Shown: positions 1 through 64,000 of the stretch, piece by piece
How the letters are laid out: each line of letters begins with the position of its first letter
Numbering within the stretch: the first letter of the stretch is position 1
Assembly (NCBI RefSeq): GCF_014202825.1
Contig: NZ_JACHHP010000005.1
Location: forward strand, 11,818 to 75,817
DNA from: Chiayiivirga flava
GTDB taxonomy: Bacteria; Pseudomonadota; Gammaproteobacteria; Xanthomonadales; Xanthomonadaceae
DNA length: 64,000 nucleotides
Direction of reading: 5' to 3'
Notes under the pieces: generated by a model
What the model was told of the DNA's origin: nothing
Database searches by the model: none
What the model saw: only the letters and a program-made list of their open reading frames with translations
Made by a program: the position numbers and the translations under genes

Positions 1-258
1 GAGGAACTCAAGGCCCGCGTCGCCAAGGCAGCGGAGCGCGCGGGCACAAGCCCGCACAGCTTCATACTCGAAGCCATTGCCGAGAAGGCCGAGCAGGCCG
101 AGCGCCGCGCGGATTTCCATGAGGAGGCCGAGCGTCGCTGGGCGGAGTTCCTCGAAACCGGCGAGAGCATTCCGTGGGAGGAGATGCGCCGCTACCTGAA
201 GGCCCGAGTGCGGGGCGAGCAAGCGCTACGCCCGGTGCCCCGCAAGCTCGCCACGTAG
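1..258 (+). CDS. Ribbon-helix-helix (CopG/ParD-like) antitoxin, 5'-truncated by window edge
   Basis: Frame +1 from nt 1 translates EELKARVAKAAERAGTSPHSFILEAIAEKAEQAERRADFHEEAERRWAEFLETGESIPWEEMRRYLKARVRGEQALRPVPRKLAT and stops at TAG 256-258. RHH-like N-terminus. The stop lies 1 nt before the toxin start. Confidence 0.55.
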   Translation, partial: EELKARVAKAAERAGTSPHSFILEAIAEKAEQAERRADFHEEAERRWAEFLETGESIPWEEMRRYLKARVRGEQALRPVPRKLAT

Positions 259-259
259 G

Positions 260-559
260 GTGGCCCGCGTCGAATTCCTGCCCCGCGTGCAGGATGACCT
301 GCAGCGCATCATCCGCCACCTGGAGCAGCATGAGGCCGAGCACATCGCGGACCGCCTTGGCGAGATCGTCAGCGCTTTCGATGTGCTGGTGGACAACCCC
401 ATGATCGGCCGCCCGCAGGGCGGCGAACTGCGCGAACTGGTGATCGGCCAGGGGGTGCGCGGCTACGTGGCGCTGTACCGCTATGTCGTCGCCCTGGACA
501 CCGTGTTCGTGGTGGCCATTCGCGCGCAACGCGAAGGGGGCTATGTCGACGATGCATGA
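260..559 (+). CDS. Type II toxin-antitoxin system RelE/ParE family toxin
   Basis: 99-aa ORF with GTG start at 260. The sequence MARVEFLPRVQDDLQRII...GYVALYRYVVALDTVFVVAIRAQRE resembles ParE/RelE toxins. It is directly preceded by the RHH antitoxin gene. Confidence 0.7.
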   Translation: MARVEFLPRVQDDLQRIIRHLEQHEAEHIADRLGEIVSAFDVLVDNPMIGRPQGGELRELVIGQGVRGYVALYRYVVALDTVFVVAIRAQREGGYVDDA

Positions 560-2900
560 GACCGAAGCCGACACCCGCGCCAACCGCATCGACCCCGTTC
601 TGCGCGAGGCCGGCTGGGGCGGGGTGGACGGCGCGCATGTCCACCGCGAGCTGATCTGCCCGGGGCGCATCCTCGGAGGCGGTCAACGCGGCAGTGCGCT
701 GTCGGCGGACTACGTGCTGAGCTATCGCGGACGCAAGCTGGCGGTGATCGAGGCCAAGCGCGCGGGCCTTGACCACACCACCGGCGTAGGTCAGGCCAAG
801 GACTATGCCGTGCGCCTGAAGGCGCGCTTCGCCTACGCCACCAACGGCCTCGGCTGGTACGGCATCGACATGCATACCGGCGCGGAGGGTGACATCGCCC
901 TGCCCTTTCCGTCGCCGGAGCAGCTCTGGCTTCGCTGTTTTCCCGAGGGCAACGACTGGCGCGAGCGCTTCGGCGCGGTGCCCTTCGAAACCGGCGGCGG
1001 CAAGTGGCAGCCGCGCTACTACCAGCACAATGCGATCACTGCGGTGCTGGAGGCCATCGCCCAGCAGCGCGAGCGCATCCTGCTGACGCTCGCCACCGGC
1101 ACCGGCAAGACCTCGATCGCCTTCCAGATTGCCTGGAAGCTGTTCCACGCGAAGTGGAACCTGAGCCGCGACCCGGTTCGCCGGCCGCGGATTCTGTTCC
1201 TGGCCGACCGCAACATCCTGGCCGATCAGGCCTTCAACGCCTTCAGCGCCTTTCCGCCGGATGCGCTGTGCCGCATCCGGCCGGAAGAGATCCGCCGGCG
1301 CGGCGGCGCGCCGCGCAATGCCAGCGTGTTCTTCACCATCTTCCAGACCTTCATGACCGGCGGCGGCGAGCCGGAGGGCGATGCCGGCGAGCCGCAGTTC
1401 ACCTTCGAAGGCTACGAGCCGGACTTCTTCGACTTCATCGTCATCGACGAATGCCACCGCGGCGGCGCCCACGACGAAAGCACCTGGCGCGGCATCCTCG
1501 AGTACTTCAAACCGGCCGTGCAGCTCGGTCTGACCGCCACGCCCAAGCGCGACGTCAATGCCGACACCTATGCCTACTTCGGTGAGCCGGTCTACAGCTA
1601 CGCGCTGAAGGAAGGCATCGGCGATGGCTTCCTGACGCCGTTCAAGGTGCGGCAGATGGCCTCGACCCTGGACGAATACACCTGGTCCGAAGGCGACACG
1701 GTGCTGGCCGGCGAGATCGATCGCGAGCGGACCTATACCGAAGCCGACTTCAACACCCGCCTGGTGATCGACCAGCGCGAGCAGAGCCGGGTGCAGGAGT
1801 TCATGGACCAGATCGACCAGCGGCAGAAGACCCTGGTGTTCTGCGCGACGCAGGAGCACGCCGCGCGGGTGCGCAACTTCATCAACCAGATCAAGGACCA
1901 CCCCGACCCGCACTACTGCGAGCGCGTCACCGCCGACGATGGCGAACTCGGCGAGCGCCATCTGCGCGAGTTCCAGGACAACGAGAAGACCCTGCCGACC
2001 ATCCTCACCACGTCGCAGAAGCTGTCCACCGGCGTCGATGCGCTGAACATCCGCAACATCGTGTTGCTGCGGCCCATCCGCTCCATGATCGAGTTCAAGC
2101 AGATCATCGGCCGCGGCACGCGCATCTTCGACGGCAAGGACTACTTCACCATCTACGACTTCGTGAAGGCCTACGAGCACTTCAACGACCCGGAGTGGGA
2201 CGGCGAGCCGCTGCCGCCGGAAGCGCCCGGCGAGCCGCGCTCGCCACGGGCGCCGCGCGGGGATGAGGGCGACGAACCGGATGGCCAGCCCGGCGGCGTC
2301 GGCGAGCCTCCGGCGCCGGAACGCGTGGTGGTGAGGCTCTCCGATGGCCGCGAGCGCAGCATCCGCTATATCGCCGCCACCACCTACTGGTCCACCGATG
2401 GTCGGATGATCACCGCCCAGGAGTTCATGCAGCAGCTGTTCGGCGATCTGGATGCGCTGGTCGCGGACGAGGACGAGCTGCGCGCGATCTGGAGCGACCC
2501 GGATCGCCGCGAGGCCTTCATCCAGCGCCTCACCGACCTCGGCTATGACGCCGAACGCCTGGACGACATGCGCCGGCTGATCGACGCGCCGAACAGCGAC
2601 ATCTTTGACGTGCTGGCCTATGTGCGCTTCACCCTCGCGCCGCTGGCCCGCTCACAGCGCGTGCGCGCGGCAAGCGCCACCGGGCTGGGCGGCTACGAGC
2701 GCGAGATTCGCTCCTTCCTCGAGTACGTGCTCGGCAACTACGAACGCAACGGCATCGGGGAACTGGCCAGTTCCCGCATCGGTGATCTCCTGCGCATCCG
2801 CTACGGTGGCGTGAATGATGCCAAACGGTTGTTAGGCGATGTCCCGCAAATCCGTCGCGCGTTCGTCGACATCCAGCGACATCTGTTCCGGCAGATCTAG
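543..2900 (+). CDS. hsdR: Type I restriction enzyme R subunit (HsdR, type IB EcoAI/EcoEI-like), orphan
   Basis: The N-terminus MSTMHETEADTRANRIDPVLREAGW is a canonical HsdR N-domain. DEAD/DEAH helicase motifs are present (TGTGKT, DECHRG, TATPKR). The C-terminus matches the EcoEI R C-terminal region (DIFDVLAYVRF...LLRIRYGG). ATG at 543 overlaps the ParE stop by 17 nt. No hsdM or hsdS is present in the window. Confidence 0.8.
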   Translation: MSTMHETEADTRANRIDPVLREAGWGGVDGAHVHRELICPGRILGGGQRGSALSADYVLSYRGRKLAVIEAKRAGLDHTTGVGQAKDYAVRLKARFAYATNGLGWYGIDMHTGAEGDIALPFPSPEQLWLRCFPEGNDWRERFGAVPFETGGGKWQPRYYQHNAITAVLEAIAQQRERILLTLATGTGKTSIAFQIAWKLFHAKWNLSRDPVRRPRILFLADRNILADQAFNAFSAFPPDALCRIRPEEIRRRGGAPRNASVFFTIFQTFMTGGGEPEGDAGEPQFTFEGYEPDFFDFIVIDECHRGGAHDESTWRGILEYFKPAVQLGLTATPKRDVNADTYAYFGEPVYSYALKEGIGDGFLTPFKVRQMASTLDEYTWSEGDTVLAGEIDRERTYTEADFNTRLVIDQREQSRVQEFMDQIDQRQKTLVFCATQEHAARVRNFINQIKDHPDPHYCERVTADDGELGERHLREFQDNEKTLPTILTTSQKLSTGVDALNIRNIVLLRPIRSMIEFKQIIGRGTRIFDGKDYFTIYDFVKAYEHFNDPEWDGEPLPPEAPGEPRSPRAPRGDEGDEPDGQPGGVGEPPAPERVVVRLSDGRERSIRYIAATTYWSTDGRMITAQEFMQQLFGDLDALVADEDELRAIWSDPDRREAFIQRLTDLGYDAERLDDMRRLIDAPNSDIFDVLAYVRFTLAPLARSQRVRAASATGLGGYEREIRSFLEYVLGNYERNGIGELASSRIGDLLRIRYGGVNDAKRLLGDVPQIRRAFVDIQRHLFRQI

Positions 2901-2948
2901 TAAGCGGTAGTCACATGCCGCTGACGATTTAGAGTTCCGATCCTGACT

Positions 2949-4037
2949 CTACACATTGAAGCGGAAGTGCAGCACGTCGCCTTCCTGCACGATGTATTCC
3001 TTGCCTTCGAGCCGCAGCCGGCCCGCTTCCTTGGCGCCGGCCTCGCCGCGGTACTTGATGTAATCGTCGTAGCCGATGGTTTCAGCGCGGATGAACCCCT
3101 TCTCGAAATCGGTGTGGATCACCGCGGCGGCCTGCGGGGCGGTGGCGCCTTTCTTCACCGTCCAGGCGCGCACTTCCTTCACGCCGGCGGTGAAATAGGT
3201 CTGCAGGCCGAGCAGCTTGTAGCCGGCGCGGATCACGCGATTGAGGCCCGGTTCGTCGAAGCCCATGTCGGCGAGGAACGCGTCGCGGTCGGCATCGTCG
3301 AGCTGCGACATTTCCTCTTCCATCGCCGCGCACACCGGCACCACTTCCGCGCCTTCCTCGATCGCGCGTGCGCGCACGCGGTCCAGGTGCGGGTTGTTCT
3401 CGAAGCCGTCGTCGTTGACGTTGGCCACGTACATCACGGGCTTGAGCGTGAGCAGGAACAGCTCGCGCAGCAGGCCCTTGTCGTCGGCGCTCAGGTCCAT
3501 CGAACGCGCGGGCTTGCCGGCATTCAGATGCTCGCGCACGCGCTTGAGCACCTCGGCGCGGACGATGGCGTCCTTGTCGCCGGTGCGGGCGGCGCGCTCG
3601 TAGCGGTTCAGCGCCTTCTCCACCGACTCGAGGTCGGCCAGCGCCAGTTCGGTGTCGATCGTCTCGATGTCCGCGATCGGATCGACCTTGTTGCTGACGT
3701 GGATCACGTCACCCTCGAAACAGCGCACCACGTGCGCGATGGCATCGGTTTCGCGGATATTGGCGAGGAACTTGTTGCCCAGGCCCTCGCCCTTGCTGGC
3801 ACCGGCCACGAGCCCGGCGATATCGACGAATTCCACGGCCGTGGGAATGATCTTCTGCGGCTTGACGATGTCGCCGAGCGCTGCAAGGCGCGGATCGGGC
3901 ACCGGCACCACGCCCACGTTCGGATCGATGGTGCAGAACGGGAAGTTGGCCGCCGCGATGCCGGCGCGGGTCAGCGCGTTGAAGAGGGTCGATTTGCCGA
4001 CGTTCGGCAGACCGACGATGCCGCATTTGATGCCCAT
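2949..4037 (-). CDS. ychF: Redox-regulated ATPase YchF (Obg-like GTPase family)
   Basis: 363 aa starting [23 protein letters not shown] with a P-loop. Ends in a TGS domain. The upstream part of the track ORF (ESRITNHESRI) is translation of a repeat and is not coding. Confidence 0.9.
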
Positions 4038-4051
4038 GGGGGTATGTCCGT

Positions 4052-4154
4052 CATTCGTGATTCGGGATTCGTGATTCGTCAAAGCAGGAGCGGAGCCGGA
4101 TCCGGAGCGGCGCGGCCGCTTTTCCAAATCACGGATCACGAATCCCGAATCACG
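4052..4154. repeat. Palindromic array of GATTCGT/GATTCGG heptamers (family D copy 1) between ychF and pth
   Basis: Left arm cattcgtgattcgggattcgtgattcgtc and right arm aatcacggatcacgaatcccgaatcacg are inverted copies. They flank a GC-rich loop that contains a ccggatccgg palindrome. The element overlaps the pth stop and the ychF start region. Confidence 0.7.
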
Positions 4155-4731
4155 CCTTCTGCGTGTGCAGCACCTTCATCGCTTCGTTGAAGTCGCCCCG
4201 CACCGCGAGCGGCAACATGTCCATCGCGTCGTCGATCGCGCGCAGGATGGAAATCTCGTCGTCGCGCCCGGGCCGTCCGAGCACCCACGGCGTAACCTTG
4301 TCCTTGTGGCCCGGATGGCCGATGCCCAGGCGCAGGCGGTGGAACCGGCCGTGCGACAGCTGCGCCATCGTGTCGCGCAGGCCGTTCTGGCCGCCGTGAC
4401 CGCCGTCGAACTTGAGCCGCGCCACGCCCGGTGGCAGGTCCAGTTCGTCGTGCGCCACGAGCATCTGCTCGGGTTCGATCTTCCAGTAGCGCAGCGCGCT
4501 GCCGATCGAGCGCCCGCTGGCATTCATGTAGGTGGCCGGCTTGAGCAGCCAGACCGCCGTGCCGTCGATCGTGGCCTTCGCGATCTCGCCGTGCAGCTTG
4601 CTGTCCATGCCGAACCGCGCGCCGAGCCGTTCGGCCAGCGCGTCGGCAAACCAGAACCCGGCGTTGTGCCGGGTCCGTGCGTGTTCGGACCCCGGATTGC
4701 CGAGGCCCACGATCAGGCGAAGCCCTGCCAT
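4150..4731 (-). CDS. pth: Peptidyl-tRNA hydrolase
   Basis: [28 protein letters not shown] matches the Pth N-terminus. Gene order is pth then ychF, as in E. coli. Confidence 0.9.
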
Positions 4732-4779
4732 CGGCAAGCAATCGCACCGCGCGCCGGTCCCGGCGCGCGGTGCGCTGCA

Positions 4780-5472
4780 TCACTTCTTCGGCGCGGGCTT
4801 GGCCGCGGGCGCGGCGGCGCCCGGCGCGGCCTTCGGCGCCGGCTGCTTGGTGGCGGGCACTTCGGCCGCGACCTCGGCTTCGGGCTCTTCCTCTTCCTTG
4901 ATCTGGCGCGCGATCACGACGGCGATGTCGTGTTCCTTGCCGAAGTTCAGGGCCGGAATCTCGACGCCCTTGGGCAGCTTGAGTTCGGAGAGGTGGATCA
5001 CGTCGCCTTCCTTGATCTGGGCGAGATCGACTTCGATGAACTCCGGCAGATCCTTCGGCAGGCACGAGATTTCGACTTCGTTGAGCTCGTGCATGACGAC
5101 CACGCCCGAGGTCTTGCCGGCCGGCGAGGTGTCCTGGTTGAGGAAGTGCAGCGGCACCGAGACGCGCAGCGCCTGGTTCTCGTTCACGCGCTGGAAGTCC
5201 AGGTGCATGATGCGCGGCTTGGCCGGGTGGCGCTGCATGTCGCGCAGCAGCACTTTCTGCACGTCGCCGTTGAGCGACAGATCGAGGATGGCCGCGTAGA
5301 ACCACTCGTGCTGGCTTGCGAGCCAGACGTCGTTGTGTTCGAGCTCGATGCTGACCGGCCCGAGATCTCCGCCGTAGACGACGGCCGGCACCTTGTCCTG
5401 ACGACGCAGGCGGCGGCTCGCACCTTTGCCCTGATCGTCGCGGCGTGCGACCTTGATTTCGTGAGTTGCCAT
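4780..5472 (-). CDS. rplY: 50S ribosomal protein L25 / general stress protein Ctc
   Basis: MATHEIKVARRDDQGKGASRRLRR matches the L25 N-terminus. A C-terminal low-complexity Ala/Pro/Lys tail is typical of Ctc-type L25. Confidence 0.9.
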   Translation of the reverse strand: MATHEIKVARRDDQGKGASRRLRRQDKVPAVVYGGDLGPVSIELEHNDVWLASQHEWFYAAILDLSLNGDVQKVLLRDMQRHPAKPRIMHLDFQRVNENQALRVSVPLHFLNQDTSPAGKTSGVVVMHELNEVEISCLPKDLPEFIEVDLAQIKEGDVIHLSELKLPKGVEIPALNFGKEHDIAVVIARQIKEEEEPEAEVAAEVPATKQPAPKAAPGAAAPAAKPAPKK

Positions 5473-5558
5473 GGTTGTTGCCTTCTGTTGCTGGGATGAC
5501 CGCCTCGCGGCGGCTTGGATGTCTCGTTCGCGACCAAACGAGACGGGGGTGAAGCCTT

Positions 5559-5641
5559 GTGATTCGTGATTCGTGATTCGGGATTCGGGATTAGTCAGCG
5601 CACGCTTCTACGAATCACCAATCCCGAATCGCGAATCCCGC
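5559..5641. repeat. GATTCGT heptamer palindromic array (family D copy 2) between prs and rplY
   Basis: Arm gtgattcgtgattcgtgattcgggattcgggatt, then a loop, then arm acgaatcaccaatcccgaatcgcgaatcccg. It is preceded by an 8-bp hairpin gtctcgtt-N8-aacgagac at 5521-5544. Confidence 0.7.
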
Positions 5642-5642
5642 G

Positions 5643-6629
5643 TCAATCCACGTACAACGAACTCACCGACTCGCCGAAGGCGATGCGCCGGATGGTTTCG
5701 GCGAGCAGTTCGGCCACGGAGAGCTGGCGGATCTTGCTGCAGGCCTTGGCCGCGTCGGTCAGCGGGATGGTGTCGGTGACGACCAGTTCGTCGAGCTGCG
5801 ATGCCTCCAGATTCGCGATGGCGGGGCCGGACAGCACCGGGTGGGTGCAGTACGCGACCACGCGCAGCGCGCCGTTCGCCTTCAGCGCCGCGCCCGCCGC
5901 GCACAGGGTGCCGGCGGTGTCGACGATGTCGTCGACCAGCACGCAGGTCTTGCCCGAGACGTCGCCGATGATGTTCATGACCGTGGCCACGTTCGCCTTC
6001 GGGCGGCGCTTGTCGATGATGGCGAGATCGGCGTCGTCGAGGCGCTTGGCGATGGCTCGCGCGCGCACCACGCCGCCGACGTCCGGCGACACCACGATCA
6101 GGTTGTCCGTGCCCTGCGCGCGCCAAACGTCGGCGAGCAGCAGCGGCGACGCGTACACGTTGTCGACCGGCATGTCGAAAAAGCCCTGGATCTGCTCGGC
6201 ATGCAGGTCCACCGTCAGCACGCGGTCGGCACCCACCGCATCGAACATCTTGGCCGCCACCTTGGCCGTGATCGCCACGCGCGCCGAGCGCGGACGGCGG
6301 TCCTGGCGCGCGTAACCGAAGTACGGCACCACCGCGGTGACGCTGCCGGCCGATGCGCGCTTGAGCGCGTCGATCAGCACCAGCAGTTCCATGAAATTTT
6401 CGGCCGTCGGCGCGCTGGTCGGCTGGATCACGAACACCTGCTGCTGGCGGACGTTTTCCTCGATCTCGACCTGCACCTCGCCATCGGAAAAGCGCGAGAC
6501 CAGCGCCTTGCCCATGCGGATGCCCAGCTCCCGGCAGACCGCGTGCGCGAGCGGGCGGTTGGCGTTGCCGGAGAAGACGAGCAGGCTGTCGGTATCCACG
6601 TCGCTGACCTTGGTGATGCCGGCAGGCAT
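5643..6629 (-). CDS. prs: Ribose-phosphate pyrophosphokinase
   Basis: Contains [46 protein letters not shown], which is diagnostic of Prs. The true start may instead be the in-frame GTG at about 6599 ([14 protein letters not shown]), which has an AAGG 8 nt upstream. Confidence 0.9.
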
Positions 6630-6719
6630 CGCGGTGCTTGGAACACTGTTGCGGCAGGACCGGCGCCGTGCCGGTCCCGTGTTGCATCGCGAACGCCCGG
6701 GCGCGCGCGACGGTGCATC

Positions 6720-6794
6720 TGGCTGGGGCGGCAGGATTCGAACCTGCGGATGCCGGGATCAAAACCCGGTGCCTTACCGCTTGGCGACGCCCCA
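6720..6794 (-). tRNA. tRNA-Gln (anticodon TTG), CCA encoded
   Basis: The reverse complement TGGGGCGTCGCCAAGCGGTAAGGCACCGGGTTTTGATCCCGGCATCCGCAGGTTCGAATCCTGCCGCCCCAGCCA folds by hand into a canonical cloverleaf. The anticodon loop is TTTTGAT and the T-loop is GGTTCGAATCC. Confidence 0.85.
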
Positions 6795-6852
6795 GTGGAA
6801 TGGGTGCTGCTGTATGACGTGGAGCCTGCTGCCGTGCCGCGATCCGCCCGCC

Positions 6853-7731
6853 TCATGCATCCTGCAGCAGTGGCGAACGATCGATGCCCCGCGCAACCCG
6901 GACGCGCCAGCGCGGCGCCAGCGCATCGCACGCGGCCTGCGCCGCGACGGGGTTGTCGAAGGCAACGAACAGGCCGCCGCCCGTGCCGGTCACCTGCGCC
7001 TCGCCGAACGCCGAGAGCGCGTCGAGCGCCTCCGCGATGCGCGGATCGCGCCGACGCAGCACCGGCGCGAAGACATTGCCGCGCAGATGGCCTGAAACGA
7101 AGTCGGATATTGTCGCGGACGGCGCTTCGCGGGTCAAATCAGGCGCCTGGAACAGCGTTGCGGTGGGAACATGGACGCCGCTGTCGACCAGCAGGTACCA
7201 GCGTGGCGGCAGGTCCAGCGGGACCAGCCGTTCGCCCACGCCCTCGGCCCAGGCGCTGCGGCCGTGCACGAACACCGGCACGTCCGCGCCCAGCGCGAGG
7301 CCGATGGCGGCCAGCGCGTCGGGCCCGAGCCCGGTGTTCCAGCGCCGGTTCAGCATCACGAGCACGGTCGCGGCGTCCGAACTGCCGCCGCCGAAGCCGC
7401 CACCGGCCGGAATGCGCTTGGTGATCGCGATGTCGGCGCCAAGCGAGGTGCCCGTGGCGGCCTGCAGGGCGCGGGCGGCGCGCACGGTGAGGTCATGCTC
7501 GGGCGGGACGTCGTGCGGGCCGGCGGTGCGCACGATGCGACCGTCGTCGCGCACGCGCAGCGCGATGTCGTCGCCCCAGTCGAGCAGCTGGAACACGGTC
7601 TGCAGCAGGTGGTAGCCGTCCGGACGGCGACCGGTGATGTGCAGGAACAGGTTGAGCTTGGCCGGGGCCGGGTGGTGGGTCCACGCGGAGTCGTCGGGTC
7701 GGTGTGGCGGCGACGGGGCGTCGGACGGCAT
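6853..7731 (-). CDS. ispE: 4-(cytidine 5'-diphospho)-2-C-methyl-D-erythritol kinase
   Basis: Contains [27 protein letters not shown] and the GHMP kinase motif [14 protein letters not shown]. The 5' part of the track ORF runs into a REP element and is not coding. Confidence 0.85.
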
Positions 7732-7827
7732 CGGATCAGACCTTGGGGTCGGCAGGCGCAGCGCACGACGTCGAAAACGGCGTCGACGCCTCAGACAGCT
7801 TCGCGAACCGCGGCAATGCACGAACAG

Positions 7828-8148
7828 CCCCTCGCCCCGCGGGAGAGGGGTTGGGGTGAGGGTTCGGGGCGAACGTGCCGGCACAACCTTGCGCGAGCCT
7901 GGCCGAGCGTATGAGGCCGCGCCACGTTTTGCCGCAAGACACCGAGGAATGACGAAGCGGGCAATGCGCTACACCTGCCCCGATCGAATCGGGGGGCCTC
8001 GCTTCGGCCGGACCCTCTCCCCAACCCCTCTCCCACGGGGAGAGGGGCTTTCCTGCATTGGGCTTGACATGGGTTTGGGGCAGATTTTGGCGCCTTGCTT
8101 CGGCCGAACCCTCTCCCCAACCCCTCTCCCGGGGGGAGAGGGGCTTTG
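7828..8148. repeat. Cluster of three family-B REP elements, one inverted plus a tandem pair (BIME-like)
   Basis: Copy at 7828-7870 is ccctcgccccgcgggagaggggttggggtgaggg. A direct tandem pair follows: 8003-8050 cttcggccggaccctctccccaacccctctcccacggggagaggggctttcc and 8096-8148 cttcggccgaaccctctccccaacccctctcccggggggagaggggctttgc, with period about 96 bp. These repeats yield the spurious [11 protein letters not shown] peptides in the ORF track. Confidence 0.7.
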
Positions 8149-8186
8149 CATGGTTGCCTGTGCGAGGGTGACCCGCAGGCGACACG

Positions 8187-8837
8187 TCAGTTCCAGCGAT
8201 CGACCAGCAGGCGGACGCGTTCATCGCCGCGCTGGGCGAAGACCTTCGTCGGCAGCAGCGGTGCGTCGTCGGACCACGCGCGGTAGTCGATGACCCAGCC
8301 GGCCTGGCGCAGGCGGGACAAGCGGCCGTCGGGCGCGAATTCCACGTCCGACGCACCCGCCGCACGCGCGCCGCGGACCCATGCGGCGAGGTCCGCCAGC
8401 GGGATCGTCCAGCCGGCGTGGTCGGCCAGCAGCGCTTCCGCGCTGTCGCCTTCGAACGGACCGCCATCCAGACCTTCGAGCCTTGCCCAGCCGTGTTCGC
8501 CGCTCAGACGCCAGCTGCGGCGCGTGACCGGCGCGCGCAGTTCGATGCGGTAGGTGTCGCCCGTCTGCACCCAGTCGATGCGGCCGCTGCCGCCGTCCTG
8601 CGCGTTCGAGACCGCGATGCGGCCGCTGAACGACCATGCGTCGTCGGCCACGAGCGTGGCCTCGCGCGCCGCCTGCCGCGCCAGCGCATTGCCGTCCGCG
8701 CCACCGGCCTCCCGCCGCGGAGCCGTGCCGCAGGCGGTCAGCAGCACGACCAGGGCGGCGAGCAGGACATGACGCCGCCGGATCCCGGGTTCTGCCCCTG
8801 CACGCACCGGCCCCGCACGACCTGCCCTCGGGGACAT
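8187..8837 (-). CDS. lolB: Outer-membrane lipoprotein LolB
   Basis: 216 aa beginning MSPRAGRAG...LAALVVLLTACGTAP with a lipobox. It lies in the conserved position next to ispE. The ATG overlaps the stop of the upstream TPR gene as ATGA. Confidence 0.8.
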   Translation of the reverse strand: MSPRAGRAGPVRAGAEPGIRRRHVLLAALVVLLTACGTAPRREAGGADGNALARQAAREATLVADDAWSFSGRIAVSNAQDGGSGRIDWVQTGDTYRIELRAPVTRRSWRLSGEHGWARLEGLDGGPFEGDSAEALLADHAGWTIPLADLAAWVRGARAAGASDVEFAPDGRLSRLRQAGWVIDYRAWSDDAPLLPTKVFAQRGDERVRLLVDRWN

Positions 8838-10483
8838 CACGACTGAAGCTTCCCGAGCGACTGTTTGAGCGCCCGGTTGTCCGGATCGATTTCCTGTCCC
8901 AGCCGCCAGATCGAGCGCGCCTCGTCCTTCTGCCCCAGCGCCCACAGCACCTCGCCCAGGTGCGCGGCCACCTCGGCATCGCGCTGCAGTTCGAACGCGC
9001 GGCGCAGGTGCGGCAGCGCTTCCTCGTTGCGGCCGAGGCGGTGCAGCACCCAGCCCATCGAGTCGATGATGGCCGGCGCGTCGGGCTGCAGTTCCAGTGC
9101 GCGCTGGATCAGGGCCAGCGCTTCCTCGTGGCGGTCGGTGCGATCGGCGAGGGTGTAGCCGAGTGCGTTGAGGAAGTCGGCGTTGTCCGGATCCTCCTCG
9201 ATCAGCTGGCGCAGGTCGTATTCGGCGTCGTCGATGCGGTCGAGCTTTTCGTAGGCAAGCGCGCGGGCGTAGAGCAGGTCCGGATCGCCTTCGAAAATGC
9301 CCAGGCCGCGGCCGTAGGCATCGAGCGCATCGGCCGGCTGGTTGCGCTGCAGGGCGAGCTCGGCTTCGAGCAGGTAGGCGTCGCGGACCACATCGCCGTA
9401 CTCGCTGTCGCTGGCCTGCAGTTCGTTGAGCCGCGCGACGGCATCCTCGTGCAGGCCCTTCTGGTCCAGCAGCACGGCGATGCGCAGCTGGGCCTGGTCG
9501 CGCTGCACGTCGCCGGGCACGCGGCCGTACCACTCCAGCGCGCGCTCGGGCAGCTTGAGCAGTTCGGCGAGTTGGCCGAGCAGGTACAGGCGTGCCGGGC
9601 TGGGGGCGTCGGTTCGCGCGGCGATGTCGTCGTACAGCGCCTGGATGGCGCCGCCGTCCTCGGCGCGCGACAGGTAGGCGGCGCGCCCGGCGAGTGTGGC
9701 ATCGTCCTGTTCGCCCTGCGCGAGCGCGGCGGCGGCGCCGGCGGGATCGCCGAGGGCGTCGAGCTGGGCGGCCGCAGCGAGGCGGGTGGGCGGATCCATC
9801 GGCCCCAGGGTCAGGGCCTTGGCGACGGCGGTGCGGGCGGCGTCCGCGTCGCCGCGACGCTGGGCGTTTTCCGCCTGCCACAGCCACGCACGTGGCTCGT
9901 TCGGAAAGCGCTCGATGGCGCGGCGGGCAAGTTCGGCGCCGAGCTCGGCCTGCTCCAGGCGCAAGGCGAGCCCGCCGAAGGCGAACCAGGCCTCGAGCTG
10001 GTCCGGAAGGCGATCGCCACGCACAAGCTCGCCGAGCACGTCGACGGTGATCGGCAGCCTGGCATTGGCCGCGAGCGCGGGAATCGCCGCGCGCCAGCCG
10101 TCCGGGCGCTGCAGCAACTCGCCGAGGTGCTTCAGCGCGTCGCGCCGGTCGCCCTGCTTCAGTGCCAGGCGCGCCTGCGCCGGCAGCAGTCCGGGCGCAT
10201 CCGGCGCGAGCTGCCGCCAGCGCCTGAGCGCGGCCTTGGCGGCGTCGATGTCGTCGGCGAGCAACGCGACCTGCAGCGCACGTTCGGCGAGCGCCGGATC
10301 CTTCGATGCCCGGGCCGCCTCGACATACGACTTCGCCGCATCGAGCGAGGCGCCCTCCTGCAGCGCGAACTCGCCCTGCAGCAGCGGCAGCAGGTCGGCA
10401 TCGTCGCGCGAGGCGGCCTGGGCGGCCGCGTGCGACGCGGCCAGCGCCAGCAGCAGGTAAACTAGGCAGGTTCGTACCATCAT
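8837..10483 (-). CDS. Tetratricopeptide-repeat protein (secreted)
   Basis: 548 aa with signal peptide [23 protein letters not shown] and repeated A/L-rich TPR-like helices. Transcribed divergently from hemA. Confidence 0.75.
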
Positions 10484-11853
10484 CGGGAGTCCATCGTTCG
10501 CAGCTCGCGCATCCGGCGCAGTCCGGTGCGTTCCGGCGTTCGAAGTCTACCGCAAGCCCATCGCCATGACCCTGCTCGCCCTCGGCTTGAACCACCAGAC
10601 CGCACCGGTCGCGCTGCGCGAAACGCTTGCGATCGACGCCGACGCGATGCCCGCCGCCGTGCGCGATCTGCTGGCCCAGCCCGGGGTGCACGAAGCCGCG
10701 CTGCTGTCGACCTGCAACCGCACCGAAATCTACTGCCGCATCGACGCCGGTGCCGAGGCGGTCCCCGCGCGCTGGCTCGCGCAACGCAGCCGCCTGGGCC
10801 CGGGCCAGCTCGAGACCTATCTCTACACCCATCGCGACGGCGACGCCGCGCGCCATCTGTTCCGCGTGGCGACGGGCCTGGATTCGATGGTGCTCGGCGA
10901 GCCGCAGATCCTCGGCCAGGTGAAGGAGGCCTACCAGCACGCGCGCGGCGCCGGTGCGCTGAAGACGCCGCTCGATCGCCTGTTCCAGCAGACCTTCGCG
11001 GTGGCCAAGCGCGCCCGCACCGACACCCGCATCGGCGCGCATCCGGTGTCGGTGGCGTTTGCCGCGGTGCGGCTCGCGCAGCGCGTGTTCACCGCGCTCG
11101 ACGAGGCCACGGTGCTGCTGGTCGGTGCCGGCGACACCATCGAACTTGCCGCGCGCCATCTGGTGGACCAGAACGTGCGGCGCCTGCTGGTAGCCAACCG
11201 CACGCTCGAACATGCACAGACGCTGGCCTCGCGCTTCGGCGGCTACGCGCTGCCGCTCGACGATCTGGAACGCCATCTGGCCGAGGCCGACATCGTGATC
11301 TGCGCCACCGCCAGCCGCGAGCCGGTGCTGCGACGCGATGCGGTGCAGCGCGCGCTGCGCACGCGTCGGCACCGGCCGATGTTCCTGCTCGACCTGGCCG
11401 TGCCGCGCGACATCGAGGCCAGCGTCGCGGACCTCGACGACGTCTTCGTCTACACCGTCGACGACCTCGAACAGGTCATCGACGACAACCGCCGCTCGCG
11501 GCGCGAGGCCGCGGACCAGGCCGAAGCCATCATCGAGCTGCAGGTGGAGCACTATCTCGCGTGGTGGCGCGCGGCCGACCAGCAGGACACGCTCAAGCGC
11601 CTGCGCCGGCACAGCGAGGCCGAACGCGATGCCACGCTCGCGCGCGCCGCCGACCTTCTGGCGCAGGGCAAATCGCCGCAGCAGGCGCTGGAATTTCTCG
11701 CCCATACCCTCACCAACAAGCTGCTGCACACGCCGAGCGCCAACCTGCGCGCCGCCGCGCTGCGCGGCGACCGCGACCTGCTGCAGGCCGCCGCGCGCCT
11801 GTTCGACGCCGATGCGCCCAACGCGCGCGATCCTTCTCCCCGCCTGGACACCG

Positions 11854-12936
<1,083 letters not shown>

Positions 12937-13005
12937 GTCGCACGAAGGTGCATGTCTGGGGGGGGGCCGGGCACCGGGTCGATGGTTGTCGCTCGTCGCG
13001 GCGAG

Positions 13006-13268
13006 CCCCCTCCCGCCTGCCGGCACCCTCCCCCGCTGCGCGGGAGAGGGATGCTTCGATGCATGCCGGGGCGGAATGGCGACCGCCGCACCGCCTGCCG
13101 CAGCGAGACGCTGACTCGCGCAGGCGATCACGCCCCTCCCGCCTCGCCGACGACGCCCCACATCGCCCGGCTCTCCCTTCACCCGCACCGCCGGCAACTT
13201 TCCAACGCAACCCGCTTGTCCCTTCTCCCGCAACGCGGGGGAAGGTGCCCGAAGGGCGGAAGGGGGCG
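13006..13268. repeat. Family-A repeat pair A1, two inverted 45-bp units flanking a 170-bp spacer
   Basis: Unit 13006-13050 is ccctcccgcctgccggcaccctcccccgctgcgcgggagaggg. Unit 13220-13268 is the inverted copy cccttctcccgcaacgcgggggaaggtgcccgaagggcggaagggggcg. Confidence 0.65.
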
Positions 13269-13313
13269 CTCTCCGACCTCCGACGCCGACCGCTCCCTCC
13301 CCGAGGCCCCCGC

Positions 13314-13835
13314 ATGACCGCCGCCACCGACTTCCACCCGCTCAACCTCTGCGTGCTCACCGTCTCCGACACGCGCCACGCCGGCAACGACAGCTCCGGC
13401 GACTACCTCGCCGAAGCGCTCACCGCCGCGGGCCATCACCTGCTCGCGCGTGCGCTCCTGCCCGACAACGTCTACGCACTGCGCGCGCTGGTCTCTCAGT
13501 GGATCGCCGACGAGGCCGTCGACGGCATCCTCGTCACCGGCGGCACCGGTTTCACCGGCCGCGACTCGACGCCCGAGGCACTGCTGCCGCTGCTCGACAA
13601 GCAGATGCCGGGCTTCGGCGAGATGTTCCGCGTGCTCTCGTTCGACGAGATCGGCACGTCCACGCTGCAGTCGCGCGCGTTCGCCGGCCTCGCCAACGCC
13701 ACCTTCCTGTTCGCCCTGCCCGGCTCCACGTCGGCATGCCGCACCGGCTGGGAGAAACTCATCGCGCATCAGCTCGACGCCCGCACCCGGCCCTGCAATC
13801 TCGCGGGCCTGAAGCCGCGCCTGCGCGAACGCTGA
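13314..13835 (+). CDS. moaB: Molybdenum cofactor biosynthesis protein B (MoaB/MogA family)
   Basis: [21 protein letters not shown]...[19 protein letters not shown]...[15 protein letters not shown] aligns along the full length with E. coli MoaB. The upstream in-frame extension runs through REP copies and is rejected. Confidence 0.8.
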
Positions 13836-13872
13836 GCCGGCGCGCGGCAGCGCTCCGCCCTATCATCCGCCG

Positions 13873-15612
13873 ATGGCCCGCATCCCCGACGCATTCATCG
13901 ACGATGTCCTCGCCCGCACCGACATCGTCGAACTGATCGGCGCGCGCGTGCCGCTCAAGCGCGCGGGCCGCGAATACGGCGCGCGCTGTCCGTTCCACGA
14001 CGAGCGCTCGCCCTCGTTCACCGTGTCGCCCACCAAGCAGTTCTACCACTGCTTCGGCTGCGGCGCGCACGGCACCGCGCTCAAGTTCCTGATGGAATAC
14101 GACCGGCTCGAATTCCTCGATGCGGTCGAGGAACTCGCCAAGCGCGTCGGCATGGAGGTGCCGCGCGAAACGCGCCAGCACAACGAAAACGACGAAGCGC
14201 GCCCGATGTACGCGGCGCTGGACGCCGCGGCCGCGTTTTTCCGCGCACAGCTTGCGTCCACGCCAAAGGCGCGGGCGTATCTGGACCGGCGCGGCGTGGA
14301 TGCGACCAACCGCGAGCGTTTCGCGATCGGCTGGGCGCCCGAGGGCTTCGACACGCTGAAGAACGCTCTCGGCCGCGACGAGGCCGCGCTGCGCACGCTC
14401 GAACGCGTCGGCATGTTGTCGAAAAGCGATTCCGGCCGCGTCTACGACAAGTTCCGCGAACGCGTGATGTTTCCCATCCACGACCGCCGCGGCCGCGTGA
14501 TCGCCTTCGGCGGCCGCGTGCTTGCGAAGGACGACGGGCCGAAGTACCTCAACTCGCCCGAGACGCCGTTGTTCCACAAGGGACGCGAGCTCTACGGCCT
14601 GTGGCAGGTGCGGCAGGCGCATTCGAAGATTCCGCGTCTGGTCGTGGTCGAGGGCTACATGGACGTGGTGTCGCTGTTCCAGTACGGCGTCGACACCGCC
14701 GTGGCCACGCTCGGCACCGCGACCACGCCCGACCACGCCGAGCTGCTGTTCCGCAACGCGGCCGACGTGTATTTCTGCTTCGACGGTGACAACGCCGGAC
14801 GCAAGGCCGCGTGGCGCGCGCTCGAATCAGTGCTGCCGCGCATGAAGGACGGCCGCCAGGCGTTCTTCCTGTTCCTGCCCGATGGCGAAGACCCGGACAC
14901 CATCGTGCGCAGCGAAGGCGCGGCCGGCTTCGATGCGCGCCTGCAGCAGGCGACTCCGCTGTCGCAGTTCCTGTTCGATTCGCTCGCCGTGGACATCAAT
15001 CTCGCCACGCTCGACGGCAAGGCGCGCCTGGCCGAACGCGCGAAACCGCTGCTGGCGCAAATTCCCGATGGCGCGTTCGGCGATCTCATGCGACAGCGGC
15101 TCACCGAACTGACCGGCGTCGGCGCGCGTGCGAGCGCGCCCGACTCGCACCTTCCCGCGGGTCGGCCGCAGGCGTCGGCGCGGACCTCCGCCACCCCGAA
15201 GCGCAGCCTCGTGCGCAGCGCGATTTCGTTGCTGCTGCAACAGCCCGGGCTCGGGCTGGAGGTGGAATCGACGGCGGGCTTCGAACCGCTGCGCCAGCCG
15301 GGCGTGCCGCTGCTGCTGGAACTGATCGCGCTGGTGCGTGCGCGCCCGGACATCAACACCGGCGCGCTGCTCGAACACTTCGCCGGTCGCGAGGAGGAAT
15401 CCGCGCTGCAGAAGCTCGCCGCGCAGTCGTTGCCGGGCGATGTCGCGGCGTGGCGGGTGGAGTTCGTCGATGCACTGCACCAGCTGACGCGGCAGACGCG
15501 GCAGCAGCGCGTGGAGGAATTGAACCTGCGCATGCGCGAGGGCGGCATGGGGGCGCTGTCGGAGGACGAGAAGGCGGAGTGGCGGGAGCTGCAGGTGACG
15601 TCGCGAAAATAG
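13873..15612 (+). CDS. dnaG: DNA primase
   Basis: MARIPDAFIDDVLARTDIVELIG...CPFHDERSPSFTVSPTKQFYHCFGCGAHG has the zinc-ribbon and TOPRIM motifs. Length is 579 aa. Confidence 0.9.
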   Translation: MARIPDAFIDDVLARTDIVELIGARVPLKRAGREYGARCPFHDERSPSFTVSPTKQFYHCFGCGAHGTALKFLMEYDRLEFLDAVEELAKRVGMEVPRETRQHNENDEARPMYAALDAAAAFFRAQLASTPKARAYLDRRGVDATNRERFAIGWAPEGFDTLKNALGRDEAALRTLERVGMLSKSDSGRVYDKFRERVMFPIHDRRGRVIAFGGRVLAKDDGPKYLNSPETPLFHKGRELYGLWQVRQAHSKIPRLVVVEGYMDVVSLFQYGVDTAVATLGTATTPDHAELLFRNAADVYFCFDGDNAGRKAAWRALESVLPRMKDGRQAFFLFLPDGEDPDTIVRSEGAAGFDARLQQATPLSQFLFDSLAVDINLATLDGKARLAERAKPLLAQIPDGAFGDLMRQRLTELTGVGARASAPDSHLPAGRPQASARTSATPKRSLVRSAISLLLQQPGLGLEVESTAGFEPLRQPGVPLLLELIALVRARPDINTGALLEHFAGREEESALQKLAAQSLPGDVAAWRVEFVDALHQLTRQTRQQRVEELNLRMREGGMGALSEDEKAEWRELQVTSRK

Positions 15613-15633
15613 CGTTTTCCTGCAGCAGAAACA

Positions 15634-15790
15634 CCCCCTTCCGCCTGCCGGCACCTTCCCCCGCTGCGCGGGAGAAGGGCTCCTCCGATCGACGTCATTA
15701 GCGAGGGCTACGCATGCCAGTGTCCGAACGCTATCCGAAGAGTCCTTCTCCCGCAGAGCGGGGGAAGGTGCCGGCAGGCGGAAGGGGGTG
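15634..15790. repeat. Family-A repeat pair A2, inverted units separated by about 60 bp
   Basis: 15634-15680 is ccccttccgcctgccggcaccttcccccgctgcgcgggagaagg. 15744-15790 is tccttctcccgcagagcgggggaaggtgccggcaggcggaagggggtg. Confidence 0.7.
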
Positions 15791-15807
15791 CGTTCAGACC
15801 AGCACAC

Positions 15808-16971
15808 TCAGCCCCACACTTCCCCCATCACCCGCGCAAAATTCCCGCCGAGAATCTTCTCGATCCGCGCATCGCTGTGCCCGCGCGACGACAGCATCGC
15901 CGCAATCGTCTCGTACCGCCGCGCATGATTCAGATCCGGCAGGAACGTGACGAGCTCCGTCGACCGCCCCGGCGCCAGCGTGCCGTCATCCAGCAGCATC
16001 TGCATGAACTCGGTGTTGTCCTTCACGAACTCCGGCGTCATCGCCACGGGCGAAATCGAATTGTCGCTGCCGATGCCCACATGGTCCTCGCCGCACACGT
16101 CGATGGCGTGTTCGAGGTGCCACAGCAGATCGTTCGCCATCGGCTGTCCGTCGACGCGCAGGAACGGCCAGAACAGGATGCCGACGACGCCGCCGCGCTC
16201 GGCCAGCGCGCGCAGTTCGGCGTCGGCGGTGTTGCGCGGCAGGTCCGCGAGTGCGGCGCAGCCGGTGTGGCCGATCAGCACCGGCGCCTTCGACGCCGCG
16301 ATCGCTTCGCGCGTGGTGCGACGGCCACCGTGGGCAAGATCCACCAGCACGCGACGCGTGTTGCAGCGTTCGATCACGCCGCGGCCGAACGCGCTCAGAC
16401 CCGCATCGCCCGGCTCCATGCAGCCGTCGCCGACGAGGTTGCGGCGGTTGTGCGTGAGCTGCAGTACGCGCAGTCCGAGTGCATGGAACGTGTCGATGCG
16501 ATCGAGATCCTCGCCGATCGGCGAGCTTTCCTGGAAGCCGTAGATGACGCCCACCTTGTTCTCGCGCCTGGCGCGCGCGATGTCGTCGGCGCGATCGATG
16601 CGCAGGAACGTGTCCGGCCGCGCCGCGATCTGCCGCTCCCAGTGCGCGATGTTGCGCACCGTGGTTTCGAACGCGTCCGCACCGAAACGGAAGCGGCCGT
16701 TCGGCGCCAGCGTCAGCACCACGGCGGTGAGGCCGGATTCGCGCGCGTCGGCGACATCGACATCGGACAGCATGCCGTCCGGCGTGCCGGGCCAGCGCCC
16801 GAACATGCCGGCGGCGTCGATCGCGATGCTGCGTACGTACGGCGCCCAGTCGGTCGGCGGCGGCGACAGTGCCGCGGCGCGCGTGTTCCATGCGGCAATG
16901 GCAGCGGCGCCGACGGCGAGAAAACCGCGGCGGTCGATTCGAAGTGTCGGCATCGTCGTCATCCCGTGCAT
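15808..16971 (-). CDS. Membrane dipeptidase (peptidase M19 family), Tat-signal
   Basis: MTTMPTLRIDRRGFLAVGAAAIAAW is a twin-arginine signal. The body (DLAHGGRRTTREAI, HTGCAAL, GIGSD) matches renal-dipeptidase-family enzymes. Confidence 0.75.
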   Translation of the reverse strand: MHGMTTMPTLRIDRRGFLAVGAAAIAAWNTRAAALSPPPTDWAPYVRSIAIDAAGMFGRWPGTPDGMLSDVDVADARESGLTAVVLTLAPNGRFRFGADAFETTVRNIAHWERQIAARPDTFLRIDRADDIARARRENKVGVIYGFQESSPIGEDLDRIDTFHALGLRVLQLTHNRRNLVGDGCMEPGDAGLSAFGRGVIERCNTRRVLVDLAHGGRRTTREAIAASKAPVLIGHTGCAALADLPRNTADAELRALAERGGVVGILFWPFLRVDGQPMANDLLWHLEHAIDVCGEDHVGIGSDNSISPVAMTPEFVKDNTEFMQMLLDDGTLAPGRSTELVTFLPDLNHARRYETIAAMLSSRGHSDARIEKILGGNFARVMGEVWG

Positions 16972-17064
16972 GGCATCGGCGCGCTTCGTTTCGTCGTGCG
17001 CGGGCGCCTGCGCGCACGGTCTGCATTATGCTCCGGTGCTGACGCGTTTCCGCCGGAGCCTCCG

Positions 17065-19023
<1,959 letters not shown>

Positions 19024-19047
19024 TCGCATTGCGTCCGCAGGCCAGGT

Positions 19048-20226
19048 TCACTGCGGGCGCCCCACCAAGGCCGCCGGTATGAAGCCTTCCGCCGTCAGCG
19101 CGCTGATCACGCCGCGCAGCAGCACGTTGTGGCTGAAACCGATCGTGTACTGTCGCGCGTTCGGTCGAATCGGCTGCAGCATGCCGGCGTCGACGAGTTT
19201 GCGGATCTGGTAGGTGCGCTGATTGCCGGTCAGTCCCGGCAACACCGTTTCAAGATCGCCGGCCTTGATCACGCCCGCGCGCACGGCGGCTGTCAGGACG
19301 AGCAACTCGTCCGCGGTCACCAGGCGGCGCTCCCCTGCATGTGCCAGCGCCGGGAGCAATACGCGACCCTTCAGGTACGCGTAGTCGGCGAGCCGATCGA
19401 CCTTTTCCAGTTCGTCGCGCACGCCTGCGAGGACATAGGTGCACCAGGTCTCCAGGCCTGTATCGGTGCCTGTGTCGGCGATTGCGAGCATCGCGTAGTA
19501 GCGGTCACGGTCTGCGCAGAACACGGCCGCGGGATTCAGCAGTCGGCCTACCGGGCCGTCCTGCAGGCTGACGCGAAATCCGAATTTTCTCAGCAGTGCG
19601 TAGGTGAGCAGGCGCACGACGCGCCCGTTGCCATTGCCGAACGGATGCACCCAGGCAAACCGGTGGTGCGCGAGCGCGACCTTCATCAGATCGTACTTCG
19701 GCGGGTCGGCGCGGTTGATGAAGTCGACGAGCTCGGCCATGTACCCGGCCACGCGCAGCGCGGGCGGTGGTCGATGCTGCGCCTGCGCGATCAGCACCTC
19801 GCCCGGCCGATAGGCACCCGGATTGCGATCGCCTTCACGCACCAGGCCCTGGACCGTGCGCGCGTGCAAACCTCGCAGCAGTGATTCTGTGATCGCATCA
19901 CCGGGGCCTAGCGCGGATTCGACATCGTTCATCGCCGCATCGATGTTGTCGATTTCGTGCAGCTGATCCCCGCGCTGCGGCGCATCGACAACCTTTGCTT
20001 CCACATAGTCGGCAAGTGTGGTGTGGTTGCCCTCGATGCGGGCGGACGCAAGGCTTTCGAGAAGATGGAAGACCTGCTTGAGTTCGGTGAAGACCTGCGG
20101 CGGCGTGGTGCCGCGCAATTCGAGCCTGCGCAGATGCTCAAGGTCAGTCAGCACGTCCAGCAGCGGCGACGTGAAGGACGGGTTGAGCAATCGGAGATCG
20201 TGGTGGACGAACCGGGACGGCATCAT
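19048..20226 (-). CDS. Fic family protein (AMPylation/Doc-like)
   Basis: 392 aa containing the Fic motif HPFGNGNGR. Its 5' side is flanked by an AT-rich island. Confidence 0.8.
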
Positions 20227-20345
20227 GGAAGATCCGCAAAGGATGCAACGATGATACTGAATTTTTTCCCTGAATCAATTGAAAAACAATATGTTATTAG
20301 AATAGATCTGAAGAAACATCTTTAATCTTCGATCTCGTGATGTTG
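20227..20345 (-). promoter_or_regulatory. AT-rich island upstream of fic with a sigma70-like promoter
   Basis: About 120 bp at about 30% GC in a 70% GC genome. On the minus strand TTGATT, a 16-nt spacer and TATCAT sit about 30 nt upstream of the Fic ATG. The near-palindrome aacaatatgtt is also present. Confidence 0.4.
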
Positions 20346-20373
20346 CTTCCGCGACAGCGGGAACGCGCGGCGG

Positions 20374-21264
20374 TCAGCCCGCGGATGCGGGAATGCCCAC
20401 CGGCGCCAGATAGTGATCCACTAGCAGAAATGCAAACAGCACCATCAGATACCAGATCGAGTAACTGAAGACGTCCATCGCGAATCGCTCGCTCGGCGGG
20501 TTCATCAGCCGGATCGCGTAGTAGAGGAACCCCGCACCCAGCACCAGCGCGCCGCCGAGGTAGAACACGCCGCTCATGCCGGTGAGCCACGGCAGCAGCG
20601 TCACCAGCACCAGCAGGATGGTGTAGAACAGCACGTGCCAGCGCGTGTACTGCACGCCGTACGCCACCGGCAGCATCGGGATCAACGCACGCGCGTAATC
20701 CTCGCGACGGAAGATCGCGAGCGCCCAGAAATGCGGCGGCGTCCACACGAAGATGATCAGCACCAGCAGCCAGGCATGCGGATGCGCTTCGCCGGTGACG
20801 GCGGCCCAGCCCAGCAGCGGCGGCGCGGCGCCGGCGATGCCCCCGATGACGATGTTCTGCGGCGTGGCGCGCTTGAGATAGGCGGTGTACACCACGGCGT
20901 AGCCGATCAGCGACGCGAAGGTGAGCGCAGCGGTCAGCGGGTTGGTGAAGACCAGCAGGATCGCCATCGATGCGACGCCCAGCGCGATCGCGAACAGCAG
21001 CACCTGCATCGGCTTCAGTGCGCCGCTCGGCAACGGACGGTGCGACGTACGCGCCATCACCGCATCGATGCGTTGGTCGATCAGATGGTTGATCGCGGCC
21101 GCCGATGCCGCCGCGAGCCAGATGCCGATGAAGCCCATCGTCGCCGGCAGCAGCGGCGGGATGCCGGGCACGGCCAGCAGCATGCCGATGATCGCGGTGA
21201 ACACGATCAGCGCGACGACGCGCGGCTTGGTCAGCGCCCAGTAGTCGCGCATGCCGACGCTCAT
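20374..21264 (-). CDS. ctaB: Protoheme IX farnesyltransferase (heme o synthase)
   Basis: [31 protein letters not shown] and the UbiA-family transmembrane pattern. The start overlaps the ctaA stop as ATGA. The 635-aa track ORF is a frame-fusion artefact. Confidence 0.85.
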
Positions 21265-22406
21265 GCGCGCTGGCGGATCCGCGCGAGCAGCGACACCAGC
21301 GCGAACAGCAGGATCGCCGCGCCGGCGTTGTGCGCCACGGCCACCTTCAGCGGCAAGCCCTCGATCACGTTGAGGATGCCGAGCAATACCTGCACGCCGA
21401 GCAGGATCCAGATCGCCTTGCCCCAGCCGGCAAGTTCCGGGATGCGACGCAGCCTGAAGCCGAGTGCGATCAGATGTCCGGCGACCACGAGCGCGAACAC
21501 GCGATGCGTCAGGTGGATCGCGACCCGCGCCGGCGCGTCCAGCACGCCGCCTTCGTAGTCGACCCCGATGCCGCGCCACAGCACGAAGGCTTCGCGGAAA
21601 TCGGTCGGCGGCGTCCACGAGCCCAGGCAATGCGGAAAATTCGTGCCGCAGGCGAGCGCGGCATAGTTGGCCGACACCCAGCCGCCGAGCGCGATCTGGA
21701 TGGCGACCAGCACGAGCCCGATCGTCAGCATCGGCTTGATCCGGACTTCCGGTGCGAGCGCGATCGCCGCATTGGGCGAGGCGCGGCACGCAACGAACAC
21801 GAGCAGCGAAAAGGTCGTCATGCCGCCGAGCAGGTGCGCCATCACCACCACCGGCTTCAGCAGCCACGTCACCGTCCACATGCCGAGCAGGGCCTGGAAG
21901 ATGATCACCGCCAGCAGCAGCGACGAGGCCCGGGTGAAATCGCCACGCGGCGACGCGTGCGAGCCCGGCCGCAACACGTACGCGACCAGCAGGCCTTCGC
22001 CGATGGCCGCCAGCACGCTGGCCCAGACGTGTTCGCCGCGCATGTAGACCGGGATGGCGATCGCCACCAGCGCGCTTGCGCCGAGCACCACGGCAAGCCC
22101 GCGCGGCACGCGGCGCGCGGCGAGCACGGCGAGGGCGAGCACCAGCAGCCCGAGTGTCGCCGCGAGGTGGCGGTGGAATTGCTCGCGCCAGGTCTTGTGG
22201 GTTTCGACCGGGCGTTCGTAGTTGGCGTTCGCGTGCGCCACGTCCACCTCGTGCACGGGCCACGTGGCGCGGCCGTAGCACGTGGGCCAGTCCGGGCAGG
22301 ACAGTCCGGCATTGGACAGGCGCACGAACGCGCCGAACACGATCACGATCAGCGCGAGCAGCACGGCGATCCAGGCGATCTTGTTGTAGAGACGGTGCGG
22401 GAGCAT
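21261..22406 (-). CDS. ctaA: Heme A synthase (COX15/CtaA)
   Basis: [45 protein letters not shown] contains the conserved Cys pair and is multi-TM. The start was chosen at the internal Met; the first 32 track residues are likely not coding. Confidence 0.8.
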
Positions 22407-22506
22407 GGGTGGATGGTGCTTCGTGTAGGCGGAGGAGGGAACGCCCGAAGGCGGCGCGGTGGTCTTCGACCGTGTCGTGCGCGCAGTGCGCGCGTGCGGC
22501 ATCAGG

Positions 22507-23082
22507 TCATTTCAGCATCCGCGCGGTGTCTTCGCGCAGGTCGGCGACATCGAAGTCGGCACCGTACCGCAATGCGACGTTGCCGTTCGGATCGATGAGG
22601 TAGGCCGTGGGCCGCCCCTGCGTCGCGAGCCCCGGCAGGCGCGCGGAAAGATCGACGTTCTGCTGCATCGGCACGAAACGGCGGAACGGCACCGCGCCCG
22701 CGGGCACATCGCCGAACCACAACACATCGAGACGATCGGCGCGCCGGCCCTGCAGCTGCCAGACCTTGTCCAGGCCCTCGATCAGATCGACGCAGACCTG
22801 CGCGCAGCCGGGCGTGGCCACCACCGCGATCTGCCAGCGCCGATCGTACGGCGCCCACGCGTACGGCGTGCCGTCGGCGCGCACCAGTTGCAGATCGTCA
22901 AGCTGCACCATCGGCGAGAGCAACTCGCCGCGGTTGCGCGTGTCGGTGGGTTTCCAGCCGCTCAGGTGCAGCAGCGCGGCAGCGAAGAACGGCAGCGTGA
23001 ACAGCGCGAACACGCCCACCAGCATGAGGCGCGAACGGCGGCGGCGGACGGGATCGATCGGCGTTGGGTGCGGTACGTTCAT
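22507..23082 (-). CDS. CxxxC thioredoxin-fold protein in the cox assembly cluster (SCO1/SenC-like, uncertain)
   Basis: 191 aa with an N-terminal TM helix and a CAQVC motif (WQIAVVATPGCAQVCVD) positioned like the copper-binding CxxxC of SCO proteins. It sits between SURF1 and ctaA. The start overlaps the SURF1 stop. Confidence 0.5.
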   Translation of the reverse strand: MNVPHPTPIDPVRRRRSRLMLVGVFALFTLPFFAAALLHLSGWKPTDTRNRGELLSPMVQLDDLQLVRADGTPYAWAPYDRRWQIAVVATPGCAQVCVDLIEGLDKVWQLQGRRADRLDVLWFGDVPAGAVPFRRFVPMQQNVDLSARLPGLATQGRPTAYLIDPNGNVALRYGADFDVADLREDTARMLK

Positions 23083-23795
23083 CGGCGTGTCCTGCGAAAT
23101 CCGAGCACCAGCCACACCACGAACACGGTGACGGCCAGACCCCACCACTGCACCGCGTACCCGCGATGCCGCTCCGGTGGCAATGTGTTCTGCAGCACGT
23201 CCAGGTCGCGCTCGTAGCCGAGCGGAAGATCCGGATCGAGCCGAAGCACGCGCGGCGCCGGCGGGACGGCCAGGCCGGTGGCCGCGGCGATGGCGTGCAT
23301 GTCGATGCGCGTCAGCAGCCAGCCGTCCGCCGCGGGCGCGATGCCGGTGCCCAGCGCGATGCCGGCCGACGGCGGCGGCGCCAGCAGACCGCGTGCCTCG
23401 ATCCGACCCGCCGGCCGTTCGATGGTCGGCAACGCACGGTCGGCCGGCAGCGGCAGCCAGCCCAGGTCCACCAGCAGCGGCGTCGCGCTGCCGTCGACGA
23501 GCGCGAGCCGATACGCCCGCACGCCCGCGCGGCCGGCGCGCAGCTGGTTGTCGAGCAACAGCGGCCCGCGCGCGTCGAACTGCACGCTGCCGCTCGTCCA
23601 CTGCAGTGCGCGCGTTTCCCGCGCGACGGCATCGGCCAGCGGAACCGCCTCGCGCGCGGCGAGCATCTCGGCCGTTTCCAGCAGCAGGTGCTGCTTCTGC
23701 GTGCCGCGCTGCCACTGCCACGCGCCGAGCGCAGCGAACAGCGCAATGCCCGCCAGCGCCGCAAGCGCAAAGCCGAGGCGTCCCGGCCGTTTCAT
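23079..23795 (-). CDS. SURF1 family cytochrome oxidase assembly protein
   Basis: MKRPGRLGFALAALAGIALFAALGAWQWQRG...YAVQWWGLAVTVFVVWLVLGFRR. N- and C-terminal TM helices and the W-QRG and YA-QWW motifs are typical of SURF1. Confidence 0.8.
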   Translation of the reverse strand: MKRPGRLGFALAALAGIALFAALGAWQWQRGTQKQHLLLETAEMLAAREAVPLADAVARETRALQWTSGSVQFDARGPLLLDNQLRAGRAGVRAYRLALVDGSATPLLVDLGWLPLPADRALPTIERPAGRIEARGLLAPPPSAGIALGTGIAPAADGWLLTRIDMHAIAAATGLAVPPAPRVLRLDPDLPLGYERDLDVLQNTLPPERHRGYAVQWWGLAVTVFVVWLVLGFRRTRR

Positions 23796-23885
23796 CCGAC
23801 CATGCCCGCGCGACGCACGGTGAAGCTGCGATAATCCTCGTCCCGCAATTCGCGGCGCATGCGCCGGCTGGCGCAAGGTCGATCC

Positions 23886-24095
23886 ATGCTGCAGAAACTC
23901 ATCATCGTCGCCTTCCTGGTCCTGATCCTCTACAACCTCGGAGCCGGGCTGTACTACATGATCACGGACAAGGGCCAGACCAACCGAACCGTGAACGCGC
24001 TGACCAAGCGCATCGCGCTGAGCGTGGTGCTGATCCTGCTGGTGGTGCTGGGCATCTGGACCGGGGTGATCCAGCCGCACGATCTCGGACGCTAG
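23886..24095 (+). CDS. Twin transmembrane helix small protein (DUF2909)
   Basis: MLQKLIIVAFLVLILYNLGAGLYYMITDKGQTNRTVNALTKRIALSVVLILLVVLGIWTGVI has the two-TM architecture characteristic of this family in cox clusters. Confidence 0.6.
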   Translation: MLQKLIIVAFLVLILYNLGAGLYYMITDKGQTNRTVNALTKRIALSVVLILLVVLGIWTGVIQPHDLGR

Positions 24096-24123
24096 CCCAC
24101 GGACGCACCGGGTCCGAGGGCCT

Positions 24124-24220
24124 GATTCGTGATTCGTGATTCGTGATTCGTGATTCGTGATTCGGCGAGAGCGTGGCAGCTTGTGCCCGTTCGAATCCCG
24201 AATCCCGAATCGCGAATCGC
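24124..24220. repeat. GATTCGT heptamer palindromic array (family D copy 3) between convergent DUF2909 and ctaE
   Basis: Five-and-a-half tandem copies of gattcgt, a 28-nt loop, then the inverted arm cgaatcccgaatcccgaatcgcgaatcgcg. It could act as a bidirectional terminator hairpin. Confidence 0.7.
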
Positions 24221-24225
24221 GGCTG

Positions 24226-25101
24226 TCAGAGCACGTAGACGAACAGGAACAGCCCGAGCCACACCACGTCGACGAAGTGCCAGTACCACGCCACCGCTTC
24301 GAATGCGAAGTGGTTGTCCTTGCTGAAGTGACCCTTGGCACAGCGGAACCAGATCACGGTCAGCATGATCGCGCCGAGCGTGACGTGCATGCCGTGGAAG
24401 CCGGTGAGCATGAAGAAGGTCGAGCCGTAGACGCCCGAACCCAGGGTCAGGTTCAGTTCGTGGTAGGCGTGGATGTATTCCTCGGCCTGGAAGAACAGGA
24501 ACACCGCGCCGAGCAGGATGGTCGCGCCGAGCCAGATCAGCAGCTGGGTGCGGTTGGCCGCGCGCAGGGCATGGTGCGCGATGGTGATCGTCACGCCGGA
24601 CGCCAGCAGCAGCAGCGTGTTGATCAGCGGCAGGCCCCACGCCGGGATCGTCTCGAAGTCGCCACCGACATTGGACGGGCCGTTGGTCGGCCACGCCGCG
24701 TCGAAGCCCTGCCACAGCAGGTTGTGCGTCATCATTCCGTCGCCCGCGCCGCCGAGCCACGGCACCGACAGCATGCGCGCGTAGAACAGCGCGCCGAAGA
24801 ACGCCGCGAAGAACATGATCTCGGAGAAGATGAACCAGAGCATGCCCATGCGGAACGAGATGTCGACCTGGCGGTTGTAGAACCCCGCGATCGATTCGCC
24901 GATCACGCTGCGGAACCAGCCGAACAGCATGAACACCATGATCGCCAGGCCCGCATAGAACAGCGGCTGGCCCCAGCTGTGGTCGTTGAGCCAGTTGGCC
25001 ACGCCCACCATCGTGGTGAACAGGCCCACCGAACCGACGATCGGCCAGATGCTGTGGTGCGGAACGTAGTAGACGTTGGCGTCGGGTGTGGTGTGGGCCA
25101 T
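24226..25101 (-). CDS. ctaE: Cytochrome c oxidase subunit III
   Basis: MAHTTPDANVYYVPHHSIWPIVGS...HFVDVVWLGLFLFVYVL is a canonical subunit III. Confidence 0.9.
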   Translation of the reverse strand: MAHTTPDANVYYVPHHSIWPIVGSVGLFTTMVGVANWLNDHSWGQPLFYAGLAIMVFMLFGWFRSVIGESIAGFYNRQVDISFRMGMLWFIFSEIMFFAAFFGALFYARMLSVPWLGGAGDGMMTHNLLWQGFDAAWPTNGPSNVGGDFETIPAWGLPLINTLLLLASGVTITIAHHALRAANRTQLLIWLGATILLGAVFLFFQAEEYIHAYHELNLTLGSGVYGSTFFMLTGFHGMHVTLGAIMLTVIWFRCAKGHFSKDNHFAFEAVAWYWHFVDVVWLGLFLFVYVL

Positions 25102-25165
25102 GGCGGATTCCCGGACTTCGATTCGATTCAGTGATGCGGCAGGTGCAGGGCGACGACGCGGACGA

Positions 25166-25759
25166 TCACGGCGTCACGTGGGCAACGCCCTCGCTCGCGA
25201 TGCGCGCGGTGGCCAGTTCGTTGTTGTAGAACGTGTAGGACAGCGTGAGCGTGGAGACTTCGGCCGGCAGATCGGGATCGACGACGAAACGCACCGGCAT
25301 CGGACGTTCTTCGCCGGCCTCCAGGCGCTGCTCGGTGAAGCAGAAACATTCGGTCTTGTTGAAATAGTTCGACGCGGTGCTCGGCGCCACCGACGGCACG
25401 GCCTGCCCGACGATCGGCACCACGGACGTGTTGCGTGCGTAGTAGAGCGCGTCGGTCGGCTGCCCGGGATGCACCTTGACCTGCGACACCGCGGGACGGA
25501 ATTCCCACGGCAGTCCGGAGTTGACGCCGGCATCGAATTCCACCGTGACCCAGCGCGAGGTATCGACGGCGAACCCGCCTGCCTTCGCCTCGCCCACCGG
25601 CCCGTCGCCGAGCTTGATGCCGAAGATCTGCTCGCAGGCGATGCGGTAGAGCGGCACCAGCGAAAAACAGAACACGAACGCGATGGCCGCGACCACGAGC
25701 GCGCGGCGCACGACCGAGCCGGTCTCCTTTGCCGCCGCGGTGTCGCGCTCGGTGTTCAC
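25166..25759 (-). CDS. ctaG: Cytochrome c oxidase assembly protein CtaG/Cox11
   Basis: GTG start. Contains FNKTECFCFTEQ with the Cox11 copper-binding CFCF motif. Confidence 0.85.
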   Translation of the reverse strand: MNTERDTAAAKETGSVVRRALVVAAIAFVFCFSLVPLYRIACEQIFGIKLGDGPVGEAKAGGFAVDTSRWVTVEFDAGVNSGLPWEFRPAVSQVKVHPGQPTDALYYARNTSVVPIVGQAVPSVAPSTASNYFNKTECFCFTEQRLEAGEERPMPVRFVVDPDLPAEVSTLTLSYTFYNNELATARIASEGVAHVTP

Positions 25760-25887
25760 GAGGCGAACACGCCCGAGGCGATGAACGCCACGTAGATCGC
25801 GACCGCCACGAGGCCGAGCACGATCGCGGTGTTGCGAACGCTGCGGCGGCGCGTGCGGGGATCGAAACGTGGCGGGGTCGGCTGCAT
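25756..25887 (-). CDS. Small membrane protein (43 aa) between ctaD and ctaG, not in the ORF track
   Basis: My hand translation gives MQPTPPRFDPRTRRRSVRNTAIVLGLVAVAIYVAFIASGVFAS. It has a basic N-terminus and one TM helix. Its TGA overlaps the ctaG GTG start as GTGA. The position matches small cytochrome-oxidase assembly peptides seen in other proteobacterial cox operons. Confidence 0.4.
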   Translation of the reverse strand: MQPTPPRFDPRTRRRSVRNTAIVLGLVAVAIYVAFIASGVFAS

Positions 25888-25942
25888 GGCTGGTGTCTGC
25901 GGGACGGTTCGCGCGCGGCGCACGGGGCGCCGCGCTTCGCGA

Positions 25943-27580
25943 TCAGTGCGTCACGTCGTCGTGGGCGAGGTCGCCCGGCCGGATGACGGGCGGCGTGCTG
26001 AAGGTGTGATGCGGCGCCGGCGACGGCACCGTCCACTCCAGGCCCTTGGCGCCTTCCCAGGCGCGCGCCGGGGCCGGCGCGCCGAACTTCAGCGAGTGCC
26101 ACAGCACGTACATCATGATCAGCGGCGAGGCGAGCATGCCGAACGCGCCGATGGAGCTGATGAGGTTCCAGTCCGCGAACGCGACGTTGTAGTCCGGAAT
26201 GCGGCGGGGCATGCCGGCCAGGCCCAGGAAGTGCTGCGGGAAGAACAGGATGTTGACGAAGATCGCGCTCCACCAGAAGTGGAACTTGCCCAGGCCCTCG
26301 GAATACATCTTGCCGGTCCACTTCGGCCACCAGTAGTAGGTGGCGGCGATGATCGAGAACACCGCGCCGGTCACCAGCACGTAGTGGAAATGCGCGACCA
26401 CGAAGTAGGTGTCGTGGTACTGGAAATCCGCCGGCACGATCGCGAGCATCAGGCCCGAGAAGCCGCCGATGGTGAACAGGATCACGAACGCGATCGCCCA
26501 CAGCATCGGCGTCTCGAACGTCAGCGAGCCCTGCCACATCGTCGAGACCCAGTTGAACACCTTCACGCCCGTTGGCACCGCGATCAGCATCGTCGCGTAC
26601 ATGAAGAACAGCTCGCCGCCGAGCGGCATGCCGACCGTGAACATGTGGTGCGCCCACACGATGAAGCTCAGGAACGCGATCGAGGCCACCGCATAGACCA
26701 TCGCCTGGTAACCGAACAGCGGCTTGCGCGAGAACGTGGGCAGGATTTCGGAGACGATGCCGAACGCCGGGAGGATCATGATGTAGACCTCCGGGTGTCC
26801 GAAGAACCAGAAGATGTGCTGGAACATCACCGGATCGCCGCCGCCGGCTGCGCTGAAGAAGCTGGTGGCGAAGAACTTGTCGGTCAGCAGCATCGTCACC
26901 GCGCCCGCGAGCACCGGCATCACCGCGATCAGCAGGAAGGCGGTGATCAGCCAACTCCACACGAAGATCGGCATCTTGAGCAGATCCACCCCCGGCGCGC
27001 GCATGTTGAGGATGGTGGCGATGACGTTGATCGCGCCCATGATCGAGCTGATGCCCATCATGTGGATGGCGAAGATGGCGAACGCGACGTTGGAGCCGCC
27101 CTGCAGCGACAGCGGCGGGTAGAGCGTCCAGCCGCCGGCGGGCGAGCCGCCCGGCAGGAACAGCGTCAGCAGCAGCAGCGAGAACGCGAACGGCAGGATC
27201 CAGAACGACCAGTTGTTCATGCGCGGCAGCGCCATGTCCGGCGCGCCGATCTGCAGCGGGATCATCCAGTTGGCCAGGCCCACGAAGGCCGGCATCACGC
27301 CGCCGAAGATCATGACGAGCGCGTGCATCGTCGTCATCTGGTTGAAGAACTCCGGATGCACGAACTGCAGGCCCGGCACCGTGAGCTCGGCGCGGATCAC
27401 GCCCGACATCGCGCCGCCGATGAGGAACATCACGAACGCGAAGATCAGGTACAGCGTTCCGATGTCCTTGTGGTTGGTGGACAGGAACCAGCGCTGGAAG
27501 AAGGTCTGCTTGTGCCCGTGGTCGTCGTGCGCATCGTGCGCGGCGCCGTGCGCGACATCGGGGGCGGTGTAGGTGGCCAT
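25943..27580 (-). CDS. ctaD: Cytochrome c oxidase subunit I
   Basis: [48 protein letters not shown] carries all the conserved His ligands. Length 545 aa. The 1003-aa track ORF is an upstream extension artefact. Confidence 0.9.
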
Positions 27581-27633
27581 CGTTGCGTACCTCTGCGGAT
27601 TCTGTGGCGTGCGGCTGCGGCGGGTGCGCCGGA

Positions 27634-28587
27634 TCAGCCGTTGCTGGAAGCGGGGACGACGGACGCTGCGGCCTGCGCGTCCGCGGCAGGTGCGGCGTCG
27701 ACCGGCGTGGCCTCCGGGGTCGCGGGCTGCGCGGCCGGTGCTTCCGGTGCCGGCTGCTGCGCCGCGAGCCACTGCTCGAACTGGTCGCGCGGCAGCGCGT
27801 TCACCACGATCGGCATGAAGCCGTGGTCCTTGCCGCACAGCTCCGCGCACTGCCCGCGGTACGTGCCGGGCGTCTTGATGTTGGTCCAGGCCTCGTTGAC
27901 GATGCCCGGGATCGCGTCCTGCTTCCAGCCCAGCGCCGGCACCCACCACGCGTGGATCACGTCGTCGGCGGTGATGACGAAGCGGATCTTGGTGTCCGTG
28001 GGCAGCACGAGCGGCTTGTCGACATCGAGCAGGTAGACGTTCTTGCCATCGGCGTTGACCACCGACTTCGGATCGATGCCCGAGTCCACGATGCGCGCCG
28101 CGTTGCTCTTGGCGTCCAGGCGGCTGACGAAGTTCACGTTGCCCGGCTGGCCGCGGTAGTTGAGGATCTCGTAGCGCCACATCCACTGGTAACCGGTGAC
28201 CTTGACGGTCATCTCGGACTCGGTGGTGTCGTACATCTTGAACAGCGTTTTCGTCGCCGGCCACGCCATCGCGATGAGCAGCAGGATCGGAATGACGGTC
28301 CAGATGATCTCGGCCGTGGTGTTGTGGCTGAACTGCGCCGCCACGGCACCTTTCGACTTGCGGAACGCGAACATCGCGTAACCCATCGCGCCGAACACCA
28401 GCACGCCGATGACCACGCAGATGCCGAAGATGAGGTTGTGCAGCCAGTGCACTTCGACCGACGTCTCGGTGACGCCCGGGGCCATGTTGAGCTGCCACGG
28501 TTGCGGATCGGCGCCGAACGCCACGCTCGCGACGAGCAGTGCGGCAAGACCGAGTCCAATGCGTAGCGAACGAGCTGCGTGGGTCAT
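27634..28587 (-). CDS. ctaC: Cytochrome c oxidase subunit II
   Basis: Signal peptide and two TM helices. CuA site [17 protein letters not shown]...[12 protein letters not shown]. Confidence 0.9.
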
Positions 28588-28866
28588 TTTCTACCTCGGG
28601 GGCGCGCCCCCAGACAATCGGAATTTGGCATCCGGGTGCACGCCGCCACCTCGGCCCCCCGAGCGGACCGGCTGCACGTCCGCTGCGCAGCGGCCCTGCC
28701 GCGTCGGCCGTCGCGGTTGCGACAGGCAGGCGCGACGCCATCCGGACCATTCGGGAAAGCACGGAATGATAGTGGTTGGGGGGGCGCGCGGGCAAGACGA
28801 GCGCTGGTGCGATTGGTGCGACTGCAGCCCACACACAACGCCCGCGAGGCGCCGAGCCGAAGTTTT

Positions 28867-29057
28867 CCTTCTCCCCGTGGGAGAAGGGCGAGGCGGCTAT
28901 CGCCGGCCGAACGCAGGGCGGATGAGGGACGGGCATCGAATGCAATCGCCGCATCGGTCGAAGCGACGTTCCCGGTAGCCGGGTTGATCATCGCCACGGG
29001 ACGGCGTGGCGCCCGTCCCTCATCCGGCTGCCGCCACCTTCTCCCGGTGGGAGAAGG
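28867..29057. repeat. Family-C MITE-like element C1 (about 190 bp, palindromic termini)
   Basis: Termini are ccttctccccgtgggagaagg and ccttctcccggtgggagaagg, each itself palindromic. Subterminal inverted repeats cggatgagggacggg and cccgtccctcatccg are also present. Elements C2 and C3 share about 45 bp at each end. Confidence 0.6.
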
Positions 29058-29160
29058 AACGCAGGCTGACGGGTCTCGGCCGATCCCGTCGCTTCCAATG
29101 CCCGCAAACGACGCGACCCCGCCGGAGCGGGGTCGCGTTTCAACCGTCAGACGGCGGAAC

Positions 29161-30024
29161 TCAGCGCTTGGCCGAGGCCGTCTGGTACAGGTCGGCAGCG
29201 CGCTTCTGCAGCGCGGCGAGCTCCTCGTCCGACGCCGGCGCATCGCCCTGCTCGTTCACGACCACCTGGCCATCGGCGTTCCAGCCCACGAGCGTGGTCA
29301 CGCCCGACTGCTTGCGCTCCACCACCCACGGCTTGCCACCCTGGTAGGCATAACGGAACTCGGCCGAGCCGGCGTCGCCGTAGTCGACCTGCTCGCGCGC
29401 CATGCGGATCTGGCCGCTGGTGTCGACGAAGGCGTCCCAGCCTACCGAGATCTCCTCCTCCAGTCGCTCGCCCTTGATCCGGCGCAGGGCGCCGATCTCG
29501 CCCTCGAGCTTGCGGAAATCGGCCTTCATCTTTTCGTTCGGCGGAACATCGGCGGCCGGCTGCCCGCCGCGCACCAGTTCCAGCGCGACGCCGCTGCTCG
29601 GCGCGCCCTGGGTCAGCACGGGGACCGGGGCCGGGGTGCCGTAGAGCACGAAGGTTTCGGCCTTCAGCGCGGCCTGCAGGGCGTAGACGCGGGTCTGGTC
29701 GACCTTGGCCGGGTCGTAGCCCAGCGCCACCTGGGCCGGCATCGCCGGCGCCGGCTGGGTCGACTCGGCCACCACCACGGGCAGCGCGGCCGGATCGGTC
29801 ACGTCGACGAGCTTGAGCTCCAGCGCAATGCCGGGCGCCACCTTCGGCGCGTCCTTGATCGACACATTGGCGCTGATCGACGGACCGGACACGGCCACGG
29901 CCTGCGCCGGCACGGAGGCCGTCGCCGCTGCGGGCGCGGCGGAGTTCGGGGACGGCGGGGCTTCGCCACCGCACGCGCTCAGGGCGAACGCGGCAACCAG
30001 CGACAACGGCAAGGATTTACCCAT
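29161..30024 (-). CDS. Lipoprotein of unknown function
   Basis: ATG at 30024. MGKSLPLSLVAAFALSACGG has a lipobox. The protein is Ala/Pro-rich. The upstream part of the track ORF is rejected. Confidence 0.6.
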   Translation of the reverse strand: MGKSLPLSLVAAFALSACGGEAPPSPNSAAPAAATASVPAQAVAVSGPSISANVSIKDAPKVAPGIALELKLVDVTDPAALPVVVAESTQPAPAMPAQVALGYDPAKVDQTRVYALQAALKAETFVLYGTPAPVPVLTQGAPSSGVALELVRGGQPAADVPPNEKMKADFRKLEGEIGALRRIKGERLEEEISVGWDAFVDTSGQIRMAREQVDYGDAGSAEFRYAYQGGKPWVVERKQSGVTTLVGWNADGQVVVNEQGDAPASDEELAALQKRAADLYQTASAKR

Positions 30025-30263
30025 GATCACGACTTCTTCTGTTGGTGGATGAAGGAACACCGCGCGACGCGGGCACGCAGACGGATGGCTGCGGCGCCCG
30101 GACACGGGGCCGGCAAGGATAAACCACGCGCGTAAAAAAGACGTTGCAGCACCCGAAGTGACGAATGGCGCACGGCATTCGTCGCGCATGTGTGGGTTCG
30201 CGGGCGAAACAGGCACGACCGTCGCCCGCAATCGACCGCTCGTCTGCCGGTGCGCGAAAGTGT

Positions 30264-30292
30264 TTGCATTCTTCTTAACGAAACTTTAATTT
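30264..30292 (+). promoter_or_regulatory. Sigma70-like promoter in an AT-rich patch
   Basis: TTGCAT (30264-30269), a 17-nt spacer, then TAATTT (30287-30292). The local AT-rich stretch is gtgtttgcattcttcttaacgaaactttaatttgtg. Confidence 0.35.
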
Positions 30293-30493
30293 GTGCCGCC
30301 TCGCCGACCCTTCGGCGATGTCTCCACTCATTCCACAAGGCCGATCCATGTCCCGCTTCATCTTCGCCATCGCCAGCCCGCTCGACGCACCGGCCAGCCG
30401 CCGCGTCACGCGGACGACTGCACACGGCGCCATCACCACGGACTGATCTGCCCGCCACGCGGAGATCGGTCACCCGATCTCCGAGGCTGCACG

Positions 30494-30529
30494 AACGCCC
30501 TCGGACGCACATCCGGGGGCGTTTTTTTT
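30494..30529 (+). terminator. Rho-independent terminator
   Basis: AACGCCC-TCGGA-cgcaca-TCCG-G-GGGCGTT followed by T8 (30522-30529). This is a strong hairpin plus U-tract on the plus strand only. Confidence 0.65.
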
Positions 30530-30724
30530 GCGCGTTCGTCATGGAGCACAACACCACAATCGACGCGGGCGCACAGGCGACCGCGTGCAAGGAATCGGTG
30601 CCGCGACCCGGCATCGATGCATCGCATCAAGGAACGGCTCCCTGCGGCCCGGGTTTGTTGCCCGGCCGGTGCGCACGGCATTGCCGTCGCGTATGCCCGG
30701 AACCGGACACCGGTGCGGTGCAAG

Positions 30725-30793
30725 GCGGCGGTAGCTCAGCGGTGAGAGCACGGGCGTGTCCCGAGGTCGCCGGTTCGACTTCGGCCCGCCGCG
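30725..30793 (+). tRNA. tRNA-like element 1 with truncated anticodon arm (non-canonical; possible tRNA mimic or pseudo-tRNA)
   Basis: GCGGCGG-TA-GCTC-AGCGGTGA-GAGC-A-CGGG-CGTGT-CCCG-AGGTC-GCCGG-TTCGACT-TCGGC-CCGCCGC-G. The 7-bp acceptor pairs perfectly. D-arm and T-arm are canonical (GTAGCTCAG...GGTTCGA). The anticodon arm is only a 4-bp stem with a 5-nt loop. Length 69 nt, no CCA. Confidence 0.45.
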
Positions 30794-30865
30794 TTTGGAT
30801 AGCTCAGACGGGTAGAGCACAGAACGTTGATTCTGAAGTCGCGGGTTCGAATCCCGCTCCAAGAC
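30793..30865 (+). tRNA. tRNA-like element 2 with 6-nt anticodon loop (non-canonical)
   Basis: GTTTGGA-TA-GCTC-AGACGGGTA-GAGC-A-CAGAA-CGTTGA-TTCTG-AAGTC-GCGGG-TTCGAAT-CCCGC-TCCAAGA-C. The anticodon loop has 6 nt instead of 7 and there is a G1-A72 mismatch. Its first nucleotide is the discriminator base of element 1, so there is no spacer between the two. Confidence 0.45.
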
Positions 30866-31160
30866 ACATGACCTGTCACGTCATGACCACGGGACGCAAG
30901 TCCCTTCCACGGAAACGCCCCGCGCGGCGTTTCGTCATCCCGCCGCAGCGGCAACGCGGCGTGGTGTCGAGCGATGCAGCGGACCCATCGCCGGGTCTTC
31001 GCCTTCGCAGGGCGCGGGCCGGTCTGCAGCGTCCCGTGTGACCGCGCGGGCTGCGTTCCGGCCTCCGCCCCAACGCGCGCCTGGACTCCGCGACGTGCTT
31101 CGCCAGGGGCGCTTCCACCTATTCCGCGATGTGCGCCCGCGCATCGCAAACGCATCCAAC

Positions 31161-31350
31161 GCCCCTCTCCCGTGGGAGAGGGGTTGGGGAGAGGGTCTGG
31201 GACGAACAAAACGCCGGCAATCGCCTCGTGCCAGCAAGTCGCTGCTATTGCTTCCTTGAAATGGCAATGGCAACTCACGCAACACGACCGCAGCAGTGCA
31301 CGCCATTGCAACGCTTCGACCGAACCCTCTCCCACGGAGAGAGGGGCTCA
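31161..31350. repeat. Family-B REP inverted pair flanking a 125-bp spacer
   Basis: 31161-31196 is cccctctcccgtgggagaggggttggggagaggg. 31321-31350 is cgaaccctctcccacggagagaggggct. Confidence 0.65.
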
Positions 31351-31438
31351 ACGACATCCCCGCACGCGCGAATCGATCCGGCGCATGCGGCTTCAGCGCA
31401 AACGGATCGAACCACCAGAGCCACAAGGAGAACCCACC

Positions 31439-32563
31439 ATGTTCTGGACCAAGAGGGTCGTGATCGGCGACGGCGAGCGCGGCCTGGTGTATCGCAACAA
31501 GCAGTTCGAGGCCGTGCTCGGCCCGCGCGTGCACCGCATCGTCGACCCGTTCAACCGGGTCGTCGTGCTGACGCATTCGATCGCGAATCCCGAATACGCC
31601 GGCCGCGACATCGACACGCTGCGTGCCCGCCTCGGCGATGTGCGCTTCGACGAACTGTTCCTGCTCGTCGACCTGCGAGCCGACGAAGTCGGTCTGGTGC
31701 GTCAGCACGGCGTCATCGAGGACGTGCTCGCGCCGGGCACGCGCAAGATCTTCTGGCGCGGCGACGGCCGGTTGAGCGTCGAGCGCATGGTGCTGGACGA
31801 GGGCCTGCAACTGCGCGCGGACGTGATGCAGCGCCTGCGCCAGCTCGGCACGCTGTCGAAGGTGGCCGTGGCGGTGCACGTGCCGGCGGAGTCGACGGGC
31901 CTCGTGTTCATCGACGGCAAGCTGATGCGCTCGCTGGCGCCGGGCGCCTACGCCTTCTGGAACTTCCAGAAGAACGTGGTGGCCGAGGTCGTCGAGCAGC
32001 GCGTGCAGTCGATCGAGGTCTCGGGCCAGGAGTTGCTGACCCGCGACAAGGTCTCGCTGCGCGTGAACCTCGCCGCGTCGCTGCGCGTCGTCGATCCGGT
32101 GGCCGCGAAGACGCGCGTGGCGAAGTTCGTCGACCACGTCTACCGCGAACTGCAGTACGGCCTGCGCCGTGCCGTGGCCGCGAAGACGCTCGACGAACTG
32201 CTCGGCGACAAGGCCTCGCTCGACGCCGACATCTACGCCTACGTGCACGGCCGCGTCGGCGAGTTCGGCATCGACATGCTCGGTGTCGGCGTCAAGGACG
32301 TGATCCTGCCGGGCGAGATGAAGGAGATCCTCAACGGCGTGGTGCAGGCGGAGAAGTCGGCGCAGGCCAACGTCATCCGCCGTCGCGAGGAGGCGAACGC
32401 CACGCGTTCCCTGCTCAACACCGCGAAGCTGATCGAGGAGAGTCCGGTGCTGATGCGGCTGAAGGAACTGGAGGCGCTGGAAAAGGTCACCGAGAAGATC
32501 GACAAGCTCACCGTGTTCGGCGGCCTGGACGGCGTGCTGAAGCAGCTGGTGACGATGAAGTAG
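31439..32563 (+). CDS. SPFH/band 7 (slipin-like) domain protein with a 170-aa N-terminal extension
   Basis: ATG at 31439 with AAGGAG 8 nt upstream. The C-terminal half (TRDKVSLRVNLAASLRVVDPVAAK...VILPGEMKEILNGVVQAEKSAQANVIRRREEA) is a band-7 domain. No N-terminal TM helix. Confidence 0.8.
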   Translation: MFWTKRVVIGDGERGLVYRNKQFEAVLGPRVHRIVDPFNRVVVLTHSIANPEYAGRDIDTLRARLGDVRFDELFLLVDLRADEVGLVRQHGVIEDVLAPGTRKIFWRGDGRLSVERMVLDEGLQLRADVMQRLRQLGTLSKVAVAVHVPAESTGLVFIDGKLMRSLAPGAYAFWNFQKNVVAEVVEQRVQSIEVSGQELLTRDKVSLRVNLAASLRVVDPVAAKTRVAKFVDHVYRELQYGLRRAVAAKTLDELLGDKASLDADIYAYVHGRVGEFGIDMLGVGVKDVILPGEMKEILNGVVQAEKSAQANVIRRREEANATRSLLNTAKLIEESPVLMRLKELEALEKVTEKIDKLTVFGGLDGVLKQLVTMK

Positions 32564-32618
32564 CACCCCGCGCGCGGCGGACGGAACCACCGCGCGCGGC
32601 CTCGATGGAAGCAAGGAC

Positions 32619-33839
32619 ATGGACACGAACAACTACGAGTTGCTGCATGCGGAAGGTTCGCGCACACCGATCAAGGGCTGGGTGCGGGGCGTGCCGCTGG
32701 AAGCCGAAGCCCACCAGCAATTGCGCAACATCGCGGACATCCCGTTCGTGGGCCCGTGGGTGGCGGTGATGCCGGACGTGCATCTAGGCAAGGGTGCGAC
32801 CGTGGGCTCGGTGATCCCGACGCGCGGCGCGATCATCCCGGCCGCGGTCGGCGTCGACATCGGCTGCGGCATGGCGGCGGTGCGCACCACGCTGCGCGCG
32901 GACGACCTGCCGGACAGCCTCGCGCAGCTGCGTTCTAGCATCGAACGCGGCGTGCCGGTGGGCAATGGCCGCTTCGGCGAGCACCACAAGATTCCCGACA
33001 GCATCGAGACGCGTGTTGCGCAGTCCGGGCTGGTGCAGCGCCTCGATGCGATCAAGGCGAAGCATCGGAAGATCCGCACCGACAAGCTCGATCGCCAGAT
33101 CGGCACGCTCGGCGGCGGCAACCACTTCATCGAGCTCTGCCTCGACGAGAGCGATGCCGTGTGGGTGATGCTGCACTCGGGCTCGCGCGGGACGGGCAAC
33201 CTCATCGGCACGTATTTCATCGAACGTGCGCGCGAGGAACTCGGCCGGCGCGTGCTCGGTTTCCAACTGCCGGACAAGGACCTCGCGTTCTTCCTCGAGG
33301 GCGAGCCGCTGTTCGACGACTACGTCGAGGCGGTGTCGTGGGCGCAAGACTACGCGCGCCACAACCGCGAGGCGATGATGGCGCGCGTGCTGCACGACAT
33401 GCGCCAGCGCTTGCCGAAGTTCCAGCTCACGCAGATGGCGGTGAACTGCCACCACAACTACGTCAACCGCGAAACGCATGGTGGCGAATCGCTGCTCGTC
33501 ACGCGCAAGGGCGCGGTGAGTGCGCGTGAAGGCGAACTCGGCATGATTCCGGGCAGCATGGGCACGCGCAGCTACATCGTGCGTGGCCTCGGCAACGCGG
33601 ACAGCTTCCACAGCTGCAGCCACGGTGCCGGACGCGTGATGAGCCGCACGCGGGCGCGGCAGGAGATCACGCTGGCGCAGCATCGCGAGGCCACCGCGCA
33701 CTTGGAGTGCCGCAAGGATGCCTCGGTGGTCGACGAATCGCCGGCCGCGTACAAGCCGATCGAGGCGGTGATGGCGGCGCAGCAGGATCTGGTGGAGATC
33801 GTGCATACGCTGCGGCAAGTGGTGTGCATCAAGGGGTGA
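32619..33839 (+). CDS. rtcB: RNA-splicing ligase RtcB (3'-phosphate/5'-hydroxyl RNA ligase)
   Basis: 406 aa: MDTNNYELLHAEGSRTPIKGWVRGVPLEAEA...GGGNHFIELC...NCHHNYV...SCSHGAGR, with all the conserved metal and GMP-His motifs. No rtcA or rtcR is adjacent. Confidence 0.9.
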   Translation: MDTNNYELLHAEGSRTPIKGWVRGVPLEAEAHQQLRNIADIPFVGPWVAVMPDVHLGKGATVGSVIPTRGAIIPAAVGVDIGCGMAAVRTTLRADDLPDSLAQLRSSIERGVPVGNGRFGEHHKIPDSIETRVAQSGLVQRLDAIKAKHRKIRTDKLDRQIGTLGGGNHFIELCLDESDAVWVMLHSGSRGTGNLIGTYFIERAREELGRRVLGFQLPDKDLAFFLEGEPLFDDYVEAVSWAQDYARHNREAMMARVLHDMRQRLPKFQLTQMAVNCHHNYVNRETHGGESLLVTRKGAVSAREGELGMIPGSMGTRSYIVRGLGNADSFHSCSHGAGRVMSRTRARQEITLAQHREATAHLECRKDASVVDESPAAYKPIEAVMAAQQDLVEIVHTLRQVVCIKG

Positions 33840-33904
33840 TGCTTCGAACCGGGCGCCCAACACCGGCGCCCGTGTCCATCCTCGACACCGTCACATGAAA
33901 CCTT

Positions 33905-34087
33905 CCTTCTCCCCGCGGGAGAAGGGTGAGGCGGCTACCGCCGGCCGAACGGCAGGGCGGATGAGGGACGGACGCCCCGGTCTGACCGAACATTCCCGAA
34001 GCAGAAAACCCGCTTCGAACAGACCCTCGGGCGCATGCCAGGCCCGTCCCTCATCCGCCTTCGGCACCTTCTCCCGCGGGGAGAAGG
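33905..34087. repeat. Family-C MITE-like element C2
   Basis: Termini ccttctccccgcgggagaagg and ccttctcccgcggggagaagg, with the same subterminal ggcggctaccgccggccgaacg...agggcggatgagggacgg and cccgtccctcatccg as C1. The core differs. Confidence 0.6.
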
Positions 34088-34134
34088 AACATCATTGGGC
34101 GCCCGGCACCTTTTTCTTCGGTAAAGGAGCTGCG

Positions 34135-37100
34135 TCAGCGCTCCAGCCGGTAATTCAACGCAGCACGGTTCTCGGTGCCCGAGTCGATCTGCACGCTCCA
34201 CAGCCGGCTCAGGATGTATTTGAAGGTCACCACCTGGCCGCTGCCGAACAGCGCCACGCCGTAGCTTACGTACAGCCGCGGCGAGAGGAACTTGCCGACC
34301 GTCAGCGCGGCGCCGCCGAGTGCGCGGTTGTCGGCCACGCCCACTTCATCCAGGCCCATGCGCGCGCCGAGCCGCTTGGCGAGGAAGTTGCCGCCGAACG
34401 CCGCCGCGGCCTGGCTCAGCTGGGCGCCGTCGGCCTGGGAGGCCGAGCGCAGCGGGCGACCGAGCACCAGATACGACAATTGCTCGGCCTGCTCCATCGA
34501 CGGCTCCGACCACAGCGTGAGTTCCGGCGCCAGCGCGGTGCCGCGCACCTGCACGCCGACGGTCACCTCGTCGATCTTGCGCTCGGCGCGCAGGTCGATG
34601 GCGGGGTTGTCGATCGGCGTCGATGCGAACGAAAGGCGGCCGCGCGTGATCGTGAGGTCCTGGCCGTACGCCTTGTAGGCGCCGCCGACCTGGATCGCGC
34701 CGGCGCCGAGCGTCGCGCGCCCCGGCCGGTCGCGCACGGCGAGCTGGCCGTCGAGCTTGCTCTTCAAGCCGAAGCCGTTGAGGCGCACGTCGTCGCCCAG
34801 CACGATGCTGATGTCGCTGTCGAGGCCGAGCCCGGCGCCTTCGTCGGTCTGCGCGTCGATCACCACGACGTCCGACGACGCCTTGGTGGTGCCCTGCAAC
34901 TGTTCCAGATCGATGCGCGCAAACGGCACCGTCACCGTGCCGCGCAGCCTGAGCTGTTCGTTGGCCAGGACGATGGTTAGATCGGGCGACACCCGTGCCT
35001 CTGCCTCGGGAATCTTGACGATGGTGAGATTCTCGCCCTGCAGCGCAACACGCACCGTTTCTTCCGCGCCGGCGTTGCCGTCCACGCGCCCTTCGATGCG
35101 CAGCGTGCCGTCGCCCGACTTCACCGTGCCGGCCAGCGTGGCTGCGCGCGCACCGGCGCTGGTCAACACGAGTTCGCCGTCGCTCAGCAGCAGGCCGGCG
35201 GCAGGCACTTCGCCGCTGAACCCTGCGACGCTGGCACGGCCTTCGATCTGCGGCGACGCACGCGTGCCGGCGATGGCGACGTTGGCATCGAGCGTGCCGG
35301 ACGGCGCCACCACCTGGTCGGTGACAAGCTCGAGCACGGTGAGATCCGGCAGCGACAGGGTGAGATTGCCGTCGAGCGCGCCGTCGTCGGCCAGCGGCGT
35401 GGCCGTGGTCAGGCGTGCGTCGATGCGGCCGCCGTTGCCGACGCCGCCGGTGACGGTGGCGACGAGTTGTTGCGGGTCGAGCGTGGCGCGCAGTTGCAGG
35501 TTCTGCAGATCGATCAGTTCGCGTTCGGACTCGGCGTCCATGCGCACGCCGGCGCGTGCGATGTCGAGTTGTGCGGTGGCATCGATGTCGCCGTTCGCCG
35601 CACGCGTGGCGCGGGCGGTGGCATTCACTTCGCCGAATGCCGCGACCGGGTGTCCGAGCGCGTCGGCGAGGAACGGATCGAGGTCCGACAGCGGAAACGC
35701 CTGCAGCGAAAGATCGGCGTTGCCACCCGCGCCGTGCCAGTCGGCCGACACGCACAGCGCCGACGGCTCGGACGCAAGACACGCCTGCGTGACGCGAATG
35801 GCGCCGTCGCCGCTGTCGTAGGCGATCTCGGCCGGCGCGCGCAGGCGCCAAGGCGAGCGTTCGGCCGGCTCCAGCGTCAGCGCATTCAGCAGGCCGCGCC
35901 AGCGCGCGCCACCCCCGTCGGGCGCGATCAGGCCGCCCGCGAGCTCCACGCTGGCGCGCGCGGGTTCGCCGTCGAGCGCAAGCGTCAGCGTGTGGCGCTC
36001 GCGCGTGCCTTCGCCCGAGAGCGACAGCGTGGCGAAGGTCTGGCCAGCGGCGTCCAGCCCCACCGCTTCGACGCTGAAGCTGCCGCGCTGCAAGGCGTCG
36101 ATGCGGGCACGCACATCGGCGCTCGCCGCCGTAATGTCGGCGATGACGAGGTCGGTGACGGCCAGATCGGTGACCAGCGTCGGTGCGTCCTGCGTGCCGC
36201 TGGCGGTGAACGTGCCTTCGATGCGGCCGCGCGCGTCGGGCAGCACGTCGGAGAGATTGAGCGGCAACAGCTCGAGGTCGGCGGCGATGCGTTCGCCCCA
36301 GCGGCCGTTGCCGCGGATGCGCGACTGCCCGATGCGCAGGTCGGCCTTGCCTTCGCCGCTGCCATCGGGCTGCAGCGTGGCGTCGAGCGTGCCGGCGAGC
36401 GCGCGTCCGCGCAGCGTGCCGCCGAGTGTCGCTACCTGCAGCGTGGCCGCCGGGCCGGCGTCTTCGAGGCGACCTTCGCTGCGCAGCGTGGCGTCGATGG
36501 CGCCGGGAAAATCGGCAACGAACCACGCGGGATCGAAGTCGCGCAGTTCGGCGTCGAGCGTCCACGCCACCTGCGGCGCCCACGCCACGGAGCCGTTCGC
36601 GGCGAGGCCGCCGCCGGGCATCGTCACGTCCAGCGATTCGAACGCGATGCGTTCCTGCGTGCCGCGGCCGCGCAAGGCGATCGTCGCGGCGTCATCGCCA
36701 CGCGCAAGATCGCCGTCGAGCGTGACCGCATAGTCGGCGAGCGGGCCGTCGACGCGCGCACTGCCGCCGGTGCGCACGACGGCCTCGGGCGTGTCGGCCG
36801 GCAGCGTGATGTCGCGCCAGACAAGGTCGAGTGCGACGCTCGGGGCAGTGCTGCGCACGTCGACCGTGCCCTGCGCAGCGACGCTGCCGGACAGCAGCTC
36901 CAGCGACAGCGGCGCCAGCTCGGCCACACCGCCGGCATATCCCACGGTCGACGGCGCAATGCGCAACGCCTGCATTCCTTGTGCGACATCACCCTCGATC
37001 TGCACCCGCTGCAGCGTGCCGTCGGCGCGCAGGTTGGCCGACACCGGCTCGCCGTCGAGGCCGAGATAGGCCGCGTCGATCTCCGGTGCGACCACGCGCA

Positions 37101-37920
37101 GCGCGAACTGCGGCGACGGCAGGCCGCCGGTGAGGCGCAGGTCGACGGTCGCCGGCTGCGGCACGTCGCCGCGCGCGCTCAGGTGCAGATCCGAGAGGTC
37201 GCCGCGCAGCGTGATCGCCAACGGCAGCGGATCCGCGTCCGCGCGCGGCAGCGTGATGGTGGCATCGAGCGTGCTGGCCCAGCCGCGCTCGCTGTCGAAA
37301 TCGCCGCGCGCGTCGATGCCGAGCCTGTCGCTGTCGAGGATGAGCGACTGCAGCGCGAGGCGTCCCTGTTCGAGCGCGCCCTGCAGTTGCAGGCGGGCGA
37401 TATCGAGCAGGGTCACGTCGGCCTGTTCGACGCGCAGGCGTCGCACGTCGAGCGCCTCCACCGTCACGGCCAGCGGCAGGTCGAGGGTCGGCAGGGATTC
37501 GGGGAGGACGAGGTCGTACGACGGCGTCGTCTCGTCGGCCGACGGCGCCAGCACCACGCGGCCGTCCTCCAGTGTCAATTGTTCGATCACCAGACGCCGG
37601 CCGACCAGCGCACGCGGCGACAGATCCAGCGTGACGCGGCGCAGCTCCACCAGCAGGCCGTCGTCCTGCCTGTAGCGCACGTCGTGCAGCACCAGCGGCC
37701 CGGCCACGCTGCCTTCCGCCACGCCGTATTGCAGCGCGCCGTCGGGCAGCGTCGCCGCCACGCGCGCAAGCAGGAAATCGCGCCCACTGCCGCTGCCGAG
37801 CAACCACCACAGCAGCAGCACGCCGAGCAGCACCAGCAGCACGATCGCGCCGCCGAGCCACGCCAGCACGCGCGGCCAGCGCGCGCGACGCGGTGCGGCG
37901 ATCTGCGCCGGCGTACTCAC
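34135..37920 (-). CDS. tamB: Translocation and assembly module subunit TamB (DUF490)
   Basis: GTG start overlaps the tamA stop as GTGA. N-terminal TM helix AWLGGAIVLLVLLGVLLLWWLL, then a long beta-rich region. C-terminal LSPRLYVSYGVALFGSGQVVTFKYILSRLWSVQIDSG is the DUF490 signature. Confidence 0.8.
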   Translation of the reverse strand: MSTPAQIAAPRRARWPRVLAWLGGAIVLLVLLGVLLLWWLLGSGSGRDFLLARVAATLPDGALQYGVAEGSVAGPLVLHDVRYRQDDGLLVELRRVTLDLSPRALVGRRLVIEQLTLEDGRVVLAPSADETTPSYDLVLPESLPTLDLPLAVTVEALDVRRLRVEQADVTLLDIARLQLQGALEQGRLALQSLILDSDRLGIDARGDFDSERGWASTLDATITLPRADADPLPLAITLRGDLSDLHLSARGDVPQPATVDLRLTGGLPSPQFALRVVAPEIDAAYLGLDGEPVSANLRADGTLQRVQIEGDVAQGMQALRIAPSTVGYAGGVAELAPLSLELLSGSVAAQGTVDVRSTAPSVALDLVWRDITLPADTPEAVVRTGGSARVDGPLADYAVTLDGDLARGDDAATIALRGRGTQERIAFESLDVTMPGGGLAANGSVAWAPQVAWTLDAELRDFDPAWFVADFPGAIDATLRSEGRLEDAGPAATLQVATLGGTLRGRALAGTLDATLQPDGSGEGKADLRIGQSRIRGNGRWGERIAADLELLPLNLSDVLPDARGRIEGTFTASGTQDAPTLVTDLAVTDLVIADITAASADVRARIDALQRGSFSVEAVGLDAAGQTFATLSLSGEGTRERHTLTLALDGEPARASVELAGGLIAPDGGGARWRGLLNALTLEPAERSPWRLRAPAEIAYDSGDGAIRVTQACLASEPSALCVSADWHGAGGNADLSLQAFPLSDLDPFLADALGHPVAAFGEVNATARATRAANGDIDATAQLDIARAGVRMDAESERELIDLQNLQLRATLDPQQLVATVTGGVGNGGRIDARLTTATPLADDGALDGNLTLSLPDLTVLELVTDQVVAPSGTLDANVAIAGTRASPQIEGRASVAGFSGEVPAAGLLLSDGELVLTSAGARAATLAGTVKSGDGTLRIEGRVDGNAGAEETVRVALQGENLTIVKIPEAEARVSPDLTIVLANEQLRLRGTVTVPFARIDLEQLQGTTKASSDVVVIDAQTDEGAGLGLDSDISIVLGDDVRLNGFGLKSKLDGQLAVRDRPGRATLGAGAIQVGGAYKAYGQDLTITRGRLSFASTPIDNPAIDLRAERKIDEVTVGVQVRGTALAPELTLWSEPSMEQAEQLSYLVLGRPLRSASQADGAQLSQAAAAFGGNFLAKRLGARMGLDEVGVADNRALGGAALTVGKFLSPRLYVSYGVALFGSGQVVTFKYILSRLWSVQIDSGTENRAALNYRLER

Positions 37921-39722
37921 AGATCCGGCCCGATGTTGATATGGATCTGGAACGCGTCCTGCGGATCCTTGAGCCCGCGCGCCAGATCGAAACGCACCAG
38001 CCCCACCGGCGACCGCCAGCGCACGCCGATGCCGGCGCCGACGTACGCACCCTCGTTGACATCGTTGAAGGCGTTGCCCGCATCGACGAACACCGCGCCG
38101 CCCCAGCTGCGGCTGAACATGCGTTCGTATTCGGCGCTGCCGACCAGCAGATTCTTGCCGCCGGTTGCGATGTCGTCGGTGCGCGGCCCCACTTCCTGAT
38201 AGCCATAACCGCGGATGCTGCGGTCGCCGCCAGCGAAGAACCGCAGCGACGGCGGCAGCTCGTCGAACTCGTCGGTCAGCGTGCGCCCGATCTGGCCGCG
38301 GAACAGGACGCGGTTGCGCGGCCCGATGCTGCGGATCAGCTTCGCATCGACGACAAACTGGGCAAAATTCGTCTCCGATCCCAGCGCCGATGCACCGGTC
38401 TTGAACTCGCCGCGCAACGAGAAGCCGCGCGTCGGATACAACGCATCGTCGGCCACCACGCGCTGCGCCGAGAGCGCCGGATAGACCAGCCTGCTCTCGC
38501 CGCGGATGCGGTCCGCTTCGGGTTGGTCCAGGCCCAGCACGAAGTCCTCGTTGCGCGCGTGCAGCGCCACGCCGAGCTGCCAGCCGCGGTACGTGCCGGT
38601 GCGCGAGGCGACGAGCTCGGAGATGCGCGACTTGGTCACGTCGCTTTCCTCGTCGCGCCGATTCGCGCCGAACGCGTACCAGCCCTCGGCCCACGCGAAC
38701 GCGGGGATGCGGTATTCCACGCCGAAACTGCGGCGCCGCTGCGCCACGTCGAGATTGGCTTCGAGCTTGTGGCCGCGGTCGTTGACCCAGCGCCGCTCCA
38801 GGCCCAGCTCGATGCCGGCGCCCGAGTCGGTGCCGAAGTTCACGCCGGCGGTGTAGACGCTGCGCTTGCCCGGCGTCAGCGACACCGCGATCGGCACCCG
38901 GTCGCCCTCTGCGTTCTCGAGGTCGGGGCGCACGTCGATGTAGCCGAAATAATCGAAATCGGTCAGGCGCTGGTGCAGCTTGAGCAGCGCGTCCTGGTGG
39001 TAGTACTCGCCGTCGTCGTACGGCACGGCCTGTTCGATCAGCGCGGTGTGGATCTGCGAGCCGGTGAAGGTGGTCTTGCCGAAGCGGTAGCGCGCACCGC
39101 TGTCCCAGGTGAGCCTGATCGCGGCCTCGCGCAGCTGACGCGAAACTTCGACACGATGCTGCTGCAGCTCGGCATCGAAATACCCGCGTTCGAGCAGGCG
39201 CCGCTGCACGGCGAGCTTGCTTGCCTCGTAGCGGCGGTGATCGAAGGTCTGGCCGATGCGCGGACGGAAGCGCTCGATCGGCCGCTGCACCTCGTTGTCG
39301 CCCTGCGCGGCGCCGTTCATTTCGATGGCGGTCTCGCGCAGGATCACCGGCTCGCCGAGCACCACGTTGACGGTCACGGTGATGCCGCCGTCGGCGCGCA
39401 CCACGTCGGTGTCGACCTGGGCGTCGTAGTAGCCGTACGGCTCCACCGCCAGCCGCGCTTCGTCCGGCGCCTGTCGCAGCAGGTACGACAGGCGCGCCTC
39501 GCTGAGATTCGCGCGATCGGCGTCCGACAGGCGATTGAGCGACAGCGACCCGATGATGTTGGTGCGCTCGTCGCCGTCCACGCCCGTGACATTCACCCCA
39601 CGCAGCGCCTCCGCCCACGTCGGCGTGGCGACCAGCAGCAGCCAGAGCGCGGTGGCGATGGGCGGGGCACGACGTGCGATCACGCGATCCTTGCGGGTGT
39701 GCGGCAACGGGCGCCCCAGCAT
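37917..39722 (-). CDS. tamA: Translocation and assembly module outer-membrane protein TamA (Omp85/BamA family)
   Basis: 601 aa from MLGRPLPHTRKD...ATALWLLLVATPTWAEA (signal peptide). POTRA region followed by a beta-barrel that ends VGLVRFDLARGLKDPQDAFQIHINIGPDL. Everything upstream in the 1809-aa track ORF is rejected. Confidence 0.8.
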   Translation of the reverse strand: MLGRPLPHTRKDRVIARRAPPIATALWLLLVATPTWAEALRGVNVTGVDGDERTNIIGSLSLNRLSDADRANLSEARLSYLLRQAPDEARLAVEPYGYYDAQVDTDVVRADGGITVTVNVVLGEPVILRETAIEMNGAAQGDNEVQRPIERFRPRIGQTFDHRRYEASKLAVQRRLLERGYFDAELQQHRVEVSRQLREAAIRLTWDSGARYRFGKTTFTGSQIHTALIEQAVPYDDGEYYHQDALLKLHQRLTDFDYFGYIDVRPDLENAEGDRVPIAVSLTPGKRSVYTAGVNFGTDSGAGIELGLERRWVNDRGHKLEANLDVAQRRRSFGVEYRIPAFAWAEGWYAFGANRRDEESDVTKSRISELVASRTGTYRGWQLGVALHARNEDFVLGLDQPEADRIRGESRLVYPALSAQRVVADDALYPTRGFSLRGEFKTGASALGSETNFAQFVVDAKLIRSIGPRNRVLFRGQIGRTLTDEFDELPPSLRFFAGGDRSIRGYGYQEVGPRTDDIATGGKNLLVGSAEYERMFSRSWGGAVFVDAGNAFNDVNEGAYVGAGIGVRWRSPVGLVRFDLARGLKDPQDAFQIHINIGPDL

Positions 39723-39866
39723 ACCGGCAGAACACCGACTGGAGGCGTGCAGGTTGCAACGCAGCGCGCCGCGAGGAACGTTCTCATTCGCGCCGGCGCG
39801 GTTGCTTTCCACGATCCGGCCAGCGTGGGTGCTGCCGATCGCCGCATTGCACAAATCAACGGCTGC

Positions 39867-39896
39867 GAATAAGATTGATTCTTGTTTACACAAGAA
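39867..39896 (+). promoter_or_regulatory. AT-rich operator-like palindrome upstream of the TonB-dependent receptor
   Basis: gaataagattgattc, then the perfect 7-4-7 inverted repeat TTCTTGT-ttac-ACAAGAA (39879-39896). It lies about 60 bp upstream of the receptor ATG. AT-rich and Fur-box-like, but not a canonical 19-mer. Confidence 0.35.
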
Positions 39897-39953
39897 CAGC
39901 CAGCGCATCGACGCGAGCCACTCCCCGGTCCTTACGTTTTCCGAGATCCTGTC

Positions 39954-42254
39954 ATGACATCGTGCACCTCCCTGCCCCGTCCGGCGCTGCTCGCGCTCGC
40001 CGTCTCGTCCGCCCTGTGCCTCATGGCACCGCCGTCGCACGCTGCCGCGGTGGCGGACGCCGGAGCGCCGGCACGCGCCGACGCGCGGACGCTCGACGAG
40101 ATGGTCGTCGAGGGCCGCAGCGTGCCGAAGGCCGCCTCGCCCAAGTACACCCAGCCGCTGCTCGACACGCCGCAGTCCATCACCCAGGTGCCGACCGAAG
40201 TGATCGAAGGCCAGAACCTGCTCGGCCTGCGCGACATCCTCAGCACCCTGCCGGGCATCACCTTCGGCGCCGGCGAAGGCGGCGGCGGCTACGGCGACAG
40301 CATCAACCTGCGCGGTTTCTCGGCCAACAACGACATCACCGTCGACGGCATCCGCGACAGCGCGCAGTACACCCGCAGCGACACCTTCAACCTCGAGACG
40401 GTGGAAGTGATCAACGGCGCGAACTCCGTGAACTCGGGCGCCGGCGCGGTGGGCGGCACGATCAACCTCGTCAGCAAGGTCGCGAACGACCAGGACTTCA
40501 CCCGTGCGCAGCTCGGCGCCGGCACGGACAGTTACGGCCGCGCCACGGTCGATTCCAACACCACCTTCGGCGAGAACAGCGCGTTCCGCATCAACGCGAT
40601 GTGGCACCGGAATGACATCCCCGGCCGCGACGTGGAGGAAAACGAGCGCTGGGGCATTGCGCCGTCGGTGGCGTTCGGCCTCGGCACGGACACCGTCGTG
40701 AGCCTGTCCTACCTGCACCAGGAAGACGACAACATTCCGCAGTACGGCGTGCCGTACTTCCCCGGCATCGGCAATGGCGGCCCGCTGCCCGGCGTCGATC
40801 CGTCGGACTACTTCGGCTACCGCAACATCGACACGCAGGAAATCGAGGTCGACGCGTTCACCGCGAAGATCAACCACAGCTTCAGCGAGAATTTCTCCGT
40901 CTCCAACGTGACGCGGCAGTCGACGACGACGCAGTTCTCGCGTGTGAACCCGCCGCAGGGCACGTGGTGCCTCGATTCGGGCATCAATCCCGCGAACGGA
41001 AGCACCTGCGACGCACCGGGCACGTACCAGCCCAGCGGCCCGCGCGGCAACACGCGCGACTCGGAAAACCAGATCGCGATCAACCAGACCGATTTCCTCT
41101 CGACCTTCCGCACCGGCGGCATCGAGCACGATCTGGTCACCGGTTTCTCGATCTCGCACGAAACCTACGACCTGCGGTCGGGCAGCTCGCTGCGCAACGC
41201 CGACGGCACCACCGTGCCCTACCCGGTGATGGACCTGCACGATCCGGACTCGATCTGGACCGGCCCGGTCAACTTCATCCAGACCGCCAAGCAGGCCGGC
41301 GAACTCGACAACCGCGCCCTGTACGCACTGGACACGATGAAGTTCAGCGACGCGCTGCACCTGAACCTCGGCGTGCGTTACGAGCGCAACGAGGGCACGC
41401 ATCGCAGCGACACCATCGCGATCCCCGCCGACGGCGGCACGGTCACGCCGGGCGTCGAGGCGCAGAACAACGACGACCTGCTGTCCTACCGCGGCGGCCT
41501 GGTCTTCAAGCCGGCCGAGAACGGCACGATCTACCTCTCGTACGGCAACTCCGAAACGCCGTCGAAGGCGTCGGTCAACGGCGCGTGCAGCGCGACCACC
41601 TGCAACGTCGATCCCGAATCGGCCGTCATCACCGAGCTCGGCACCAAGTGGGACCTGTACGACGGCGCGCTGTCGCTCACCGCGGCCGTGTTCCGCAACG
41701 AGCGCGAGAACTACAAGGTGCAGGACAACAACAACCCCGACAATCCGTCGCAGGAACAGCAGCTCGACGGCAGCGCGCGCGTCGACGGCCTGCTGCTCGG
41801 CGCGGTCGGCCGCATCAGCGAAAACTGGTACGTGTACGCCAACTACGCGCGCCTGGAAAGCGAAGTGCTGCAGGGCGTGTCCGACAACGACGCCGCACTC
41901 GGCAGCGACTTCGCGCGCGGCGACCGCCTGACCAACACCCCGGAAGACTCCGCCAGCCTCTGGACCACGTACGACCTTTCGTCGCAGTGGCAGGTGGGGT
42001 ACGGCGTGACCTACCTCGGCAAGGTCTGGCTGACGCAGCACAACGCCGACAACCCCGATGGCCCGCTCGTCACGGCCCCGGGTTACACCGTGCACCGCGC
42101 AATGGTGAACTGGCGCGCGACGCAGCAGCTGTCGCTGCAGCTCAACGCCACCAACCTGTTCGACAAGGAGTACTACACCCGTCCGCGCAACAACGGCTGG
42201 TCGACGCCGGGCGAAGCGCGTTCGGTGGTGCTGACGGCAAGTTATAACTTCTGA
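39954..42254 (+). CDS. TonB-dependent outer-membrane receptor (PiuA/catecholate-siderophore type)
   Basis: Signal MTSCTSLPRPALLALAVSSALCLMAPPSHA, TonB box DEMVVEG, plug domain, and the C-terminal beta-barrel ending YNF. Confidence 0.85.
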   Translation: MTSCTSLPRPALLALAVSSALCLMAPPSHAAAVADAGAPARADARTLDEMVVEGRSVPKAASPKYTQPLLDTPQSITQVPTEVIEGQNLLGLRDILSTLPGITFGAGEGGGGYGDSINLRGFSANNDITVDGIRDSAQYTRSDTFNLETVEVINGANSVNSGAGAVGGTINLVSKVANDQDFTRAQLGAGTDSYGRATVDSNTTFGENSAFRINAMWHRNDIPGRDVEENERWGIAPSVAFGLGTDTVVSLSYLHQEDDNIPQYGVPYFPGIGNGGPLPGVDPSDYFGYRNIDTQEIEVDAFTAKINHSFSENFSVSNVTRQSTTTQFSRVNPPQGTWCLDSGINPANGSTCDAPGTYQPSGPRGNTRDSENQIAINQTDFLSTFRTGGIEHDLVTGFSISHETYDLRSGSSLRNADGTTVPYPVMDLHDPDSIWTGPVNFIQTAKQAGELDNRALYALDTMKFSDALHLNLGVRYERNEGTHRSDTIAIPADGGTVTPGVEAQNNDDLLSYRGGLVFKPAENGTIYLSYGNSETPSKASVNGACSATTCNVDPESAVITELGTKWDLYDGALSLTAAVFRNERENYKVQDNNNPDNPSQEQQLDGSARVDGLLLGAVGRISENWYVYANYARLESEVLQGVSDNDAALGSDFARGDRLTNTPEDSASLWTTYDLSSQWQVGYGVTYLGKVWLTQHNADNPDGPLVTAPGYTVHRAMVNWRATQQLSLQLNATNLFDKEYYTRPRNNGWSTPGEARSVVLTASYNF

Positions 42255-42356
42255 TTTCGCCATCCCACCGGCACGTTGCACAATCGGACCCGGCGCAGGG
42301 ACGCGCCGGGAGCAACACGCCCCATTCACCTTCACCGCCCTATCGCGAGTCCCCCG

Positions 42357-43046
42357 ATGTTGCTGCAGATTCCCGACATCCTGACGCCCAAGCAGGTGGC
42401 CCTGTGCCGCAGCAAGCTCGATGGCGCGGACTGGGCGGACGGACGCATCACCGCCGGCTACCAGTCGGCGAAGACCAAGGACAACCTGCAGCTGCCCGAG
42501 AACTCGCCGGTGGCACGCGAGCTCGGCGCACTGGTGCTCGATGCACTCGCGAAGAATTCCACGTTCTTTTCCGCCGCGCTGCCGCGGCGCATCTACCCGC
42601 CGCTGTTCAACTGCTATCGCGGCGGGCAATCGTTCGGCTTCCACGTCGACAACGCGGTGCGGTACGACCGCAGCGCCGGGCCGCGACCCGAGCCTGTGCG
42701 CACCGATGTTTCCGCCACGCTGTTCCTGAGCGCACCGGACGACTACGACGGCGGCGAACTGATCATCGAAGACACCTTCGGCACGCAACGCGTGAAGCTG
42801 CCGGCCGGGCATATGGTGTTGTACCCCGGCACCAGCCTGCACCAGGTCACGCCGGTGACGCGCGGCGCGCGCATCGCGAGTTTCTTCTGGCTGCAGAGCA
42901 TGCTGCGCGACGACGGACAACGCCGCACGATGTTCGATCTGGATCTCTCGATCCGCCAGCTCACCCAGGCCACGCCCGACCACCCCGCGCTGGTGCGCCT
43001 GACCGGCGTGTACCACAACCTGCTGCGGCGCTGGGCCGACACATGA
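42357..43046 (+). CDS. PKHD-type Fe(II)/2-oxoglutarate-dependent hydroxylase (PiuC/YbiX family)
   Basis: [34 protein letters not shown]...HVDN...[20 protein letters not shown]. HxD...H facial triad present. Confidence 0.8.
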
Positions 43047-43062
43047 CCGCCGTGTCGCCGCA

Positions 43063-43698
43063 ATGAGTCCGGGCACGGCATCCGCCCGCCGCCGCGGCTT
43101 CTGGCTGCGCACGCTGCACCAGTGGCACTGGATCAGCTCGGCGCTGTGCCTGGTCGGCATGCTGCTGTTCAGCATCACCGGCATCACGCTCAACCACGCC
43201 GCGCAGATTCCGGCGACGCCGGACACGCAGACGCGCACCGCGCAACTGCCGGGCGATCTGCTCGCCGCGCTCGTCGCGCAGGCCGACGACAGCGACGGCA
43301 GCGAGCCGCTGCCGCCACGCGTGCGCAGCTGGCTCGCCGACACCATCGATGTGCGTCCCGGCGCGCGCGAGGCCGAATGGTCGCCCGACGAAATCTATCT
43401 TTCGCTGCCGCGTCCCGGCGGGGACGGCTGGCTCGCGATCGATCTTGCGAGCGGCGCCGTCGAATCGGAATCCACCGACCGCGGCTGGATTTCCTACTTC
43501 AACGATCTGCACAAGGGCCGCAACGCCGGTCCGGCGTGGAGCTGGTTCATCGACGTGTTCGCCGTTGCCTGTCTCGTGTTCTGCATCACCGGCCTCGTGC
43601 TGCTGCAGATGCACGCCGGGCAGCGCGCGATGACATGGCCGATGGTCGGACTCGGCGTCGTCGTGCCGGCGCTGCTCGCGCTGCTGCTCATCCACTGA
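43063..43698 (+). CDS. PepSY-associated TM helix protein
   Basis: 211 aa with an N-terminal TM helix, a periplasmic segment and a C-terminal TM helix (WISYFNDLHKGRNAGPAWSWFIDVFAVACLVFCITGLVLL). Confidence 0.7.
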   Translation: MSPGTASARRRGFWLRTLHQWHWISSALCLVGMLLFSITGITLNHAAQIPATPDTQTRTAQLPGDLLAALVAQADDSDGSEPLPPRVRSWLADTIDVRPGAREAEWSPDEIYLSLPRPGGDGWLAIDLASGAVESESTDRGWISYFNDLHKGRNAGPAWSWFIDVFAVACLVFCITGLVLLQMHAGQRAMTWPMVGLGVVVPALLALLLIH

Positions 43699-43720
43699 TT
43701 CTTTTCGAGGTCACCATTCG

Positions 43721-44287
43721 ATGAAACGTTCGCTGCTGTTCGCCGCCCTGCTGTCCGTCGCCGCACTGCCCGCGGCCGCCGCCGGCCTCAAGGTCGATAT
43801 CGAAGTGCCGCAGCTCGACGTGGCCGAGTACCACCGCCCGTACGTGGCGGTGTGGATCGAGCGCGAGGACAGCAGCGTCGCCGCCAACCTGTCGGTCTGG
43901 TACCAGCAGGAACGCGGCAAACCGCGCCCGCAGAAGGACGGCAAGAAACCCGAGACGGGCGACGGCGGCGGCGAGGCCGGCACCAAGTGGCTGCCGGACC
44001 TGCGCCAGTGGTGGCGCCGCAGCGGCCGCGCGCTGACGTTGCCGGTGGACGGCGTCACCGGCGCCACGCGTCCGGTCGGCACGCACACGCTGACGTTCGA
44101 TTCCACATCGCCGCAGCTCGCCGATCTCGCGCCCGGCAGCTATCGCCTGGTGGTCGAGGCCGCGCGCGAAGTCGGCGGGCGCGAGCTGCTGAAGCTGCCG
44201 TTTGCGTGGCCGCCGACGGACGCCGCGCAGTCCGACGTGCAAGGCAAGACCGAATTCGGCCGCGTCGCGCTGGCGCTGACGCCCTGA
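43721..44287 (+). CDS. DUF2271 periplasmic protein
   Basis: Signal [21 protein letters not shown] and the DUF2271 signature [13 protein letters not shown]. Confidence 0.65.
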
Positions 44288-44336
44288 TCCCGCTGCGGTG
44301 CGCCGCACCCCCTTCCCATACCGACAAGGACCCCTC

Positions 44337-45143
44337 ATGAAGCCGACCAAACTCGCTGCGCTCGCGCTGGCGCTCGCCGTTCCCTTCGCCGCACAGGCCC
44401 ACAAGGCGTGGCTGCTGCCGTCGCAGACGGTCCTGTCCGGCAACGATCCGTGGGTCACCGTCGACGCCGCGGTGTCGAACGACCTGTTCTACTTCAATCA
44501 CGTGCCGCTGCGCCTGGACAACGCCGTCATCACCGCGCCCGACGGCAGCGTCGTGCAGCCGCAGAACGGCGCCACCGGCAAGTTCCGCAGCGTGTTCGAC
44601 GTGCAGCTGCAGCAGGCCGGCACCTACCGCATCGCGGTGGTGAACGCGGGCCTGTTCGCGAGCTGGGACGACAACGGCCAGCCCAGGCGCTGGCGCGGCA
44701 ACGCCGAGAGCTTCAAGACCGAGGTGCCGAAGGATGCGAAGAACCTGCAGGTCACGCAGTCCGCGGGCCGCATCGAAACCTTCGTGACCAACGGCGCACC
44801 GAGCACGGGCGCATTGAAGGCGAGCAACAAGGGGCTGGAACTGGTGCCCGTGACGCACCCGAACGATCTGTTCGCCGGCGAGACCGCGACCTTTCAATTG
44901 CTGATCGACGGTGCGCCCGCCGCGGGCCTGGAACTCGAAGTGATCCCCGGCGGCATCCGCTACCGCGACGCGCAGAACGAAATCAAGGCGACGACCGACG
45001 CCGACGGCAAGTTCAGCGTGACCTGGCCGGAGGCGGGCATGTACTGGCTGGAAGCGTCGCTGCAGGACGACAAGGCGAGCACGCCGCCGGCAACACAGCG
45101 CCGCGCGAGTTATGCGGTGACGCTGGAGGTGTTGCCGCAGTAA
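44337..45143 (+). CDS. DUF4198 periplasmic protein
   Basis: Signal [21 protein letters not shown]. Placement and size fit the DUF4198 member of PepSY/DUF2271/ApbE/flavin-reductase iron clusters. Confidence 0.6.
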
Positions 45144-45240
45144 GCGCGTCGTGGGGAGCGTGTTCAGCGGTGGTCGTTTGAGCGGAGGGGACGGCTGGGC
45201 GTGCACGGCGGGGCGTGCGAGCGGCAGTTGGGGCCGCTCA

Positions 45241-45400
45241 CCCCCCCTTCCGCCTGCCGGCACCTTCCCCCGCTGCGCGGGAGAAGGAACGTGTCTGTGA
45301 GCGCATGGGAGTGTCGCGACCCCTCCGCGTACCCGGGCTTGGATCGAAGAAACCCTTCTCCCGCGCAGCGGGGGAAGGTGCCGGCAGGCGGAAGGGGGTG
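45241..45400. repeat. Family-A repeat pair A3; the right unit overlaps the apbE start
   Basis: 45241-45287 is cccccccttccgcctgccggcaccttcccccgctgcgcgggagaagg. 45353-45400 is cccttctcccgcgcagcgggggaaggtgccggcaggcggaagggggtg. Confidence 0.7.
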
Positions 45401-46397
45401 CGTCTGGTGGGCACTGGCGTTCGTTCTGCTCGTCTCGTGCAGCACCCCTGCCCCGGTCCAGACCCTCTCCGGCACCACCATGGGCACCACCTGGACGGTG
45501 AAACTCGTCGCCCCCGCGCCGCAGCTGGCACCGATCCGCAGCAGCATCGACTCCGAACTCGCCAGCCTCGTCGCGCAGATGAGCACCTGGGAACCGGACT
45601 CGAACCTCAGCCGCTTCAATCGCGCCGACGCCGACACCTGGCACGCGCTGCCTGACGATCTTTTCACCGTGCTCGCCTTCGCGCTCGAACTCACGCGGGA
45701 CACCGACGGCGCCTACGACCCCACCGTGGGCCCGCTCGTCAATCTGTGGGGCTTTGGGCCCGACGGCGCACCGCGCACGCAGCCACCGACACCGGCGCAG
45801 ATCGCGCAGGCCAGCGCACACGTGGGCTGGCGGCGCATCGAACTCGACGCCGCCGCGCACCGCGCCCGCCAGCCCGGCGGTGTGTTCGTCGACGTGTCGT
45901 CGCTCGGCCCCGGCTACGCGGTGGATCGCATCGCCGCGCGCCTGCACGAACACGGCGTCGAAAACTTCCTCGTCGAACTCGGTGGCGAGATGCGCGCCGC
46001 CGGCGCGAAACCCGACGGAAGCGCCTGGCGCGTGGCGGTGGAGCGGCCCGACGGCGCGGACGCCGGGGCCTTCGAGCTGGTGGTCGCACTCGATGATCTC
46101 GCCGCCGGCAGCTCGGGCGATTATCGTGTCGGTTTCGAACACGACGGCATCCGCTATTCGCACACCCTCGATCCGCGCACCGGCGCGCCCGTCACGCATG
46201 GCCTCGCAGCCGTGACCGTGCTCGCGCCCACGGCCATGCAGGCCGACGCTCTCGCGGCCGCGCTGATGGTGCTTGGCCCGGAACGTGGCTGGTCGTTCGC
46301 ACGCGAACGCGACATCGCCGCCGCGTTCACGCAGCGCACCGCCGACGGCTATGAACGCCGCCTCACTCCGGCGCTCGAGGCGCGGCGCGTGCCATGA
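45378..46397 (+). CDS. apbE: FAD:protein FMN transferase (ApbE) lipoprotein
   Basis: The in-frame GTG at 45378 gives MPAGGRGCVWWALAFVLLVSC-STP, a lipoprotein signal with LVSC lipobox. The body (TWTVKLVAP...GYAVD...SSGDY...HTLDPRTG) is ApbE. The first Met (45480) would lie after the signal peptide. The start codon and n-region fall inside the family-A repeat. Confidence 0.7.
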   Translation: MPAGGRGCVWWALAFVLLVSCSTPAPVQTLSGTTMGTTWTVKLVAPAPQLAPIRSSIDSELASLVAQMSTWEPDSNLSRFNRADADTWHALPDDLFTVLAFALELTRDTDGAYDPTVGPLVNLWGFGPDGAPRTQPPTPAQIAQASAHVGWRRIELDAAAHRARQPGGVFVDVSSLGPGYAVDRIAARLHEHGVENFLVELGGEMRAAGAKPDGSAWRVAVERPDGADAGAFELVVALDDLAAGSSGDYRVGFEHDGIRYSHTLDPRTGAPVTHGLAAVTVLAPTAMQADALAAALMVLGPERGWSFARERDIAAAFTQRTADGYERRLTPALEARRVP

Positions 46398-48022
46398 GTC
46401 GGCACCCGTCGGCACAAGGCCCGTCGCGCGAGTGGCTCGGCAATGCCGTGGTGCTCGGCCTGCTGCTGGCGATGGCCGCAGCGCTGTGGCTGTGGCAGAG
46501 CACGTCGCCGCAGTTCACCGATGCGCCCGCGCGCTGGTGGCTGGCGGCCGCAACGGTCGGCGTGTACCTACTGTGTTGCGCCGCACTCGCGGTCTCGCGT
46601 CGCCGCGCGCTGCGACCGGCCGGCAACGCGGCCGACGATGCCCTGCCCATCGTGTTCGCAAGCCAGACCGGCTTTGCCGCACAGCTCGCGGTGCAGACCG
46701 CCGACACGCTGCGCATCGCCGGAGTGCAGACACGGCTGCATGCGCTCGGTGATCTCGACGCGCTGCAACTGCAGGGCTTCCGCCGCGCGCTGTTCATCGT
46801 GAGCACCACCGGCGAAGGCGACGCGCCGGACAGCGCCGCCGGCTTCGAACGCCGCGTGCTGTCGCGCGCGCTGCCGCTGCCGGACCTGCGCTACGGCGTG
46901 CTGGCGCTGGGCGACCGCGAATACGCGCAGTTCTGCGGCTTCGGGCATCGGCTGGACGCGTGGCTGCGGCACCAGCGTGCGCTGCCGCTGTTCGATCTGG
47001 TCGAGGTCGACAACGGCGACGACGGCGCGCTGCGCCACTGGCAACATCACCTCGGCCACCTCAGCGGCAACACCGACCTGCCCGACTGGCAGACGCCGCA
47101 GTACCGGCCGTGGCGGTTGCAGGAACGGCGCGAGCTCAATCCCGGCAGCGTCGGCGGCGCGGTGTTCCACGTGGCGCTGACCCCGGACGATCCCGCGGAC
47201 CTGTGCTGGCAGGCCGGCGACATCGCCGAGATCGGCCCGCGCCACGCGCCGGCGACGGTGGAGCGGCTGCTCGATGCGGCTGGCCTCGACGGCACGCGCG
47301 TCGTGGCCAGGGATGGCAGCAGCGACACGCTCGCGACCTGGCTCTCGCGCAGCCAGCTGCCGGCACCGGCCGATATCACCGACCAGCCGCCGCACGCCAT
47401 CGTCGCGGCGCTCGTGCCGCTGCCGCACCGCGAATATTCGATCGCATCCCTGCCCGCCGACGGCGCGTTGCACCTGCTCATCCGGCAACTGCGCCGCCCC
47501 GACGGCACGCTGGGTCTGGGCGCCGGCTGGCTCACCGAATACGCCGACCTCGGCGCCCGGATCGGCGTGCGCCTGCGCAGCAATCCAGGCTTCCATCCGC
47601 CGCCGGACGCGCGCCCGCTGCTGCTGATCGGCAACGGCACCGGCATCGCCGGCCTGCGCGCGCTGCTCAAGGCACGCATCGCGGCCGGGCACCGGCGCAA
47701 CTGGCTGCTGTTCGGCGAACGCCAGCGTGCGCGCGACCTGTTTTACGGCGACGAACTGCAGCAGTGGGAACGCGAGCGCTGGATCGAACACCTGGATCTC
47801 GTGTTCTCGCGCGACCAGCCGCAGCGCATCTACGTGCAGCAGCGCCTGCGCGAACACGCCGACCGCGTGCGCACGTGGGTGGCGCAGGGCGCGGCGATCC
47901 ACGTCTGCGGCAGCCTCGACGGCATGGCCGGCGGCGTGGACGCGGCGCTGCGCGACATCCTCGGCGTCTCGACGCTGGAAACGCTCACCGACAGCGGGCG
48001 GTATCGGCGCGACGTCTACTGA
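46394..48022 (+). CDS. Membrane-anchored flavodoxin/FAD/NAD(P)H reductase (sulfite-reductase-alpha-like; PepSY-associated ferric reductase type)
   Basis: N-terminal TM helices, flavodoxin domain IVFASQTGFAAQLA...FIVSTTGEGDAP, FAD/NAD domain REYSIASL...LLLIGNGTGIAG. The start overlaps the apbE stop. Confidence 0.75.
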   Translation: MSRHPSAQGPSREWLGNAVVLGLLLAMAAALWLWQSTSPQFTDAPARWWLAAATVGVYLLCCAALAVSRRRALRPAGNAADDALPIVFASQTGFAAQLAVQTADTLRIAGVQTRLHALGDLDALQLQGFRRALFIVSTTGEGDAPDSAAGFERRVLSRALPLPDLRYGVLALGDREYAQFCGFGHRLDAWLRHQRALPLFDLVEVDNGDDGALRHWQHHLGHLSGNTDLPDWQTPQYRPWRLQERRELNPGSVGGAVFHVALTPDDPADLCWQAGDIAEIGPRHAPATVERLLDAAGLDGTRVVARDGSSDTLATWLSRSQLPAPADITDQPPHAIVAALVPLPHREYSIASLPADGALHLLIRQLRRPDGTLGLGAGWLTEYADLGARIGVRLRSNPGFHPPPDARPLLLIGNGTGIAGLRALLKARIAAGHRRNWLLFGERQRARDLFYGDELQQWERERWIEHLDLVFSRDQPQRIYVQQRLREHADRVRTWVAQGAAIHVCGSLDGMAGGVDAALRDILGVSTLETLTDSGRYRRDVY

Positions 48023-48044
48023 AGCCGTCGCGCGCGCGCGTCGA

Positions 48045-48944
48045 TCAGGCGGCCGCCTCGGCGCCTGCCAGTTGCGCGAGCCGCGCATCCTTCTGCGTCC
48101 ACAGCGCATTGATCCACGCCTGGAACCGCGCGCGGAACGCCACGTCGTTTTCGTAACTGCCCGCGCGCAGATCGTCCGGGATCGGAATCGTCCGCACATG
48201 CGCGCGCACCTCGCGCACGCGCCCCGCGAGCAGGTCGTAGATGGTCGGCTTGCCGCCGGGGTAATGCAGGGTCACGTCGATGATGGCATCGAGCATGTCG
48301 CCCATCGCATCGAGCACGAACGCCACCCCGCCGGCGCGCGGCGGCAACAGGCGTGCGTACGGCGAACCGTCCGCGTGCTTGGCCGCGGTGAAGCGCGTGC
48401 CCTCGACGAAATTCATCACCGACACCGGCAGCTCGCGGTATTTCTCGCAGGCGCGGCGCGTGGCCTCGATGTCCTTGCCGCGCAGTTCCGGACGCGCTTC
48501 GAGCTGCTGACGCGAGTAGCGCTTCATGAAGGGGAAATCGAGCGCCCACCAGGCGAGCCCAAGCACCGGCACCCAGATCAGCTCGCTCTTGAGGAAAAAT
48601 TTCAGGAACGGAATGCGGCGGTTGAAGATCTTCTGCAGCACCGGGATATCGACCCAGCTCTGGTGATTGCTCAGCACGAGGTACCAGCCGCGGCGATTGA
48701 GCGCCCCGTCGACCTGCACCACGAGGCGTGTGCCGACCCCATCCACCAGCGCGCTGTTGACCGCGATCCAGCTCTCGGCCAGCACGATGAGCCACGTGGA
48801 CATGCGCCGCCGGAATCCCGCGTGCGGGATCATCGCCTTCACCAGCGCAAGCAGCAGCAGCGGCGTGGCGTGCACGATGGTGTTGAGCGCGATCGCGAGG
48901 AAGGCAAGGACCGCGCGCGGCACTTCGATCAGGACGCGAGGCAT
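48045..48944 (-). CDS. Lysophospholipid acyltransferase (PlsC/LPLAT family)
   Basis: 299 aa from MPRVLIEVPRAVLAFLAIALNTIV. Contains LSNHQSWVDIPVL (HxxxxD acyltransferase motif) and FVEGTRF. Confidence 0.7.
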   Translation of the reverse strand: MPRVLIEVPRAVLAFLAIALNTIVHATPLLLLALVKAMIPHAGFRRRMSTWLIVLAESWIAVNSALVDGVGTRLVVQVDGALNRRGWYLVLSNHQSWVDIPVLQKIFNRRIPFLKFFLKSELIWVPVLGLAWWALDFPFMKRYSRQQLEARPELRGKDIEATRRACEKYRELPVSVMNFVEGTRFTAAKHADGSPYARLLPPRAGGVAFVLDAMGDMLDAIIDVTLHYPGGKPTIYDLLAGRVREVRAHVRTIPIPDDLRAGSYENDVAFRARFQAWINALWTQKDARLAQLAGAEAAA

Positions 48945-48971
48945 GCCGTCCCTGCGAGGCTCCAGCCCTTG

Positions 48972-49192
48972 AGCCCTTCCCCGTTGATGCGGGAAGGGCC
49001 GGGATGGGGGTGGCCGTTGACCTCGACCTTGCCGCTTAGCCCTTCCCCCTTGACGGGGGAAGGGTTGGGATGGGGGTGGCTCTTGAGCCTGATCTCCCCC
49101 CATCGCAGCGACGCGCCGAAACCAGCGAGAGCAAAAAAAAGGTCAACAGCCGCCCCCATCCCAACCCTTCCCCCGTCTAGGGGGGAGGGGTT
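48972..49192. repeat. Three variant family-B REP units (two direct, one inverted), then an A8/T8 run
   Basis: Units agcccttccccgttgatgcgggaagggccgggatgggggtggc, agcccttcccccttgacgggggaagggttgggatgggggtggc, and the inverted gccgcccccatcccaacccttcccccgtctaggggggaggggtt. A8 at 49130-49137. Confidence 0.65.
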
Positions 49193-49226
49193 ACGGGCGC
49201 GGGCGACCTGTTGCGGCATCGCCCGC

Positions 49227-51407
49227 TCAGCCCGTCGCAAGCAGCGACACGTCGGCCACCGCGAGGAACCGGTCCGACAGGCGTTTGAGCAGCGCCAGGC
49301 GATTGCGGCGCAGATGGGCATCGTCGGCCATCACCATCACGCCGTCGAAGAAAGCATCGATCGGCCCGCGCAGCAGGGCGAGGCGCTTGAGCACGCTGAC
49401 GTAGTCGTGGTGCGCGAGTTCCGCGCCGGTGTCGCCTTCGGCCGCGAACAGCGCCTCGGCCAGTGCGGACTCCGCCGGCTCCTTCAGCAGGTTGCGGTCG
49501 ATGTCGTGCGGGATAGCCTCGTCGGTCTTGCGCAGGATGTTGCGGATGCGCTTGTTGGCGGCGGCGAGTGCCTCGGCTTCGGGCAGCTGCGCGAACAGGC
49601 CGATGGCGTCGATGCGGCTGTCGAAGTCGTACAGCGAGGACGGGCGCAGTTCGGCGACGGCGTTGAAGTGTGTGGCGGGAACGTTCTTGTCGGCGTAGTA
49701 GCTGCGAAGGCGGTCGAGCATAAAATCGTAGATGTCTCGCGCCAAGAAATGCTCGTCCGCAACCCACTCTGCAGTCGCTGCCGCAAGTGCTTGCACGCCG
49801 TCTTTTTTTGCAGCTGCAATTTTTGCGTGAAGATCGCGTGTGTGAACTGCGACGGTTGCCTCAGCCGAAAGTTTGCCGGCGTGTGCAAGGATTGCTAGAA
49901 GATCGAATTCGAACCCACTTTCGATAATCGTCCTCGCCAGCCCCAACGCATTCCTACGCAACGCGAATGCATCCTTGTTACCCGTCGGCTTCAGGCCGGC
50001 GGCGAAACCGCCCGCCAGCGTATCGAGCCGCTCCGCAATCGCCAGCACCTTGCCGAGCGGCGACAGCGCGATGTCGTCACCGGCGAAGCGCGGCCGGTAA
50101 GCCTCGTCAATCGCGAGCGCGATCTCCTTCGACTCACCCGCATCGATCGCGTAGTGCCGGCCAGCGATACCCTGCAGCTCCGGAAACTCGTTGACCAGGC
50201 GCGACTGCAGATCGGCCTTCGACAGTTCCGCGGCGCGGCGCGCCTGCGCCGGATCGACACCCACGGCGCTCGCGACCACCTCGGCCAGCGCCGCCACGCG
50301 CGCCACCTTGTCCGCGACCGAGCCCAGCTTCTGCTGGTACGTCACGTTCGCAAGACCGGCATTCATCGCCTCCAGCCCCTGCTTGCGATCCTCGTCGAAG
50401 AAAAACCTGGCGTCGGCGAAGCGCGGACGGATCACACGCTCGTAGCCCTTGCGCACTTCGTCGACATTGCGCGATTCGATGTTCGCCACGCCGATGAATT
50501 GCTCCGTCAGCCGCCCCGCGCTGTCGAGCACGGGGAAGAACTTCTGGTTCGCTTCCATCGTGGCGATCAGCGCTTCCTGCGGCACGGCGAGGAAGTCGCG
50601 CTCGAAGCTGCACAGCACCGGGTGCGGCCATTCGGTGAGGCAGTTGACCTCGGCGAGGATGCCTTCGTCGATGCGCGCGTGGCCGCCGGCCTGCTGCGCC
50701 ATGGCGCCCACGCTGCTGCGGATGCGCGCTTCGCGTTCCTGCGGGTCGGCGAGCACGCACGCGCCGCGCAGCGCGTCGACGTAACTCCCGGCATCGGCGA
50801 TCCACACCGCCTTGCCGTGGTGGAAGCGGTGGCCGCGGCTCATGCGGTCGGATTTGATACCGAACAGTACACAATCCACGACCTGGTCGCCGAACAACAG
50901 CACCAGCCAGTGCAGCGGACGCGCGAACGCGTGGTCGTGGTCGCCCCAACGCATCGGCTTGGGAATCGGCAGCCCCTTCACCGCCTCGTGCAGGATCTCC
51001 TGCAGCAGCGATACCGTCGACGCACCCGGCTTCACCGCGCGGAAGACGAAACGCTCGCCCTTGTCGGTGGCGATGCGTTCGAGCGCGGTCCAGTCGACGC
51101 CGTTCTTGCCGGCGAAACCGAGCAGCGCCGGCGACGGCTGGCCGTCCGCGGTGAGCGCGACGTTGACGGCCGGCCCGAGCACCTCGCTGCGCTGCTCCGG
51201 CTGCTGCGCCTGCACCGCGTCGACGATGACGGCGATGCGACGCGGCGTGTACAGCACGCGCGCGCTGTCGGCATCGAAGCCGATGCCGCGTTTCTCCAGG
51301 CCCGTGCGGATGCCGGCGAGAAAGGCATCGGCGAGACCGGGCAGTGCCTTGACCGGGAGTTCCTCGGTGCCGAGTTCGATGAGGAGGGATTGCGTGGGTG
51401 CGGACAT
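49227..51407 (-). CDS. glyS: Glycine--tRNA ligase beta subunit
   Basis: 726 aa from MSAPTQSLLIELGTEELPVKALP. The track ORF adds 67 spurious residues from a REP element (MGEGLGRGSG). Confidence 0.9.
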   Translation of the reverse strand: MSAPTQSLLIELGTEELPVKALPGLADAFLAGIRTGLEKRGIGFDADSARVLYTPRRIAVIVDAVQAQQPEQRSEVLGPAVNVALTADGQPSPALLGFAGKNGVDWTALERIATDKGERFVFRAVKPGASTVSLLQEILHEAVKGLPIPKPMRWGDHDHAFARPLHWLVLLFGDQVVDCVLFGIKSDRMSRGHRFHHGKAVWIADAGSYVDALRGACVLADPQEREARIRSSVGAMAQQAGGHARIDEGILAEVNCLTEWPHPVLCSFERDFLAVPQEALIATMEANQKFFPVLDSAGRLTEQFIGVANIESRNVDEVRKGYERVIRPRFADARFFFDEDRKQGLEAMNAGLANVTYQQKLGSVADKVARVAALAEVVASAVGVDPAQARRAAELSKADLQSRLVNEFPELQGIAGRHYAIDAGESKEIALAIDEAYRPRFAGDDIALSPLGKVLAIAERLDTLAGGFAAGLKPTGNKDAFALRRNALGLARTIIESGFEFDLLAILAHAGKLSAEATVAVHTRDLHAKIAAAKKDGVQALAAATAEWVADEHFLARDIYDFMLDRLRSYYADKNVPATHFNAVAELRPSSLYDFDSRIDAIGLFAQLPEAEALAAANKRIRNILRKTDEAIPHDIDRNLLKEPAESALAEALFAAEGDTGAELAHHDYVSVLKRLALLRGPIDAFFDGVMVMADDAHLRRNRLALLKRLSDRFLAVADVSLLATG

Positions 51408-51434
51408 GTCGCCGTGTTCCGGAGGTTTCTTTTG

Positions 51435-51622
51435 CCCTTCTCCCGCCGGGAGAAGGTGGCGCGAAGCGCCGGATGAGGGTTCGGGCGGAGCGTGGTGCTG
51501 GAGTGTTGCGGCTGCGGTCGTGACGTATGAGGTTTTGCGCGATCCTGAAGGCGTTGGCTGGAGTGGATAGCTCGGCATCCCGGACCCTCTCCCCAACCCC
51601 TCTCCCACGGGAGAGGGGCTCA
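51435..51622. repeat. Partial family-C element plus a family-B REP inserted between glyQ and glyS
   Basis: 51435-51495 is cccttctcccgccgggagaaggtggcgcgaagcgccggatgagggttcggg (left end of family C). 51581-51622 is ccggaccctctccccaacccctctcccacgggagaggggctc. Confidence 0.6.
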
Positions 51623-51624
51623 GA

Positions 51625-52542
51625 TCAGGCGGCTTCCGCCGCGCGCTTCACGCCCGGGAACCCGAGCTTCTCGCGCTGCGCGTGGTACGCCTCCGCCACC
51701 GCACGCGCGAGGTTGCGCACGCGCAGGATGAAACGCTGGCGTTCGGTCACCGAGATCGCGCGGCGCGCGTCGAGCAGGTTGAAGCTGTGCGAGGCCTTCG
51801 TGACCTGGTCGTACGCCGGCAGCGGCAGGCCGAGCTCGACGAGCTTCAGCGCCTCGGCTTCGCAGGCATCGAAGCGGTGGAACAGCTCCTCGACGTTCGC
51901 ATGCTCGAAGTTGTAGGCACTCTGCTCGCGTTCGTTCTGCAGGTACACGTCGCCGTACGTCACCACGCCCTGCGGGCCGACCGTCCAGATCAGGTCGTAG
52001 ACGTTGTCGCAGTTCTGCAGGTACATGCATAGGCGTTCGAGGCCGTAGGTGATCTCGCCGGTCACCGGCCGGCACTCGATGCCGCCGGCCTGCTGGAAAT
52101 ACGTGAACTGGGTGACTTCCATGCCGTTGAGCCACACTTCCCAGCCCAGGCCCCAGGCGCCGAGCGTCGGCGATTCCCAGTTGTCCTCGACCAGGCGCAG
52201 GTCGTGCACCAGCGGGTCGATACCGAGCGCCTTCAACGAGCCGAAATAACGCTCGACGATGTCGTCCGGATTCGGCTTCATCACCACCTGGTACTGGTAG
52301 TAATGCTGCAGGCGGTTCGGGTTCTCGCCATAGCGGCCGTCGGTGGGACGACGCGAGGGCTGCACGTACGCCGCGTTCCACGGCTCGGGACCGAGCGCGC
52401 GCAGGAAGGTGGCGGGGTGGAAGGTGCCGGCGCCCACTTCGAGGTCGAGCGGCTGGATCAGCACGCAACCCTGCTCGCCCCAATAATTGTTGAGGGTCTG
52501 GATGAGCTGCTGGAACGTGATCGTCGGGGATTGCGCTGGCAT
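51625..52542 (-). CDS. glyQ: Glycine--tRNA ligase alpha subunit
   Basis: [46 protein letters not shown] is a near-universal GlyQ sequence. Confidence 0.9.
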
Positions 52543-52629
52543 GCGATGGGCGTCGAGCCGGGGAATGGGCCAAGCGCGCTAGTATAACGGTCGCACCGCG
52601 GCTGTCCGCCGCGCCACAGGCCGCTTTGG

Positions 52630-54456
52630 ATGGATCCGACCCGCCGCGCCACCGTCGAACGCCTGTCCGTGCCGCCGCGCGAGCGGTTGCCGGGCGGGCG
52701 GCGGCTGGAGCTCGACCGGGTGCTGGTGGCGCTGGCCGAGGACGGCATCATCGCGCCCGCCGATGCCGCCCGCGCGCGGCTGGCGGCGCGCGAGATGCGC
52801 GGCGGCGCCGACATCCACCCGCTGGTGCTGCTCGCCAACCTCAAGCTGCCCAATCTCAAGGTGCCGGGTGTCGAGCTGGGGCTCGAAGCGCTGACCGAAT
52901 GGCTCGCGCGCCAGGTGAAGCTCGACTACCTGCGCATCGATCCGATGAAGATCGACGTGCCCGCGGTCACCGCCGTGATCTCGCACGCGTACGCGCAGCG
53001 CCATCGCATCCTGCCGGTGGCCGCGAGTCTCGAACGCGTGACGTTCGCCACCAGCGAACCGACCGACCTGCGCTGGCAGTCGGACTTGTCGCACCTGCTG
53101 CGCCGCGAGATCGACGTGGTGGTGGCCAATCCGCTGGAACTTGCGCGCTACACGATGGAGTTCTTCGGCGTCACGCGCTCGGTGCGCGGCGCCAAGGACA
53201 CGCGCGACGAAACGCCCGGAAGCATGCCGAGCTTCGAGCAGCTGGTGGAACTCGGCCGCGCCGGCGAGGTGGGCGCGGACGATCGCCACATCGTGCACAT
53301 CGTCGACTGGCTGCTGCAGTACGCCTACGAGCAGCGCGCATCCGACATCCACCTGGAACCGCGGCGCGACATCAGCAACGTGCGTTTCCGCATCGACGGC
53401 GTGCTGCACAAGGTGTTCGAACTGCCGACGCCGGTGATGACGGCGGCGGTGAGCCGCATCAAGGTGCTCGGGCGCATGGACTTGGGCGAACGCCGGCGGC
53501 CGCAGGACGGCCGCATCAAGACACGCTCGCCGGGCGGGCGCGAAGTCGAGATGCGCCTCTCCACCATGCCGACCGCCTTCGGCGAAAAATGCGTGATGCG
53601 CATCTTCGATCCGGACACGGCGGTCAAGTCGATCGCGCAGCTCGGCTTCTCGGAATCCGAGGGCGCGACGTGGAACGACCTGGTCACGCGCCCGCACGGC
53701 ATCGTGCTGGTCACCGGCCCCACCGGCTCGGGCAAGACCACCACGCTGTATTCGACGCTCAAGCGCCTCGCCACGTCCGACGTGAACGTCTGCACGGTCG
53801 AGGACCCGATCGAGATGATCGCGCCCGAGCTCAACCAGATGCAGGTGCACCACCAGATCGACCTCGACTTCGCCGCCGGCGTGCGCACCCTGCTGCGCCA
53901 GGATCCTGACATCATCATGATCGGCGAGATCCGCGACCTGGACACCGCGCAGATGGCGGTGCAGGCCTCGCTCACCGGCCATCTGGTGCTGTCGACGCTG
54001 CACACCAACGACGCGCCGTCGGCGATCACGCGCCTGCTCGACCTGGGCGTGCCGCATTACCTCATCCAGTCCACGCTCAACGGCGTGCTGGCACAGCGGC
54101 TGGTGCGCACGCTGTGTCCGCACTGCAAGGCGCAGGACGCGCAGGTGGATATCGATGCCTGGCAGGGCCTCGTCGCGCGCTACGGCATCGCCGCGCCCGA
54201 GCGGACGTTCGGCCCGAAAGGCTGCCTCGAATGCCGACACACCGGCTTCCTCGGCCGCGTCGGCCTCTACGAACTGCTGCCGATCACGCCGAAACTGCGC
54301 GCGCTGATCGAACCCAATCTCGACCTGCCGAACTTCGCCCGCACCGCGCAGCACGAAGGCCTGCAGCCACTGCGCGTGGCCGGCGCGGCGAAGGTGGCCG
54401 AGGGCATCACCACCGTGACCGAAGTGCTGACGGTGCTGCCGCCGGAGGAGAACTGA
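52630..54456 (+). CDS. GspE/PulE/PilB-family secretion ATPase (orphan)
   Basis: 608 aa with Walker A GPTGSGKTTT, Asp and His boxes, and a tetracysteine motif CPHC...CLEC. No other T2SS or T4P genes are adjacent. Confidence 0.8.
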   Translation: MDPTRRATVERLSVPPRERLPGGRRLELDRVLVALAEDGIIAPADAARARLAAREMRGGADIHPLVLLANLKLPNLKVPGVELGLEALTEWLARQVKLDYLRIDPMKIDVPAVTAVISHAYAQRHRILPVAASLERVTFATSEPTDLRWQSDLSHLLRREIDVVVANPLELARYTMEFFGVTRSVRGAKDTRDETPGSMPSFEQLVELGRAGEVGADDRHIVHIVDWLLQYAYEQRASDIHLEPRRDISNVRFRIDGVLHKVFELPTPVMTAAVSRIKVLGRMDLGERRRPQDGRIKTRSPGGREVEMRLSTMPTAFGEKCVMRIFDPDTAVKSIAQLGFSESEGATWNDLVTRPHGIVLVTGPTGSGKTTTLYSTLKRLATSDVNVCTVEDPIEMIAPELNQMQVHHQIDLDFAAGVRTLLRQDPDIIMIGEIRDLDTAQMAVQASLTGHLVLSTLHTNDAPSAITRLLDLGVPHYLIQSTLNGVLAQRLVRTLCPHCKAQDAQVDIDAWQGLVARYGIAAPERTFGPKGCLECRHTGFLGRVGLYELLPITPKLRALIEPNLDLPNFARTAQHEGLQPLRVAGAAKVAEGITTVTEVLTVLPPEEN

Positions 54457-54547
54457 GAGCGCGGAGTGGGCAGGGAGAAACGAGCCAGAACAACGCCCGC
54501 CCCCTCCCACTCGATTCCCGACTCCCGATTCCCGACTCCCGCTCGTC

Positions 54548-55390
54548 CTACTCCGCGTCTCGCTCCTCGTACAGCTTCTTGCGCGGCGCGCCGCTGATCT
54601 CGGCCGCGAGGCGCGCGGCCTGCGAGGGCGGCAGGTGTTCGCGCAACAGCGCGTGTACGCGCCGACCCAGCGCGAGGCTGGCGTCGGCGTCGTCGCCGGT
54701 CGCGCCCTCGACGATGACGACGAATTCGCCGCGGCGCTGGTCGGCGTCGGCAGCGACCCGCGCCGCAAGAGCGCCGAGCGGGCCATCGAGCACGGTTTCG
54801 AAGCGTTTGGTCAGCTCGCGCGCCACGACGCCGCGCCGCGTGGCGCCGAAAATCGCTGCCGCATCGACGAGGCATTCGTCGATGCGATGGCTCGATTCGT
54901 AGAACACCAGGGTGCGCGCTTCGGCCGCCAGCGACTGCAGCCGTTCGCGCCGCGCCGCACCCTTCTGCGGCAGAAATCCTTCGAACGCGAACCGGTCGCT
55001 CGGCAGGCCCGCGACCGACAGCGCCGCGATCGCGGCGCACGCACCGGGCACGGGCGAGACCTCGATGCCCGCCTCGCGCGCCGCACGCACCAGTCGGAAG
55101 CCGGGATCGCTGACCAGCGGCGTGCCGGCGTCGGACACCAGCGCGATCTGCGCGCCGTCGCGCAGCTTCGCGAGCAGGCCATCGATCTGTTCGGCCTCGT
55201 TGTGGTCGTGCAGCGACACCAGCGTGCCGCGCACGCCGAACGCCGACAGCAGCGCCTGCGTGTGGCGCGTGTCTTCGGCGGCGATGAGATCGGCCTCGCG
55301 CAGCGTTCGCAGCGCGCGCGGGCTCAGGTCCTCGAGGTTGCCGATGGGCGTGGCGACGACGTGCAGCCGACCGGTGGGAGCAAGCGACAT
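54548..55390 (-). CDS. rsmI: 16S rRNA (cytidine1402-2'-O)-methyltransferase
   Basis: MSLAPTGRLHVVATPIGNLEDLSPRALRTLREADLIAAEDTRHT is the RsmI tetrapyrrole-methylase-like N-terminus. Divergent from lpoA, as in E. coli. Confidence 0.85.
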   Translation of the reverse strand: MSLAPTGRLHVVATPIGNLEDLSPRALRTLREADLIAAEDTRHTQALLSAFGVRGTLVSLHDHNEAEQIDGLLAKLRDGAQIALVSDAGTPLVSDPGFRLVRAAREAGIEVSPVPGACAAIAALSVAGLPSDRFAFEGFLPQKGAARRERLQSLAAEARTLVFYESSHRIDECLVDAAAIFGATRRGVVARELTKRFETVLDGPLGALAARVAADADQRRGEFVVIVEGATGDDADASLALGRRVHALLREHLPPSQAARLAAEISGAPRKKLYEERDAE

Positions 55391-55457
55391 GACGCGGATC
55401 CGGAACGGCGGATGAGCTTAGCAGTGGTCGATTGTCGGGGCGCTCGGGCGCGTCGCG

Positions 55458-55640
55458 CCCTCCCACCTGCCGGCCCCCTTCCGCCTGCGTTCCGCCGGTG
55501 GTAACCGGCGTCACCCTTCCCCCGCTGCGCGGGAGAAGGGACGCTTCGATCAGCGCGGATGTATTCCGGCCGCGCAAGTTCCCTGTCGCATTCAACGGAG
55601 GAATCCTTCTCCCGCGTGCGGGGGAAGGTGCCGGCAGGCG
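55458..55640. repeat. Family-A repeat pair A4; left unit interrupted by a 25-bp insertion
   Basis: Left: ccctcccacctgccggcccccttccgcctgc, then inserted gttccgccggtggtaaccggcgtca, then cccttcccccgctgcgcgggagaaggg. Right: tccttctcccgcgtgcgggggaaggtgccggcaggcggaagggggcg. Confidence 0.65.
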
Positions 55641-55695
55641 GAAGGGGGCGCGCTTCGCACTACACTATCCCGCAACCGCACCCAGACCGTCGCCC

Positions 55696-57519
55696 ATGTC
55701 CCGATCCGGATACCGCCTCGCCGCAGCGACGCTGCTGCTGATCCTGCTGCAGGGCTGCACCATGATGCCCACCAGCCGTGTCGAACCGGTCGAGGCCACG
55801 GCCGCCGAGCGCGCCTTCGCCGACGGCGAGTTTGCCGTCGCCGCGCAGGGCTTCCTCGACGCCGCCGCGCAGGACCGCTCGCGCCGCGACGCCTATCGGC
55901 TGCGCGCCGCCGAAGCCTGGCGCGAGGAAGGCGATCTGGCCCGCGCCCGCAGCGTGCTGGAGGGTGTCACGCCGAAGCGGCTGCAGGCCGACGAGCGCCT
56001 GCGCCTGACCCTGCTGCAGGCCGAGCTTGCGCTCGACGCCGGCCAGCCGGCCGATGCCCTCGGCCGCCTCGCGATCGCACCGGAAAGCGTGCCCGCGCCG
56101 TACCGGGCGCGCTTCCACGAGCTGCGCGCGCGCGCCGCCGAAGCCGGCGGCGACAGCTTCGGCGCCGCCGCCGACCGCGCCCTGCTCGACACGCATCTGG
56201 CCCCGGCCGAACGCGCCGCCAACACGCGCGATATCGAACGCCTGCTCGCAACCGTCGACGACGGCCTGCTGTATTCGCGCAGCGCCGCGCTGCCCGCCGG
56301 CCACCCGCTATACGCCTATGCCGGCCGCCAGCTCGGCGCGCGCGGCCTGAGCCTGCCGCGTCCGTACGAGCGCGGCGGTGCGATCGCGGGCGGTGCGGAT
56401 CGCCCGCCGGCCGACGTCGACGGCTATCGTCCGTACACCCGGGTGGCGCTGATCCTGCCGCTGGACGGCGCCATCGCCGCGGCCGCCAACGCGGTGCGCG
56501 ACGGCTTTTTCAGCGCCTATTTCGCCGAATCGCGCAGCAAGCCGCAGGTGCGGGTGTACCCGGTGGGCGACGACACCGCCCAGGCCGTGGCGACATACCA
56601 GCAGGCGGTCGCCGACGGCGCACAGGCCGTCGTCGGCCCGCTCGCGCGGCCGGCCGTGGCCGCGCTGTTCGAACAGGGCCAGGTGCAGGTGCCGCTGCTG
56701 GCGCTCAACCGCGGTGGCGACCTGCCGCCGCCACCCGGCAGCGTGAGTTTTGCGCTCGCACCCGAGGATGAAGGCGTGGCCGCGGCCGACCGCATGCACT
56801 CGCGCGGCTGGCGTCGCGTGCTGGTCGTCGCCGGCGCGGACGAACACGCGCAGCGCAGCGCGGCGGCGTTCCGCGAGCGCGTGCAGCGCAACGGCGGCAG
56901 CGTCGCGGCCGAGATCCGCCTGCCCGACGATTCGCCGAACTACACCCCGCTGATCCGCCAGGCGCTCGGCACGGTCGGCAGCAGCAGCGTCGCGAGCGGC
57001 GGCGACACCGCGGTCGAACAGAACCGCCAGCAGGTGGCCGTGGACGCGATCTTCCTCGCGGTCAAGGCCGACCAGGCGCGGCTGTTCGCCCCGCAGCTGC
57101 GCGTGGCGGGCGTGTACGACGTGCCGATGCTCGCCACCTCGCAGATCGCCGCGGCCGGGGCCAATCCGCGCCTGGACCGCGAGCTTGACGGCATCGAATT
57201 CGCCGATGCGCCGTGGCTGTTCACCGACCCGCCCGGCCTGCCGCGCCGCGATACGCTGGCGCAGACGCTCGACAGCGCGCGCGGCGGTGGCGCGCGGCTG
57301 GTGGCATTCGGCATCGATGCCTTCCGTCTGCTCGGCTACCTCGACCACCTCGCCGCCGATCCGAACGCGCGCCTCGCCGGCGCCACCGGCGACCTGCGCG
57401 TCGACGGCTTCGGCAACGTGCTGCGCACGCCGGCGTGGGCGCGCTTCGTCGGCGGCCGCGCACGGCCGGCACCCGACGGTGCGCTGATCGGCGACGACGT
57501 GCAGTTCCGCCAGCCGTGA
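55696..57519 (+). CDS. lpoA: Penicillin-binding protein activator LpoA
   Basis: Lipoprotein signal MSRSGYRLAAATLLLILLQGC, N-terminal TPR-like domain, and a C-terminal periplasmic-binding-protein-like domain. Synteny rsmI / lpoA-yraN. Confidence 0.8.
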   Translation: MSRSGYRLAAATLLLILLQGCTMMPTSRVEPVEATAAERAFADGEFAVAAQGFLDAAAQDRSRRDAYRLRAAEAWREEGDLARARSVLEGVTPKRLQADERLRLTLLQAELALDAGQPADALGRLAIAPESVPAPYRARFHELRARAAEAGGDSFGAAADRALLDTHLAPAERAANTRDIERLLATVDDGLLYSRSAALPAGHPLYAYAGRQLGARGLSLPRPYERGGAIAGGADRPPADVDGYRPYTRVALILPLDGAIAAAANAVRDGFFSAYFAESRSKPQVRVYPVGDDTAQAVATYQQAVADGAQAVVGPLARPAVAALFEQGQVQVPLLALNRGGDLPPPPGSVSFALAPEDEGVAAADRMHSRGWRRVLVVAGADEHAQRSAAAFRERVQRNGGSVAAEIRLPDDSPNYTPLIRQALGTVGSSSVASGGDTAVEQNRQQVAVDAIFLAVKADQARLFAPQLRVAGVYDVPMLATSQIAAAGANPRLDRELDGIEFADAPWLFTDPPGLPRRDTLAQTLDSARGGGARLVAFGIDAFRLLGYLDHLAADPNARLAGATGDLRVDGFGNVLRTPAWARFVGGRARPAPDGALIGDDVQFRQP

Positions 57520-57938
57520 TCCTGCGGCGCCTACTGCCGGGCGCCGCCGCGGCACCGCCGCCGGGCCGGCGTGCGCTCGGCGCGGCGTTCGAACAGGCCG
57601 CCCAGCGCGAACTCGAACGTCACGGCCTGCGCCTGCGCGACAGCAACGTCAACTACCGCTTCGGCGAGATCGACCTGGTGATGGACCACGGTGAAACGCT
57701 GGTCTTCGTCGAAGTGCGCTACCGGCGCGGTGGCGGCTTCGGCGATGGCGCGATCTCGGTCGATGCGCGCAAGTGCCGGCGCATTGCGCGTGCGGCGGCG
57801 GCGTATCTTGCCGCGCAGCCGCTGCTGGCGCGCCGCCCGTGCCGGTTCGACGTGGTGGGCGTGGCCGGCGACATCGCCGCGCCGCGCTTCGACTGGATCC
57901 GCAACGCCTTCACCCTCGACGAGATGCCCGCGCGATGA
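57516..57938 (+). CDS. yraN: YraN family (UPF0102) putative endonuclease
   Basis: GTG overlaps the lpoA stop as GTGA. Contains FGEIDLVMDHGETLVFVEVRYRRGGGFGDGAISVDARKCRRIARAAAAYL, which is diagnostic of the YraN family. The longer track ORF runs inside lpoA and is rejected. Confidence 0.75.
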   Translation: MILRRLLPGAAAAPPPGRRALGAAFEQAAQRELERHGLRLRDSNVNYRFGEIDLVMDHGETLVFVEVRYRRGGGFGDGAISVDARKCRRIARAAAAYLAAQPLLARRPCRFDVVGVAGDIAAPRFDWIRNAFTLDEMPAR

Positions 57939-58525
57939 CCCGCCCAGCCCCCGCTCTCCGCCTGCTCGCCCTGCTGATGCTGCTGCCCTTGCTCGGCGGC
58001 TGCGTCGCCGCCGTGGTGGCCGGCGGTGCCGCCACCGGCGCCGCCGTGCACGACCGCCGCAGCGTCGGCACCGTGCTCGACGACCAGGCGCTGCAGATCG
58101 CCATCATCGACCGCATCTACGCCGAACGCGACCGCTTCGACGGCACGCGGATCAAGGCCGTGGTGCACAACGGCGTGGCGCTGCTGATCGGCGAGGTGTT
58201 CGACGAGGCGCTCAAGGCACGCGCCGGCGAGCGCGCGAACGAACTGCAGGGCGTGAAGCGCGTGGTCAACGAACTCGTCATCGGGCAACCGCCCGGCGTG
58301 TGGCGCCGCAGCGCCGACGCCACGCTCACCAGCCGGGTCAAGACCGCGCTGATCGGCATCGACATGCCGGGCTTCGACGCGAGCCGCGTCAACGTCACCA
58401 CGGTCCGCGGCGAGGTCTACCTGATGGGCCTCGTCTCGCGCGCCGAGGCCGATGCGGCAGTGGACACGGTGCGCTCGATGCGCGGCGTGGTGCGCGTGGT
58501 GAAGGTGTTCGAATACACCGATTGA
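57935..58525 (+). CDS. dolP: BON-domain outer-membrane lipoprotein DolP/YraP
   Basis: ATG overlaps the yraN stop as ATGA. Lipoprotein signal MTRPAPALRLLALLMLLPLLGGC. Two BON domains. diaA is absent between yraN and dolP. Confidence 0.75.
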   Translation: MTRPAPALRLLALLMLLPLLGGCVAAVVAGGAATGAAVHDRRSVGTVLDDQALQIAIIDRIYAERDRFDGTRIKAVVHNGVALLIGEVFDEALKARAGERANELQGVKRVVNELVIGQPPGVWRRSADATLTSRVKTALIGIDMPGFDASRVNVTTVRGEVYLMGLVSRAEADAAVDTVRSMRGVVRVVKVFEYTD

Positions 58526-58655
58526 GCCCATCGGCTTGACCGCATCGGCGGCTGTCGTTTCGTCGCGGCTGCGCCGAAGCGACGATTTCGGCGCCGCGTT
58601 CGGTCCCGGACGGGGTTAGGCTCCAGGTCCCCCGCCGCCGTTCCGGAGAGTACGC

Positions 58656-59180
58656 ATGTCCCGCCCTGCCCATGCCGCCTGTCTTGCCGGAGCGCTGCTG
58701 TGCGCCTCGGGCGCCCTGTCCGCCGCGGGTCCGACGCGCGAACACCTCGCGCCCGCCGGATGGGAAGGTTCGTACCACCAGATCCACTACTCGCCGGTGG
58801 TGAAGATCGGCGAGCGCGTCATCGTATCCGGCATTCCGGCCAGCGTCGGCGAAAGCGAGGAAGACAAGATTCGCTGGGTCTTCCAGCAGCTCAAGCTGCA
58901 CCTGGAAACGGCCGGGGCGAGCCTCGCGGACGTGGTCGAACTGAACAGCGTCCATGTCGCGGCCGACCACGCGCAGTTTCGTCAGCGCATCGATGTCGTG
59001 CTCAAGGTCCACCGCGAGTTCTTTCCCGACCACTATCCGGCCTGGACCGCGACGGGCACGACGGCGCTGTTCTCGGACGGCGCGCCGATGGAACTGCGGG
59101 CCGAGGCAATGATCGGCTCGGGCAAGCGGCCGCTGGCGGACATCCCCATACCCGCCGACGCCGCCGCGAAGGACGACTGA
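58656..59180 (+). CDS. RidA/YjgF family protein with signal peptide
   Basis: Signal MSRPAHAACLAGALLCASGALSAAG, then a RidA-like fold (VVKIGERVIVSGIPA...ADVVELNSVHVAADHAQF). Confidence 0.65.
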   Translation: MSRPAHAACLAGALLCASGALSAAGPTREHLAPAGWEGSYHQIHYSPVVKIGERVIVSGIPASVGESEEDKIRWVFQQLKLHLETAGASLADVVELNSVHVAADHAQFRQRIDVVLKVHREFFPDHYPAWTATGTTALFSDGAPMELRAEAMIGSGKRPLADIPIPADAAAKDD

Positions 59181-59193
59181 GCCGCGCGTCGGG

Positions 59194-60549
59194 TCAGGTC
59201 TCCACCTGCGCCTCGATCACCGCCCGCAGCACTTCGCCAAGCTCCAGCAGCCGCAGATCGCTGCCCGGCAATCCGACCAGCTGCAACCCGATTCCGTCGG
59301 GCAACGGCAGCGACAGCGCCGGGCATCCGGCCAGCGACGCCAGCGCGGTGAAATCGGCAAGATTTGCGGGCTCCGCGGCCGCGCGCAGCGGTGGCGGCAC
59401 CGGCACGGTGGGCAGCAGCAGCACGTCCACGTCCTCGAACATGCGCCGCACGCGCACCACGTGCGCGTCGAGCCTGCGATCGGCGCGTGCGAAGTCGCTC
59501 GCCGATTTCTTCTGCGCGAAGGCGAGCATCTCCAGCACGCGCTGCGAGGCGCCGGCGATGTCGGCGCCGTGCGCGGCGAGGATCTCCGCTTCCATCAGCA
59601 GCAGCGCGGCGCGGCGCGTGGCGGCGACGTCGAGCGCGGCGATGTCGAGCGCCACCGGCCGGGTTTCGCCGAACACCGGGGCGGCGCGCTGCACGGCGGC
59701 GTCGAATCCGCGCACCACGTCCTGCGATGCACCCAGCGCCGCGAGATCGGACACCACGCCCGCACGCAGCGTGCCCGGCGCCCAGTCCGGCGGCGCCAGC
59801 GGCACGCGGCGCCTGCGCGAGCGCGGATCGGCCGCATCGTAACCGGCGAGGGTCTGCAGCAGAGGCGCAAGATCCTGCACGTCGCGCGCGATCAGGCTCG
59901 GACAGTCGAGCCGGCGCAATGCTGCGCCCAGGCCGCGGCTGGAGAGTTCGGCGAAGGTCGGCTTCAGTGCCACCACGCCGCAGAACGCGGCCGGAATGCG
60001 GGCCGAACCGAGCGTGTCGGAGCACAGCGCGGCGATCGCGTGCCCGGCCGCAACGGCCGCCGCGGCGCCGGCCGACGATCCGCCCGCCACGCGATCCGGC
60101 AGCGCCGGATTGCCGACATCGCCGAAATGCGGATTGCGACCCGACACGCCCAGACCCAGTTCGTCCATGCCGGTCTTCCCCAGCAGCACGGCGCCCGCGC
60201 CGCGCAGGCGCGCGACGGTGAACGCGTCCTCCTGCGCCACGCGCGCCCGCCGCGCGGGCAGGCCGAGCGTGGTCGGCAGGCCGGCGACGTCGAGGTTGTC
60301 CTTGATCGCGAGCGGAACGCCGTCCAGACGGCCGAGCGGCTGGCCCGCGGCGCGGCGCGCATCGGACGCACACGCCGCGGCCAGCGCGCCGTCGGCGTCG
60401 ACATGCGTCCAGGCGTGCAGCGCGGCGTCGCGTTCGATCGCGGACAGGCACGCCGCAGTCAGCGCTTCGCTGCCCACGTCGCCCGCCGCCAGCGCGTGCA
60501 GCACGCACACCAGCGGTGCGCGCCGCAGGGTTTCGGCCTTTGCCATCAT
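59194..60549 (-). CDS. Amidase (amidase signature family)
   Basis: Start chosen at MMAKAETL. Contains the GGSSAGAAAAVAAG Gly/Ser-rich amidase signature and the catalytic Lys/Ser context. Confidence 0.75.
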   Translation of the reverse strand: MMAKAETLRRAPLVCVLHALAAGDVGSEALTAACLSAIERDAALHAWTHVDADGALAAACASDARRAAGQPLGRLDGVPLAIKDNLDVAGLPTTLGLPARRARVAQEDAFTVARLRGAGAVLLGKTGMDELGLGVSGRNPHFGDVGNPALPDRVAGGSSAGAAAAVAAGHAIAALCSDTLGSARIPAAFCGVVALKPTFAELSSRGLGAALRRLDCPSLIARDVQDLAPLLQTLAGYDAADPRSRRRRVPLAPPDWAPGTLRAGVVSDLAALGASQDVVRGFDAAVQRAAPVFGETRPVALDIAALDVAATRRAALLLMEAEILAAHGADIAGASQRVLEMLAFAQKKSASDFARADRRLDAHVVRVRRMFEDVDVLLLPTVPVPPPLRAAAEPANLADFTALASLAGCPALSLPLPDGIGLQLVGLPGSDLRLLELGEVLRAVIEAQVET

Positions 60550-60707
60550 GCACTCGTCCACAGCATCGAAACATCGAATGGTGCGCGATTGCCCGGCCGG
60601 CGGCAAACCGGGACAATCGTGCATTGCACCAAACGCTGCCGTACGGCGCACTTGCGCCGCACGGCCCGCCACCGGCATCGACGCCGCATGCAGAGGGAGC
60701 CAGCCAG

Positions 60708-62309
60708 ATGAGCGAGCGAGAGTTCATGGAGTACGACGTGGTGACGGTGGGCGCAGGCCCGGCCGGCCTCGCGTTCGCGATCCGGCTGAAGCAGCTCAAG
60801 CCGGAACTCTCGGTCTGCGTGATCGAGAAATCCTCGACCATCGGCGCGCATATCCTGTCCGGTGCGGTGATCGAACCGCAGCCGCTGGACGCGCTGCTGC
60901 CCGGCTGGCGCGACAATCCGCCGCCGATCTGCGTACCGGCCGGCGAGGACGAGTTCTGGTACCTGACGAAAACCGGCGGCTTCAAGTCGCCGATCGTGCC
61001 GCCGGGCATGCGCAACCACGGCAACTTCATCGTCTCGCTCGGGGCGATGTGTGCGTGGATGGCGCCGCAGGCCGAGGCGCTGGGCGTCGAGATCTATCCG
61101 GGCTTCGCCGCGGCCGAACCGTTCTACAACGCCGACGGCTCCGTCGGCGGCGTGCGCATCGGCGACATGGGCGTGGCGAAGGACGGATCGCACAAGGACG
61201 GCTACACCCAGGGCATCGACATCAAGGCGCGCATCACGGTGCTGGCGGAGGGCGCGCGCGGGCACCTGACCAAGCAACTGATCAAACGCTTCGAACTCGA
61301 CAAGGACTGCGATCCGCAGGGTTACTCGATCGGCATCAAGGAGCTGTGGCAGGTGCCGGCCGGGCGCGTGACGCCGGGCAAGATCGTGCACAGCCTCGGC
61401 TGGCCGGCCGACACGCGCACCTACGGCGGCAGCTTCCTCTATCACCTGGACAAGGACCGCATCGCGCTCGGCTACGTCTCGGGCCTGGACTACAGCGATC
61501 CGCACTACCGGCCGTGGGAAGCCTTCCAGCAGTGGAAGAACCATCCGACGGTGAAGCCGCTGCTCGACGGCGGCACGATCCTCTCGGCCGGCGCGCGCGC
61601 GATCGTCACCGGCGGCTACCAGTCGCTGCCCAAATGCGAACTGCCCGGCGCGCTGCTGATCGGCGACACCGCCGGCCTGCTCAATGTGCCGAAGATCAAG
61701 GGCACCCACCAGGCAATCAAGAGCGGCATGCTCGCGGCCGAACACATCGCCGCCACCGATGTTCCGGCCGGTTTCGATGCGAAGCTGCGCGCGTCCGATG
61801 TGATGGCCGAGCTGAAATCCGTGCGCAACATCAAGCCCGGGTTCAAGAAGGGCCAGTGGTTCGGCCTCGCCAATGCCGGCTGGGAAACGATCACCGCCGG
61901 CCACTCGCCATGGACACTGAAGAACAAGCCGGACTGGTCCTCGCTGCACAAGGTCGGCGAGCACGAAGAACCCAAACGCGACTACGTCGACCGCACGCTG
62001 GCCCCGCGCGACCGCCTCGCCGGTGTCTACTTCGCCGCGACCGAGCACGACGAAGACCAGCCCGTGCACCTGAAGGTGGCCGACACCACGATCTGCGTCA
62101 CCACGTGCGCCAAGGAATACGACAACCCCTGCACGCGCTTCTGCCCGGCCGGCGTCTACGAGATCGTCGGCGAAGGCGAGGACAAACGCCTGCAGATCAA
62201 CGCCGCCAACTGCGTGCACTGCAAGACCTGCGACATCAAGGACCCGTACGAGATCATCACCTGGGTGACACCGGAAGGCGGCGCGGGGCCGAATTACCAG
62301 AACCTGTGA
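60708..62309 (+). CDS. Electron transfer flavoprotein-ubiquinone oxidoreductase
   Basis: MSEREFMEYDVVTVGAGPAGLAFAIRL (FAD Rossmann)...C-terminal 4Fe-4S motif CVTTCAKEYDNPCTRFCPAGVYE...CVHCKTCDIKDP. GAGGGAG RBS upstream. Confidence 0.9.
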   Translation: MSEREFMEYDVVTVGAGPAGLAFAIRLKQLKPELSVCVIEKSSTIGAHILSGAVIEPQPLDALLPGWRDNPPPICVPAGEDEFWYLTKTGGFKSPIVPPGMRNHGNFIVSLGAMCAWMAPQAEALGVEIYPGFAAAEPFYNADGSVGGVRIGDMGVAKDGSHKDGYTQGIDIKARITVLAEGARGHLTKQLIKRFELDKDCDPQGYSIGIKELWQVPAGRVTPGKIVHSLGWPADTRTYGGSFLYHLDKDRIALGYVSGLDYSDPHYRPWEAFQQWKNHPTVKPLLDGGTILSAGARAIVTGGYQSLPKCELPGALLIGDTAGLLNVPKIKGTHQAIKSGMLAAEHIAATDVPAGFDAKLRASDVMAELKSVRNIKPGFKKGQWFGLANAGWETITAGHSPWTLKNKPDWSSLHKVGEHEEPKRDYVDRTLAPRDRLAGVYFAATEHDEDQPVHLKVADTTICVTTCAKEYDNPCTRFCPAGVYEIVGEGEDKRLQINAANCVHCKTCDIKDPYEIITWVTPEGGAGPNYQNL

Positions 62310-62344
62310 TGGACACGTACGGCAGATTGCCGTACGATGCCCGC

Positions 62345-62626
62345 ATGAGCCAATCTGCCGCCACCTCCCGACTCGAAGCGCGCATCAGCCCCGACCTGCA
62401 CGCGCTGCTGAAGCGTGCCGCTGAACTTCAGGGACGCACGGTGACGGATTTCGTGGTGGCCTCGGTGCAGCGCGCTGCCCAGGATGCCATCGAAAATGCG
62501 CAACTGCTGCGCCTCTCTGCAGCCGATCAGGAACGCTTCGTCAGCGCGTTGCTTGCGCCGCCCGAACCTGCGCCTGCCCTGGAGCGCGCATTTGCCCGTC
62601 GCCGCACGCTGATCGCGGACGCCTGA
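62345..62626 (+). CDS. DUF1778 (TacA-like) ribbon-helix-helix antitoxin
   Basis: MSQSAATSRLEARISPDLHALLKRAAELQGRTVTDFVVASVQRAAQDAIE is a TacA-type antitoxin. An alternative ATG at 62309 overlaps the ETF-QO stop. The stop overlaps the GNAT start as ATGA. Confidence 0.75.
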   Translation: MSQSAATSRLEARISPDLHALLKRAAELQGRTVTDFVVASVQRAAQDAIENAQLLRLSAADQERFVSALLAPPEPAPALERAFARRRTLIADA

Positions 62627-63141
62627 TGCCGCCGCTGCGGATCGCGACGCTGGATGCGTCGCGCGACCGCGGCGGCTTCCGCTCCGGCAGCGACCCGCTT
62701 GATCGCTACCTGCGCGAACAGGCCGCGCAGGATGTGCGCCGACGCATCGCCGCCTGCCACGTGCTGCTCGACGGAGAGCGTATCGTCGGCTACTACACCC
62801 TCGGCGCGTCCAGCGTGCCGCTGCACGATTTGCCGCAAACTCTTGCGAAAAAACTGCCGCGTTATCCGCTGGTTCCTGCGGTGCGGCTCGGACGTCTGGC
62901 GATCGACCGGAGCTTGCGCGGCCAAGGCTACGGCAGCGCATTGCTGGCCGATGCACTGCAGCGCTCCGCCCGCGCCGACATCGCCGCATACGCGCTGCTG
63001 GTGGATGCGAAGGACGAGATCGCCGCAGCGTTTTATCGGCATCATGATTTCATCGCCCTCGTCGATGCGGCGAATACGTTGTTCCTGCCGCTGTCAGGCG
63101 TCGCCGCGCTCGTTGCCGCCGCGGGATTCGCGGATCGCTGA
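62626..63141 (+). CDS. GNAT-family acetyltransferase toxin (TacT-like)
   Basis: 171 aa. GNAT acetyl-CoA motif RLAIDRSLRGQGYGSALLADAL. The partner DUF1778 antitoxin is immediately upstream. Confidence 0.75.
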   Translation: MPPLRIATLDASRDRGGFRSGSDPLDRYLREQAAQDVRRRIAACHVLLDGERIVGYYTLGASSVPLHDLPQTLAKKLPRYPLVPAVRLGRLAIDRSLRGQGYGSALLADALQRSARADIAAYALLVDAKDEIAAAFYRHHDFIALVDAANTLFLPLSGVAALVAAAGFADR

Positions 63142-64000
63142 GGTCTCCGGGCAAAGGCAAGTCCTTCGAAGCGAAGCGATCGCACGCCTGCTTCATCGAG
63201 CTCGAAGCGCAGCACGCTGCCGCTGTTGGGCACCAGTTCCACGCGCATGGTGTCCTTGTCGTCGAACGGCAGGGCCGTGGCCGACAGGCGTCCCCAGCGC
63301 ACGTGCGGATGGCCGCTCGCATCGAGCGTGATATCGACATCGCCCAGCAAGGCATGCGTGTAGGTGCCGGCGTACGCATCGGCCGCCCGCGAAAGATTCC
63401 AGGTGCGGCCGTGCAGCGTTTCCTGCTGCCGTGCGACGGCCGCGTCGAGGCCACGTGCCTTTTCGATCAGTGCATCGAAGCGCGCCGCGACGCGCCTGTC
63501 GGTGTCCGCGTCGCGCAGCATCACGCCGTAAGCGTAGTCGGCGATCAGGCTGGTCAAACGCGCGGCGAGGAAATCCTCGTTGTTGAGCACCACGAGCGCC
63601 ACGTTCGATTCGGGAATGAACGACAGGTGTGCGTGGAAGCCGGCGAATCCGCCGAAGTGGTGCAGCATGCGTTTTCCCTTGTACTCGCCGATATACCAGC
63701 CCCAGGCGTAGCCGCTGCGTTCGAAATCCTCGAAGGCGACGCCGTCGGTGATCGTCTGCTGCGCGTGCGATCGCGCGATCACCGGTGCCGGCAGTGCGCT
63801 GCGCCCGGACGAATCCGGCATCTGTGCGAGCAGGAACCGGGCAAGATCGGGCGCCGATGCCACGAGGCCGCCGGCCGCGTGCATGGTCCGGTCGGATTTT
63901 TCGAGGTACAGCGGCATGTTGCGGTCGGTGCTCATGACCGAATACGGCCGCGCGATGGACCAGCCGTCGGCACGCGCCTTGTCGATGAACGCGGTGGTCC
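63042..64000 (-). CDS. Serine hydrolase / beta-lactamase-family protein, C-terminal part (N-terminus beyond window)
   Basis: HHFGGFAGFHAHLSFIPESNVALVVLNNEDF and YAWGWYIGEYKGKRMLHHFGG resemble the C-terminal half of class-C beta-lactamase-like hydrolases. No SxxK motif in the window, so the gene continues past 64000. Its 3' end overlaps the GNAT gene by about 100 bp in convergent orientation. Confidence 0.55.
   Translation of the reverse strand, partial: TTAFIDKARADGWSIARPYSVMSTDRNMPLYLEKSDRTMHAAGGLVASAPDLARFLLAQMPDSSGRSALPAPVIARSHAQQTITDGVAFEDFERSGYAWGWYIGEYKGKRMLHHFGGFAGFHAHLSFIPESNVALVVLNNEDFLAARLTSLIADYAYGVMLRDADTDRRVAARFDALIEKARGLDAAVARQQETLHGRTWNLSRAADAYAGTYTHALLGDVDITLDASGHPHVRWGRLSATALPFDDKDTMRVELVPNSGSVLRFELDEAGVRSLRFEGLAFARRPQRSANPAAATSAATPDSGRNNVFAASTRAMKS

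Follow-up and report, generated by a model that had tools for sequence, protein, structure and literature searches.

A candidate leader-peptide attenuator at the head of the RtcB RNA-repair cassette of Lysobacterales

In the genome of Chiayiivirga flava, a sigma-70-type promoter, a short ORF and an intrinsic terminator follow one another directly upstream of two tandem tRNA-like RNAs, which raises the question of what such a unit does at this place. A sequence-only reading of the 64,000-nucleotide stretch that we analysed (hereafter the window) took it for an orphan, either a free-standing small RNA or a small-protein gene. Our comparative analysis points to a different answer, namely that the unit is a ribosome-mediated (leader-peptide) transcription attenuator of an RtcB RNA-repair cassette, a reading to which we assign a probability of roughly 70%. 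The features on which it is based are collected in Table 1.

Table 1. Features of the leader unit and of the cassette in the window
Feature	Position	Strand	Basis or properties
Nearest upstream gene, YscW-like lipoprotein	start codon 30024-30022	-	opposite strand to the leader
Sigma-70-type promoter	30264..30292	+	-35 TTGCAT 30264-30269, 17-nt spacer, -10 TAATTT 30287-30292
5'-end stem-loop, TCGCCGA-CCCT-TCGGCGA	30301..30318	+	predicted fold, -11.2 kcal/mol, z = -3.75
Leader ORF, 32 codons and TGA stop, MSRFIFAIASPLDAPASRRVTRTTAHGAITTD	30348..30446	+	conserved start, open frame, stop position
Segment 0, CTGATCTGC, includes stop codon	30443..30451	+	complementary to hairpin 1 5' arm
Hairpin 1 (segments 1 and 2), GGAGATCGG-TCAC-CCGATCTCC	30461..30482	+	-18.5 kcal/mol, z = -5.3
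Antiterminator 2:3, TCCGAGG 30480-30486 with CCTCGGA 30499-30505	30480..30505	+	-12.1 kcal/mol, z = -3.0
Outer helix bridging the T-run, ACGAACGC 30491-30498 with GCGTTCGT 30532-30539	30491..30539	+	pairing and covariation
Intrinsic terminator 3:4, stem GAACGCCCTCGGA / TCCGGGGGCGTTT, loop CGCACA	30493..30529	+	terminator scan and fold
G+C-rich structured RNA leading into the tRNA-like RNAs	30632..30724	+	conserved by blastn and alignment
Two tandem tRNA-like RNAs, Band-7-associated kind	30725..30866	+	ARAGORN; Rfam tRNA model, 40.6 and 46.7 bits
SPFH/Band-7 protein gene, 374 aa	31439..32563	+	Pfam Band_7, 87.6 bits
RtcB RNA ligase gene, 406 aa	32619..33839	+	Pfam RtcB, 413.5 bits

Concerning its genomic context, the unit heads a cassette with the order leader, structured RNA, two tRNA-like RNAs, Band-7 protein and RtcB RNA ligase. 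We found 393 relatives of the Band-7 protein, the best 80 of which all belong to Lysobacterales. In 72 of these 80 loci the hairpin and terminator precede Band-7 by about 0.9-1.0 kb, and in four more they occur at other offsets, while the contigs of the last four end too soon upstream. A pattern scan of metagenomes gave 120 further stretches, about half of which were chance matches in unrelated genes and were discarded. The unit is present wherever a related locus extends far enough upstream, namely in 76 Lysobacterales genomes and in 51 contigs from metagenomes, and is always the first conserved element of the cassette; the label of orphan has to be dropped. Two contigs (L106 and L087) even carry the leader and terminator 110-260 nt upstream of rtcB with neither tRNA-like RNA nor Band-7 between. 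The genes on both sides of the cassette vary between genomes; we found no gene for a sigma-54 activator or an rtcR enhancer-binding protein among the sampled immediate flanks, nor any adjacent protein regulator of the cassette. As the sequence-only reading had it, the upstream neighbour is on the minus strand and tandem tRNA-like elements follow downstream. Their anticodon loops have 5 and 6 nt, and the "anticodons" are highly variable among relatives. Of the structured-RNA region that spans 250-350 nt in relatives, the window retains just the 3' part.

A promoter and a terminator called from sequence alone are weak evidence, and the reality of these features therefore rests on their conservation. 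The promoter of the window aligns with a family consensus, AAAAA..cTTGCa-N17-TAAnGT-GCGCGnC, and the pattern TTGNNN-17-TANNNT occurs at the aligned position in 89/89 relatives with a spacer of 17 nt in every one; the promoter proposed earlier is therefore upheld. A generic promoter scan did not flag it, because TTGCAT agrees with TTGACA at just three of six positions. With an A/T-rich stretch on its 5' side and a G+C-rich discriminator on its 3' side, it resembles the promoters of stable RNAs, and transcription is predicted to start at about 30299. A hairpin of -6 kcal/mol or lower is found within the first 32 nt in 57 of 79 relatives, with stem sequences that vary.

The short ORF had been described as one of 42 codons (30318-30446) without a clear ribosome-binding site. 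Such an ORF does exist, and a Shine-Dalgarno sequence is indeed missing from most leaders (41 of 73 lack even a 3-nt match), but the ATG at 30318 is peculiar to this window and the conserved start is the in-frame ATG at 30348. A start codon stands at this aligned position in 73/73 genome and 51/51 metagenome sequences, TTG replacing ATG in six sequences of a single clade. Frame 0 is open in all 124, and the stop lies 9-19 nt 5' of hairpin 1 every time; the probability of this layout by chance is 0.035 per sequence. On the minus strand no frame stays open throughout the set, contrary to what would be expected of a gene lying under the ORF on that strand. We infer from the sequence that the leader ORF is translated. 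The lack of a Shine-Dalgarno sequence in most leaders suggests that initiation may be weak, which would fit awkwardly with a model that requires tight coupling of transcription and translation for termination.

A gene for a 32-aa product with a function of its own, the second of the earlier proposals, is in our view very improbable. The frame conserved in 124/124 sequences agrees with it, as do a GC content by codon position (0.64/0.51/0.78) typical of coding sequence and a few semi-conserved positions in the peptide (F-H-I-A near codons 5-8 and R-D-A near codons 18-20). However, pN/pS is 0.78, against 0.88-0.92 in shifted frames, and the differences are spread evenly over the three codon positions (236/233/251), both measured on close pairs since the pooled all-pairs comparison was saturated and uninformative. 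Moreover, the length varies from 32 to 51 aa across relatives, no Pfam family matches the peptide, and we could find neither a hydrophobic nor any other recognisable motif. Evolution of the peptide is thus almost neutral, and the ORF does not qualify as an ordinary small-protein gene. A conserved run of regulatory codons for one amino acid is likewise absent from the leader ORFs compared.

What follows the ORF is a chain of five segments that can pair in mutually exclusive ways. As RNA, segment 0 is CUGAUCUGC, with the UGA stop inside, segment 1 is GGAGAUCGG, segment 2 is CCGAUCUCC plus GAGG, segment 3 is CCUCGGA within the 5' arm of the terminator, and segment 4 is the 3' arm of the terminator plus the U-run. 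We call the resulting helices 0:1 (which holds the stop codon), 1:2 (hairpin 1), 2:3 (the antiterminator) and 3:4 (the terminator).

The terminator hairpin (30493-30524) has 13 pairs, eight of them G-C, and a 6-nt loop, with a T8 run at 30522-30529. For the 39-nt terminator the predicted folding energy is -23.3 kcal/mol (z = -6.7); the scan that detected it is expected to yield about two terminator-like sites by chance in the region. Its stem is paired in 98.3% of cells across relatives, with compensatory pairs, and the terminator, already recognised in the sequence-only reading with its T8, recurs in all loci with enough upstream sequence. Hairpin 1, which occurs once in the window and can be extended by one pair (C30460-G30483), is paired in 99.2% of cells over 71 sequences and shows compensatory changes from A-U to G-C. 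Taken together, the two hairpins are 98.7% paired with 27 compensatory cells, so that both the hairpin conservation and the compensatory mutations for which that reading had suggested looking in relatives are present.

The antiterminator shares bases both with the 3' end of hairpin 1 and with the top part of the 5' arm of the terminator. Because the MAFFT alignments (A1 and the anchored A2) put its 5' strand out of register through a one-base length difference, we counted its pairs directly by script, and found all seven in 67 of 71 genomes. The first pair is U:A in 27 of the 71 and C:G in 44, with no mismatch, and has switched about eight times on the Band-7 tree; the metagenome set repeats this pattern with one exception. 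The base common to 2:3 and 3:4 covaries in both helices, its pair in the terminator being G-C in 42 cases and A-U in 21. In one subfamily the 2:3 pairing is formed in a shifted register (UCUCCCG:CGGGAGG).

Concerning helix 0:1, the register that we considered first (CTGATC/GATCGG) was paired in 91.5% of cells, and its covariation was not significant (45/500 shuffles); energy-based folding gave a fuller register, CUGAUCUCC with GGAGAUCGG. In the window the 0:1 hairpin has -12.4 kcal/mol; across the family it averages -10.1 kcal/mol, where shuffles average -5.7 (mean z = -1.97). Changes in 0:1 track the variants of hairpin 1 across the family, and the stop codon either falls within segment 0 or precedes it by no more than 7 nt. 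The helix is weak in roughly one third of the family, chiefly in Pseudoxanthomonas. We also looked for a "-1" segment within the ORF that would pair with segment 0 in the manner of trp superattenuation, and found none (mean z = +0.74), such pairing being if anything avoided.

The outer helix that bridges the T-run is paired in 96.3% of cells, and three of its pairs have changed on both sides, which 0/500 shuffles reached. L106 keeps this pairing with another sequence, GGCGACGC/GCGTCGTC. By its position, the outer helix can form only in RNA that has been read through the terminator.

These helices bear on the first of the earlier proposals, a free-standing sRNA of about 230 nt. As an independent trans-acting RNA, it might use hairpin 1 and the terminator for stability or for Hfq binding, with an ORF that is incidental or makes it dual-function. 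The discrete span from promoter to strong terminator, the strong sequence conservation of the 3' half and the fold z-score of the unit (-4.2) would all suit an sRNA. Neither the conserved ORF architecture nor a set of mutually exclusive covarying helices would be needed by one, however, and the conserved helix over the U-run requires a read-through RNA; the unit also always heads the rtcB cassette in cis, even where tRNA-like RNAs and Band-7 are missing. A search of Rfam with the window and eight relatives, at gathering and permissive thresholds, let only tRNA pass, the best match within the unit being ncS037 with 24.4 bits against a gathering score of 112, and no sRNA family was matched. We therefore regard a free-standing sRNA as unlikely; the overlapping helices have rather the look of a cis-acting attenuator.

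Folding predictions are broadly consistent with a switch. For the nascent RNA of the window (30440-30505), the minimum-energy fold consists of 0:1 plus 2:3 (-30.1 kcal/mol), and once segment 4 is added the fold changes to hairpin 1 plus terminator (-49.9 kcal/mol). The nascent RNAs of the family fold as 0:1 plus 2:3 in 84 of 123 cases, and with 16 nt masked at the stop codon, in imitation of a ribosome, hairpin 1 is formed by 123/123. Other results count against the attenuator model: roughly one third of the family, mainly Pseudoxanthomonas, prefers hairpin 1 already as short nascent RNA, folding of the entire untranslated leader yields hairpin 1 in 92 of 123 sequences, and the full-length RNA, with its strong terminator, prefers hairpin 1 plus terminator.

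That preference would agree with an insulating terminator, or a short constitutive transcript, behind which the downstream RNAs and genes would be driven by an unrecognised promoter of their own and would not be regulated by the unit. Between the terminator and the tRNA-like RNAs, we could not find an aligned position with a conserved promoter of sigma-70-like or sigma-54-like type; a loose sigma-54 pattern (GG-N10-GC) occurs in 11 of 73 loci at inconsistent positions and is absent from the window. Some loci of Dyella and Rhodanobacter share a recurrent site that contains GATTAT, about 150 nt ahead of Band-7. Since the promoter scans spanned sigma-70-like and sigma-54-like patterns only, a promoter of another type could lie downstream of the terminator, and the GATTAT site may be counted on the same side. 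Against such an arrangement stand the interval without a conserved promoter, the mere 110-260 nt or so that L106 and L087 leave between terminator and rtcB, and the covariation of the antiterminator and the helix bridging the U-run, neither of which would serve any purpose in a pure insulator. Overall, this makes an insulator improbable, and we infer that read-through from the leader feeds the downstream genes.

A switch could also be operated by something other than a ribosome. Hairpin 1, including its loop, and the 5' arm of the terminator are nearly invariant, which is more sequence conservation than pairing requires and leaves room for a protein or RNA ligand: RtcB, the Band-7 protein, damaged tRNA or a tRNA-like RNA might bind hairpin 1 or the antiterminator and set termination with or without a ribosome. 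The absence of a protein regulator next to the cassette agrees with this. The unit, however, matches no known riboswitch or T-box model, and in 124/124 sequences the stop codon keeps a fixed place within segment 0 or just ahead of it, which speaks for the ribosome as the effector. Control by a ligand is accordingly quite improbable in our estimate.

In the attenuator that we favour, the RNA would begin near 30299 and carry the 32-codon ORF followed by segments 0-4. A ribosome close behind the polymerase and at the stop codon would cover segment 0, allowing 1:2 to form hairpin 1; with segment 2 then unavailable, the 3:4 terminator would form and transcription would stop at about 30529. If instead the ribosome lagged, stalled in the ORF or never loaded, 0:1 would form first and leave segment 2 to pair with segment 3, the terminator could not nucleate on account of this antiterminator, and the polymerase would continue into the tRNA-like RNAs, Band-7 and rtcB. 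Slow translation would then correspond to the ON state, which is the more likely direction of the switch.

A broader proposal is that the Lysobacterales RtcB cassette, including its tRNA-like RNAs, is switched on directly by translation speed, a leader ORF free of sequence constraint serving as a general sensor of ribosome lag and a four-helix relay (0:1, 1:2, 2:3, 3:4) as the switch, with no protein regulator or RtcR and with a second checkpoint in some lineages. The lag might be caused by tRNA damage, ribosome-targeting antibiotics or starvation, and the second checkpoint would be a short ORF just past the terminator, with Pro-Pro-stop or Ser-Pro-stop at its end. We put this forward tentatively, as a possibility that falls somewhat short of being probable.

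Classical leader-peptide attenuators, such as those of trp, his, leu, thr and pheA, have a promoter-proximal short ORF and a series of overlapping helices that ends in an intrinsic terminator; their antiterminator shares bases with the 5' arm of the terminator, and the position of the ribosome selects the helices. Our unit has the same short ORF 5' of the putatively regulated genes, the same chain of helices with an intrinsic terminator, and an antiterminator that shares terminator bases, and the position of a ribosome on the leader ORF overlaps the switch segment, so that the same ribosome-position logic is predicted here. What it does not have is a cluster of regulatory codons, which is a mark of the amino-acid operon subclass only. 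In contrast to the classical cases, the peptide is nearly neutral and the unit would respond to the general speed of translation instead of to a single amino acid, the stop codon is placed within the first switch segment, and the targets are tRNA-like RNAs and an RNA ligase rather than biosynthetic enzymes.

Our literature searches for a published rtcB leader or attenuator gave nothing relevant. The RtcB-like RNA ligase gene armZ (PA5471) of P. aeruginosa has been proposed to be controlled by attenuation through a leader peptide, PA5471.1, that senses stalled ribosomes (PMC12057347). Both systems place a leader peptide and one or more downstream terminators ahead of an RtcB-family gene, and in both termination is proposed to be relieved by stalled or impaired ribosomes. 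The likeness is functional only, and ArmZ is an anti-repressor of MexZ, whereas here a full-length RtcB is accompanied by Band-7 and tRNA-like RNAs.

In E. coli and Salmonella, rtcBA is controlled by RtcR and sigma-54 (PMC7790460, PMC5175333), a route that responds to damaged tRNA (PMC7790460). That route and our model would both drive the RtcB repair ligase upon damage to the translation apparatus. However, where the RtcR system has a CARF-domain enhancer-binding protein and a sigma-54 promoter, the Lysobacterales cassette has a cis-acting leader, with no conserved sigma-54 promoter found and no activator gene among the sampled immediate flanks, which are variable.

The cassette itself can be related to a described system. 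According to the description in a preprint (bioRxiv 10.1101/312249), "b7a-tRNA" is a tRNA-like RNA, and the tRNA-like RNAs of the Band-7 branch have not been validated experimentally. The window has all three members of this gene set (tRNA-like RNA, Band-7 and RtcB). That description mentions neither a leader ORF nor an attenuator, and in the window there are two tRNA-like RNAs in tandem, with another conserved structured RNA ahead of them.

The attenuator model suggests a reason for a promoter of stable-RNA type ahead of a short ORF, and its sharp predictions lend themselves to mutational tests in strains of Lysobacter, Luteimonas and Xanthomonas that can be cultured. Should it prove wrong, the conserved element would remain an undescribed RNA motif tied to rtcB. 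The inducers and repair substrates of bacterial RtcB are only partly understood. If the model is true, RNA repair would be induced without a protein regulator or RtcR, and the Band-7/tRNA-like branch of RNA-repair systems would have its first regulatory handle. It would also represent a second, independent route of induction, by which repair would be engaged whenever ribosomes fall behind the polymerase.

The sequence-only reading had reported an orphan unit made of a promoter, a small ORF and a terminator, with a minus-strand gene upstream and tandem tRNA-like elements downstream. All of these features are present as described (see table). A generic scan leaves the promoter unscored and puts the chance expectation of terminator-like sites at about two, so the window sequence alone is not decisive. 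The unit is not an orphan, however, as in relatives it heads a conserved cassette of tRNA-like RNAs, a Band-7 gene and rtcB.

Features of the leader, its cassette and leader-rtcB contexts lacking Band-7 (window positions unless a contig is named)
Feature	Position	Strand	Basis or place
YscW-like lipoprotein gene	start 30024	minus	upstream neighbour
Cassette	30026-33839
Promoter, TTGCAT, 17-nt spacer, TAATTT	30264-30269, 30287-30292	+	sequence
Stem-loop, 7 bp	30301-30318	+	sequence
ORF, possible in-frame starts	30318 or 30348	+	sequence
ORF stop, TGA	30444-30446	+	sequence
Segment 0	30443-30451
Hairpin 1, perfect 9 bp, GGAGATCGG-TCAC-CCGATCTCC	30461-30482	+	sequence
Antiterminator strands	30480-30486 with 30499-30505
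U-run-bridging helix	30491-30498 with 30532-30539
Terminator, G+C-rich 13-bp hairpin into T8	30493-30529	+	sequence, terminator scan
G+C-rich multi-hairpin region	30632-30724		5' of tRNA-likes
Two tandem tRNA-like elements	30725-30866		downstream of unit
Small conserved hairpins, two or three	30868-30960		3' of second tRNA-like
Inverted REP-like repeat pair	31150-31350		between tRNA-likes and Band-7 gene
Band-7/SPFH gene	31439-32563		downstream of unit
RtcB RNA-ligase gene	32619-33839		downstream of unit
Leader-rtcB, metagenome contig L106	10090-10460
Leader-rtcB, metagenome contig L087	500-1020
Leader-rtcB, metagenome contig L126	12450-13090

Related loci were fetched via the Band-7 protein, taking the best 80 of 393 relatives (loci L001-L080), all Lysobacterales and including Luteimonas, Pseudoxanthomonas, Lysobacter, Xanthomonas, Thermomonas, Dyella, Rhodanobacter and Arenimonas. 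In 72 of the 80 the distance from hairpin and terminator to the downstream Band-7 gene is a constant 0.9-1.0 kb, and in four more they lie at other offsets or are slightly changed; the last four contigs are cut off. Since the genes upstream of this constant unit and those 3' of rtcB vary between genomes, conservation begins with the unit, which heads a self-contained cassette, and the adjoining lipoprotein gene of the window is unconnected with it. The unrelated genes on both sides, which differ among genomes (in the window, the cox operon at one end and TamB at the other), suggest that the cassette has, as one block, been moved or inserted more than once. Its genes correspond to the 'Band-7-associated tRNA' RNA-repair system predicted by Burroughs and Aravind; the description in bioRxiv 10.1101/312249 notes that experimental validation of this tRNA-like RNA is lacking.

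Scanning metagenomes for the hairpin-1 pattern gave 120 stretches, of which roughly half were chance matches, and left 51 true instances that are new and non-redundant. Three metagenome contigs have neither a Band-7 gene nor tRNA-like RNAs between leader and rtcB: in L106 and L087 promoter, ORF and terminator stand 110-260 nt upstream of rtcB, while in L126 the structured RNA alone separates the two. The leader's constant partner is thus rtcB.

The promoter aligns across the family as an A-rich stretch, cTTGCa, exactly 17 nt, TAAnGT and a GCGCGnC discriminator, and 89/89 sequences carry TTGNNN-17-TANNNT. No sigma-70 or sigma-54 promoter is conserved at any aligned position from the terminator to the tRNA-likes.

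The ORF of the sequence-only reading is present and its frame is conserved, but the ATG at 30318 is specific to the window; an ATG aligned to 30348 is found in 73/73 genome sequences. From it the frame is open in all 73 (32-49 codons), with a stop 9-19 nt upstream of hairpin 1. The metagenome ORFs have the aligned start codon in 51/51 cases (ATG in 45, TTG in six belonging to one clade: L106, L087, L097, L125, L151 and L185), comprise 33-51 codons and all end 10-19 nt before hairpin 1. The two other plus frames of the genome sequences do not share this pattern, no minus-strand frame is open throughout all sequences, and shuffling gives a chance of 0.035 per sequence for the architecture. GC by codon position is 0.64/0.51/0.78. 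Among 41 close pairs pN/pS is 0.78 vs 0.88-0.92 in shifted frames, with differences spread nearly evenly over codon positions 1/2/3 (236/233/251), and the peptide has no Pfam match. Its sequence is not conserved, the ORF architecture alone being kept. This near-neutrality contradicts a functional small protein, a reading we consider very improbable. Conserved architecture together with a near-neutral peptide instead marks an ORF that matters for its translation and not for its product, and we infer that it is translated.

In 71 distinct sequences, pairing in hairpin 1 (segments 1 and 2) and the terminator (segments 3 and 4) reaches 98.7%, and 27 cells are compensatory. In a third helix, the antiterminator (2:3), seven bases that straddle the hairpin 1 3' end pair with the top of the terminator 5' arm. 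It occurs as UCCGAGG with CCUCGGA, the form of the window, in 27 genomes and as CCCGAGG with CCUCGGG in 44; the full set of seven pairs forms in 67/71. Its first pair alternates between U:A and C:G without a mismatch in the 71, having switched about eight times on the Band-7 tree. As the A/G base also covaries with its terminator partner (G-C 42, A-U 21), one base retains two mutually exclusive partners. The metagenome set keeps the antiterminator covariation with L119 as sole exception, and in L122, L153 and L183 the register of the pairing is shifted (UCUCCCG with CGGGAGG).

Segment 0 carries a conserved stop-codon motif, CUGAUCUCC, that is a near copy of the hairpin 1 3' arm and is able to pair with the 5' arm (0:1; mean -10.1 kcal/mol vs -5.7 for shuffles). 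Its changes track hairpin-1 variants (GACC with GGUC in L035, L057 and L064), L021 has an inserted base that is matched, and L011 and L037 have an 8-bp version. A last helix bridges the U-run (GCGAACGC with GCGUUCGC); it is 96.3% paired, with three pairs changed on both sides, is retained with a different sequence in L106, and by its position can form only in RNA past the terminator. A pure insulator with a hidden promoter downstream would leave this read-through helix and the antiterminator covariation without purpose, and is unlikely; a free-standing sRNA, about equally unlikely, leaves unexplained the ORF architecture, the alternative helices and the fixed position in cis.

The leader is most likely a device for ribosome-controlled attenuation of the downstream cassette. 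A ribosome close behind the polymerase would reach the stop and cover segment 0, so that 1:2 forms, segment 2 is occupied and the terminator (3:4) forms. A ribosome lagging or stalled in the ORF would leave segment 0 free, 0:1 would form first, segment 2 would pair with 3, and the polymerase would pass into the tRNA-like RNAs, Band-7 and rtcB. Both this direction of the switch and read-through as the source of downstream RNA are what we infer. Predicted folding behaves like a switch: RNA 30440-30505, before the terminator 3' arm exists, has 0:1 plus 2:3 as its minimum free energy structure (-30.1 kcal/mol), and RNA 30440-30540 has hairpin 1 plus terminator (-49.9 kcal/mol). Of the family's short nascent RNAs, 84/123 adopt 0:1 plus 2:3, and masking 16 nt from the last sense codon, mimicking a ribosome at the stop, gives hairpin 1 in 123/123.

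Several points speak against attenuation. Most leaders have no Shine-Dalgarno sequence, the terminator is strong, hairpin 1 prevails in 92/123 predicted folds of the whole untranslated leader, 0:1 is weak in the Pseudoxanthomonas clade, and we could not find a conserved upstream pairing partner of segment 0. The almost invariant sequence of hairpin 1 leaves room for a trans-acting factor.

In the window the anticodon loops of the tandem tRNA-likes (also e.g. L007 1270-1416, L041 3462-3609) measure 5 and 6 nt; the acceptor, D and T arms are conserved. In 26 relatives ARAGORN assigns nearly every identity (Met, Leu, Lys, Arg, Thr, Pro, Asn, His, Ala, Ile, Gln, Cys, Phe, Ser, 'SeC') or an undefined two-base anticodon, and the anticodon loop appears to evolve freely. 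The conserved G+C-rich region before them spans about 250-350 nt in relatives, from terminator to first tRNA-like (e.g. L013 3170-3466), has motifs such as GCATCCGG...CCG, GGATTGGCGCC...GGCGCCAATGCGGAAC and CCGGTGCGCGCGGCGCTGCCGTGGCGTATGCC, matches no Rfam family, and has lost its 5' part in the window. Dyella, Rhodanobacter and Pseudoxanthomonas have after the terminator a second short ORF of 12-22 codons, absent from the window (e.g. L039 about 3130-3185, L044, L063, L002), with a good Shine-Dalgarno (AAGGA or GGGGA) 6-8 nt upstream of its ATG and often a Pro-Pro-stop or Ser-Pro-stop end, e.g. MHRKVMTALIIGRPLPP. This ORF may serve as another checkpoint in translation. The hairpins after the second tRNA-like (CATGACCTGTCACGTCATG, GGGACGCAAGTCCC, CGCCCCGCGCGGCG) recur in many relatives. 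The REP-like pair (CCCCTCTCCCGTGGGAGAGGGGTTGGGGAGAGGGT ... CCCTCTCCCACGGAGAGAGGGGC) has only weak, chance-level Rfam matches (VA 28 bits, isrG 19 bits), and a similar repeat lies elsewhere within locus L053.

The leader has a parallel in P. aeruginosa, where leader peptide PA5471.1 is proposed to control the RtcB-like armZ by an attenuation that senses stalled ribosomes (PMC12057347). It differs from the RtcR/sigma-54 route of E. coli and Salmonella (PMC7790460, PMC5175333), of which we saw no equivalent, there being no conserved sigma-54 promoter and no sigma-54 activator in the immediate flanks of the related loci, including the genes downstream of rtcB. Neither in the window nor in eight relatives does the leader fall under an Rfam family, and searches of the literature turned up no account of an rtcB leader or attenuator. 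Because the ORF requires no particular sequence, the leader would report general translation speed, which fits the presumed role of RtcB. The class of mechanism is well known; its target here is unusual and informative.

What the first reader, a model, noticed from the sequence alone, without database searches (positions are those of the whole stretch)
30725..30865. Two abutting tRNA-like cloverleaves with shortened anticodon arms (no spacer, no CCA)
Both elements have perfect or near-perfect 7-bp acceptor stems and canonical D-arms (GTAGCTCAG..GAGC) and T-arms (G-GGTTCGAnTCC-C). This part is unmistakably tRNA-like. Element 1 has only 13 nt (4-bp stem, 5-nt loop CGTGT) where the 17-nt anticodon arm should be. 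Element 2 has a 5-bp stem with a 6-nt loop (CGTTGA) and a G1-A72 mismatch. The discriminator G of element 1 is nucleotide 1 of element 2, so there is no inter-tRNA spacer for normal RNase P or 3' processing. The genome's bona fide tRNA-Gln encodes CCA; these do not. They could not decode. They look like tRNA mimics, decoys or degenerate pseudo-tRNAs rather than functional tRNAs. Bacterial Y RNAs (YrlA) are a known precedent for tRNA-mimicking ncRNAs encoded next to rtcB.
Basis: seen in the sequence. Interest (0 to 1): 0.8.

Follow-up and report, generated by a model that had tools for sequence, protein, structure and literature searches.

The report
tRNA-like pair in RtcB-operon RNA
The two abutting tRNA look-alikes are real, conserved and almost certainly non-decoding; they form the core of a much larger structured RNA at the head of a slipin–RtcB RNA-repair operon, a class predicted in 2016 ("band-7-associated tRNA") for which I found no experimental study.

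Summary
Confirmed. ARAGORN and Rfam's tRNA model both call two abutting tRNA-like elements at 30725-30793 and 30793-30866, each with a deletion in the anticodon loop.

They are not decaying pseudogenes. The pair lies upstream of a slipin (SPFH/Band-7) gene in 79 of 79 testable Lysobacterales loci, and RtcB follows in 74 of 80. Covariation supports both cloverleaves.

They are very unlikely to decode. Element 1 usually has a 3-5-nt, often GNRA, loop. Element 2 keeps a 7-nt loop in 73 of 80 genomes, but carries 28 different "anticodons" and only a 4-bp conserved acceptor stem. The window's 6-nt loop is a minority variant.

The feature is larger than reported. The pair sits inside about 530 nt of contiguous covarying RNA (about 30598-31124) that matches no Rfam family except tRNA.

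The same design occurs with RtcR/sigma-54 in Photobacterium and, degraded, in Burkholderia, Citrobacter and a Firmicute.

This matches the "b7a-tRNA" predicted by Burroughs and Aravind (2016), which I could cite only second-hand.

The most likely role is a tRNA-shaped RNA partner of the soluble slipin and/or RtcB, analogous to Y RNA with Ro. That role is inferred, not shown.

The parts
30264..30292 (+). Weak sigma-70-like promoter candidate (TTGCAT-N17-TAATTT) ahead of the small ORF
   Evidence: Read from the sequence. A conserved block in relatives has the consensus TTGCAA-N17-TAACGT. It does not pass the promoter scan's criteria, so it is tentative.
30348..30446 (+). Small ORF, 32 codons (MSRFIFAIASPLDAPASRRVTRTTAHGAITTD*); a possible leader peptide or small protein of the module
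   Evidence: An ORF of mostly about 30-45 codons ends 63-76 nt before the terminator's 3' arm in 73 of the 75 related loci scanned. The peptide is only weakly conserved (MK.xFHIA..SR..RDAG..D). Genes further upstream differ between genera.
30460..30483 (+). Conserved hairpin CGGAGATCGG-TCAC-CCGATCTCCG between the small ORF and the terminator
   Evidence: Conserved at 0.74-0.86 column identity. It forms in all folds.
30493..30534 (+). Intrinsic-terminator-like hairpin with a T-run, conserved at the left edge of the module
   Evidence: Terminator scan and alignments. It forms in both the free and the ribosome-masked folds.
30598..30614 (+). Hairpin P1 of the leader RNA
   Evidence: Helix 1 of alignment A4: 5 of 6 pairs have compensatory changes.
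30621..30719 (+). 5' multi-helix domain. Closing helix 30621-30628/30712-30719; inner helices 30635-30640/30700-30705 and 30645-30653/30661-30668; near-invariant motif CCGGUGCGC...GCGUAUGCC at 30669-30694
   Evidence: 38 pairs over alignment A4, 25 compensatory, 96.6% paired against 84.4% in shuffles, 0 of 500 shuffles as high. The motif also appears by eye in Photobacterium and Subdoligranulum.
30725..30793 (+). tRNA-like element 1: 7-bp acceptor stem, D arm, T arm, and a truncated anticodon arm (13 nt instead of 17); no CCA
   Evidence: Family-wide loop lengths are 3 nt (8 genomes), 4 (46), 5 (7), 6 (5), 7 (13) and 12 (1). Covariation in all four stems.
30793..30866 (+). tRNA-like element 2: near-invariant D and T arms, a covarying anticodon stem, and a 6-nt loop here (7 nt in 73 of 80 relatives) with a free-varying triplet. 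Only TGGA/TCCA of the acceptor stem is conserved
30867..30885 (+). Hairpin CATGAC-CTGTCAC-GTCATG just 3' of element 2
   Evidence: Helix 1 of alignment A3: 4 of 4 pairs compensatory.
30891..30904 (+). GNRA-capped hairpin GGGAC-GCAA-GTCCC
   Evidence: Helix 2 of A3: variants GGAAC-GAAA-GTTCC and GGGGC-TTCG-GCCCC. A similar hairpin follows element 2 in Burkholderia.
30911..31116 (+). 3' multi-branch domain closed by an 11-bp long-range helix (30911-30921 with 31106-31116)
   Evidence: 52 pairs over alignment A3, 45 compensatory, 91.8% paired against 78.2% in shuffles, 0 of 500 as high. In the closing helix, 9 of 11 pairs are compensatory.
31117..31124 (+). Pyrimidine/U-rich tail after the closing helix (consensus CCACCUUUUU); possible 3' end or second terminator
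   Evidence: Conservation stops here. See the alignment. Any terminator function is inferred.
31125..31360 (+). Window-specific insert containing REP-like palindromes; not part of the conserved module
   Evidence: Mostly gaps in relatives over most of its length. The palindrome is dispersed: 9 copies in the window against 0.05 expected.
31365..31438 (+). Conserved slipin 5' UTR with a hairpin and an AAGGAG ribosome-binding site
31439..32563 (+). Slipin (SPFH/Band-7) gene, 374 aa, with no membrane anchor visible
   Evidence: Pfam Band_7 at residues 148-319, E = 1.3e-24. 100% identical to the Chiayiivirga flava slipin. Foldseek matches stomatin, HflK/C and prohibitin cages.
32619..33839 (+). RtcB RNA ligase gene, 406 aa
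   Evidence: Pfam RtcB, E = 1.7e-123. It follows the slipin gene in 74 of 80 loci.

Best explanation
The two cloverleaves are tRNA-shaped modules that do not decode. They form the core of a long structured non-coding RNA, about 530 nt here and larger in most relatives, encoded at the head of a slipin(SPFH)-RtcB RNA-repair operon. [quoted passage not shown]

Shown:
- The pair and its flanking domains are conserved and covary.
- They travel with the slipin gene, and usually with RtcB, through changing genomic neighbourhoods.
- The D and T arms of element 2 are near-invariant, which implies an intact tRNA elbow.
- The anticodon ends are either sealed (element 1, a short and often GNRA loop) or free to vary in sequence while keeping loop geometry (element 2: 7 nt, Y32, U33, A37).

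Inferred:
- The RNA is transcribed with or just ahead of the operon.
- It assembles with the soluble, probably oligomeric, slipin and/or with RtcB.
- It acts as an RNA cofactor or scaffold for repair of broken tRNA or rRNA, the way Y RNA partners Ro60 in rsr-yrlA-rtcBA operons.
- The tRNA shape serves as the handle recognised by tRNA-handling proteins.
For: - Identity and reality of the pair.
- Operon context. Flanking genes are not conserved, so the RNA, slipin and RtcB form the unit.
- Larger structured RNA.
- The same RNA-slipin-repair-enzyme association in four distant loci (Burkholderia, Citrobacter, Photobacterium, Subdoligranulum), three of them downstream of rtcR with a sigma-54-like TGGCAC motif. 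Photobacterium gives a full-length covariance-model hit of 115.8 bits.
- Non-decoding.
- The slipin has the fold of cage-forming SPFH proteins and no anchor segment was apparent on inspection of the sequence (not tested with a predictor).
- Prior prediction of a Band-7 + tRNA-like RNA + RtcB system with proposed redundancy to Ro/YrlA: the Wolin-lab preprint 10.1101/312249, citing Burroughs and Aravind 2016.
Against: - There are no expression, end-mapping or binding data. Nothing here shows that the RNA binds slipin or RtcB.
- The RNA lies upstream of the genes in the same orientation, which fits a cis-regulatory leader equally well.
- A strong terminator-like hairpin lies upstream of it and a helix plus U-tract lies downstream, so the transcript boundaries are unknown.
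- Three loci (L030, L054, L056) keep the RNA and slipin but have no RtcB within 4 kb.
- In Citrobacter and Subdoligranulum the cloverleaves are reduced to T-arm remnants. The full tRNA shape is therefore not indispensable.
- The N-terminal domain of the slipin gave no RNA-binding signature.
Confidence: 0.5

Rival explanations
1. Cis-acting sensor leader. The long structured 5' region, with its tRNA-like modules, controls read-through into slipin-rtcB. Cleavage, nicking or religation of the tRNA-like modules, or binding of a tRNA-handling factor, would remodel the downstream domain whose closing helix plus U-tract acts as a terminator. In Lysobacterales, which lack RtcR, an upstream small ORF plus terminator would add a layer that senses translation.
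For: - The RNA always lies upstream of and on the same strand as slipin-rtcB.
- No RtcR homologue is detected in the window or within 4 kb in the 80 loci, while distant relatives place the RNA behind rtcR and a sigma-54-like TGGCAC motif.
- A terminator-like hairpin lies upstream, and a helix plus U-tract lies at the 3' end of the conserved block.
- A small ORF sits at a fixed distance from the terminator in 73 of 75 loci scanned, with partly interchangeable segments (S1 resembles S3).
Against: - Folding does not support a switch. The hairpin plus terminator is the minimum-energy fold both with and without ribosome masking, in 10 of 10 genomes tested.
- About 0.5-0.8 kb of covarying multi-domain RNA is far more than known attenuators need.
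- The window tolerates a 240-nt repeat insertion between the RNA and the slipin 5' UTR, which argues against tight structural coupling to the start codon.
- Precedent: yrlA and yrlB in the rsr-rtcBA operon are trans-acting RNAs although they are co-transcribed.
Confidence: 0.25
2. Decoy or bait for tRNA-targeting toxins. Element 2 presents a genuine-looking anticodon stem-loop that soaks up or reports anticodon nucleases, and the co-encoded RtcB reseals it. The loop sequence diversifies in an arms race.
For: - Element 2 keeps the geometry of a tRNA anticodon loop (7 nt in 73 of 80; Y32 90%, U33 77%, A37 93%), yet has 28 different triplets.
- In the 25 closest genome pairs the triplet is 50% identical, against 87.8% at four-fold sites of slipin and 99.2% in element 2's other stems.
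- Multi-base loop replacements with an unchanged stem occur in at least 9 independent close clusters.
- RtcB's established activity is sealing 2',3'-cyclic-phosphate/5'-OH breaks. This is background knowledge, as summarised in the paper read.
Against: - Fast change is also what a total lack of constraint predicts. Four-fold sites in a genome with 88% GC3 are not neutral, so the comparison cannot prove positive selection.
- Element 1, and element 2 in Burkholderia, carry sealed GNRA loops that cannot mimic an anticodon.
- A single-copy RNA is a poor sponge against abundant cellular tRNAs.
- It does not explain the 5' and 3' domains.
Confidence: 0.12
3. Unusual but functional decoding tRNAs, for example frameshift or suppressor tRNAs with odd loops.
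For: - Both pass Rfam's tRNA gathering score.
- In most relatives element 2 has a regular 7-nt loop, and ARAGORN assigns it ordinary anticodons.
- Most relatives have CCA right after element 1.
Against: - The anticodon is not conserved among orthologues.
- Element 2 has only a 4-bp conserved acceptor stem and no CCA.
- Element 1 has 3-5-nt loops in 61 of 80 genomes.
- The elements abut with 0 or 1 nt shared, leaving no spacer.
- They are always tied to slipin-rtcB and never sit in tRNA operons.
Confidence: 0.02
4. Decaying tRNA pseudogenes, or a remnant of a tRNA-gene integration site.
For: - Irregular loops, no CCA, and a mismatch at 1-72 in element 2 in this genome.
- The module sits in different neighbourhoods in different genera.
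Against: - Present in 79 of 79 testable loci.
- Element 2's stems are 98.5-99.3% identical across the order.
- Compensatory changes in 19 of 36 pairs.
- Full-length match in Photobacterium at 39% slipin identity.
- No integrase turned up among the adjacent genes that were scanned with Pfam.
Confidence: 0.01

Closest known systems
[quoted passage not shown]
   Same: A predicted ncRNA that strongly resembles a tRNA, encoded next to a Band-7/SPFH protein and RtcB. It was proposed as a functional counterpart of YrlA with Ro. The window has exactly this gene set.
   Different: I could not read the primary paper, so I do not know whether it describes the following:
- the tandem arrangement;
- the sealed loop of element 1;
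- the 4-bp acceptor stem of element 2;
- the hypervariable loop;
- the flanking 5' and 3' structured domains.

In Lysobacterales the system lacks RtcR and has a small ORF plus terminator upstream instead.
YrlA (Y RNA-like, Rfam RF02553) of rsr-yrlBA-rtcBA operons
   Same: A tRNA-mimicking ncRNA encoded in an RtcB repair operon. The T and D arm elbow is conserved, and the RNA is attached to further RNA that binds a protein partner.
   Different: - Rfam score is 27.7 bits here, and 33.6 in L066, against a gathering score of 69.
- No Ro/Rsr gene is among the adjacent genes.
- YrlA has one tRNA-like module joined to a Ro-binding stem. This RNA has two modules plus multi-helix domains totalling about 0.5-0.8 kb.
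Canonical bacterial tRNA (Rfam RF00005)
   Same: Cloverleaf with D-arm and T-arm consensus, including GG in the D loop and GGTTCGAnTCC in the T arm. Both elements score above the gathering threshold.
   Different: - Non-canonical anticodon loops.
- No anticodon conservation among orthologues.
- A 4-bp conserved acceptor stem in element 2.
- No CCA encoded in the window.
- No spacer between the two elements.
Large ornate bacterial ncRNAs (OLE, GOLLD, ROOL, HEARO, raiA classes)
   Same: Several hundred nucleotides long, with many covarying helices and long-range closing helices. GOLLD and ROOL loci are often near tRNAs; this point rests on my own knowledge.
   Different: No Rfam match to any of them. 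The gene association (slipin, RtcB, RlaP, RtcR) and the taxa are different.

Membership tests
Canonical tRNA (RF00005) | Scores at or above Rfam's gathering threshold with a cloverleaf alignment | tested here: met
   40.6 and 46.7 bits against a threshold of 29.
Canonical tRNA (RF00005) | 7-nt anticodon loop on a 5-bp stem | tested here: not met
   In the window, element 1 has a 4-bp stem with a 5-nt loop and element 2 has a 6-nt loop. Family-wide, element 1 has a loop of 5 nt or less in 61 of 80 genomes.
Canonical tRNA (RF00005) | Anticodon conserved among orthologous genes | tested here: not met
   28 different triplets among the 73 orthologues with 7-nt loops.
Canonical tRNA (RF00005) | 7-bp acceptor stem followed by a discriminator base and CCA (encoded or added) | tested here: not met
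   Element 2 conserves only TGGA/TCCA, and Rfam hits in relatives span model positions 4-67. No CCA follows either element in the window, whereas tRNA-Gln has it. Post-transcriptional CCA addition cannot be tested here.
b7a-tRNA (Burroughs and Aravind 2016) | tRNA-like ncRNA encoded adjacent to a Band-7/SPFH gene in an RtcB-type RNA-repair operon | tested here: met
   Pair at 30725-30866, slipin at 31439-32563, RtcB at 32619-33839, all on the + strand. The linkage holds in 79 of 79 (pair) and 74 of 80 (RtcB) related loci and in distant taxa.
b7a-tRNA (Burroughs and Aravind 2016) | Agreement with the sequence and structure model given in the original description | not testable with these tools
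   The primary paper is not held, and no Rfam model exists for it.
YrlA / bacterial Y RNA (RF02553) | Reaches Rfam's gathering score | tested here: not met
   27.7 bits against 69; 33.6 bits in L066.
YrlA / bacterial Y RNA (RF02553) | Encoded next to rsr (Ro60/TROVE) | tested here: not met
   The neighbours are a YscW-like lipoprotein, slipin, RtcB and TamB. No TROVE hit appeared among the adjacent genes scanned. The rest of the window was not scanned for TROVE.
Leader-peptide transcription attenuator | Small translated ORF followed by mutually exclusive antiterminator and terminator hairpins | tested here: inconclusive
   The ORF and terminator are conserved at a fixed spacing, and some complementary alternative segments exist. 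However, the minimum-energy folds keep the terminator in both states.
Known large structured RNAs in Rfam 15 (OLE, GOLLD, ROOL, HEARO and others) | Covariance-model match | tested here: not met
   No hit other than tRNA at the gathering threshold in the window or in 12 related loci. Nothing relevant appears at E up to 1-10 over the leader.

The most novel reading that the evidence does not exclude
The tandem tRNA-like pair is the core of an undescribed class of large (about 0.5-0.9 kb), multi-domain structured RNA found from Gammaproteobacteria to Firmicutes. It would assemble with a soluble SPFH/stomatin-type cage and RtcB (and/or RlaP) into a Ro/Y-RNA-like or vault-like RNA-repair particle. 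Element 2's free-varying anticodon loop would serve as the bait or sensor for anticodon-loop damage.
Probability: 0.25. Interest if true: 0.85.

Novelty: new member of a known kind. Interest (0 to 1): 0.58.

Why it matters
**Open question.** What bacterial RtcB repairs, and how it finds its substrates, is still unsettled. Ro with Y RNA is the only RNA cofactor system studied in these operons.

**What this RNA adds.** The slipin-linked RNA would be a second, independent case of a tRNA-shaped RNA recruited to an RNA-repair operon. It pairs that RNA with an SPFH protein, a family usually thought of as a membrane scaffold.

**What this analysis provides for experiments.**
- A defined anatomy: two modules with an intact elbow, one sealed and one open anticodon end, and flanking domains with a motif shared across phyla.
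- Alignments ready for building models.
- Tractable hosts to try. Photobacterium and Burkholderia carry the RNA. P. aeruginosa has the slipin (PA4582 / PA14_60630) inside its rtc locus, but I did not examine its upstream region.

**Practical point.** Genome annotation is likely to mislabel these elements as tRNAs. ARAGORN assigns them arbitrary amino acids that change from genome to genome.

Tried and rejected
- **Primary paper.** I tried to read Burroughs and Aravind 2016 by DOI and by PMC id. It is not held, so the prior description is cited second-hand.
- **Thermodynamic significance.** The pair's folding energy is not significant (z = -0.66), so I relied on covariance models and covariation instead.
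- **Attenuator switch.** For the small ORF plus terminator, the minimum-energy folds keep the terminator both with and without ribosome masking. I kept this only as a hypothesis.
- **RtcR or sigma-54 control in this genome.** No RtcR homologue is detected in the 64-kb window or in the 80 loci. The GCGCAC...TTGC stretch upstream of element 1 has the wrong spacing and lies inside a covarying helix.
- **Conserved synteny.** The window's flanking genes occur in none of the 80 loci, and flanks differ among genera.
- **Intramolecular partner for the variable loops.** I looked for a kissing-loop or pseudoknot site. No complementary site stands clearly above the shuffled control; the one top bin is probably self-complementary TTAA inside the loop itself, which I did not verify.
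- **Phage-borne copies.** None was found in viral contigs (limited sensitivity). No near-identical DNA exists in complete E. coli genomes for the Citrobacter version.
- **Slipin N-terminal domain.** No Pfam family matches beyond a faint Band_7 signal. The structure search returned only SPFH cages, driven by the C-terminal part.
- **Coding potential.** Pfam found nothing in the long overlapping ORF 30190-31041, and no ORF across the RNA region passes the GC3 filter apart from the N-terminally over-extended slipin ORF 30974-32563.
Full report
**Observation.**
- ARAGORN calls two genes that share nucleotide 30793: 30725-30793 and 30793-30865, the second with an uninterpretable 2-nt "anticodon".
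- Rfam's tRNA model matches both above its gathering score, at 40.6 and 46.7 bits against 29. Both alignments show deletions in the anticodon loop.
- By eye, element 1 has a perfect 7-bp acceptor stem, standard D and T arms, and CGGG-CGTGT-CCCG where the anticodon arm should be.
- Element 2 has the stem-loop CAGAA-CGTTGA-TTCTG and an imperfect acceptor stem.
- Neither is followed by CCA, whereas the window's genuine tRNA-Gln encodes it.
- The folding energy of the pair is not exceptional (z = -0.66). The case that this is more than chance rests on model scores and comparative data.

**Context.** The genome is Chiayiivirga flava; the slipin protein is 100% identical to the NCBI entry. Third-position GC and Pfam separate real genes from the many spurious ORFs of this 68%-GC DNA.
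- On the same strand as the pair, and downstream of it, lie a 374-aa slipin (SPFH/Band-7) gene at 31439-32563 and an RtcB RNA ligase gene at 32619-33839.
- The neighbours beyond are unrelated: a divergent YscW-like lipoprotein and cytochrome oxidase genes on one side, convergent TamB/TamA on the other.

[quoted passage not shown] It says the RNA had not been validated experimentally and was proposed to be functionally redundant with YrlA.
- The primary paper is not held.
- Further searches found no experimental follow-up.
- A 2026 paper notes that the P. aeruginosa slipin PA14_60630 lies inside the rtc locus.

**Conservation of the pair.** A scan of one genome per species returned 80 loci, almost all assigned to Lysobacterales, encoding slipins 68-79% identical to the window's.
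- A profile search finds the full-length tandem pair on the slipin strand in 79 of them. The exception has only 63 nt of upstream DNA.
- RtcB follows the slipin gene in 74 of 80.
- The window's flanking genes occur in none of these loci, and flanks differ between genera. The conserved unit is therefore the non-coding region plus slipin plus RtcB.
- ARAGORN's paired calls overlap by 1-2 nt or touch in 36 of 40 cases, so the abutment is conserved.
- RNAalifold recovers two cloverleaves from the 80 sequences. The pair counts pass both controls: 98.0% paired against 91.1% in shuffles, 19 of 36 pairs with compensatory change, 0 of 500 shuffles as high, and 33-46% paired in slid registers.

**The anticodon arms.**

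| Element | Loop length across 80 genomes | Other features |
|---|---|---|
| Element 1 | 3 nt (8), 4 (46), 5 (7), 6 (5), 7 (13), 12 (1) | The 4-nt loops are often GNRA (GCAA 13, GAAA 7, GCGA 3); the Dyella group keeps a 7-nt loop |
| Element 2 | 7 nt in 73, 6 nt in 7 including the window | Y32 90%, U33 77%, A37 93%; 28 different triplets |

- The shortened arm is therefore a family trait of element 1 only.
- Only TGGA/TCCA of element 2's acceptor stem is conserved, and Rfam hits in relatives cover model positions 4-67.
- Most relatives have CCAC between element 1's acceptor strand and TGGA, readable as an encoded CCA after element 1. The window has CGTT there.
- In the 25 closest genome pairs, four-fold sites of slipin are 87.8% identical, element 2's structural stems 99.2%, its anticodon stem 83.6% and its triplet 50%.
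- Loop differences, often at several positions with an unchanged stem, occur in at least nine independent clusters of close relatives.
- This rules out decoding and rules out decay. It does not separate diversifying selection from absence of constraint.
- No complementary co-varying site for the loops was found in the leader.

**The feature is larger than reported.** Column conservation runs from about 30493 to 31124, then drops over a window-specific insert, then resumes in the slipin 5' UTR.
- The 3' portion (30862-31124) folds into hairpins and a multi-branch domain closed by an 11-bp helix (30911-30921 with 31106-31116). It has 52 pairs, 45 compensatory, 91.8% paired against 78.2%, and 0 of 500 shuffles as high.
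- The 140 nt on the 5' side (30583-30731) form another multi-helix domain whose closing helix ends 5 nt before element 1. It has 38 pairs, 25 compensatory, 96.6% against 84.4%, and 0 of 500 as high.
- Most relatives carry a further domain of about 170 nt, closed by GAAGCATCC...GGATGCTTC, that the window lacks. I saw this in the alignment but did not test it formally.
- Nothing but tRNA matches in Rfam 15.
- The insert at 31125-31360 contains a dispersed REP-like palindrome, with 9 copies in the window against 0.05 expected.

**Upstream components.** Left of the structured RNA lies a terminator-like hairpin with a T-run (30493-30534). It is preceded by a conserved hairpin and a small ORF (30348-30446 in the window).
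- An ORF, mostly of about 30-45 codons, ends 63-76 nt before the terminator's 3' arm in 73 of the 75 related loci scanned. The peptide is only weakly conserved.
- A weak promoter-like motif precedes it.
- The arrangement suggests a leader-peptide attenuator. Folding keeps the terminator in both the free and the masked states, so this remains a hypothesis.

**Distant relatives.** Full-length slipin homologues on chromids and plasmids gave four more loci.

| Locus | Organism | Layout |
|---|---|---|
| L081 | Burkholderia | rtcR, sigma-54-like promoter, RNA, slipin, RtcB, RlaP |
| L082 | Citrobacter | rtcR, promoter, RNA, slipin, RlaP |
| L083 | Photobacterium | rtcR, promoter, RNA, slipin, RtcB |
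| L084 | Subdoligranulum (Firmicute) | RNA, slipin, RtcB, RlaP |

A covariance model of the pair scores as follows:
- Photobacterium: 115.8 bits over its full length, with the same division of labour. Element 1 has a 7-bp acceptor stem and a 6-nt loop; element 2 has a 4-bp acceptor stem and a 7-nt loop.
- Burkholderia: 61.9 bits. Element 2 is intact with a GAAA loop, and element 1 has lost its D and anticodon arms.
- Citrobacter and Subdoligranulum: only T-arm remnants.
- Genuine tRNAs: about 41 bits, on one half of the model only.

The near-invariant motif CCGGUGCGC...GCGUAUGCC, 5' of the modules, is also visible in Photobacterium and Subdoligranulum.

**The protein partner.** No hydrophobic anchor is apparent in the slipin sequence on inspection (no transmembrane predictor was run).
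- Residues 148-374 match stomatin by sequence.
- An AlphaFold model (mean pLDDT 71) matches the cage- and ring-forming SPFH proteins stomatin, HflK/C, prohibitin and flotillin.
- The beta-rich N-terminal 147 residues are unassigned.

**Interpretation.**
- Firm: these are conserved, structured, tRNA-shaped modules that very probably do not decode. They sit inside a large ncRNA genetically tied to slipin and RNA-repair enzymes, which matches the b7a-tRNA class.
- Inferred (about 0.5): the RNA is the partner of the soluble slipin oligomer and/or RtcB, by analogy with Ro and Y RNA.
- Rivals: a cis-acting damage-sensing leader (0.25) and a bait for anticodon nucleases (0.12). Functional tRNAs and pseudogenes are effectively excluded.

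**Novelty.** The kind was predicted in 2016, so the finding as stated is a new member of a known but unvalidated kind. The large flanking domains, the asymmetric two-module design, the hypervariable loop and the small-ORF/terminator replacement of RtcR may be new. I cannot verify that without the primary paper.

Noticed in passing
window 30348-30534: A small ORF (32 codons here, mostly about 30-45 in relatives), a conserved hairpin and a strong terminator-like hairpin lie immediately upstream of the structured RNA. They keep a fixed spacing in 73 of 75 related loci scanned. This may be a leader-peptide attenuator that replaces RtcR/sigma-54 control in Lysobacterales, but folding did not support a switch.
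   Followed up: partly
between window 30534 and 30585; for example L066 about 3150-3350: Most relatives carry an extra structured domain of about 170 nt, closed by GAAGCATCC...GGATGCTTC, that Chiayiivirga, L059 and L032 lack. The window therefore holds a reduced version of the leader.
   Followed up: partly
window 30669-30694; L083 about 3634-3665; L084 about 3603-3637: The near-invariant motif CCGGUGCGC-(hairpin)-GCGUAUGCC lies 5' of the tRNA-like modules. It is shared by Lysobacterales, Photobacterium and the Firmicute Subdoligranulum, and is a candidate protein-binding site.
   Followed up: partly
window 31125-31360, also 7830, 8027, 8123, 28868, 29038, 33906, 34068 and 51437: A dispersed REP-like palindrome (CCTCTCCC-NNN-GGGAGAGG) occurs 9 times in the window against 0.05 expected. 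Copies inserted between the structured RNA and the slipin 5' UTR account for the unusually long spacer in this genome.
   Followed up: partly
L030, L054, L056; L041; L044, L070, L076: Three loci keep the RNA and slipin but have no RtcB within 4 kb downstream. L041 has the pair only about 80 nt from the slipin start, so it lacks the 3' domain. Three Lysobacter loci have an extra gene of about 300 aa, with no Pfam match, between slipin and RtcB.
   Followed up: no
alignment A2 columns 79-92 (junction of the two elements): About 60 of 80 relatives have CCAC between element 1's acceptor strand and element 2's TGGA, which reads as an encoded CCA after element 1. The window has CGTT instead, so the CCA is not universal.
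   Followed up: partly
window 31439-31879 (slipin residues 1-147): Where stomatins have a membrane anchor, this slipin has a beta-rich N-terminal domain (pLDDT about 80). It matches no family beyond a faint Band_7 signal, and it could be where the RNA binds.
   Followed up: partly
L001-L080, tRNA-like pair: ARAGORN names these elements as tRNAs for at least 20 different specificities, depending on the genome (Met, Asn, Lys, Leu, Gly, Ile, His, Pro, SeC and others). Automatic annotation will probably mislabel them.
   Followed up: yes

Follow-up and report, generated by a model that had tools for sequence, protein, structure and literature searches.

What is an RtcB ligase gene doing behind an SPFH/band-7 gene and two tandem tRNA-like elements, and do these parts belong together? 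The question arises from a 64,000-nucleotide stretch of Chiayiivirga flava DNA (hereafter, the window), in which a sequence-only reading had placed a putative RNA-repair module at positions 30725-33839. All of its elements, the tRNA-likes (30725-30866), the SPFH gene (31439-32563), and rtcB (32619-33839), are found on the plus strand at the coordinates that it gave, and its spacings hold as well: 55 nt separate SPFH from rtcB, and the second tRNA-like lies 572 nt upstream of the SPFH ATG. The 572 nt are not a bare gap, however, and the tRNA-likes are not free-standing. Instead, they form part of a large structured RNA, which is itself preceded by a putative leader-peptide attenuator.

Genes and conservation of the locus

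The rtcB gene (PF01139, E = 1.7e-123) encodes an RNA 3'-phosphate/5'-hydroxyl ligase of 406 aa, the compact bacterial form, in which the motifs DVHLGKG, GVDIGCGM, GGGNHFIE, HSGSRG, NCHHN, and HGAG are all present; in RtcB, these carry the metal-binding and guanylylated residues. The claim that rtcA, rtcR, and rsr are missing beside rtcB holds among the ORFs flanking the module, where no rsr (TROVE) gene was found. The neighbours are a gene for a YscW-domain lipoprotein and a very long minus-strand ORF, taken to be TamB-like from its translation. The GAFTGA signature of sigma-54 activators is absent from all reading frames of the 64-kb window. The unrelated flanking genes, the lack of GAFTGA, and a conserved sigma-70-like promoter speak against an rtc operon controlled by RtcR and sigma-54 at this locus.

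The SPFH/band-7 'slipin' gene starts at ATG 31439, with AAGGAG at 31425 ahead of this true start, and its 374-aa product is 100% identical to the NCBI entry 'slipin family protein [Chiayiivirga flava]'. It belongs to a large family whose members are alike in length and layout. Given that Pfam Band_7 (PF01145) begins at residue 148 (residues 148-319, E = 1.3e-24), the N-terminal extension measures ~147 aa and not the 170 aa first proposed; nor does it constitute an unknown domain, as it contains beta-repeats akin to the beginning of the SPFH fold (residues 8-45 match Band_7 weakly). Using an AF2 model (pLDDT 74; residues 1-50 below 50), whole-length alignment was obtained only with the major vault protein (MVP; 365-383 columns), while alignments to stomatin and HflK/C covered 225-275 columns. 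The predicted architecture is MVP-like, comprising N-terminal beta-repeats, the SPFH domain, and long C-terminal helices, and, together with the lack of a hydrophobic segment, it points to a soluble protein rather than one of the membrane stomatin/HflK type. Since no transmembrane segment is predicted (maximal 19-residue Kyte-Doolittle score 1.23), nothing indicates the membrane anchoring that had been suggested; the protein is also basic (pI 9.1).

A T-arm motif is located 200-650 nt upstream of SPFH in 76 of 77 Lysobacterales loci and in 61/62 diverse metagenome and viral loci. Among close loci, 67/70 have RtcB next to SPFH, as do 18/41 of the diverse ones; it is not adjacent in the other 3/70 and 23/41, respectively. 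With these counts, the tRNA-likes, SPFH, and rtcB present themselves as one co-conserved unit. However, RtcB is not always adjacent and the SPFH-RNA pair may therefore act without it. In this comparison, SPFH and the RNA are the near-obligate pair and RtcB is a frequent but facultative partner. The arrangement is conserved in 130+ loci spanning 36-71% GC, and its presence in essentially every related locus examined places it far beyond chance. In distant loci, the same core occurs with RlaP, which Pfam describes as an RNA repair pathway family (PF10127), as well as a metallophosphoesterase, HNH endonucleases, and long tRNA arrays; alternative neighbours of SPFH in diverse loci include an AAA ATPase in addition to HNH endonucleases and RlaP.

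tRNA mimics within a large structured RNA

The first tRNA-like element (30725-30792) consists of a 7-bp acceptor stem, intact D and T arms, and a shortened 'anticodon' loop and, unlike most orthologues, is not followed by CCA. The second (30793-30866) carries an invariant UGGA/UCCA acceptor core and, again, intact D and T arms; its 'anticodon' loop has 5 nt in this species. ARAGORN and the Rfam tRNA model (RF00005) both call the two elements (30725-30792/3, 40.6 bits; 30793-30866, 46.7 bits), each above the Rfam gathering score. Yet, the Rfam alignment assigns 5 nt to both 'anticodon' loops, and a genuine decoding tRNA was rejected on the grounds that the loops have 5 nt instead of 7 and that the 'anticodon' is unstable among orthologues: ARAGORN returned an off-register His-gtg and an undetermined '???' in this species and different 'anticodons' at nearly all orthologous loci, and the loop columns are unconserved. 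The elbow sequences UAGCUCA..GG..AGAGC and GGUUCGAnUCC vary little or not at all. Both elements form cloverleaves with the D- and T-loop nucleotides of a tRNA elbow and their stems covary, with compensatory changes in 20 of 38 pairs; pairing is kept in 97% of cells, a level that 0/500 shuffles attain. Short, hypervariable loops on covarying cloverleaves agree with the earlier description of tRNA shapes with defective anticodon loops and, together with the variable 'anticodons', answer the question of whether these are ordinary tRNAs: they are tRNA mimics, judged by sequence comparison to be modules that keep the elbow (D and T arms) while the anticodon loops are degenerate. Identity with YrlA was also rejected, the Rfam YrlA model scoring 27.7 bits, below its gathering score of 69.

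Covariation supports placing the tRNA-likes within a structured RNA of ~520 nt that matches no Rfam family besides tRNA. Its 5' domain (30593-30721), modelled by RNAalifold on 31 loci, contains the hairpin P1 (30593-30619), the long-range helix P2 (30619-30628 with 30712-30721), and the near-invariant P6 element CCGGUGCGCACGGCAUUGCCGUCGCGUAUGCC (30666-30697). Compensatory changes occur in 21 of its 38 pairs and 95% of cells are paired; 0/500 shuffles reach the observed value, slid controls give 32-43%, and invariant G.U pairs fix the strand. Two small hairpins that covary across loci follow the tRNA-likes, H1 (CAUGAC...GUCAUG, 30867-30885) and H2 (GGGAC-GCAA-GUCCC with a GNRA tetraloop, 30891-30904). 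The 3' domain (30911-31116; RNAalifold on 32 loci) is closed by an 11-bp helix between GGAAACGCCCC (30911-30921) and GGGGCGCUUCC (31106-31116), which in C. flava contains a single A.C mismatch, and encloses a long rod-like helix. It has 49 pairs, 36 of them compensatory, with 90.9% of cells paired and, again, none of 500 shuffles reaching the observed value. One relative (L033) is missing the entire 3' domain.

In many relatives the closing helix is followed by CAC and a U-rich tract (at least 5 T of 12 in 33/70), which is degenerate in this window. The 572-nt spacer is long because of species-specific insertions at 31139-31151 and 31185-31352, most relatives having about 350-430 nt; REP-like palindromes lie next to or within these insertions (31162-31183 and 31325-31346). 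The region ahead of the SPFH start (31371-31432) contains a conserved hairpin upstream of the ribosome-binding site (AAUCGAUCCG...CGGAUCGAA), a ACCACCAGAGCCA box, and AAGGAG as Shine-Dalgarno sequence.

A candidate leader-peptide attenuator

Upstream of the structured RNA, a sigma-70-type promoter is formed by TTGCAT (-35, 30264-30269), a 17-nt spacer, and TAATTT (-10, 30287-30292). Alignment of 75 loci revealed a conserved CTTGCA-N17-(C)GTAAnGT, which in relatives is preceded by an A-rich stretch; a generic scan missed this promoter because the -35 hexamer fits just 3/6 consensus positions. Promoter scanning and locus alignment gave no evident second promoter ahead of the SPFH gene. The promoter is followed by a leader ORF of 32 codons (30348-30446; MSRFIFAIASPLDAPASRRVTRTTAHGAITTD) that ends in GAC-TGA. 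Its ATG aligns in 72/75 loci, and in all 72 of these the ORF has 32-48 codons and stops 7-18 nt upstream of an invariant hairpin. Conservation of the peptide itself is poor, and those gaps in the alignment that were inspected have lengths divisible by three.

The attenuator (30441-30529) consists of five segments. Segment a (GACUGAUC, 30441-30450) overlaps the last codon and the stop of the leader; b and c form the invariant hairpin (30461-30469/30474-30482); UCCGAGG (30480-30486) pairs with CCUCGGA (30499-30505) as the cd:e antiterminator; and e:f is an intrinsic terminator (30493-30504/30513-30523) followed by U8. The antiterminator uses bases belonging to both c and e and is exclusive with the terminator, and folding of the window sequence yields both alternative states. 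Across 49 loci, pairing in b:c and e:f amounts to 99.4%; covariation is thin (2/20 pairs) as these helices are mostly invariant. The Y:R pair of the antiterminator is kept in 75/75 loci (50 C:G, 25 U:A), and the a:b duplex has a mean energy of -16.4 kcal/mol compared to -9.0 for shuffles (mean z = -3.1). The element therefore has the make-up of a leader-peptide attenuator, namely a short ORF just before regulatory helices and mutually exclusive antiterminator and terminator.

Judging from a:b complementarity and geometry, we infer that the position of the ribosome in the leader would decide termination, and topology suggests the logic of the switch. When the leader is translated smoothly to its stop, the ribosome would cover a, allowing b:c and the terminator e:f to form and turning the operon off. 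When ribosomes are stalled or scarce, owing to cleaved tRNAs, damaged rRNA, or antibiotics, a would pair with b, and the freed c/d would pair with e to permit read-through. It speaks against this logic that it also implies read-through of a wholly untranslated leader and that the distance from stop to hairpin differs among loci (7-18 nt). The leader and attenuator might thus serve as a translation-stress sensor in place of RtcR. Sequence and comparison give the order sigma-70-type promoter, leader ORF, terminator/antiterminator, ~520-nt RNA with two tRNA-likes, SPFH, and rtcB, and the Lysobacterales form of the module appears to be one transcription unit.

Competing explanations and known systems

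A Band-7/b7a-tRNA/RtcB RNA-repair system was predicted in 2016 (Burroughs & Aravind, NAR 44:8525, as cited in bioRxiv 10.1101/312249 and PMC13404743), and the locus has its features: a Band-7 domain, an adjacent tRNA-like RNA on the same strand, rtcB 55 nt downstream, and an MVP-like protein. The view that the combination was not a described type was therefore mistaken, and since the core association had been published as a comparative-genomics prediction, finding it again is no discovery. Of the earlier idea that the RNA regulates, scaffolds, or decoys RtcB, possibly at the membrane, the scaffold (or cofactor) part coincides with the published hypothesis, as far as the cited passages go, while nothing supports the membrane part. 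We consider membership in this system, as one transcription unit under the attenuator-based control proposed above, to be the best explanation, with a probability of about three in four.

According to this explanation, the SPFH protein would assemble into a ring or cage, the form taken by solved SPFH and vault proteins. The structured RNA would bind this assembly, and its tRNA-shaped modules would bring in RtcB or hold it in place, and might do the same for tRNA-handling enzymes. RtcB would then reseal RNAs, chiefly tRNAs, broken to 2',3'-cyclic-phosphate and 5'-OH ends. The more specific proposal that b7a-tRNA in Lysobacterales is the core of an ornate ~520-nt RNA, in a unit switched by a leader attenuator reporting failing translation, is tentative and falls a little short of even odds.

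The upstream RNA could instead be a purely cis-acting, riboswitch- or T-box-like leader of SPFH-rtcB, with the tRNA-likes as built-in sensors that would alter read-through on being cleaved or bound, and no cofactor acting in trans. It always lies directly 5' of SPFH on the same strand with no evident promoter in between, roughly one in two relatives has a U-rich tract after the 3'-domain helix, and an alternative local hairpin, 80% paired, competes with the closing helix. This hairpin, however, shows little covariation, the U-tract is poorly conserved and weak in this window, and a separate, well-formed attenuator is already present upstream; moreover, ~520 nt of ornate conserved structure exceed the needs of known leaders, and the published view, as cited, is of a protein-bound ncRNA. 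We regard a cis-acting leader as unlikely. Somewhat less probable still is a vault-like ribonucleoprotein whose main role lies outside ligation, in RNA storage, sequestration, or quality control, for instance, with RtcB as one interchangeable neighbour. The MVP-like architecture and the near-obligate SPFH-RNA link (76/77 and 61/62), compared with RtcB adjacency in 18/41 diverse loci and AAA ATPase, HNH endonucleases, or RlaP as alternative neighbours, would fit this role; yet RtcB follows SPFH in 67/70 loci of this window's clade, and RlaP and the metallophosphoesterase are themselves linked to RNA repair.

The tRNA-likes might also act as decoys or sponges for anticodon nucleases or other tRNA-targeting toxins, to be resealed by RtcB. 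Similar ideas have been published for the YrlA tRNA-like domain and array-encoded tRNAs, and an intact elbow and the large tRNA arrays in related loci would suit them, but the usual determinant of such nucleases, the anticodon loop, is 5 nt here and hypervariable between species, the elements belong to a large RNA that has its own protein partner, and a locus present in one copy is ill suited to act as a sponge; we consider this role improbable. A chance assembly of two ordinary or decaying tRNA genes beside unrelated SPFH and rtcB genes could appeal to the Rfam scores, but is already refuted by the conservation of the arrangement at widely differing GC content, the non-canonical loops and unstable 'anticodons', the covariation maintaining the fold, and the conserved flanking RNA domains.

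While the Band-7/b7a-tRNA/RtcB association was already known, the anatomy of its RNA and regulation may be new: within the passages cited here, later papers describe neither a large RNA nor a leader attenuator, and b7a-tRNA was without experimental validation as of 2018 (bioRxiv 10.1101/312249). For what is a proposed bacterial counterpart of the vault ribonucleoprotein, this anatomy supplies RNA boundaries, a structure model, and a likely inducing signal, impaired translation of the 32-codon leader; point mutations in a, c/d, and e are predicted to fix the switch in its on or off state. If the attenuator model is true, RNA-repair operons could monitor translation directly through a leader peptide, in contrast to RtcR, which senses tRNA fragments, and would have an RtcR-independent way to sense tRNA or ribosome damage.

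The E. coli rtcR-rtcBA operon shares the ligase family and induction by damage to the translation apparatus, the latter as predicted here, whereas this locus lacks RtcA, its promoter is sigma-70-like, and the window contains no RtcR/sigma-54 activator signature. Similar to rsr-yrlBA-rtcBA of Salmonella Typhimurium, RtcB is combined with an RNA-binding scaffold protein, here a putative one, and an ncRNA bearing a tRNA-like domain; however, the scaffold is SPFH and not Ro60, there is no adjacent Rsr/TROVE or RtcA and no RtcR signature in the window, and control appears to be by attenuation rather than by sigma-54 with RtcR. Distant SPFH-RNA relatives directly follow arrays of 10-35 tRNAs, with an HNH endonuclease gene and rtcB, as in a published tRNA-array system reported, in the portion cited, to be regulated by direct repeats in the array promoter and the repressor TrcR; this window contains no array, and the tRNA-array paper mentions neither SPFH nor the tRNA-like RNA. 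With the eukaryotic vault (MVP and vault RNA), the protein shares N-terminal beta-repeats, the SPFH 'shoulder', a long helix, and a genomic tie to a small structured RNA, but it has 374 aa compared to about 800-890 aa and only 2-3 repeats, its RNA is tRNA-like and not a vault RNA, and neither sequence nor predicted model indicates a closed cage. As in the trpL, hisL, and pheM attenuators, a short ORF directly precedes mutually exclusive helices ending in an intrinsic terminator, whereas here there are five segments instead of four, no run of a single regulatory codon, a diverse peptide, and control of RNA repair rather than amino-acid supply. From the Band-7/b7a-tRNA/RtcB system itself, as described in the passages cited, the locus does not differ in kind: RtcB stands beside a Band-7 protein, cited as an MVP homologue (PMC13404743), and a tRNA-like ncRNA as proposed cofactor, with RlaP in related loci, and what this locus adds to those descriptions are two tandem degenerate-loop elements set in a ~520-nt RNA with a candidate leader-peptide attenuator ahead.

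Co-conservation and genomic setting of the module

The SPFH gene and the tRNA-like RNA are almost obligate partners; RtcB joins them often but facultatively. This follows from counts in two sets of related loci. The close set comprises 80 loci, one genome per species, with SPFH identities of 68-79%; almost all bear the labels of Lysobacterales-type genera or MAGs. Here, a tandem tRNA-like pair lies ~350-550 nt upstream on the same strand in every locus with sufficient upstream DNA; 76/77 loci carry the T-arm motif 200-650 nt ahead of the SPFH gene, 75/76 carry tandem T-arms, and in 67/70 RtcB is encoded downstream of the SPFH gene. The diverse set holds 84 metagenome or viral loci (GC 36-71%, SPFH identity 33-78%), obtained with a profile of distant homologues. 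The T-arm motif recurs at the same distance in 61/62 of them and tandem T-arms in 41/61, and RtcB is adjacent, on either side, in 18/41. The co-conserved unit proposed by the sequence-only reading therefore stands, with RtcB as its facultative member; in neither set were the tRNA-like elements found to occur independently or to be ordinary tRNAs.

In the window, the SPFH gene extends on the + strand from an ATG at 31439, preceded by AAGGAG, to 32563. Its 374-aa product is 100% identical to an NCBI protein of Chiayiivirga flava (Lysobacterales). rtcB follows on the same strand (32619-33839; PF01139, E = 1.7e-123) and its product keeps the conserved RtcB motifs, which carry the metal-binding and guanylylated residues. 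Gene and RNA coordinates agree with the spacings claimed earlier, 55 nt between the two genes and about 570 nt between RNA and SPFH gene (a spacer of 572 nt), and rtcB indeed lacks rtcA, rtcR or rsr among the genes adjoining the module. A conserved GGUGCGC...GCGUAUGCC block was first taken as a possible -24/-12 promoter, implying sigma-54/RtcR control. This interpretation was abandoned because the block covaries as an RNA helix and the GAFTGA signature of sigma-54 activators is absent throughout the window.

The surroundings of the module vary. Related loci split among several synteny groups, and the flanks of the window match 0 of the 65 loci compared. Accessory ORFs of the relatives (258, 352, 307, and 223 aa) are lineage-specific, match nothing in Pfam, and lack homologues in the window; the 258-aa ORF separates the SPFH gene from rtcB in about ten loci (L017:5175-5951, with homologues in L023, L057, L064, L067, L069, L070, L074-L076, and L138). 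Three loci, L024, L045, and L072, contain the SPFH gene and the tRNA-like pair with rtcB absent within ~4 kb downstream, and in L024 the ORFs downstream of the SPFH gene are on the opposite strand. Beside the core in the diverse loci lie genes for RlaP, a metallophosphoesterase, HNH endonucleases, and an AAA ATPase, as well as tRNA gene arrays of 10-35 members. Many distant relatives have the SPFH/tRNA-like core immediately behind such an array (L093, L099, L101, L105, L114, L115, L117, L124, L128, L142, L156, L157, and L162, the last a viral contig with 35 tRNA genes), often together with the HNH endonuclease, RlaP, and metallophosphoesterase genes. The window itself has no tRNA array; its only canonical tRNA is an ordinary tRNA-Gln (ttg) at 6720-6794 on the - strand (64.6 bits). 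Two composite repeats of ~195 bp (28865-29060 and 33903-34090), near-identical at 88-100% over matching blocks and each edged by inverted TTCCTTCTCCCCGYGGGAGAAGG palindromes, flank a 5-kb segment containing a lipoprotein gene and the module. Since related palindromes recur at ~7.8-8.1 kb, 31.16 kb, 31.33 kb, and 51.4-51.6 kb, these repeats may simply belong to a common intergenic REP/MITE family.

The tRNA-like elements and the structured RNA

According to both ARAGORN and Rfam, the two tRNA-like elements abut on the + strand, with element 1 at 30725-30792 and element 2 at 30793-30866. RNAalifold recovers two cloverleaves from 69 loci, with compensatory changes at 20 of 38 pairs and 97% of cells paired, compared with 32-46% in slid controls; 0 of 500 shuffles attained the observed values. 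The D- and T-loop nucleotides are invariant among the aligned loci, and the 'anticodon' loops differ in length and sequence. In the Rfam alignment these loops have 5 nt in each of the two elements, and the ARAGORN 'anticodon' changes in nearly every orthologue, which together rule out ordinary tRNA genes and bear out the earlier view of the elements as tRNA mimics. Two other assignments were rejected: Y RNA/YrlA scores 27.7 bits against a gathering score of 69, with rsr not nearby, and an Rfam 'Plastid-ycf2' hit on the opposite strand over the elements falls far under its gathering score and was judged spurious. In most species, (A)CCA follows element 1 and directly abuts element 2 (alignment A1, columns 79-84), so that RNase P cutting at element 2 would produce a CCA end that looks mature; at 30792-30796 the window reads GCGU instead.

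Together with their flanking domains (30593-30721 and 30867-31116, + strand), the elements constitute what comparative folding indicates to be one structured RNA of ~520 nt. Conservation and folding extend over the 572-nt 'spacer' as well as the 130 nt preceding element 1. On the 3' side (32 loci), a hairpin H1 and a GNRA hairpin H2 are followed by an 11-bp long-range helix, GGAAACGCCCC/GGGGCGUUUCC, enclosing a rod-like domain of about 200 nt; compensatory changes affect 36 of 49 pairs, the paired share of cells is 90.9%, and none of 500 shuffles attained the observed values. The 5' side (31 loci) consists of hairpin P1, the long-range helices P2 and P3, a further hairpin, and P6, a near-invariant element (GGUGCGCGCGGC...GCCGUGGCGUAUGCC) with fixed G.U pairs. 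Here, compensatory changes affect 21 of 38 pairs and 95% of cells are paired. A global fold yields the same domains, and the window sequence forms 136 of the 163 consensus pairs despite alignment noise. An Rfam 15 scan of the region returned tRNA as its sole match.

Several parts of this RNA differ among relatives. Many distant loci show a P6-like motif ~100 nt ahead of the T-arm, and about half of the relatives have a U-rich tract after the closing helix, which is degenerate in the window. A local hairpin competing with the closing helix of the 3' domain is 80% paired with weak covariation. In the window, species-specific insertions at 31139-31151 and 31185-31352 lie beside, and include, REP-like palindromes. 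In L033 (Lysobacter sp. TAF61) element 2 and the SPFH start are just 82 nt apart, so this genome lacks the 3' domain entirely. The window, L025, L048, and L072 lack a further structured stretch of ~110 nt that most Lysobacterales loci (L001-L080) have between the attenuator terminator and P1. This stretch, some 230-130 nt ahead of element 1, includes, for example, a hairpin with loop GAUGCUUCG.

A putative leader-peptide attenuator upstream of the RNA

Directly upstream of the structured RNA, at 30264-30529 on the + strand, a promoter, a leader ORF, and a five-segment terminator/antiterminator together resemble an attenuator that would sense translation on behalf of the whole module. The five segments are mutually exclusive in their pairing and conserved across the 75 loci. 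The promoter is of the sigma-70 type (TTGCAn-N17-TAAnGT with an A-rich upstream stretch), and this 75-locus consensus places it in the window at TTGCAT (30264) and TAATTT (30287) on the + strand. The leader ORF (30348-30446, + strand, ATG start) has 32 codons; across the loci it spans 32-48 codons of drifting sequence, with the stop codon 7-18 nt before an invariant hairpin in 72/72 loci. Segment a (GACUGAUC), comprising the last codon and the stop, is complementary to segment b plus its loop, and this duplex shows compensatory variants and a mean energy of -16.4 kcal/mol vs -9.0 for shuffled sequences (mean z = -3.1). Pairing of a with only the first 10 nt of b is no better than shuffles (z = -0.54). 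Segments b and c form a 9-bp hairpin, and e and f an 11-bp terminator followed by a U-tract, both largely invariant among loci. In the antiterminator, c/d pairs with e (YCCGAGG:CCUCGGR), and its Y:R pair persists in 75/75 loci (50 C:G, 25 U:A). In computed folds, the full window segment gives hairpin and terminator at -48.3 kcal/mol, and the nascent RNA a:b and antiterminator.

From this arrangement we infer that a ribosome at the leader stop codon would mask segment a and leave the module OFF, and that a ribosome stalled earlier, or absent, would leave segment a free and turn it ON. This logic fits the response of rtc genes to translational stress, as described in published reports; a search for literature on leader-peptide control of rtcB found none. 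Codons read by queuosine-tRNAs (His, Asp, Asn, and Tyr) at the leader C-terminus were considered as a colicin-E5-type sensor and rejected, given that only His and Asp are enriched and the Asp enrichment stems largely from a fixed final residue.

The SPFH protein, a possible mechanism, and known systems

The sequence-only reading had suggested a membrane location via the SPFH protein. Its low hydrophobicity (maximum Kyte-Doolittle value of 1.23 over any 19-residue window) and pI of 9.1 give no sign of anchoring. Band_7 covers residues 148-319, and the beginning of the same model also has a weak match at residues 8-45. An AF2 model (pLDDT 74, residues 1-50 unreliable) is composed of beta-repeats, the SPFH domain, and long C-terminal helices. 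In Foldseek, alignments to stomatin, HflK/C, erlin, and prohibitin span about 225-275 columns; only that to the major vault protein (MVP) reaches 365-383, essentially full length. Judged by sequence and model, a soluble, RNA-binding, MVP-like scaffold fits better than a membrane anchor. The family (544 clusters at E <= 1e-30) is mostly 365-395 aa long, with some members of 500-550 aa that have additional N-terminal segments. In several of the latter (homologues P0126, P0136, P0137, P0142, and others) the query matched in two stretches, which suggests extra N-terminal beta-repeat copies; if so, these proteins would be still more MVP-like.

A mechanism can be sketched around the observed order of genes and RNA, the co-conservation of the elements, the RNA folds, and the protein architecture. 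Stress would set off transcriptional read-through into the module, the SPFH protein would form a ring or cage, and the structured RNA would bind this assembly. Its tRNA-shaped modules could then recruit RtcB, which would reseal RNAs with 2',3'-cyclic-phosphate and 5'-OH ends. Rival explanations are less likely: the RNA might be a leader acting only in cis, or a decoy for nucleases; or the assembly might be a vault-like particle working independently of the ligase. Juxtaposition of the components by chance is the least likely of all.

The abstract of Burroughs and Aravind from 2016 reportedly already names SPFH/Band-7 modules whose cognate RNA is 'a novel tRNA-like molecule'. A study of Pseudomonas aeruginosa SPFH proteins likewise found one embedded in an rtc locus. 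Two papers (bioRxiv 10.1101/312249; PMC13404743) describe the work of Burroughs and Aravind, and according to the first of them the b7a-tRNA of this Band-7/RtcB system had not yet been validated experimentally. The sequence-only reading was therefore mistaken in taking the combination for an undescribed type of rtc operon. What it observed is correct, but the system had been described before and is experimentally unexplored; the parts that may be new are the extended RNA and the attenuator.
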